Shown here: positions 1 through 24,551 of the stretch, one piece after another
How the letters are laid out: each line of letters starts with the position of its first letter
Position numbering within the stretch: position 1 is the first letter of the stretch
Source of the DNA: Myxococcota bacterium
GTDB taxonomy: Bacteria; Myxococcota_A; UBA796; GCA-2862545
Direction: 5' to 3'
Length of the DNA stretch: 24,551 bases
Assembly: GCA_039208735.1 (NCBI GenBank)
Contig: JBCCQY010000143.1
Span: 1 to 24,551, forward strand
Notes under the pieces: model-generated
Told to the model about the DNA's origin: nothing
Databases searched by the model: none
The model's input: the letters and a program-made list of their open reading frames with translations, nothing else
Program-made: the position numbers and the translations under genes

Positions 1-2
1 GC

Positions 3-710
3 CAGGTAGCCAATCGGCCGCAAAATGAAGCGCAACACCGCACGAACCTCCCTGGCTAGGCCGGTGTCGATCATCAACCCCGGGTCCACCGCGAAGACGT
101 CGACGGCGCGACCCGCCTGGCGAAGCCGAGCCTGGAGGCCCCGCGCCTGAAGCACGTTTCCGAGCTTCGAGGTCGAATACCGAAGTGGCCCAACCGCGAG
201 CCGTTCGGCCTCGGGCAGCGTCTCGGGCAACGCCTGACCCCGAGTCCCAACCCAACGCGGAATGGGGACACCAGCCCGCCGGGCGAGCTGATTGTCAGGA
301 TCGTGGACCCCGCTGCTCAGCACGACAACGCGCCCGCCATCGACGACCCGGCGGGCGAGATGACACAAAATCAGCTGGTGGGCGAGAACGTTGACGGCAA
401 ACGTCAGCTCGAAGCCCTGTGCACTTCGCGCATCTCGGGCAATCGAAATGCCCGCGTTGGTTACGATGCCCGACAGTGGCTCCTCAGGAAGGGCGGCCAA
501 CGCCGATCGCACGCTTTCGAGGTCCGCCAAGTCCGCGAGGAAGGGCACAGCGTGACCCGGCGTGCGTCGGTTGATGTGTTCGCACAGCGCACGAACGGCC
601 TTACCCCGCCGACCGCCCACGAGGAGCGGAGTCCCCTTTGCCGCCAAGCTAAGCGCCAACCGTCGCCCGAGCCCTCCGGTGGCTCCCGTGATCAAAATGG
701 AGTGTTGCAT
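3..710 (-). CDS. SDR-family NAD(P)-dependent oxidoreductase (retinol-DH/protochlorophyllide-reductase-like), runs off the window start
   Basis: Not in the ORF track because it has no stop in the window; translated by hand. MQHSILITGATGGLG carries TGxxxGxG, followed by VTNAG, VVVLSSGVHDP, catalytic YSTSK (YxxxK) and VDPGLMIDTGLAR. AAGGA RBS upstream of ATG 710. Confidence 0.9.
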   Translation of the reverse strand, partial: MQHSILITGATGGLGRRLALSLAAKGTPLLVGGRRGKAVRALCEHINRRTPGHAVPFLADLADLESVRSALAALPEEPLSGIVTNAGISIARDARSAQGFELTFAVNVLAHQLILCHLARRVVDGGRVVVLSSGVHDPDNQLARRAGVPIPRWVGTRGQALPETLPEAERLAVGPLRYSTSKLGNVLQARGLQARLRQAGRAVDVFAVDPGLMIDTGLAREVRAVLRFILRPIGYL

Positions 711-733
711 GTTCCGATTTCCTTGGTGTTTGC

Positions 734-1120
734 TCAAAGTTTACAGTGTGAATCTTTGGATGTAGGAAGACATTCCACGCGTTCTAGGCGTGCCGTCCGG
801 CCGAAGACCGGCAACCCGACGTAGCCACGCATCATCAGATCTCCAGCTTCAAGCCAGACCGTACCCGAGTACACGCGGCCATTGACAGGGGAGACCACGG
901 TGCCGCCCATCCAGCGATCTCCGGCGCGCTGAAAGTCACGCAGGATCGTCTGACCAAGCTGATCGTGCTGCTCGGGTGTCCTCACCCACACGATCGTACC
1001 CGTGAGCAACCCCTCGTTGAGCTTCACCTCGACTTGCCGGGTGTGATCGGGGTTCCAGTACCTGCCCTCAATGTCATCAGCGTACGACACCGCTGCGAGC
1101 CACATCACCAAGCACCACAT
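734..1120 (-). CDS. DUF2147-family exported protein
   Basis: Signal-peptide-like MWCLVMWLAAVSYA, then IEGRYW...LTGTIVW...WMGGTVVSPVNGRVYSG...MRGYVGLPVFGRT, the typical DUF2147 pattern. GGGAGG RBS before ATG 1120. Confidence 0.8.
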   Translation of the reverse strand: MWCLVMWLAAVSYADDIEGRYWNPDHTRQVEVKLNEGLLTGTIVWVRTPEQHDQLGQTILRDFQRAGDRWMGGTVVSPVNGRVYSGTVWLEAGDLMMRGYVGLPVFGRTARLERVECLPTSKDSHCKL

Positions 1121-1353
1121 GCTGCCTCCCAAGCTCCCCCAGCTACACACGCTGGATCTTGGGATCGAACATAGGACTCAAGATTCACAACGTCAATCTT
1201 GAATCAATTCGTCCCGAAGACCAAGCTTCCGTCGATGTTGTCACAAACACGATGGTCAGGTTGGACCTCGGACCGCTGGCACAAGAACAAAAACGAAGCT
1301 CTATTCCACACGGCGTGTGCATTTTCTCAATGCGAAATTTTAGCGAGGTGAAG

Positions 1354-3567
1354 ATGTCCCAATCACCCCCAACACGCGACGAGACCGTCACCTCGGTCGC
1401 CATGTGGATGTTGGGGCAAGTTCCTAGGTGGCTGCTCGATATTCAGACGGACAACGCCGACGTGCGGCGCCGCGGTCAAGCGCTGAGCCTGTTGCTTGCG
1501 ATCTACGTCGGATGTGTTCCCGTCATTCCGGTCTGGCTCGTGCTCGACCCCCAACCCCCTCCTGTCACCAGGTTTTTCCTTATCCTTACGCCAATTCTCG
1601 CCTTGGTGTACGCCTTCGGGATCTGGCTGTGCCGACGAGGATGGGTAGACACGGCCGGATTTGTGATCAGCACCGCCATCGCGGCAACCGCCTTTATCGA
1701 AATGGTCCAGCTGGGTGCTTTTCAGCCCATCGCGTCCATCATCGGTCTTGCGGTGATCAGTGCGGGGTTCGGCATGCGCGCCCATTGGCTTGTGCCCATC
1801 GCTCTGATCTCCGCGGGATTCCTGACGGCGGCGAAGTACGCCGTGACCGGGACGTTGATCACCACTCCCGAGGACCTCGAACTGTTCTTTGCTCTATTCC
1901 TCCTCTACATCATTTCATTTACGAGTTTCCTACACGCGATGTGGACCCAAATCGTCTTCGGACGCCAGCTGGACGCCCAGCGCAAAGCCGAGTCAGCCAG
2001 GGTAGAAGCCGAGCACGCACGTGATGGAGCCCGCATCGCTCAGCGCGAAGCAGAACATTCGAATCAGGCGAAGTCGCTGTTTCTCGCCAACATGTCGCAT
2101 GAGCTTCGCACACCCCTCAATGCGATCATTGGCTACTCTGAGATGCTCGAAGAGGATCTAGACGACAACGGGCTTCTCGACGATGTACAGAAAATCCACC
2201 GATCGGGCCGTCACTTGCTGAGCCTCATCAACGACCTGCTCGACCTTGCCAAGATCGAAGCCGGCCAGATGACGACGTGGATCGAGTCGGTGGAACTGCC
2301 CGAGCTGGTCCGACAAGCTGCCGATGACATTCGCCCCTCGGCGCAATTGCGACGCAACCACCTGCGCATCGAACTCGAAGCGGACTTGGGGACCATCCAC
2401 ACCGACCGCACGAAGCTTCGGCAGGTGCTCCTCAACGTGCTGGCCAATGCCGTAAAGTTCACGAAGGACGGAAACATCTGGGTTCGCGCCAGACAAGTTC
2501 TAAGGATGGGGCGCGAAGAACTCCAGCTCGAGGTGGAAGACACGGGCATCGGCATTGCAGAGGAGAACCTTCAGAAGATCTTCGTGGGTTTCGAACAGGC
2601 AGACCTGTCCACGACACGGGACTATGGTGGCACGGGGCTCGGCCTTGCCGTTTGCCAGCGCCTAAGCGAGTTCCTCGAAGGTTCGATCGAGGTGGCAAGC
2701 ACGCTGGGCCAAGGCTCGACCTTCACCATCCGCGTTCCCATTACCCACAGCCAAGCCAGGCGTCTTCGCGACCTCCGGCCCGACTTGGCCTCGCGACCGA
2801 CGCCGTCGCACCTCAATCCCGAACTCCCCACCGTTCTCGTGATCGACGACGACCCTTCGTCCCGCGAACGACTCACCCGAATGTTGAGGTCCCAACAGCT
2901 CAATGTTGTCTGTGCAGAGTCGGGAGAAGAAGGCCTGTCGTGGCCTCGCGACCATCACGTCGATCTGGTCTTTCTCGACATCCTGCTTCCTGGCGTAAGT
3001 GGCTGGGAGGTGTTGGCGGAACTCAAACGTTGGCGGCCGCGGCTCCCCGTTATCGTAGCTTCGGTGGTGGGGGAGCAGTACCGGGGGTTCGCGCTCGGGG
3101 CCTCGGAGTACCTCATGAAGCCGCTGAAGCGCGAGGCCGTACTCACCAGCGTGAGGCGACTGTTGCCTTCGAATGCGACCGATGTCGACATCTTGATCGT
3201 CGAAGACGATGAAGATGCCCGCTCCTTACTGTCGCGGACCCTTCGTGGGGAGGGATGGACGCTTCGGGAAGCCACCAACGGCGCTGAAGCCATCGGGCTC
3301 CTCGAGCAAGCGCGCGCCGACGTGATTCTGCTCGACCTGATGATGCCCAAGATGGATGGCTTCGACATGATTCGCCATCTTCGGCACCATCCATCCTGGC
3401 GCAGCATTCCTGTGGTCATCGTCACCGCCAAGGAACTCACGCCAGCCGAGCACTCGTTCCTCGAGCAAGGGATGGTCCAGGTCCTGGCCAAGAACGAGCT
3501 TGGTCACGCGGCTCTCGCAGAACAAGTACGAAGGGCCCTCGAACACCGTGCAGTTGTGGCAAACTAG
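1354..3567 (+). CDS. Membrane-bound hybrid sensor histidine kinase (multi-TM, HisKA, HATPase_c, two receiver domains)
   Basis: Hydrophobic N-terminal helices; H-box FLANMSHELRTPLN; N-box NVLANAVKFT; G boxes DTGIGI and GGTGLGL; receivers VIDDD...VFLDILLP and IVEDD...LLDLMMP. Start moved to ATG 1354 (GAGGTG RBS). Confidence 0.93.
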   Translation: MSQSPPTRDETVTSVAMWMLGQVPRWLLDIQTDNADVRRRGQALSLLLAIYVGCVPVIPVWLVLDPQPPPVTRFFLILTPILALVYAFGIWLCRRGWVDTAGFVISTAIAATAFIEMVQLGAFQPIASIIGLAVISAGFGMRAHWLVPIALISAGFLTAAKYAVTGTLITTPEDLELFFALFLLYIISFTSFLHAMWTQIVFGRQLDAQRKAESARVEAEHARDGARIAQREAEHSNQAKSLFLANMSHELRTPLNAIIGYSEMLEEDLDDNGLLDDVQKIHRSGRHLLSLINDLLDLAKIEAGQMTTWIESVELPELVRQAADDIRPSAQLRRNHLRIELEADLGTIHTDRTKLRQVLLNVLANAVKFTKDGNIWVRARQVLRMGREELQLEVEDTGIGIAEENLQKIFVGFEQADLSTTRDYGGTGLGLAVCQRLSEFLEGSIEVASTLGQGSTFTIRVPITHSQARRLRDLRPDLASRPTPSHLNPELPTVLVIDDDPSSRERLTRMLRSQQLNVVCAESGEEGLSWPRDHHVDLVFLDILLPGVSGWEVLAELKRWRPRLPVIVASVVGEQYRGFALGASEYLMKPLKREAVLTSVRRLLPSNATDVDILIVEDDEDARSLLSRTLRGEGWTLREATNGAEAIGLLEQARADVILLDLMMPKMDGFDMIRHLRHHPSWRSIPVVIVTAKELTPAEHSFLEQGMVQVLAKNELGHAALAEQVRRALEHRAVVAN

Positions 3568-3590
3568 GCCATCCTCATGTGGGAGAGAAC

Positions 3591-4198
3591 ATGATGCGTC
3601 CGGCTGCCCTGCTGGCCTGTGGTTTTGTCGCCTGCGCTCCGACTCCGGCGGCAGTCTGCGAGACCCTTGACATGGAAGAGGTGACGGACCTCCGGGCCGA
3701 ACCGTTCGACATCGATGCCCCTGTCGGGCTGGACGCGCTTGTGGGGACCTTCCCGATCCACGCCTGGACGGTGGACGGCGATCCGGCGGGGCCACAGGGG
3801 CCCATTCCAGGGGAGCTTCAGGTGCGCTCGGCAGGGGCCATCGTGGCGGAGCAACGTGGACCCGAGGGCGTGTGTGGGACGACGTGCCGCTCACGTGGCA
3901 TGTCGTCGATGGAGCATCGGTCGTCACCACGCAAGACCCTGACGAGGAAGATGCTCGCTACCCCATCGAAGCCATCACCCAGACCACGCTCGACCTGGCC
4001 TTCGATCAAAGCACGCCCCCGGTGGTGCCGACCGAAATCAGCCTGCGTCTGCTAAGCGAGCCTGGTCGGTTCGCCGGCACGATCCGAGGCTGGGGCGACC
4101 TCAACGTCGACAGCAAGGTGTACCGTGAGGTCGGCTGGTCGATGTTGGCGATCTGCGACGATTGCGCAACCACGCCACCGGCAACCGTTGACCCCTGA
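3591..4198 (+). pseudogene. Putative lipoprotein split by a frameshift near 3870-3880
   Basis: MMRPAALLACGFVAC is lipobox-like, with a GGAG RBS. GC3-rich codons run in the 3579 frame to ~3875, then switch to the 3872..4198 frame at a GTGTGTGGG tract. Confidence 0.55.
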
Positions 4199-4206
4199 CA
4201 CGTCGA

Positions 4207-4809
4207 TCATTCCAAGCCCAACAAGCTCATGTGACGCCGCGCTTCTCCTGCCAGGCCGCCCAATCTGTCCCGCAGGCCATGCACCACCTCGTCCCAGGCC
4301 GCGCGCATCTGCCTCGCACACAACTCGGCGGGCATCCGGCCCACACCGGTGCCCAGTCCCGGACTCATCACCGAAGCGATGGAGCGCAGTGGGCCTTCAT
4401 TGTGCGCTTGGACGGCTCGAAGCGCCGCCCGAAATGCGAGATACGCATTGGGGGTTCTCGCCACGTTCATGGGCACCCGCATCGTTGGCGCGCAGATCAA
4501 CCACCGAATGTCGCCCTCGGGGCGTCCCGTAGGCACGATGAGGGCACACCCTACCGGCAACTCCCCGCCCCAGTCCTCGGCAATGGCCTGTCGGACCCGG
4601 TCTTCCAGATCCCAGCCAAAGTGCTCGACGTAGACCAGGTCGATGCCTCCATCCATGTACCCAAAGCTGTTGGCAGGGCTCACCAAAGCGTCGGCGGTCC
4701 GGTGGAAAATCGGCCCTTCGCTGACGTCGACCTCAGAACGATCCTCGAAATGGGCACGCCAGGCCGCCACTCGGGACGGGCTTTGGTCGCGAAGATGAAG
4801 GGCAAGCAT
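4207..4809 (-). CDS. Macro domain (Appr-1''-p processing / ADP-ribose-binding) protein
   Basis: ADALVSPANSFGYMDGGID, LICAPTMRVP and SPGLGTGVG are macrodomain signature loops. Confidence 0.9.
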   Translation of the reverse strand: MLALHLRDQSPSRVAAWRAHFEDRSEVDVSEGPIFHRTADALVSPANSFGYMDGGIDLVYVEHFGWDLEDRVRQAIAEDWGGELPVGCALIVPTGRPEGDIRWLICAPTMRVPMNVARTPNAYLAFRAALRAVQAHNEGPLRSIASVMSPGLGTGVGRMPAELCARQMRAAWDEVVHGLRDRLGGLAGEARRHMSLLGLE

Positions 4810-4817
4810 GGCGAACT

Positions 4818-7193
4818 CTACCAGTGTTTACCGGGCTCTTCGATCCATTGCCGAACCCGCCGATGAAGGGCGCCTCGCTGAGCGGTCAGCAACCCTTGTG
4901 CGCCCACATCGATCCGATCCTTCAGGCCATGGCGCAATTGGTCGGCACGCTTGGGCTCAGTTTCCTCCATGGCGGTTGCCGCTAGTGCGTCAAGGTAGTT
5001 GCCCACGAAGGCCTGCCCGGTGCCGAGCTGGGCCTCGACTCCCGGATACAATCCGGCTTCCTCCAGGAGAGCCAGTCGCTGGACCACCGCCCATTCGCGA
5101 GGGGTCTGAGGCGTGCTGGCCGCCAAGGTCCGTACTTCCCCTGCGTCAGGCGAGCACAACGCCAATTCGGCGCGCCCCGCAGAGACGAGGTCGTGGCGAT
5201 CGAGGGCCTCGATTTGCTCGAGGGTGCGCCGCATGTCGCGAAGCGCCACGTGGCTTTCGTCGGCTAAGAACCTGGCTTGGGCCTCGTTGAAGCGGGACGC
5301 CAGGTGATGCGCGACGTCCCCGGAGTCTTCGAACGCGGCGATGGCGCGGGCACTCCACGCCGCCGCCTCCTCGAAGCGGCCACAGGTCCGTTCAAGGTCG
5401 GCCCGGGCACGGCAACCGAGCCCCCGAATGCGCGGCTCGCGCGTCGACACGCCAAGGAGCCGACGAATCGATGACCGTGCCGCCCCGAGCCGCCCCAATT
5501 CGATGCGCGCATGCGCTTCATTAAATGCGACAAAAGCCTGCATTGGCAATTCGCCCAAGGTCTCTGCCAGCCGCGCCGCCTCATCATAGCGCTCGATGGC
5601 CGCCGCAAGGTCTCCGCGACGTTGGGCGGTCGCGGCAAGGTTGTTGAGCAGCATCATGACCAGATAGAACCTACGTTCTCGACGCGCTAAGGTCAGTGCT
5701 TCCCGGTGAAGCTGGTCGGCGGTCTCGACGTCCCCGGCAAGCCCCGCGACTGCCCCCAACATGTTGACCGCCGTGAGCCGAAGGTCGATGTCGTCCGTCG
5801 CCAGGCCAGAGAAGAGCAGTGCCCGCGCATCTTCGGGGCGCCCGGCGAAGAACGCCAGCGCACCCCGCACCACCGCGATGGCTGGATCGTGTTCGCCAAC
5901 CAAGACAACCGCATCATCGAGTCGAGCATGCGCGCGGGTCAATGCCCCCGACCGGGCCTCCAGCAGGGCTCCGAGCACCGCAGTCTGGCGAAGGCCCTCG
6001 GCATCCTGACTCCGTACGGCCACATCCTCGAGACGCTGCCACCACGCATGGGCCTGAGCTGGCTGCCCTTGCCGGGTTGCGAGGCGCACCGCCTCGGCGA
6101 GCCCTTCACACTGCTCCGTCGGCGTTCGGGCCGTTCTCAACGCGTGCTCGAGATCCCCGAGTGAACCCGACCGGCGGGCCTGGTCCAGGTACGCCGCACT
6201 GGACGGCCGCCCCGCGGCTTCAAGATGGACAGCGATTCTTCCTGGTGCCTCATCCGCACTTGTGAGCGCATCCGCCAGCCGACCATGCAGCACCTGCGCG
6301 GCCTGGGGAACCAACGCGTCTTGCACCTCTTCTCGGACCTCCCGAGCCACGTGCCCCTCAGGGTTCAGCCACCCCCCATCCCGAAGGTGCTGCAGCGACT
6401 CCGCCAGCGCGAGGTCCGGTTGTTCAACCACCGCCCCCAGCACCGAGACGGGAAGCGGCTCCTCGCTGATGCAGAGGGCTTGCAGAACCTGACGAACCTT
6501 CATCGGCAAGCCCTGTCGGGACGGCATCCGTCGGCGAAGCTGGTCCACGATCGGCGCCCAGGCATCACGACCCTCCAGCTCAAAGCGACGCTCCGCCGCT
6601 TCCAACAGGGTCAGGCCCTCGGCGGTGCGACCTTGCTGCAATCGAACTTCGATCGCGACCCGCCACACCAGTTCGTCGTAGGGCGCCTCTTCGAGCAGCG
6701 GCCAAACGATGCCCCACGCGCCATCGTCATCCTCTTGCCCCAACGCCCGTCGGGCGGCGGAAACGGCCGCTTGCACGCGAACCTGTTCAAGTTCACCGCG
6801 GAGGTGCTCCAGCCATTCGACGAAGGCAGGCGCCCGTACTTGCTCGAGGCCAGAACCGGGCGTGCCGCGCCACCAACGGGAAGGGTCCTGTCCGGTCCCC
6901 ACTGCATGTCGCAGCATGGCCACATCTGTCTCCGCGCGGACTTCGACATGCCCCGGCTCGGTCACCAGCCACTCACCGGCCCCTGGCAACTGCCGCAGGA
7001 CGTGGAGTTCCTGGCGAAGGTTGCGCAGCCGGCCTGCCCCCCACAGCAAGGCACTCACATCATCGCGGGTCTGTCGCCCCTCCACCGCGAGGAAGGCAAG
7101 CATCGCCTTGGCTTTGCGCGAAGGCGGAGCCACTTCCAGGCCCGAATGTTCGAAGCGTGGGGATCCAAGGAGGTGGGCGTGCAGCGCGGCCAT
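4818..7193 (-). CDS. BTAD/SARP (DnrI/AfsR-like) transcriptional regulator with C-terminal TPRs
   Basis: N-terminal LLGSPRF...SRKAKAMLAFLAVEG...TRDDVSALLW...NLRQELHVLRQ (OmpR-like wHTH), then AFVEWLE...PYDELVWR (BTAD), then helical repeats (NMLGAVA, LNNLAATA, FNEAHARIELG). Confidence 0.85.
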   Translation of the reverse strand: MAALHAHLLGSPRFEHSGLEVAPPSRKAKAMLAFLAVEGRQTRDDVSALLWGAGRLRNLRQELHVLRQLPGAGEWLVTEPGHVEVRAETDVAMLRHAVGTGQDPSRWWRGTPGSGLEQVRAPAFVEWLEHLRGELEQVRVQAAVSAARRALGQEDDDGAWGIVWPLLEEAPYDELVWRVAIEVRLQQGRTAEGLTLLEAAERRFELEGRDAWAPIVDQLRRRMPSRQGLPMKVRQVLQALCISEEPLPVSVLGAVVEQPDLALAESLQHLRDGGWLNPEGHVAREVREEVQDALVPQAAQVLHGRLADALTSADEAPGRIAVHLEAAGRPSSAAYLDQARRSGSLGDLEHALRTARTPTEQCEGLAEAVRLATRQGQPAQAHAWWQRLEDVAVRSQDAEGLRQTAVLGALLEARSGALTRAHARLDDAVVLVGEHDPAIAVVRGALAFFAGRPEDARALLFSGLATDDIDLRLTAVNMLGAVAGLAGDVETADQLHREALTLARRERRFYLVMMLLNNLAATAQRRGDLAAAIERYDEAARLAETLGELPMQAFVAFNEAHARIELGRLGAARSSIRRLLGVSTREPRIRGLGCRARADLERTCGRFEEAAAWSARAIAAFEDSGDVAHHLASRFNEAQARFLADESHVALRDMRRTLEQIEALDRHDLVSAGRAELALCSPDAGEVRTLAASTPQTPREWAVVQRLALLEEAGLYPGVEAQLGTGQAFVGNYLDALAATAMEETEPKRADQLRHGLKDRIDVGAQGLLTAQRGALHRRVRQWIEEPGKHW

Positions 7194-7199
7194 ATTCCA

Positions 7200-7228
7200 A
7201 GGCTAGGCCCAGCAAAGGGTCGGGGCAA
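7200..7228 (-). promoter_or_regulatory. sigma70-like promoter, probably leaderless, for the BTAD regulator
   Basis: On the minus strand: TTGCCC (7228-7223), 17 nt, TAGCCT (7205-7200), 6 nt, ATG 7193. No strong Shine-Dalgarno. Confidence 0.55.
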
Positions 7229-7523
7229 GCCGAGGGAGGCAATCCCCACCCGGGCACGCCACGTTGGCCCCGCGCCATCCCCAAGGGCTCGCAGACCATG
7301 ACGTCAAACTGCCGCTCCTGGCTCAGAAAGCGACGACCCGTTCCCTCGAGCACCACTTCCGCGAGCCTGGGAAGCTGCCTGTTTGACGGTAGGGCCACTT
7401 TGTGGCCCCCTACATCTCAAGTCACATGCCTCTGCCAGGCGCTCCGCAACTCGGTCTGTCCCCTATGCTACAACACTCGGGGTGAACCCGTGTAAGCGAC
7501 GGGGGGCGGGACTTGGAGGACGC

Positions 7524-10262
7524 GTGAAACGGCATGCCTATCGTGGTGAGGCCACCCGCGACGGCCACGGACAAAGCGGGACCGCAGCCCTACCTGCCAA
7601 AGCACCTAGCCACTGGTCTTTGGCCCCCCCCTCCCTCGACCGGGAGCGAGATGCCGACCGTGGGGGAAAGCTTCCCCGGCGGGTTGCCAGCGTGGCCACT
7701 GGCGAGCCCGTCCCCACCGAGGTCGCCTCGGCGATGGCTCGAATGGGGCGCGGTCAGCCCCTGCCTGGGTCAATTGCCGGACCCGATCTGTCGAATGTCC
7801 GCGTCCATCGCTCGCCTGCCGCCCGTACCGTGGCGGCCCTGGTGGGTGCACGGTCCATAGCCTTTGGTTGCCAGGTTGTGCTCGGTCAGGAAGGAGACCT
7901 GGAGCACGAGCTGGGACATGTCCGCCAGCAACGAGCCGAGGGCGTGGCCACGATTGACCGAATCACCGTCACACCCGACAAAGCCGATATGGTCTACCGG
8001 GCCTGGGTGGCCGAGTACGAGAAACGCCTGGGGAAGGGCAACCCTCTGGCTGCCGAGAAGGCGGCCGCGCGCACGCGCGCCCAGATTGGACCGCCCATGC
8101 CCTCGCGGTGGGTGGCGCCCCACCGTCGCCCCCCTCCGCCACCGCCCAAGCCGCTCGAGCCACCGGAGCCCCAGTTCAAGGTCACGCTGGCCGACGGAAC
8201 AGAGTTGGTCCTGTCCCAAAGGCAGCTCGACGCCCGGCGCCAAAAGGCGAGAAAAGAGCTTGAACGTCGTATCGCCACGCTCGAGACCTTGGTGCGCAAC
8301 GGCCGCTCCCACCAGCGGATGCTGGCGGAGAACAAGGGCGTGGGTGGCTGGTTGGTGGACTCGGTAACGGGCGCAAGGTTGCCTCCCGAGTCGATGTGGG
8401 ATGCGCCCGGTCCTACCATCCAGCAGGCCAAGCGCCTCCTGGCTGCCGGAAACTACAAAGGGGCATTGAAGGCCATCAAGGCCGGCCACCATTCCTACGC
8501 GCAGGCGGCCGTAAATGTGACCGCCTACCTTGACGAAGTCGATGTCGGCGGCCACAAACTGATCGAATACCTGGAGACGACCAGGGACATCTCCTTTTCC
8601 GTTGCCATTGCCACCGGTGCCGTGGTGGCCGCGCCCGTAGTCGCGGTTGGCCTGGCCGAAGTAGGGGTCACGGGAGCGGTGGGGACCGTCGCCACCGGCG
8701 CAGTCGTCACTGCAGGGGGGGGCATTGCGGGAGGAGGCCTACGGGGAGGGACGGCCTTGGTAGGTCAGGTGATGACCACCGGAACCGTCGACACGAAGGA
8801 GCTGAAGGATGAGACCGTGGAGGGCGCGAAGCGAGGTGCCGTCGATGCCTTCGGTTCCGTCACCGGCTACGGCGTCACCCAGGGGCTCGGTACCGGGACC
8901 ACGCTGCTGGGACGGGTGGGCGTGGGCGCCGCGTCAGGAGCGGCAGGAGGTGGCGGCAGCGCGGTTCTCGATGCCAAGCTTCGGGGGAAGAACTGGAAGC
9001 AGGCGCTCGAGGATGGTCAGCGCGGTGCCTTCCTCGGGGCGGTGTCGGGAGGCGTGGCGGGCCCGGTCGGGGGAGCCAAAATGGCCACTGCTCCTCGAGC
9101 ACTCACAGAGGGTGTGGTGGCCGGAGGAACCACGGTTGGCATCGCACTAGCGGAAGGCAAGGACATCGACGAGCAAGTCGTCAAGGACGCCTTGGGAAGC
9201 GGGGTGTCCGCGCTGGGCTCTGGGGCCGTATCCCTCACCACCACGAGCCGACGCCCGCCCAGCTCCCCCGTGCCCGCCGAGGGCCACCCCGCGGTTCGCC
9301 CGAATCCGCGGCCAGCGAACCACAACCGCATCGGACCCGTCAGCGACCCCGCGGTCCCCAGGAACCCACGACCCGCCAACGACCGGATCGGTCCACTCCA
9401 GGACCACACGGCAGAGCTCGTGGTCGAAGCCGCGAACACGAACGTGGCAGGGTCCACCGAGGCATACGTGGTCGGTGGCGAGCCATTCAACACGCTTCAT
9501 CCACCACAGTCGCCCAACGGAGTGCGACCTCGGGCCTCGGTTGGCGATGGGTTCGCGCCGGACCCTCTCCGCAACGCCTCCCTCCCGGAGGGAACCCACC
9601 GGTCGGTGCCTCCGCCTCCTCGAGAACGGCGCAGCGAGGCTGTGCGTCCTGGGGGCCCGAAGGGCCGGCGCCGTCCGGAGACGAAGAACGACCTTGACCA
9701 TGAGTCCTCCACACTCTGGGAGCTAGACACGCCCAGTCTGGACAACCTCACGAACGAACAGTTTCGCGAGTTGTACAGGCGGTCCGAGAACATCCCGAAG
9801 GAGCAAGTCCGCCCTGCCGCAGACCTCGCCAAGGACCATCCCCATCATGGTTCAGGCGGGCGCCGGCAGCGAGGCGAGAAGGGGCAATGGCCCGCCAACG
9901 CGAGCGGTTACGTCTACCAGTTGATCGACTTCCAGGGCCGGGTCATCTACATCGGCATCACCGTCGACCCAGCAAGACGCATCCAGAATCACGCCAACCC
10001 GAACAACCGGTACAGCAAGGTGTTCTATGGGATGCAGATCTTGAGGGGCGGGCTCACCGAGGTGGACGCCCGTGCGCTCGAGGCCCGGTTCCGCGATACG
10101 ACCCCCGGCGAGCTCGTAAATCGGGACTACAGCACAGTGCACGACGGTATCGACCTCCACGACGCGGCGACGACCGCCGGTGGAGGCGATCCAAAAGCCG
10201 ACGGCTCTCCCGTTATCTACGAGAATCCAAAGCTGCACCGCTATCGCTCGTCGGAGGACTGA
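7524..10262 (+). CDS. DUF4157 (eCIS core) polymorphic toxin with a Gly/Ala-rich hydrophobic middle and C-terminal GIY-YIG nuclease domain
   Basis: GQPLP...DLSNVRVH...GARSIAFGCQVVLG...LEHELGHVRQQ carries the DUF4157 HExxH. C-terminal GYVYQLIDFQGRVIYIGITVDPARRIQNH...ALEARF...LVN is GIY-YIG. GTG 7524 follows GGAGG. Confidence 0.85.
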   Translation: MKRHAYRGEATRDGHGQSGTAALPAKAPSHWSLAPPSLDRERDADRGGKLPRRVASVATGEPVPTEVASAMARMGRGQPLPGSIAGPDLSNVRVHRSPAARTVAALVGARSIAFGCQVVLGQEGDLEHELGHVRQQRAEGVATIDRITVTPDKADMVYRAWVAEYEKRLGKGNPLAAEKAAARTRAQIGPPMPSRWVAPHRRPPPPPPKPLEPPEPQFKVTLADGTELVLSQRQLDARRQKARKELERRIATLETLVRNGRSHQRMLAENKGVGGWLVDSVTGARLPPESMWDAPGPTIQQAKRLLAAGNYKGALKAIKAGHHSYAQAAVNVTAYLDEVDVGGHKLIEYLETTRDISFSVAIATGAVVAAPVVAVGLAEVGVTGAVGTVATGAVVTAGGGIAGGGLRGGTALVGQVMTTGTVDTKELKDETVEGAKRGAVDAFGSVTGYGVTQGLGTGTTLLGRVGVGAASGAAGGGGSAVLDAKLRGKNWKQALEDGQRGAFLGAVSGGVAGPVGGAKMATAPRALTEGVVAGGTTVGIALAEGKDIDEQVVKDALGSGVSALGSGAVSLTTTSRRPPSSPVPAEGHPAVRPNPRPANHNRIGPVSDPAVPRNPRPANDRIGPLQDHTAELVVEAANTNVAGSTEAYVVGGEPFNTLHPPQSPNGVRPRASVGDGFAPDPLRNASLPEGTHRSVPPPPRERRSEAVRPGGPKGRRRPETKNDLDHESSTLWELDTPSLDNLTNEQFRELYRRSENIPKEQVRPAADLAKDHPHHGSGGRRQRGEKGQWPANASGYVYQLIDFQGRVIYIGITVDPARRIQNHANPNNRYSKVFYGMQILRGGLTEVDARALEARFRDTTPGELVNRDYSTVHDGIDLHDAATTAGGGDPKADGSPVIYENPKLHRYRSSED
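9285..9395 (+). repeat. Two intragenic ~20-aa tandem repeats in the toxin linker
   Basis: HPAVRPNPRPANHNRIGP and DPAVPRNPRPANDRIGP, with a 60-nt period (9285, 9345). Confidence 0.8.
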
Positions 10263-10494
10263 CCTCCGCTCGTAGGAAACGGCCGACCCATCGCCTCTGA
10301 CGCGCACCCGGAGTCTAGTCGGCGCGGCGCCGGGCGGTGGTCGCGCTGTAGAGGAACGGCTCGCTCCCTTCGACGGCGAGCGACGACAAACAAACCAGCT
10401 CATCGTCGCCAAGCTGACAGTTCCCGAACATCGAGGCTTCGTTGGGCACGATGTTGCCGTCGTCGGGGTCATGGTCCCATCCAGGCCGATCGAC

Positions 10495-11745
10495 TCAAGT
10501 CCGCCCGGCCGGGGCAAGCTCAAAGGACACGCCAGCATTGCGCGGAAGTCGCTCGAGGAGGTGGTCCCCCATCGCACTGGCGGGCGTCCAGAACCCACCG
10601 CCACAGGTCGGCGCGTCGCTGGCCAGGCAAACGGCACACTCCGCGATCATGCGAGAGGTGGAGCCGTAGCCCGGATCGCGATCGCCGTGGATGGTCAAGC
10701 GAAGGTCCTTGGTCCGATCGGTAGGATGCTCGGCCAGCAGCTCGACGTCGAAGAATCCGCGCCGTTGCTGTGCCTCGCTGGGTCCCGTGCCCGGCTTTGG
10801 ACCAAGGGCCCGCAACACGGAACGAGTGGGGCCAAAGCGAGCCATGGCGTGGATGGCCCCCATGCCGAAGCTCAGGGCCGCCGCGGCAAACCACCCCCAG
10901 GATCCCCAGGGGAGCAGCATTGCCTCGTCATAGCGGAAGTCGGGTCCGTAGCGAAAGTTCATGAGCGCGTTACTGCGTCGCACGACGCGGGTGTTGATGG
11001 GAGCCATCACGAACGGGCCGACCCATCCGTCGAAGTCCTCGTCCCACGCCGGCATCGTCGCCTCTGGTCCGTCGGGGCCGCGAGGCTGGTCCGGCGGATT
11101 CAGCGCGTAGGGATCGTCGACGATAGCGCGAATGGACGGGTCTGCGGCAGCTTGCTCGGCCATGGTGACCAAGCTGTCGAAGGTTCCACCACTGAATCCG
11201 CCGGATGCATCGCGCATCCGGTACTTCACCCGGACCGGGGTGCACCCGTGTCGCACGCTCATTTCGTCGACGAGGCGATAGACCCCCAGATCGGACGGGA
11301 TGCTGTCGAAACCGCAGGTGTGCACGATTCGAGCGCCACTCGCGATCGCCGAGGCCTGGTGCTGGGCGATCATCTGCTGCATCCACTGCACTTCGCCGGT
11401 CAGATCGCAGTAGTCGGTCCCCAATGCCGCACAAGCCGCCACGAGGGGGCTCCCGTACCTCGCATACGGGCCGACGGTCGTGAGCACGACCCTGGTCCGC
11501 GCGACCAGCTCGGACAATCGCTGCGGATCACCACTGTCGGCGACGAAGATGTCCGGCCCCTCACCCGAGTCGCCAGCCAACCGACGCGCCACGGCTTCGA
11601 GCTTGCGCTGATCACGGCCCCCCAGCGCCCAGGTCAGCCCGGCCCGACGGTAGTGCTGCTGCATGTAGTCGGCCACGAGTTGCCCGGTGAAGCCCGTCGC
11701 CCCGTAGATCAAGATGTCGATATCGCGCGTGGATGGATGGGCCAT
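10495..11745 (-). CDS. Saccharopine-dehydrogenase-like NAD(P)-binding oxidoreductase (trans-acting enoyl-reductase-like)
   Basis: IYGATGFTG, TTVGPYARYG, YCDLTGE, HTCGFDSIPSDLG, FVMAPINTRVVRRSN, DPGYGSTS, GGFWTPA. Confidence 0.92.
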   Translation of the reverse strand: MAHPSTRDIDILIYGATGFTGQLVADYMQQHYRRAGLTWALGGRDQRKLEAVARRLAGDSGEGPDIFVADSGDPQRLSELVARTRVVLTTVGPYARYGSPLVAACAALGTDYCDLTGEVQWMQQMIAQHQASAIASGARIVHTCGFDSIPSDLGVYRLVDEMSVRHGCTPVRVKYRMRDASGGFSGGTFDSLVTMAEQAAADPSIRAIVDDPYALNPPDQPRGPDGPEATMPAWDEDFDGWVGPFVMAPINTRVVRRSNALMNFRYGPDFRYDEAMLLPWGSWGWFAAAALSFGMGAIHAMARFGPTRSVLRALGPKPGTGPSEAQQRRGFFDVELLAEHPTDRTKDLRLTIHGDRDPGYGSTSRMIAECAVCLASDAPTCGGGFWTPASAMGDHLLERLPRNAGVSFELAPAGRT

Positions 11746-11781
11746 GGACCGACCTCCGAAAGGGGTAGGTGGACTTGCTTC

Positions 11782-13368
11782 TCACCGCCGTGAGGGGTCT
11801 TGGACGCGACGACGCAGCACGAACTTCTGCACCTTTCCCGTCGAGGTCTTCGGGAGCTCGCCGAACTCGATGCGCTTTGGCGCCTTGAAGCGGGCGAGCC
11901 GCGACCTGACGTGCGCGATGAGATCCTCCGCGGACGTGGTGCAGGCGGGCTTCAACGTGACGAACGCAACGAGAATCTCGCCCCACAGCGGGTCCGGAGC
12001 CCCGACGACCGCGCTCTCCACTACGTCGGGGTGGCTGTCCAGCGCCTGCTCGACCTCAATCGAGGCGATGTTCTCCCCACCGCTGATGATGACGTCCTTC
12101 TTGCGGTCGCGCAGCTCGAGGTAGTGATTGGAATGCAGGACGCCGATGTCTCCGGTACGAAACCACGCCCCGCCGGGTCCTTCGACGGTGGCCTCGCGGG
12201 TGGCGTCGGGGTCGCGGTAGTAGCCCAGCATCACGTTGTTGCCGCGAAGCAGCACCTCACCGGTGGTCTCGCCATCGGCAGGCACGTCGCGGCCTTGGTC
12301 ATCGACCACGCGGAGCGGAAGCCCAGCCAGGTTCGACACCCCCTGGCGGGCCTTCAAGCGAGCTTGTTCACCGTCGTCCAGTGTGTCCCACTCGGGACGC
12401 CAGTCGCAGATCACCGCCGGCCCATAGGTCTCGGTGAGCCCGTATAGGTGCGTCACGTCGAGGTTCAGGTCGGACAGCCGCGCCAGGAGCGTGGGAGAGG
12501 GCGGCGCGCCGCCGGTGGCGATTCGGACGCGCCTCGGAGCCGGGGCGGCATCGGGATGGCTGGCGAGCATGGTGAGTACCGTCGGCGCGGCGTTGAAGTG
12601 CGTCACGCCGTGGTCCCGAATCGCGGCCCAGATGGCGTCGGGTCGAACCGTGCGCAAGGCCAGGTGGGTGCCTCCCACGGCGGTCACGGCCCACGGAAAG
12701 CACCAGCCATTGCAGTGGAACATCGGCAACGTCCACAGAAAAACGGTCTTCGAGTCGAGTCCAGACTGCGCGACCATCGCGAACGCCTGGAGATAGGCCC
12801 CCCGATGCGCGTACATCACGCCTTTGGGACGCCCCGTGGTGCCCGACGTGTAGTTGAGGCTCAACAGGCTCCACTCATCGTCGAGGGGGGAGTGGTACGC
12901 CGACGCGGCGGCGATTCGACGTTCATAGTCGCTCTCGGCGTGTCCGGACTCGATCAAGAGCACGTCGTGAGGCACTCGCTCGGCCACCGCCATCCCCGTC
13001 GGCAGCAGATCTCGGTCGCACACGAGCACCCTCGATTCCGCATGTCCGATGATGTAGGCGAGTTCGTCGAGCGACAGCCGGGTGTTCAGCGCGTTGAGGA
13101 CTCCGCCCGCTGCGGGCACGCCAAAGTGGGTCTCGAGGAGCGCATGGGTGTTGGGGGACAACACGGAGACCCGGTCCCCCGGCTTCAGGCCGGTGTCGTG
13201 CAGCGCCCCCGCGAGCTGCCGGCAGCGACGGTTCAAGCCCTCGTAGGTCAGCGTGAACGAACCGTCGACGACGGCGGTGCGGTCTCCATAGACCACCGCC
13301 GCCCGATCGAGGAACGACAGCGGGCTCAACATCTCGGGCCCGAAGGCGGGCAGCAAGCGGCTGCTCAT
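11782..13368 (-). CDS. AMP-binding acyl-CoA synthetase
   Basis: LSPLSFLDRA, NYTSGTTGRPKG, PMFHCNGW, YGLTE, WFRTGD, IISGGENI, PKTSTGKVQK. Confidence 0.95.
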   Translation of the reverse strand: MSSRLLPAFGPEMLSPLSFLDRAAVVYGDRTAVVDGSFTLTYEGLNRRCRQLAGALHDTGLKPGDRVSVLSPNTHALLETHFGVPAAGGVLNALNTRLSLDELAYIIGHAESRVLVCDRDLLPTGMAVAERVPHDVLLIESGHAESDYERRIAAASAYHSPLDDEWSLLSLNYTSGTTGRPKGVMYAHRGAYLQAFAMVAQSGLDSKTVFLWTLPMFHCNGWCFPWAVTAVGGTHLALRTVRPDAIWAAIRDHGVTHFNAAPTVLTMLASHPDAAPAPRRVRIATGGAPPSPTLLARLSDLNLDVTHLYGLTETYGPAVICDWRPEWDTLDDGEQARLKARQGVSNLAGLPLRVVDDQGRDVPADGETTGEVLLRGNNVMLGYYRDPDATREATVEGPGGAWFRTGDIGVLHSNHYLELRDRKKDVIISGGENIASIEVEQALDSHPDVVESAVVGAPDPLWGEILVAFVTLKPACTTSAEDLIAHVRSRLARFKAPKRIEFGELPKTSTGKVQKFVLRRRVQDPSRR

Positions 13369-13392
13369 CTCGATCCTCCTCTGTCGGGGAAC

Positions 13393-15081
13393 TTAGGAGA
13401 ATTGATCGATGACGGGCTTGACCACGGCCTTGGTCTTGGCGGGCAGCGACTCCCAGCGCCCAGCCAAGTCCCGGGCATAGGGCTGGAAATGGTGGGACCC
13501 TTCGACCGGCGTAAGGGTCCGGACCCACGCCGAGTGGACCTGGTAGGACTGCTTGAGCCCTGGCGCACTCGCGATGGCGACCGGCCCGTTGTCGAGCTCG
13601 GTCGCGTCGAAGACGTACAGCTCGGTCCGATCCGGAAACTGAACGAACGACAACACCCATCCTTCCGAGTCACCAACGGTGTCCGGTGCATAGATCGGCG
13701 ATTGTCCGTAGGCCTCCTCGGGGAAGGCGTAGGAGCTGACGACTTCGAGGTCGTCGAGGCGATGGCAGGAGACCGCGGATGGGATCGGGTCCTCCGGAAG
13801 TTGGTCGACGTCCACGATGCGGTAGGGATTACCGGCGTACATCTGCACCTGTCGCTCGACCAGCATGTCGGGCCGGTAGCCACCGTAGGCCTGCCAGGCG
13901 TAGCGATGCCGACCAATGCCCTGGGGCCGAACGTCGCGCCCGTAGAGCTGGGCACCCCAGAGCCGGTCGGGCCGGCTGCACACCGTGTGGTGCTTGATCT
14001 CTCCAGTCCGACCGTCGATGACGTAGCGTGCGACGGGTGAAGCGTCGCTCGGCGAGGACATGTAGGCGATCATCGCCTTGGGAATCGGCTCCTTGGAGTG
14101 CCACAGGCGGTCGTTGGCGTCGAGGGGGAAGTTGACGTCCTGGCCGTTGGAGTGCGCGACGTAGAGCACGATATCGTCGCCTTCCTGCTCGTAGTCGGCG
14201 AACTGATGGAACGCCTCGCGGGGCACTCGTGCGTGACTGACAGGAACCGAACGTCCCTTTCGCGCATCGGTGAGATCGCGCTTGGCCACGAGGTAGATGT
14301 CCGTCCACGGCATGTGCGGCTTGGTGCGCTGGCCCATGCCCGCAATGGCCCCCATCTCTGGCTGGAACCCGACCTCGCAGAAGATCACGTAGTCCTGGGT
14401 ACACGCGACTTCGTGGATGCCCTGCATGATACGGGCCCCGGGGGCCGCCCACCAGTCGATCTCGCCATTCCCCCTCCACCGAACGATGTGCAGCGTGCCT
14501 TCGGCGTCGGTGAGCGACCGGCCACCGAGCGGACGGTAGTGTTGGTTGCACCACCACATGCAGCCCTCATCGGGGTCCTCGACAGGGTGTGCGGTGGTCC
14601 AACAGTTGGCGAAGAGCGGGTGTTCGTTGACCGCGGGATAGGCGGCCAGACCGCCGACATAGCTGCGATAGGTCAGGCTGACCGGGTCGAAGAGCGCGGG
14701 CCTTCCGGGATCGTGCGTCAGCAACATCTGCGGACCGAGGAAGTGCATGGACGTGTTGGTCAGGCACGGCGCCGAGCCGGCGGCGAGCGCGGCGAGCTCT
14801 TGGGGTTCGTGGGTCATGGCCAGCGCGCCGAGCACGGCGATCTCGGGGGTGACCACGAACTTGCTGATCCAGTGGGGGCGTCGATCGGCGGTGGCCTCGA
14901 GGTCGACCCGGGTCACGATGCCCGGCCCGACCCAGACAAAAGGGACCGCGGTGGGCTGCGTGGGCCCAATGATGAAGGCGTGGCCTCGTAGATTCGCGGG
15001 CCAGGTGCCATGAATGACGTCCAGAGGGGTATCGTACTCCCGGCTGGGTTCGGTGACGTGGAGCTCGGCATGGTCCTTCAC
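13393..15081 (-). CDS. Carotenoid-oxygenase (RPE65/lignostilbene dioxygenase) family non-heme iron enzyme
   Basis: GTWPANLRG N-terminus, NTS, and four candidate Fe-ligand His (TTAHP, GIHEVACTQDY, AFHQF, QVHSAW); ELYVFDA...GPVA near the C-terminus. Start set to GTG 15081 after AGGAG. Confidence 0.8.
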   Translation of the reverse strand: MKDHAELHVTEPSREYDTPLDVIHGTWPANLRGHAFIIGPTQPTAVPFVWVGPGIVTRVDLEATADRRPHWISKFVVTPEIAVLGALAMTHEPQELAALAAGSAPCLTNTSMHFLGPQMLLTHDPGRPALFDPVSLTYRSYVGGLAAYPAVNEHPLFANCWTTAHPVEDPDEGCMWWCNQHYRPLGGRSLTDAEGTLHIVRWRGNGEIDWWAAPGARIMQGIHEVACTQDYVIFCEVGFQPEMGAIAGMGQRTKPHMPWTDIYLVAKRDLTDARKGRSVPVSHARVPREAFHQFADYEQEGDDIVLYVAHSNGQDVNFPLDANDRLWHSKEPIPKAMIAYMSSPSDASPVARYVIDGRTGEIKHHTVCSRPDRLWGAQLYGRDVRPQGIGRHRYAWQAYGGYRPDMLVERQVQMYAGNPYRIVDVDQLPEDPIPSAVSCHRLDDLEVVSSYAFPEEAYGQSPIYAPDTVGDSEGWVLSFVQFPDRTELYVFDATELDNGPVAIASAPGLKQSYQVHSAWVRTLTPVEGSHHFQPYARDLAGRWESLPAKTKAVVKPVIDQFS

Positions 15082-15167
15082 GGTTCTCTCCTGTGGTCGG
15101 ACCGGCCGATCGCGGCCGGCGCTGGAAACGAATGGCCAGGGCAGGTGCCCTCTTCGAAGCGCCCTCC

Positions 15168-15842
15168 TTAGGCTTGGTCCGAGGCCGACATTCGAACGCG
15201 GGCCTCCACCATGGCGCGATAGTCGCGATAGAGCTGGCGAACGAGCTGGACGACCGTGTCGTGCCTCCCCGCCTCGATTCCCAGAAGGATGTCGCGGCAC
15301 GACTCGCGCAGGAAGTCGAGCTGCGCTTCGTCAGCGAACTTGAGCAGCACACGGCGAAAGCGCAGCGAGAGATTCCGGAGCTGCCGAACGAGCTCGCCGT
15401 TGTGCGCCGCCTGTACGACGGTGAGCGTGAAGTCGAGCGACACGGCTGAGACCGCCAGGAGGTCTCGCTGGTCGCAGGCCACCTCGAGCGCATCGAACTG
15501 CTGGCGTAGGGTGGCCCGATCGTCGTCGCTGAGCTGGTCGAGCGCCCACTCGAACCCCGCCGCGGCCAGGACACCGGCCACGTCCACGATCTCGAGCGCC
15601 GCCTCGGGGCTCATCGCAGCGACGCGACGCGGGTGGTTGGGCCGCGTCTCGACGAGCCCGTCGGCCGTGAGCTGCACCATGGCCTCCCGGACCGGCGTGA
15701 TGCTCACCCCGAGTCGGGCGGCCAGCTCCGCATCCCGCAGCAAGGTTCCCTCGAGCATCTTACCGAGGACGATCTCGTCTCGGAGCTGTTGCACGACGGC
15801 CTCACGACGCGTCGGTGGGATCTGGAAGGGCTCACTCCGCAT
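15168..15842 (-). CDS. GntR-family (FadR/FCD) transcriptional regulator
   Basis: LRDEIVLG...ELAARLGVSITPVREA wHTH followed by an FCD-like helical domain (AAHNGEL). Confidence 0.92.
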   Translation of the reverse strand: MRSEPFQIPPTRREAVVQQLRDEIVLGKMLEGTLLRDAELAARLGVSITPVREAMVQLTADGLVETRPNHPRRVAAMSPEAALEIVDVAGVLAAAGFEWALDQLSDDDRATLRQQFDALEVACDQRDLLAVSAVSLDFTLTVVQAAHNGELVRQLRNLSLRFRRVLLKFADEAQLDFLRESCRDILLGIEAGRHDTVVQLVRQLYRDYRAMVEARVRMSASDQA

Positions 15843-15861
15843 TCAGCGACCTCACGGCTTG

Positions 15862-15901
15862 ATGCAGAATGCATTATGCAGAATGCCTCACGCGACTGCA
15901 A
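15862..15901 (-). promoter_or_regulatory. sigma70-like promoter overlapped by a candidate GntR operator
   Basis: On the minus strand: TTGCAG (15901-15896), 17 nt, CATAAT (15878-15873). The direct repeat ATGCAGAATGC (15862-72, 15876-86) and the palindrome TGCAT-T-ATGCA cover the -10. Confidence 0.7.
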
Positions 15902-16071
15902 GTCGCAGGGTCGTCCGGCCCTCGTGGGTCCCTCTGAGCTTCTGGTCTTCGTCGACGAAGTCCTGATCAGGCGATGCGGTGCGTGCGGTTAACGCTCGTT
16001 CAAGCCTGGGATGAGGCGCACCTGGGCGGAGGCGTAGTGCGAGCAAGTCATCCCGTCTGGCGGGTTGTGAA

Positions 16072-16455
16072 GTGCGGGCCGGACTGATCCTGCGCCGTCC
16101 AACGTTCTACCCGTGTTCAGGGGGACGCCGACGCCGACCGGGCTCAAACACCTCCACCCTCACGGTGCCCGAGAGCCTGAAGGCAAGCCTTGCGCCACCG
16201 CCTCCCAAGCCCTCGAAGCTTCCGTCGTGGCTCGATGACCCTCCCCCGCTCGAGCCCCCCACCTGGTGGCAAGAGGATGGGGAACCCACGACGATCGAAC
16301 CCTCACCCCCTTCGGATGAGGAGCCTTCGACCCAGTCTTTTCATGAGTCGATCCAAATGGACCCCTCCCTTCACCAACTCGTCCTCCGGACTCGTTGGTT
16401 GCGGTCGGTCCACCACCACAGCCTGACCGGCCCATGCCGAAGAAGTCGAGGTTGA
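16072..16455 (+). other. Pro/acidic-rich ORF fragment, unassigned
   Basis: The central part TLTVPESLKASLAPPPPKPSKLPSWLDDPPPLEPPTWW looks coding; no credible start or family. Confidence 0.25.
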
Positions 16456-16747
16456 CTCACCAAACCAACCTCCCTTTTCCCTGTGGGATGCGCTGTCTGG
16501 CGTTTACGCACGCATGTCTGGACTCCAGACCACCTGAAACGATGCGCGATGGCTCCAACGGACCATCCGTTGCTTAGGCGAACGGCGTGTTGCCTACATT
16601 CTCGGTCATTGGGCGTGTTCCAAGACCAAGGCGACAGATCGGGCGCACATCGCCGACCCGAACCGGTGTTTCCTTCATCTACTTCAAGGGCGTGGCAACA
16701 AGCCAGGCCAGAGCCCTTGTCGCAGGTGCTGGCGTCTCGGTGGTGTT

Positions 16748-17065
16748 GGGGTGGCGGTAGCAACGCTGCAACGAGCCGCCACACTTTGCGATTTACGCTG
16801 GTTTAAATTTCTAAACGAGTCTCCAAATCGAGGCCGAAGCGACCGAGGGATTCACATGCCCGTACACGAGCGGGGTGACGCCCTGTCGATCGCGCTCGGT
16901 CAGCCGGGTCTGCCAGCTCGGCTCCTCCAACACGCGCTGCATCATCAACGTCTTCAGGTAGACAAGGCAGTTCTGCAGCAGGTGGAGGCAGAGCAGGGAG
17001 AGTTCCTGGTCTTCGCGCCGGCCGAAGAAGATGAAGTCGTTCACGCTATTCCAGTGCTCAACGAT
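16748..17065 (-). pseudogene. Tn3-family transposase C-terminal remnant with a probable terminal IR
   Basis: [36 protein letters not shown]...[10 protein letters not shown], a 1-nt deletion, then [13 protein letters not shown] (stop 16803-16805). GGGGTGGCGGTAGCAACG from 16748 resembles a Tn3 GGGG-starting IR. Confidence 0.85.
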
Positions 17066-17122
17066 CGCGCCCGTTCTGTCCGATGGCCAGGGCCCAGCCG
17101 GTCGGCGAGGTCGACCGCAGCA

Positions 17123-17365
17123 CTACTGGCAGATCGAGAGCCCGTCGAGGGCGAGCGCGACGCTCGTGTTCGGCGCGAAGCGCTCCGCGTGGAACAGGGC
17201 GCGCTCGTAGTGCCCATCGCGTTGGATCCCGAAGGTGGCCTCCGTGGAGGGGCCGAGCGTGGGGTTCGCCGACTCGGTGCCCGTGACGCCGCCGAGATCG
17301 ATGGCCAGCCGGCCGTTGACGAACACCCACACATCGTCGTCGCCGCCTCCTCGAAGTACCGAACC
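17123..17365 (-). pseudogene. Fibro-slime domain remnant
   Basis: GDDDVWVFVNGRLAIDLGG...LFHAER is the fibro-slime signature. The upstream VRYFE is in another frame and there is no N-terminus. Confidence 0.8.
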
Positions 17366-17639
17366 CGACCGAGGCGGTGCCGGTCCGAGGTTCGTGATGT
17401 GGAGAACGGAGGTTCGCCTCGCCGATCGCATGTTTCCTGCCAGGTTCCCTCGAGGACTCGAACAAGATAGTCCTCACCGCCCAGTCATCCACCTCGACGG
17501 CATCGATGTCGGTGCGGTTACCAGCGACGGCTCCTAGAAGCAAAGACTGCAGCGGCGTGAGCGCTATCGGAGCCGGGTTCCGCTTCCCTCTGCTCCGCTT
17601 CCCGCCACTCCCTCGGTTCGGCTCCCACCCCGCTTGCTG

Positions 17640-17886
17640 CCGGAGCGAAAGTCAACGGGTTCCGTTGTCACGATGAGCTTGAGCTCGTCCACCAGACGTT
17701 CCGGCGCGCCAGGAGGGGGCTCCACGCAATCGGCTGTAGCCGAACGAAGCCGCCGGGCTCGATGATGACGGGGTCCAGTCCGGGTCGGGGATAAAGTGGG
17801 ATGATGACGGCTCGATCGGTCAGATTCAGCACCCCGTAGTACAGCGTCTGCGGCCCCTTGTTGTGGATTGCGATCTCGAACCGTGC
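17640..17886 (-). pseudogene. Frameshifted DUF4384-like / caspase-associated C-terminal domain remnant
   Basis: ARFEIAIHNKGPQTLYYGVLNLTDRAVIIPLYP...IEPGG, then a frame change to ERLVDELKLIVTTEPVDF. Confidence 0.45.
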
Positions 17887-17905
17887 GTGGTGACCCCCAC
17901 ATTCG

Positions 17906-19606
17906 TCACTCGGCCAAGCCGACGGCGAGGTTCAAGAGGTGGGCCCCCGGGAAGCTCTGGTCGCCCGCGCTCCCGAGCACGTTGATGAGGTACTGATAGC
18001 GGACGTCGATGCGGAAGACCTGCGCCTCGAACCCCGCGCCCACGCCGACCATAGGCCCGAGCATGGGGACCCGAGGCGCGTCCTCGTCCCACGCCTTCCC
18101 CGCGACGGCCTGTCCCCCGCCAACGCCCGCGAGTACCGTCACGTTGAGCGGAACCAGTGGATCGAACGAGGCCTCGAGCCCGGTGCTCGCCCCACCGAGG
18201 ATGCCGACGGTGGGGCTGTAGTTGACCTGCAAAGCGAGCGGCACCTGCAAGATCTTCGTGAACTCTCCCTCCGCGGGACGGAAGTTGTACTGCCAGGCCA
18301 GCCCCAGGATCGGGTTCCAGCTCGTGCCTGGGTCCCCCACGAGCGCGCTCGCACCCCCGGATATCATGAAGCGCTGGGGACGAGCTCGGGTCTGCGCCTC
18401 GACGGACTGCCGGAACTCCTTCTTGGCGGCCTGCTTCAGCTTCTCGTCCTTGGGGAGCTTGCGGAGTCGGAGCGCGTCGGCCTTCACGGGAATCAGAGCC
18501 TGGAGCAGCAGATCCCCGTCCTGCCTCACGAGCTGGGACTCGGCCACGCGCTTCGTCACCCGGGGAGCATCTGGATCTCCCGGCTTCTTTCCCGATGCGG
18601 CCAGGGCCTTGGCGGTGGCTTCCTCGTCGATGGTGTCGTGCGAGAAGACGAAGGCATCCCCCTTCTTCTCGAGGTGGCGTGTGCGCTCGGCGACGACGCG
18701 CTTCTTCTGCTTCCCGTCGGCGCCGGTGGCCGTACCGGTGAGCGACAGGGAGAACTCGTTGCCCAGAGCGCGGCGCAGTGAGAGCGTGAGGTCCTTCAGC
18801 TTCCACTCGGGGAACGCACCCGCCGCGGGGATCGTCGATTCGCCAGCCACGACGGCCTCGAACACGTCGTCGGTGGCCACCGTCACCTCGGCTTCCTGGT
18901 CCTGGGCGCCGAGGCTCTGGATCATCCGCTGGGTCTGGGCAAGGCCGTTGGCAGCCCGGCGTGCATCCTCGGCCTCCTCCTGTGCCTTCGCGATGGCGGC
19001 CGGCGTCGCACTGGAGTCCTCGCGCAGTCGCTTGGCCGCAGACTCCTTGCGCTCCGCCGCGAAGTTCGTCGTGAACACCTTGAGCGACAGGCCGCTCCGC
19101 GATGCCACGCTGGGCACGGTGCCCATCGCGACCCGGTCGCCCACCGCGAACGGGAACACGTCCTTTACCTTGGTGGTCGGCGTCTTCGACTTCTTCTTGT
19201 GGAGCACGGTCTGTGGCCCCACCCGGCCCGTCGAGCGCTGGGCGACGTGAGCCAGCTCGTGGGGAAGCAGTCGGCTGCCGTGCGGGGCGCGCTGGGCCTG
19301 CGAGCCGAGGAAGACCTGGTGGCCTACGTTCAGAGCGTCCGCGTCATGGGCCTCCACCACACGATCCGCGACCGGTCCGCGATGGACTCGCACGTGCGAC
19401 AGATCGACACCCAGGTGTGCCGAGTAGAAGGCGTTCTCCGGAGATGACAGAGGAGCGGTCCCCGTTCGCGGTCTCGAGGACGGCACGGACGCCAAACCGC
19501 TCGCGAATCGGTCCGCCTCCCGCTCGAGCGTCTGGGGGCTCGCGCGGCTGGGGGCCGGACGGGACGCGCCTGGGGCTTCGTCTTTCGTTGCTCGGTGACC
19601 ACCCAT
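17906..19606 (-). CDS. DUF4157 (eCIS core) protein with a C-terminal predicted 8-stranded outer-membrane beta-barrel
   Basis: LEREADR...PLS...HLGVDLSHVRVH...ADALNVGHQVFLG...LLPHELAHVAQ. The last ~155 aa contain eight amphipathic strand-like segments. Confidence 0.8.
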   Translation of the reverse strand: MGGHRATKDEAPGASRPAPSRASPQTLEREADRFASGLASVPSSRPRTGTAPLSSPENAFYSAHLGVDLSHVRVHRGPVADRVVEAHDADALNVGHQVFLGSQAQRAPHGSRLLPHELAHVAQRSTGRVGPQTVLHKKKSKTPTTKVKDVFPFAVGDRVAMGTVPSVASRSGLSLKVFTTNFAAERKESAAKRLREDSSATPAAIAKAQEEAEDARRAANGLAQTQRMIQSLGAQDQEAEVTVATDDVFEAVVAGESTIPAAGAFPEWKLKDLTLSLRRALGNEFSLSLTGTATGADGKQKKRVVAERTRHLEKKGDAFVFSHDTIDEEATAKALAASGKKPGDPDAPRVTKRVAESQLVRQDGDLLLQALIPVKADALRLRKLPKDEKLKQAAKKEFRQSVEAQTRARPQRFMISGGASALVGDPGTSWNPILGLAWQYNFRPAEGEFTKILQVPLALQVNYSPTVGILGGASTGLEASFDPLVPLNVTVLAGVGGGQAVAGKAWDEDAPRVPMLGPMVGVGAGFEAQVFRIDVRYQYLINVLGSAGDQSFPGAHLLNLAVGLAE

Positions 19607-19769
19607 TGCAGGGCCTGGTTCCTCCCTGTGTACGCTTCACCCCGCCGGTCACCCGACACGGCGCAACACTCGGTTCTGGATGGTGGTCAACCTTGTCCAA
19701 GCGGGGCTCCCACCCGCGGGGTTGCATTGAGGATTTCGACTGTTCTACGTCAGCTTCCCTCCTCTCCAG

Positions 19770-19820
19770 GCTTCGCCTGGCGCACGATAGTCTTTCCAAA
19801 GCGCTTCGCCTGGCGCACGA
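19770..19820. repeat. Perfect 18-bp direct repeat GCTTCGCCTGGCGCACGA
   Basis: Copies at 19770-19787 and 19803-19820 (33-bp period), intergenic, upstream of the DUF4157-barrel gene. Confidence 0.9.
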
Positions 19821-19954
19821 GCCCCTTGACGCGCCCTCTCGCTGACGCTTGCTGCCTCAGGGATCGTTGTCGGGGACGAGGGGGCGACGGGCTGCGCCAG
19901 CCATGGAGTCGATCCGGGGTCGTGGCCGTGGTGTGACGAGGTCGATCCCGACGA

Positions 19955-20290
19955 TCAGTACATCGAGAGGGCAAAGCCCACGGGGACGAGCCCGAGGACG
20001 GTGACCAACGTCCAGCCGAGCACCCGTGCACCGGCTGAGGCCGCTTGCCTTCGAGACAACCACCCGAACCCGAACGCCCCCGCCGCCCAGGCCACGCTCG
20101 GCACCCCGGCGAACAACGCCAGGTCCGTCCACTCGGGTGCACTCGCGAGATCGCCACCGAACAGCATCCCCACGGAGACGATCAACACCATGGGAACGAT
20201 GAGGAGCGTGCCCGCCACGGATCCCATCCCCAGCGCCACCGCACTCAAGCTCTGGCCGAACGTCCACTCGTCCCACCGACATTTCGTCAT
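19955..20290 (-). CDS. Small integral membrane protein (~3 TM, 111 aa)
   Basis: GAGGAGG RBS before ATG 20290 (MTKCRWDEW...); three hydrophobic segments. Confidence 0.65.
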   Translation of the reverse strand: MTKCRWDEWTFGQSLSAVALGMGSVAGTLLIVPMVLIVSVGMLFGGDLASAPEWTDLALFAGVPSVAWAAGAFGFGWLSRRQAASAGARVLGWTLVTVLGLVPVGFALSMY

Positions 20291-20950
20291 GCCGACCTCC
20301 TCGCACGTCGCATGTGCACAGCGTTCTAGGCAGCAGGAATGGACGTGGTGTGTACGCCGCTTGAGGAAACGATGGGAACGGTGCAGCGGGGGAGGGGATA
20401 GCCGACGCACATGGTGGGCGCGCACCGGTCGCGGCGTCACCTGGACCGTCGGCACCGTTCGTGCGGTCATCGGACGAAGATACAGCGGATCGCCTGATGA
20501 TCCGAGCGTGCGAGGCGGCGGTAGATCCGAGGGGGTCCATCTGCAGCCCGAGGTGGAACTCGCGGAGATTCGACCCCACGGAGTCCGACACGGGGGAGTG
20601 GCCGCAGAGCGCGGTGCAGGGAGCAGCGCAGCGCATCGTGCACCGCCACGCCCTGTCGTACGAGACACGGGACAACCGGCCCCAGGACCGGGTGGCGGTG
20701 AGGGCCGTGCGGCTGATCCCGGGGGCTGGTGACGCTCAGTTGTATGGTCCCGCGTTCATCTCCCAGGTCCGTCCCGGTTTGATCTCCCGGTGGCGAGGTT
20801 GGGATGCGCCGAGAAGCGGGAGTTCCTCCAGCTCCTCGTCCACAAGGCCACCGTCCACAGAGGCCGCGTGGACGCGAGCTATACGATGGCCGCCACACCC
20901 GCCGCTACCTCGCCCAGGTCACCCGCAACCTGTAGATTCTCTGTTGGTCG

Positions 20951-21952
20951 TCAAGTCCCGCTGCTGTTTCTTTTTGGTTGATAGAAACGTGAGGGATCAA
21001 AATGGGTTTCAGTACGCAACATCCCGTGGATGGTGTGCAGCAGCTTGCGTGCCACGGCGACGTAGGCCACAAGCTGTGCCTTGTTGCGGTCCTTTGTCAG
21101 GACACGATGAAACTCTTGGATTTCCGGAACCCATCGAACGGTGTTCAGCGCGGCCATGTGGAGTGTCGCGCGTAGGTATCTCGAACCCATTTTGCTGATG
21201 TGCCGCGGGCGGTCGCGGTCGCCTGACTGGTTGGACCGCGGATCGAGGCCCGCCTGTGCCACGAGCTGCCGCGCGGTGAGGTCAGCGGGCATACAGCCGA
21301 GTTCGGCAAGGATCTCCACAGCGGTGACCTCGGCGATGCCCTTGATGGAGCAGAGGAGGTCCATGCGATCACTGACCTGATGGTCTTGCCGTGCGTACTC
21401 GACCAATCGATAGCGTAAGCCAGCGATTCGCTCATCGAGGCTCGCAATGCTGTTCTCGATGTCGGCCAGGAGTTCAGCAGGAAGAACACCGGTGGCCTCG
21501 GTCGACTGAAGCCGATTCTTCTCACGTGTTCGGTCGTTGACGAGCGTGCGGATTCGTCTCGCCCAGCTCCGCATGTTGAGCGCGTGCTCCGAGGGTGGCT
21601 GCCACGGATCGCCGACCCTATCGTGAGCCATCCGGGCCAGAGCGTGGGCGTCGACGCGGTCCGTCTTCGAGCGCACCAGGCCACGGCTTGCGTAGCCTTT
21701 GGCCGCCCCCGGGTTGATGTACCGAACATCGATTCGACGTACCTTGTGCAGTCCAATGGCGAGCGCGAGTCCATAGGGCCCTGTCGATTCCAGCGCGACC
21801 GAGATTGGCCCACGGTTGCGACGGATCGCCTTGATGAGCGCACGTCTTCCGTGAAGGGAATTCTCGAATACCTGGACCGTAGCGTGCCCGTGTCGCGCCA
21901 CGTGGAATTGCTTGCTGCTGACATCGATGCCGATGGCGGCCGGTTTGGCCAT
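20951..21952 (-). CDS. IS110-family DEDD recombinase/transposase, intact (333 aa)
   Basis: IGIDVS, LESTG, KTDRVDA (DEDD); SIKGIAEVTA, AGLDP, NQSG (catalytic Ser loop), ISKMG, AVARKL. AAGGAG RBS before ATG 21952. Confidence 0.96.
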   Translation of the reverse strand: MAKPAAIGIDVSSKQFHVARHGHATVQVFENSLHGRRALIKAIRRNRGPISVALESTGPYGLALAIGLHKVRRIDVRYINPGAAKGYASRGLVRSKTDRVDAHALARMAHDRVGDPWQPPSEHALNMRSWARRIRTLVNDRTREKNRLQSTEATGVLPAELLADIENSIASLDERIAGLRYRLVEYARQDHQVSDRMDLLCSIKGIAEVTAVEILAELGCMPADLTARQLVAQAGLDPRSNQSGDRDRPRHISKMGSRYLRATLHMAALNTVRWVPEIQEFHRVLTKDRNKAQLVAYVAVARKLLHTIHGMLRTETHFDPSRFYQPKRNSSGT

Positions 21953-22006
21953 AAAGGCTCCTTCGAGGTATGGGCCGTGTGGGTCCCGACCCTGGACCAA
22001 CCGCCC

Positions 22007-22340
22007 AGGCCAACCTTACGAACGCGTGGTCATGCCACCAGATTCTCTTCGGCCTACAAGGGGCGCTGAGGGCGGGGCTCACTCTACGAAAGACAGCCTC
22101 TTGGGCTCGGTGACGGCGAGCTACACCCATCCGGCTCCCGCATTTTATCGTGGGGTAAGGCTCCCGACGGCGCCGCTAATCTACAGGCCAGGCGGACAGA
22201 CCGCCTCGGCTCGGCTCAGGCTCCCGCCGGGAGCAAACAGCCCATCATGGTCAGTAGGCTGAGACGGGGTATGGTTCGCTCGGCTAGACATCGGCCCCCT
22301 CGTCGAGGGGTCCGTTGCCAAGCCTCCCTCACCATACCCA
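22007..22340 (-). ncRNA. Predicted IS110 bridge RNA: 5' stem-loops, two target-binding loops and one donor-binding loop
   Basis: DBL 22055-22007 (guide AGAGAATCT equals the element right end; CGTAAG). TBL-B 22128-22070 (ACCGAGCC / TCGTAG). TBL-A 22234-22160 (GCCGAGCC / CCTGTAG). Each loop has a closing stem and an internal hairpin. Confidence 0.78.
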
Positions 22341-22415
22341 GAACGTATAAGGCTCGGGCTAGACCCGGGTGAAGCCTGGATTGAATGGGTATAGGCGGTC
22401 TGCAACGAGGTGGTC

Positions 22416-22742
22416 ATGAAAGGCCGACGGTTGCGGAATCGAACGGAAGCTCGGCGTTTGCTGAAGGAATGGGAAGCATCGGGGCAGCCGATGCGAAAGT
22501 GGTGCGAATCCCGCGGTCTGTCGTGGGGTTCGATGGCGCAGCATCGACGGTTTTGGCTCGCAGACCAAGCGAAGGCCAAGGCCGAGAAGGTCGACTTCGT
22601 CGAGGTCCTGCCGACGTCGGTGCCGTCGGCCCAGCGTGCGGTTCGCTATCGGATGTTTGTGGGGGCTGGGGTGCTCGAAGTCGGGGACAACTTAGACGAG
22701 GACACGTTGCGCCGTTTGTTGCGGGTGATGAACACGTGCTGA
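22416..22742 (+). CDS. tnpA: IS66 accessory protein TnpA
   Basis: EWEASGQPMRKWCESRGLS...FVEV...TLRRLLRVM; overlaps the tnpB start. Confidence 0.85.
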   Translation: MKGRRLRNRTEARRLLKEWEASGQPMRKWCESRGLSWGSMAQHRRFWLADQAKAKAEKVDFVEVLPTSVPSAQRAVRYRMFVGAGVLEVGDNLDEDTLRRLLRVMNTC

Positions 22743-22982
22743 GCTTCCCGCCCTCTGTACGAATTTGGTTGTGGCCGGTGCCCGTGGACATGCGAAAGTC
22801 GTTTCGGGGCTTGTCCGGGGTGGTGCGGGAGCGGGCGTTTCCATCTTCCCGCCCATGAAGCGGAACAGAAGGTGTCGCTAACCGCAGGCCAGTTGCTCCT
22901 GATGCTCGAAGGATTGGACGTGGCCACGCTGGTGCGCCGCGTGCGCCACCATCGCGAGCCGACCTCGAACGACGAAAACTGA
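22736..22982 (+). pseudogene. tnpB: IS66 TnpB with an internal deletion and frameshift
   Basis: MLSFPPSVRIWLWPVPVDMRKSFRGLSGVVRE joins at ~22830, out of frame, to GRFHLP...QLLLMLEGLD. The central 'HLFVF..RRD.VK.L.WD..G...KRLE' block is missing. Confidence 0.85.
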
Positions 22983-23046
22983 GGAGGTTCGATCCTTGTC
23001 GATCCCAGGGGTTGTCGGGCGTGGACCCGTGAGCTGAAGTGACGGG

Positions 23047-24551
23047 GTGACCGACCGCCAACGCATCGCCGAACTGCAGGCCCAGAACGCCGCGCTGCAA
23101 CAGTTGCTCGAGCAACAAGTTGCACAGAACGGCACGTTGACGGCCCAGGTCCAGCAGCTGTTGGTGCTGGTCGAAGGATTGCAGAAGCAGCTGGCCGCGT
23201 GGCTTCCCAAGCCCGCAGCCCCCGAACCGGTCGCCGCCCCTGCTCCACCCGTTGCGAATCCGGCGGATGTGCCCTCCCTGTTGGCGCCTCCCGAACCGCC
23301 GTTGCGCGCACCGTCGAAGCGACGGAAACCCAAACGGGTGCCGCTCGACGCCGCGTTGCCGCGAGACATCGAGACCTACTCGGTCGAGGCCTGTCCTTCG
23401 TGTGGCAGCGAGGACTTGGCGGCGCTGGACACGGAAGTCAGCGAACGGCTGGCCTACATCCGCGCCCACGTTCGTGTTCGCCGCATCGAGCGTCCCAAGG
23501 TGCGCTGTCGCAGCTGCCAGACGTTGTCGACGGCCCCGATGCCGCCCGTCGCAGTGCCCCAAGGGCAGCTCGACCCCACGATGTTGGCCCATCTGGCCTA
23601 CAGCAAATGTGGCCTGCACCTGCCGTTGAAACGCATTGCGGAAGATCTGGCGAACCAAGGCGTGACGCTGCCTTCCTCGACGATGTCAGATGCCATGGGG
23701 CACACCGCCGACTTGCTCGAACCGGTCTACGACGCCCTGCTGGCCCGTCTGTTTGCGTCCCCGCTGCTGCATGCCGATGGGACTGGATTGACCGTGCTTC
23801 GACCCGGTCAGAAAGGACCGTACCGCGGCCAGTTCCTGGCCGTCTGCAACGACGACGTCACGGCCTACGTCTTCACGCCATCCAAGCATGGCGAACACCT
23901 GACCGCCTTTTTTGGCGTCGGGTCGCCCGACGGCTACGAAGGCTTCCTCGTCGCCGATGCCGCCTCCAACATGAACCGGCTGTACGACGAGGGCCGGATC
24001 CTTGAATGTGGGTGCTGGTTTCACGCCCGCGACAAGTTTGTGGAAGCCCGACCCAACGCCCCGTTCGCCGCCGAAGAGGGCATTGCCTGGATTGGCGCCT
24101 TGTTCGAAGTCGAACGGTCGGCCGACGAGGCGGACGAAACCGCCGAAGAGCGTCGCGCCCGACGGCGACGCGAATCGGTGCCCATCCTTCACGAATTTGA
24201 ACGCTGGATGGACAGCGTGGTGCCGCGGTTTGCACCCGACGAAGCGATCGCCAAGGCCATTCGCTACGTGCGCACCCATCGCGAGGCGTTGTGGCGCTTC
24301 GTCGAACACGGCACCGTGCCCTTGACCAACAACCTGGCGGAACGCGAGCTGGGCGTCATCGGCCGGGGTCGCAAGGCCTTTCTGTTCGCTGGCAGCGACG
24401 CCGGCGCCCCTCGATTGGCCGTGCTTCACACCGTCGTTCGGACCTGCCAGCGCCTGCGTGCCGATCCGTTTGCTTACTTGTGCGACGTCCTGCCCCGCTT
24501 GAGCGTGATGCCCGCGAACCGTGGCCTTCGCCTGGCTGACCTGACCCCGCA
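23047..24551 (+). CDS. tnpC: IS66 DDE transposase TnpC, truncated by the window end
   Basis: Not in the ORF track; read by hand. Coiled coil, CPSC...CRSC Zn finger, LHADGT, LVADAAS, CWFHARDKF, LTNNLAERELG, GRKAFLFAGS, DPFAYLCDVL. Confidence 0.95.
   Translation, partial: MTDRQRIAELQAQNAALQQLLEQQVAQNGTLTAQVQQLLVLVEGLQKQLAAWLPKPAAPEPVAAPAPPVANPADVPSLLAPPEPPLRAPSKRRKPKRVPLDAALPRDIETYSVEACPSCGSEDLAALDTEVSERLAYIRAHVRVRRIERPKVRCRSCQTLSTAPMPPVAVPQGQLDPTMLAHLAYSKCGLHLPLKRIAEDLANQGVTLPSSTMSDAMGHTADLLEPVYDALLARLFASPLLHADGTGLTVLRPGQKGPYRGQFLAVCNDDVTAYVFTPSKHGEHLTAFFGVGSPDGYEGFLVADAASNMNRLYDEGRILECGCWFHARDKFVEARPNAPFAAEEGIAWIGALFEVERSADEADETAEERRARRRRESVPILHEFERWMDSVVPRFAPDEAIAKAIRYVRTHREALWRFVEHGTVPLTNNLAERELGVIGRGRKAFLFAGSDAGAPRLAVLHTVVRTCQRLRADPFAYLCDVLPRLSVMPANRGLRLADLTP

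What the first reader, a model, noticed from the sequence alone, without database searches (positions are those of the whole stretch)
20924..22380. IS110 appears to target the terminal inverted repeat of an IS66
Excising 20934-22351 with one core retained joins ...CGCAACCT-GT-AG-GCTCGGGCTAGACCCGGG... on the plus strand. This gives a GTA-starting sequence ~68 bp upstream of IS66 tnpA. GTA(A/G) starts and that approximate distance are typical of IS66 left IRs, and no other convincing IRL lies between 22352 and tnpA. Both bridge-RNA target loops encode GTAG and CCGAGC, i.e. the IR itself. Inference: an RNA-guided element parasitising IS66 ends, analogous to IS4321/IS5075 in Tn21 IRs. Two loops could cover IRL/IRR or IS66 variants, and the insertion would immobilise the host IS. 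Alternatively the site is a GTAG-type REP-like hairpin (CTCGGG-CTAGA-CCCGGG).
Basis: partly seen in the sequence, partly recalled or inferred. Interest (0 to 1): 0.8.

Follow-up and report, generated by a model that had tools for sequence, protein, structure and literature searches.

The report
RNA-guided element inside IS66 end
A small RNA-guided jumping gene has landed in the tip of another jumping gene at a spot that one of its two target-guide loops spells out; landing in other mobile elements' ends is a known habit, while a guide RNA with two target loops is unusual.

Summary
An IS621-like IS110 (20934-22351, CT core) does split the left end of an IS66. Uninterrupted copies of that end exist, and the right end matches at 21 of 23 nt.

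Three parts of the reading fail:
- There is no CGCAACCT duplication.
- The IS66 end probably starts two bases earlier: CT precedes 14 of 14 ends.
- Only loop 1 encodes the site (11 of 14; 13 with wobble). In loop 2 the 'CCGAGC' is scaffold, and its guide fits 5 of 14.

Loop 1's inner 12-mer occurs three times uninterrupted in the 9.4-Mb genome, each at an IS66-type end, and it is not a multi-copy repeat in 182 related genomes. Against a dedicated IS66 hunter: there is one full insertion, and the 69% and 50% relatives sit in other targets, each matched by its own loop 1.

Verdict: a known habit (IS4321-type), on a bridge RNA with a duplicated target loop, which I did not find in print. This scan has noted both features before on other DNA. 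Nothing here is shown experimentally.

The parts
20806..20929 (+). Remnant of the 3' end of a gene found at three other contigs, next to a tRNA-end-like sequence on C266 (probably an integrase/recombinase; label recalled, not tested). Homology stops just before the CT.
   Evidence: X2 loose end at 20929
20930..20933 (+). Outer tip of the IS66 left end (CT + GT); also the right half of the IS110 target
   Evidence: CT at 14 of 14 ends of this IS66 subgroup
20934..20935 (-). IS110 core dinucleotide (CT on the sense strand), right-end copy
   Evidence: same boundary in C145 and G024 copies
20936..20954 (-). IS110 right end: 15 nt after the stop codon, with a -35-like TTGACG at 20954-20949
   Evidence: 17-nt spacing to a -10-like hexamer across the predicted circle junction, read from the sequence
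20951..21952 (-). IS110 recombinase, 333 aa; D10, E55, D98, D101 and S243 invariant in 26 homologues
   Evidence: matches ISCro4 (E 1.8e-25) and IS621 (E 1.4e-23) transposases
22008..22055 (-). Donor-binding loop: left guide 22048-22040 is identical to the element's right end plus core (9 of 9); right guide near 22023-22015
   Evidence: (weak model hit, E 0.26)
22069..22128 (-). Target loop 2 (ancestral position, next to the donor loop): guides 22116-22110 and 22092-22086; does not fit this site; target unknown
   Evidence: (E 2.7e-5)
22176..22219 (-). Target loop 1 (extra, upstream): left guide 22215-22209, right guide 22189-22183 plus AG; spells the IS66 tip
   Evidence: model hit is weak (E 0.42)
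22267..22339 (-). 5' stem-loop of the predicted bridge RNA (36-nt arms, 75% complementary)
22350..22351 (-). IS110 core dinucleotide, left-end copy
22352..22368 (+). Remainder of the IS66 left inverted repeat; left half of the IS110 target
22410..22742 (+). IS66 tnpA-position ORF (ATG at 22416; no Pfam hit; 38% to the ORF of the C158 IS66)
22736..22982 (+). IS66 tnpB, broken: about 119 bp shorter at ~22834 than copies in runs X2 and X4
23047..24551 (+). IS66 tnpC; continues on C36, where the right end lies about 90 nt past the window

Best explanation
An IS621-type IS110 excises as a circle, which joins a promoter across its ends and transcribes a bridge RNA from the 397-nt left end (inferred from Durrant 2024). 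This RNA has a 5' hairpin, two target loops and one donor loop. Loop 1 pairs with both strands of the first 12 nt of this IS66 subgroup's ends, and the recombinase inserts the circle at the CT core 4 nt inside the tip, without duplication. IS66 ends are this element's best and probably regular landing sites. Loop 2 is the older loop and now carries another or a decayed guide. Shown from sequence: boundaries, empty-site copies, and the guide-site match with its covariation in relatives. Inferred: expression, pairing, excision, and any effect on IS66 mobility.
For: - Uninterrupted ends at C36:68454 and in run X3.
- Loop 1 against its own site: window 6/7+5/7 (6+7 with wobble), C145 7/7+3/7, G024 6/7+6/7; cross-pairs score at most 8 of 14.
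- The register holds in single-loop relatives: 15 of 19 rows with both site halves and one called loop score at least 9 of 14. The loop scaffold covaries: 85.6% of cells paired, 0 of 500 shuffles as high.
- 3 of 3 perfect inner matches in the genome are IS66-type ends.
- Both variable positions of the end consensus face a guide G that can wobble. This is weak support (about 1 in 4 by chance).
- A contig of run X2 (another study) carries the IS110 end, and its match extends 5 nt into the flank (from 20929) before 296 unlike bases. This suggests a second insertion with the same right half-site.
Against: - Only one complete insertion is seen; 1 of 7 known ends in the genome is occupied.
- X2 shows one half-site only, and its flank was not printed.
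- Close relatives use other targets; IS66 tnpC lies beside the IS110 in 4 of 198 loci, which are 2 places, one of them the reverse nesting.
- Over all 14 positions, 18 genomic sites score as well as the occupied site.
- Loop 1 scores weakly against the model (E 0.42), and the whole region folds no better than shuffles (z 0.14).
- The left guide lies in a short tandem repeat of the scaffold motif, so it could have arisen by slippage.
Confidence: 0.65

Rival explanations
1. Loop 1 did guide the insertion, but it is not an IS66-adapted guide. It drifted (left half by slippage, right half inherited from relatives that use CT-ACAG sites) and happened to match an IS66 tip, where the insertion was harmless.
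For: - A right half-site beginning ACAG occurs in distant relatives with no IS66 tnpC hit in their loci (L024, L049, L112).
- The guide differs between the window and C145 copies in one genome, so retargeting is fast.
- One full insertion only; the scan reads very many IS110 copies, so some chance cases are expected.
Against: The guide's inner 12 nt coincide with the terminal 12 nt of a co-resident IS. A random site falls within 10 nt of one of the 7 ends with probability about 1.5e-5 (my arithmetic). The X2 half-site repeats the flank.
Confidence: 0.25
2. One reading: both loops encode the IS66 repeat and cover left and right ends or variants.
For: The letters CCGAGC and GTAG occur in both loops. 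In G024 and L180 the two loops do cover variants of one target.
Against: Loop 2's CGAGCC and GTAG are also present in C145 and G024, which are not in IS66 ends. The motif aligns with the core, handshake and inner stem. In either valid register loop 2 scores 5.5-8 of 14 on all seven ends.
Confidence: 0.05
3. The target is a GTAG-type REP-like hairpin that merely resembles an IS66 end.
For: The site resembles the IS621 target (7 of 11 with ATCAGGCCTAC). The end contains a small GGG/CCC hairpin.
Against: All 4 copies of CTRTAGGCTCGG in G000 are IS66-type ends. Across 182 genomes the maximum is 6 per genome, similar to the reversed control. The sequence is mirrored at the IS66 right end.
Confidence: 0.04
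4. Assembly artefact, or reverse order (an IS66 inserted beside an IS110).
For: The assembly is a 288-contig MAG. Reverse nesting exists in G024.
Against: One contig of run X1 (possibly the source) spans 20840-22362 with no differences and at flank depth. The IS66 tip is split on both sides of intact IS110 ends.
Confidence: 0.01

Closest known systems
IS621 / ISCro4 (IS622) bridge recombinases, IS110 group (Durrant 2024, PMC11208160; Perry 2025, 10.1101/2025.05.14.653916)
   Same: DEDD plus serine domains, CT core, long left end with 5' hairpin, target loop and donor loop, junction promoter, and guides of about 7 nt on each side of the core.
   Different: There are two target loops instead of one (about 270 nt from the left boundary to the donor-loop anchor, against about 70-140 nt in single-loop relatives). 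The protein is distant (E about 1e-24). The target is an IS end, not a REP.
IS4321 / IS5075 (IS1111 group) in Tn21-family terminal inverted repeats (seen only as a reference title and passages in PMC11187229; Partridge and Hall 2003 not read)
   Same: An IS110-family element inserted at a fixed base in another mobile element's terminal repeat.
   Different: This element has IS110-group layout (guide upstream, 15-nt right end) and its host is an IS66. One full insertion is seen, against nearly 900 for IS4321.
ISEc21 (IS110 group) targeting IS3-family transposase codons (PMC11187229, passages)
   Same: An IS110-group element guided into another IS; natural redirection in a 72% relative (ISMch6).
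   Different: Its target is a coding motif, not the terminal repeat.
IS66 family (features as stated in PMC11946415, passages)
   Same: tnpA-tnpB-tnpC order, IS66 Pfam domains, a terminal repeat of about 23 bp.
   Different: The ends read CT-[G/A]TAGG rather than GTAAGCG, and 0 of 5 two-ended copies show an 8-bp duplication.

Membership tests
IS110 group (IS621-like) | N-terminal DEDD domain PF01548 and C-terminal PF02371 with conserved serine | tested here: met
IS110 group (IS621-like) | Short core at both ends, no target duplication beyond it | tested here: met
   AG/CT at 20934-35 and 22350-51; uninterrupted target at C36:68454
IS110 group (IS621-like) | Left end much longer than right end, carrying the bridge RNA | tested here: met
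   397 nt against 15 nt; loops placed by model R1
IS110 group (IS621-like) | Loops complementary to target and donor that covary with the sites | tested here: met
   donor left guide 9 of 9
IS110 group (IS621-like) | One target loop plus one donor loop | tested here: not met
   two target-type loops
IS110 group (IS621-like) | RNA is expressed, binds the recombinase, circle forms | not testable with these tools
   no RNA holder listed
IS1111 group (IS4321/IS5075) | Long non-coding region downstream of the transposase | tested here: not met
   right end is 15 nt
IS1111 group (IS4321/IS5075) | Sub-terminal inverted repeats | not tested
   none among the 25 longest inverted repeats listed; no dedicated test
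Terminal-repeat-targeting IS110-family elements | Insertion inside another element's terminal repeat, encoded by the guide | tested here: met
Terminal-repeat-targeting IS110-family elements | Repeated independent insertions at the same base | tested here: inconclusive
   one full site, one half-site in run X2; relatives elsewhere
IS66 | tnpA, tnpB, tnpC organisation | tested here: met
   tnpB broken; the tnpA-position ORF has no Pfam hit
IS66 | 20-30 bp terminal inverted repeats | tested here: met
   21 of 23
IS66 | Ends start GTAAGCG | tested here: not met
   CT-[G/A]T[A/G]GG at 14 of 14 ends
IS66 | 8-bp target duplication | tested here: not met
   0 of 5 two-ended copies at either boundary; control GTA-type IS66 copies show it in 8 of 8
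GTAG-type REP | Many extragenic copies independent of a transposon | tested here: not met

The most novel reading that the evidence does not exclude
A natural two-target bridge RNA. Duplicating the target loop lets an IS110 keep an old guide while a new upstream loop is retargeted, here to the terminal 12 nt of a CT-ended, duplication-free IS66 subgroup. Both loops are functional on one RNA, so loop duplication is a route to retargeting and a natural model for multiplexed bridge editing.
Probability: 0.3. Interest if true: 0.7.

Novelty: new variant of a known kind. Interest (0 to 1): 0.45.

Why it matters
It adds IS66 tips to the mobile-element ends used by bridge-RNA recombinases, but that habit is known. 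The more useful point is the architecture. Three related elements carry two target loops, and the upstream loop tracks the insertion site in each. If both loops work, one RNA can address two targets, which bears on how these guides get reprogrammed in nature and on multiplexing bridge editors. The test is a standard plasmid assay. The host IS66 subgroup (CT-extended ends, no 8-bp duplication) also departs from the family description.

Tried and rejected
- Single-protein scan of genome contigs found no relative.
- Viral contigs gave only 28-32% relatives and no IS66-end motif.
- Of 49 family genomes, 2 had a close IS110. Phylum (16 of 401) and class (17 of 182) searches added none above about 40% identity.
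- A junction pattern search in 182 genomes gave 19 places: one is the window, one is a guide inside L212, and the other 17 were not examined.
- No RNA holder listed.
- No joint skipping the IS110 was listed in four runs; contigs cannot show absence.
- The minimum-energy fold of the left end was uninformative.
- The best genomic matches to loop 2's predicted target (one 15/16, four 14/16) showed no shared flanks by eye.
- The empty-site reading-frame test to place the IS66 boundary was inconclusive.
- The plasmid search gave only IS66 relatives below 60% identity (34-36% in the 25 rows listed).
- L006's upstream region is a palindromic chimera and was not used for loop 1.
- The C20 IS66 fragment has no recognisable terminus and was left out of the 14 ends. 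G062's second end was found with a CT-containing pattern and was left out of that count too.
- No structure or complex prediction was run.

Full report
OBSERVATION. The window is the whole contig G000:C143. An IS110 transposase lies on the minus strand at 20951-21952 (PF01548 and PF02371; catalytic D10, E55, D98, D101 and S243 invariant in 26 homologues). An IS66 (tnpA-position ORF, tnpB, tnpC) runs to the contig end on the plus strand. AG cores at 20934-35 and 22350-51 bound the IS110. The same boundaries appear in a 69% copy on C145 and in 50% copies in G024.

THE TARGET IS AN IS66 LEFT END. An uninterrupted copy of this end, with the next ~80 nt up to the tnpA start, lies at C36:68454, and another shows in run X3. 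C36 overlaps the window end by 65 identical bases and gives the right end about 90 nt beyond the window. It matches the rebuilt left end at 21 of 23 nt. The join lies inside a repeat, so the right flank is probable, not certain. Neither candidate right end (C36, C206) is followed by CGCAACCT.

THE IS66 END. All 14 ends of this subgroup found with patterns that did not contain CT are preceded by CT: 7 in G000, 3 in G024, 2 in G444, 1 in G062 and 1 in X3. Homology of the left flank to three other contigs stops just before the CT, which suggests the CT belongs to the element. A target preference is not excluded (one search was inconclusive). None of 5 two-ended copies has an 8-bp duplication at either boundary. 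Ordinary GTA-type IS66 copies in G009 and G024 have it in 8 of 8 cases, from three distinct elements. The window's tnpB is about 119 bp shorter than copies in X2 and X4, so this IS66 is probably defective anyway.

THE GUIDE RNA. The 397-nt left end holds a 5' hairpin, two target-type loops and a donor loop whose left guide equals the element's right end plus core (9 of 9). To fix the register I aligned the loop next to the donor loop from 41 relatives, window excluded (41 of the 69 segments, leaving out mis-anchored, long-looped and the closest ones). Its stems covary (85.6% of cells paired, 0 of 500 shuffles as high; kin are not independent). In single-loop relatives the 7 nt before the constant C-(U)-GAG-CC motif and the 7 nt before AG match the insertion site: 15 of 19 rows with both half-sites and one called loop reach at least 9 of 14, minimum 7 (the script picks the best parse per loop). 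The model finds loop 2 at 22069-22128 (E 2.7e-5), and, weakly, the donor loop (E 0.26) and loop 1 (E 0.42). It aligns loop 2's CCGAGC with the constant motif, so loop 2's guide fits the site at only 5 of 14. Loop 1 fits at 11 of 14, or 13 with G-T wobble. In C145 and G024, loop 1 changes with the site (10 and 12 of 14), with cross-pairs at most 8. Two modules were called in 6 of 60 rows, and the upstream loop fits better in all 6, two of them judged on the left half only. In G024 and L180 both loops read variants of one repeat.

SPECIFICITY. The inner 12-mer (6 + core + 4) occurs 3 times uninterrupted in the genome: C206, C36 and C189, all IS66-type ends (941,376 CT sites scored). The choice of 6+4 is mine; over all 14 positions 18 genomic sites equal or beat the occupied one. 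The motif is not a multi-copy REP: at most 6 copies per genome in 182 genomes, like the reversed control. In run X2 (another study) a contig carries the IS110 end with the match starting at 20929, five bases into the flank, then 296 unlike bases. This suggests a second insertion with the same right half-site; its other side is unseen.

AGAINST A DEDICATED IS66 HUNTER. One of 7 known ends is occupied. Close relatives use other targets. IS66 tnpC was found beside the IS110 in 4 of 198 loci (with repeats; many are short). These are 2 places: the window, and a G024 copy in which a different IS66 inserted into the IS110's 5' hairpin with an 8-bp duplication. The left guide sits in a tandem repeat of the scaffold motif, and ACAG right half-sites occur in distant relatives, so a neutral origin is possible.

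MECHANISM. By analogy with IS621 (inference): excision gives a circle with a junction promoter (TTGACG, 17 nt, TACGTT, read from the sequence). The bridge RNA's loop 1 pairs with both strands of the IS66 tip, and recombination at CT places the element 4 nt inside the tip. Splitting the tip should block IS66 end recognition until the IS110 excises (inference, untested).

LITERATURE SEEN.
- PMC11208160: abstract, passages, sections 5, 6, 12 and part 1 of 2 of section 43. It describes one target and one donor loop, and 'IS66' does not occur.
- PMC11187229: passages and section 13, covering ISEc21 and IS4321; 'IS66' does not occur.
- 10.1101/2025.05.14.653916: passages.
- 10.64898/2026.10.21.760802: passages and section 8.
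- 10.64898/2026.08.14.744561: a term search with no hits.
- PMC11946415: passages on IS66 features.
Searches listed no title or abstract start on an IS110 in IS66 ends or on a two-target-loop bridge RNA; most listed papers were seen only as listings. One search found nothing on CT-ended IS66. ISfinder, subscription papers, figures (Durrant Fig. 6d, Extended Data Fig. 10c) and supplements (PMC ones not opened, bioRxiv ones closed) were not seen and may hold such cases. Unchecked notes of this scan report IS110-family elements in IS66-derived MITE, IS256 and IS3 ends, and a two-target-loop RNA, in other genomes.

VERDICT. The habit is known; the two-target-loop RNA and the CT-ended IS66 subgroup are the unusual parts. 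Interest 0.45.

Noticed in passing
L189/L204, L192, L202, L203/L253, L205; window 20930: An IS66 subgroup (tnpC 48-63% to the window's) whose ends read CT-[G/A]TAGG and show no 8-bp duplication in 5 of 5 two-ended copies; ordinary IS66 in G009 and G024 do show it.
   Followed up: partly
L285:851-3346 (G024): Reverse nesting: a GTA-type IS66 inserted into the 5' hairpin of an IS110 relative's bridge-RNA region, with an 8-bp duplication.
   Followed up: yes
L002, L005, L174, L180, L214/L115: Relatives with long left ends sit in tandem CTCCGTG/CTCTGTG-type repeats; in G024 and L180 the two target loops read variants of that repeat.
   Followed up: partly
L010, L012, L014, L017, L173, L187 and others: Many 35-40% single-loop relatives insert at GC-CT-AAC sites, which look like integron attC ends (label recalled, not tested).
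   Followed up: no
L003 (G000:C145:7266-8249): Second IS110 copy in this genome, 69% identical, with one internal TAG stop, a retargeted loop 1 and a different site.
   Followed up: yes
G000 C36:68454, C189:15570, C206, C266, C20, C158: The IS66 family in this genome is largely decayed: truncated ends, internal fragments and one more distant copy.
   Followed up: partly
window 20806-20929: Fragment of a gene 3' end that recurs on C266, C52 and C21; on C266 it is followed by a tRNA-end-like sequence, suggesting remains of an integrated island.
   Followed up: partly
window 20900-20910 and G000:C36 near 69720: The two outer flanks of the IS66 share an inverted 11-nt match about 20 and 5 nt from the tips; possibly chance.
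   Followed up: no
window 17906-19606 (-): 566-aa protein with an eCIS core domain (PF13699); the 959-aa ORF at 7383-10262 has a similar-looking N-terminal motif.
   Followed up: no
window 19770-19820: Two exact 18-nt direct repeats 33 nt apart, in an intergenic stretch.
   Followed up: no

Follow-up and report, generated by a model that had tools for sequence, protein, structure and literature searches.

A putative IS110-group bridge RNA with two target-type loops and one donor loop

The closest described counterparts of the element reported here are IS621 and ISCro4 (IS622). In the accessible text of their descriptions, both possess a recombinase of the DEDD plus Tnp-serine type, an RNA in the long left end and a CT core (PMC11208160, PMC11208158), and their RNAs of 177–179 nt comprise one target loop and one donor loop, with 7-nt left guides, 4–5-nt right guides and a discontinuous right donor guide (PMC11208160, PMC11208158, PMC13626964, 10.1101/2025.05.14.653916). 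The present element has the same recombinase type, RNA position, core and guide format, and also shares the handshakes, AU in its outer target loop (loop A) and GU in its donor loop, as well as the promoter-like circle junction. However, its RNA of about 330 nt is predicted to contain two target-type loops next to the donor loop, and thus departs from the bridge-RNA plan of one of each; it is the outer loop that matches the site here, whereas IS621 and ISCro4 have a single target loop.

Three further systems show partial likeness to this locus, judged from the accessible portions of the respective reports. A target loop able to act as a unit beside the full bridge RNA is also found in CazIS110-1, but the extra RNA there is a truncation with the same guide, whereas the second loop here is encoded and differently programmed (10.1101/2025.10.25.684509). 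ISPpu9 with Ssr9 is likewise an IS110 element accompanied by an additional RNA module, one that is similar to a portion of the element's non-coding end; however, Ssr9 lies downstream as a separately mobile, MITE-like unit with ends of its own, and is not described in that text as a second target loop (PMC12288879). TIGR-Tas resembles the locus in its tandem two-part guides and its presumably IS110-related protein domain, but TIGR arrays are multi-unit and without donor loop or transposition, whereas two units and an intact recombinase are present here (PMC12045711).

A description of a two-target-loop bridge RNA was not found in the searchable running text of the IS110 papers covered. Such a layout is absent from the accessible portions of PMC11208160, PMC11208158, PMC13626964, 10.64898/2026.10.21.760802, 10.1101/2025.05.14.653916, 10.1101/2025.10.25.684509, PMC12288879, PMC13604230, 10.64898/2026.08.31.748434, 10.1101/2024.06.21.599552 and 10.64898/2026.08.14.744561; the term "two TBL" in the accessible text of PMC13626964 denotes two protein dimers. 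The layout could be included among the 86 models of the Evo-PIN preprint.

The element, its ends and its target

The window, that is, the whole stretch of 24,551 nucleotides that was analysed, is contig C143 of genome G000. Its minus strand encodes an IS110 recombinase (Table 1) in which D10, E55, D98, D101 and S243 are invariant across 26 close homologs (alignment A1), and structure–sequence matches were obtained to ISCro4 (9t56, E 1.8e-25) and IS621 (8wt6, E 1.4e-23). With a DEDD RuvC-like domain, a Tnp20 domain with the catalytic serine, a long left end (399 bp) and a short right end (<20 bp), the element belongs to the IS110 group. Assignment to the IS1111 group was rejected, as the RNA lies in the left end and the right end is short, whereas IS1111 elements have the RNA in a long right end and long sub-terminal inverted repeats. 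A TIGR array was rejected as well: there are only two units, a donor loop is present and the recombinase is a full IS110 one.

Table 1. Features of the IS110-group element and its surroundings (window coordinates)
Feature	Position	Strand	Details
IS110-group element	20934..22351	(-)	CT cores 22351-22350 and 20935-20934; bounded by empty targets and relatives' end motifs
IS110 recombinase	20951..21952	(-)	333 aa, open frame; Pfam PF01548 and PF02371
Left end	22342..22351	(-)	CT core, right donor TATACGT, -10-like TACGTT
Long 5' hairpin	22266..22340	(-)	z -6.3; 0/200 shuffles as stable
Small hairpin before module A	22240..22262	(-)	predicted fold, this element
Target loop A (outer)	22160..22234	(-)	left guide GCCGAGC 22215-22209; hairpin 22206-22190; right guide CCTGT 22187-22183; core AG 22182-22181; handshake AU 22180-22179; closing stem of 11 bp, 22234-22224 / 22170-22160
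Target loop B (inner)	22072..22128	(-)	left guide CCGTCAC 22116-22110 (alternatively GCCGTCA, shifted upstream by one base); hairpin AGCC/GGCT 22107-22095; right guide TTCGT 22090-22086; core AG 22085-22084; handshake AG
Donor loop	22007..22055	(-)	left guide AGAGAAT-CT 22048-22040; hairpin GTGG/CCAC 22038-22026; handshake GU
Right end	20934..20954	(-)	TTGACG 20954-20949 (-35-like, overlaps stop codon) and left donor AGAGAAT-CT
Target left half CCCGAGC	22352..22358	(-)	inside IS66-like end
Target right half ACAGG	20929..20933	(-)	homology to C266/C52/C21 ends at 20929
IS66-like element (target)	22352..24551	(+)	tnpA-like 22410-22742; tnpB-like, broken, 22736-22982; tnpC 23047 to contig end

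In silico excision of 22351–20936 yields the plus-strand sequence CTGT-AG-GCTCGG. This uninterrupted site is present in the same genome, on C36 (left end of an IS66-like element) and C206 (right end), and also on one contig of run X4 from a separate study; at all three places CTGT precedes AGGCTCGG. The empty sites rebuild with a single CT, indicating scarless insertion at a shared dinucleotide core. Since they join exactly at 22351, the element ends at this position, having the tip of the adjoining IS66-like element as its target, with the insertion point 4 bp inside the tip and 20930–20933 as the severed piece. The left end assigned by the sequence-only reading was thus confirmed. That reading had named an alternative CT at 22159–22158 as the end which other copies might reveal, in which case two separate things would have been joined, with loop A in flanking DNA or in another element. 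CT-TACC at this place indeed gives a pairing with the right donor guide that roughly equals that of the true end, but the empty sites on C36, C206 and X4 rule out an end there, and the relatives share the starting CT-TGTACGTT, which lies upstream of both loops; we regard the chance of such a composite as negligible. The CT-TGTACGTT start is also common to copies at different sites in genome G024.

The motif TTGAC-N4-AACAGAG-N-ATCT was found repeatedly at the relatives' ends. The computed circle junction of the joined ends reads TTGACG-N17-TACGTT, and by analogy with IS621, as described in the accessible text of PMC13626964, it may act as a promoter. Inspection of the linear left end revealed no promoter-like site.

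In the IS66-like element, tnpC matches Pfam DDE_Tnp_IS66 (E 2.6e-68); the tnpA-like and tnpB-like labels are our assumption from gene order, and a Pfam search of the tnpA-like frame gave no match. Insertion into the terminal repeat probably immobilises this IS66-like copy, the tnpB-like frame of which is also broken. Positions 20806–24551 are nested: a gene fragment with 90% likeness to copies on C266, C52 and C21 is interrupted at 20929 by the IS66-like element, and the IS110 element then inserted into the tip of the latter as the last layer. The fragment is presumably the terminal part of an integrase gene that adjoins a tRNA. The reverse case was observed in genome G024 (L009, 1100–1191), where an IS66 end replaces the first ~75 bp of a two-loop IS110 copy.

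Predicted layout of the left end

From its 5' side, the left end comprises the long hairpin, loop A, loop B and the donor loop. Two target-loop modules with one donor loop had been proposed from the letters alone, an arrangement that held and is common to a group of relatives. The donor loop corresponds in every part to what had been proposed: its closing stem pairs AGGCCGA (22055–22049) with TTGGCCT (22013–22007) around the GTGG/CCAC hairpin, and the left guide AGAGAATCT (22048–22040) is identical to the right end (20942–20934) at 9 of 9 positions. Its right guide, GCGTTCGTA-AG (22025–22015), is discontinuous, which fits the nine-against-seven pattern in the accessible text of Durrant 2024 (PMC11208160). 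Furthermore, this guide varies together with the right donor, CT-TA facing TA-AG here and CT-TG facing CA-AG in the elements of C145 and G024.

Loop A agrees with the earlier proposal in its stem, guides (GCCGAGC and CCTGT-AG) and coordinates. It folds with z -2.4 and matches the site CCCGAGC-CT-ACAGG at 6 of 7 left and 5 of 5 right positions. Module A is predicted to form a self-contained long hairpin, followed by an unpaired linker. The long 5' hairpin also occurs in the C145 and G024 elements, as revealed by folds and alignment. Two checks suggested with the earlier reading gave no support: folding of the entire region is no more stable than that of shuffled sequences (z -1.41), and a covariance model built from single-loop relatives (R1) scored the window's two loops weakly, at E 0.72 and 5.7, neither being significant. 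An Rfam scan returned a single chance match (E 3.2). The supposed repeat of a stem-loop plus target-loop unit was not upheld either, the hairpin before loop B being weak here and absent in G024.

The register of loop B required correction. Its previously assigned hairpin, AAGA/TCTT, has a mean pairing probability of at most 0.036 in 20 of 20 fragment folds. The hairpin AGCC/GGCT reaches 0.47–0.91 in 17 of the 20 (0.27, 0.03 and 0.00 in the other three), is kept in two relatives with other targets, and is the pairing aligned by a covariance model. The conserved GAGCC is thus a hairpin arm, and loop B consequently spells CCGTCAC-CT-ACGA, not the occupied site, to which it fits at only 3 of 7 left and 2 of 5 right positions. 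The 6/7 match formerly credited to both left guides is, for loop B, a coincidence, because the same CGAGCC is present in the C145 and G024 elements, whose targets differ. A role of loop B as a conserved homing guide to IS66 ends was rejected, as the single-loop relatives reveal GAGCC to be the hairpin arm; a role in guiding excision at the junctions of the element itself was rejected too, as on inspection its guides mismatch the donor halves.

Two-loop elements among the relatives

Relatives were collected as 80 loci from an alignment scan of genome contigs, plus genome searches; the closer homologs P0002–P0027, not traced to DNA, stand outside the DNA-level loop counts. Single-loop relatives (30–40% protein identity; among them L017, L104, L154, L175 and L223) share the end motifs and the loop template, and their loop has the donor spacing of loop B. 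The template derived from them consists of a 7-nt left guide, C plus 1–2 bases and a 4-bp hairpin, then G plus 5–6 bases ending in the right guide, AG and the closing stem; across 29 units its hairpin shows 99% pairing, and each of the 4 pairs has two-sided changes. The loop descriptor was blind to flanks and was run as a strict first pass followed by a relaxed one, with a score cut-off of 10 (loop A of L005 was set by hand). It found two loops in 13 of 21 loci with long or unbounded left ends, representing 11 distinct elements; among the remaining eight, L078 has a weak second loop, four have one loop and three have none. In contrast, the short-ended loci, which measure <170 nt from left end to donor guide and include the training set, gave one loop in 52 of 54 cases, none in 2 and two in 0. 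Resampled left ends of three elements produced two descriptor matches of at least 10 in 0, 2 and 0 of 150 cases, the window's count being 0/150, and covariance model R1 detected both loops in L254, L258, L234, L011 and L008 at 15–41 bits.

In 11 of 11 elements the inner loop lies 34–41 nt ahead of the donor guide, which is the position of the relatives' single loop; the outer loop is thus the addition. Loop B might be a dead relic, namely the ancestral loop, superseded by a loop A that arose by duplication or capture. The window's loop B is off template, with 9 nt instead of 6–7 between hairpin and core (two extra bases); furthermore, the core is mutated in L234, the hairpin is imperfect in L033 and L011, and the descriptor did not detect a loop B in L004, L006 and L054. 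However, across the 11 elements the hairpin, closing stem and donor-loop distance are kept, with G after the hairpin in 11/11, an AG core in 10/11 and compensatory hairpin pairs, between recombinases that are 30–69% identical to the window's. This conservation argues against simple decay, and we consider a dead relic distinctly unlikely.

The two-loop hosts are kin of G000, being Myxococcota or Deltaproteobacteria where named. In quick trees the two-loop rows cluster with no firm base, and these trees neither establish nor contradict a single origin (p-AU 0.56). A right-end pattern scan of metagenomes found IS110 at 36 of 79 loci among the matches listed, and the two-loop layout is absent from the parsed metagenome IS110 loci among those matches. 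Single-protein scans of genome and metagenome contigs gave no relatives, and none of 7 viral right-end-pattern matches has IS110.

Several loci deserve separate mention. L232, L004, L006, L054 and L003 have long left ends with one or no loop passing the descriptor; by eye, the outer loop of L004, L006 and L054 matches the flanks and the inner loop is degenerate. Genome G000 carries a second two-loop element (L008, C145 6870–8285), with a protein 69% identical to the window's, an in-frame TAG and an identical donor sequence; the recombinase encoded in the window could mobilise it in trans. An orphan right end with no transposase gene (L268, G023 C17 near 20564), whose flank CAGTG fits loop A of L054 by eye, is possibly a truncated or non-autonomous copy. 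The right-end motif at L308 and L316 (G069) and at L309 (G131), with no IS110 gene within 1.5 kb, possibly marks non-autonomous derivatives or arises by chance.

Loop use at insertion sites and a proposed mechanism

In the eight elements with both flanks available, loop A matches the insertion site at 10, 10, 10, 9, 10, 8, 9 and 10 of 11 positions. Of 40,320 flank permutations, 4 attain this total of 76/88 (p ~1e-4, overstated like all p values here since the elements are kin), and the total is level with the single-loop benchmark (mean 9.06/11, n=33), itself partly circular because the 29 template units were located with the help of flanks. Loop B matches the same sites at 5, 5, 8, 5, 8, 6, 8 and 10 positions, a total of 55 against a permutation mean of 45.9 (p 0.006, likewise overstated); part of this excess stems from the likeness of B to A in about half the elements, which leaves some sites unassignable. 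Adding contig ends and excluding elements with fewer than two descriptor loops gave 33 junction halves, of which 28 fit A better, 3 are ties and 2 fit B better. Split by side, A gives the better fit at 13 of the 16 left halves and at 15 of the 17 right ones, and B at one each: the right half ACATT of L258 (5/5 vs 4/5) and the left half CTATGCC of L302 (5/7 vs 4/7), in both cases with the other flank missing.

Single elements agree with the totals. The site of the C145 paralog, GGGCGGC-CT-ATCT, matches loop A at 10/11 positions and loop B at 5; in the G033 element 5/5 left and 5/5 right junctions favour A, as do all 5 junction halves in G024. In G092, the loop A right guide of a sister element that is 95% alike has CCCGG in place of CCTGT, and the right ends there read CCGGG, CCGGG and CTGGG plus one ACAGG, i.e., two matching flank classes, guide and flank being paired by deduction, as right and left ends lie on different contigs. 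The AU handshake is present in loop A of 9/11 elements and in loop B of 0/11; as AG is used by 14 of 38 single-loop relatives, AG alone does not weaken a loop, and the handshake is no switch. The earlier claim that the extra, outer loop specifies this insertion stood up to the comparison of both loops with the site, and we consider it very probable that the predicted three-loop layout is real and that the extra loop is the one used for site choice.

The further claim of a multiplexed RNA, with both loops choosing sites, fared worse. Both loops might guide at similar rates, and the bias toward A might arise since B targets are rare, lethal or unassembled. Loop B is intact, its score against the single-loop profile exceeds that of A in the window, L252, L007 and L258, two junction halves favour it, and split target and donor loops work and are interchangeable in IS621 and IS622, according to the accessible text of the reports (PMC11208158; 10.1101/2025.05.14.653916). 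However, the large majority of halves favour A, and both B cases differ by one base. Exact loop B sites number 0, 0 and 1 in the three host genomes tested and are not clearly enriched in G000, where 1 of 8 tests ranked 4 of 300 shuffles; this enrichment test is uninformative, as loop A's own site is not enriched there either. Flanks of the predicted second class, CT-ACGA, did not turn up with the single copy of the exact element that was available. Neither a circle joint nor a second insertion site was found on the contigs of four runs, and contigs are compatible with the existence of either. Guiding by both loops at similar rates is in our judgement unlikely.

Our preferred reading, held with about even confidence, is an IS110-group bridge system that has gained a second target loop and uses the two in a hierarchy. 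Excision would bring the ends together into the promoter-like site; the donor loop spells these joined ends, and loop A spells the occupied target, which in this case is an IS66-like terminal repeat. In the proposed model, a recombinase dimer bound to loop A would pair with another bound to the donor loop, in the manner of IS621. Loop A would serve as the working guide, and loop B as a foldable, probably protein-binding loop that is rarely used. The AU handshake may favour A by pairing with both donor bases after strand exchange, B having AG; in IS621, as described in the accessible text, AU pairs with donor bases 6–7 after strand exchange and drives insertion (PMC11208158; PMC13626964), and the donor bases here are AT, the same as in IS621. 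Loop A may also be favoured by lying ~100 nt from the donor loop, so that one RNA could serve both in one complex, whereas the 14-nt linker of IS621 apparently forbids such use in cis, an argument from length only; the IS621 loops are ~80 A apart and come from two RNAs in the accessible account (PMC11208158). Loop B would then be a spacer and, at the same time, a reserve guide whose sequence is at liberty to change.

Alternatively, processing might split the RNA, releasing loop A as a target-only RNA and leaving loop B with the donor loop for a donor function or for excision tuning, as a decoy for dimers. The self-contained hairpin of module A with the unpaired linker behind it would suit such a release. 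In the accessible text, a 77-nt target-loop-only RNA accounts for 90% of CazIS110-1 transcripts (10.1101/2025.10.25.684509), and TBL–TBL pairs are non-productive and lower excision (PMC13626964). However, the guides of loop B fit on inspection neither the element ends nor the junctions, and we regard a processing split as quite improbable. The element might carry a natural multi-guide bridge RNA with both loops programmable, the outer dominating in cis and the inner held in reserve so that a new target could evolve while the old one is retained, as a two-unit forerunner of guide arrays; this is possible, yet we hold it tentatively and consider it doubtful.

A lineage with two target loops would indicate that the bridge scaffold is extendable in nature, and would supply natural starting constructs for testing if a single RNA can feed both synaptic halves or address two sites. 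It also bears on target change, which otherwise needs matching changes in two guide segments of the sole loop. Should loop B prove inert, the layout would be a structural curiosity.

The flanks of L002, L005, L007, L011, L033 and L234 belong to short direct-repeat families of the form CTC(C/T)GTG-N(N)-CT-C(C/T)GTG, and L006 lies in CTCCAGG repeats. Elsewhere in the window, the frames 7383–10262 (959 aa) and 17906–19606 (566 aa) have similar N-termini, which presumably resemble core domains of extracellular contractile injection systems.
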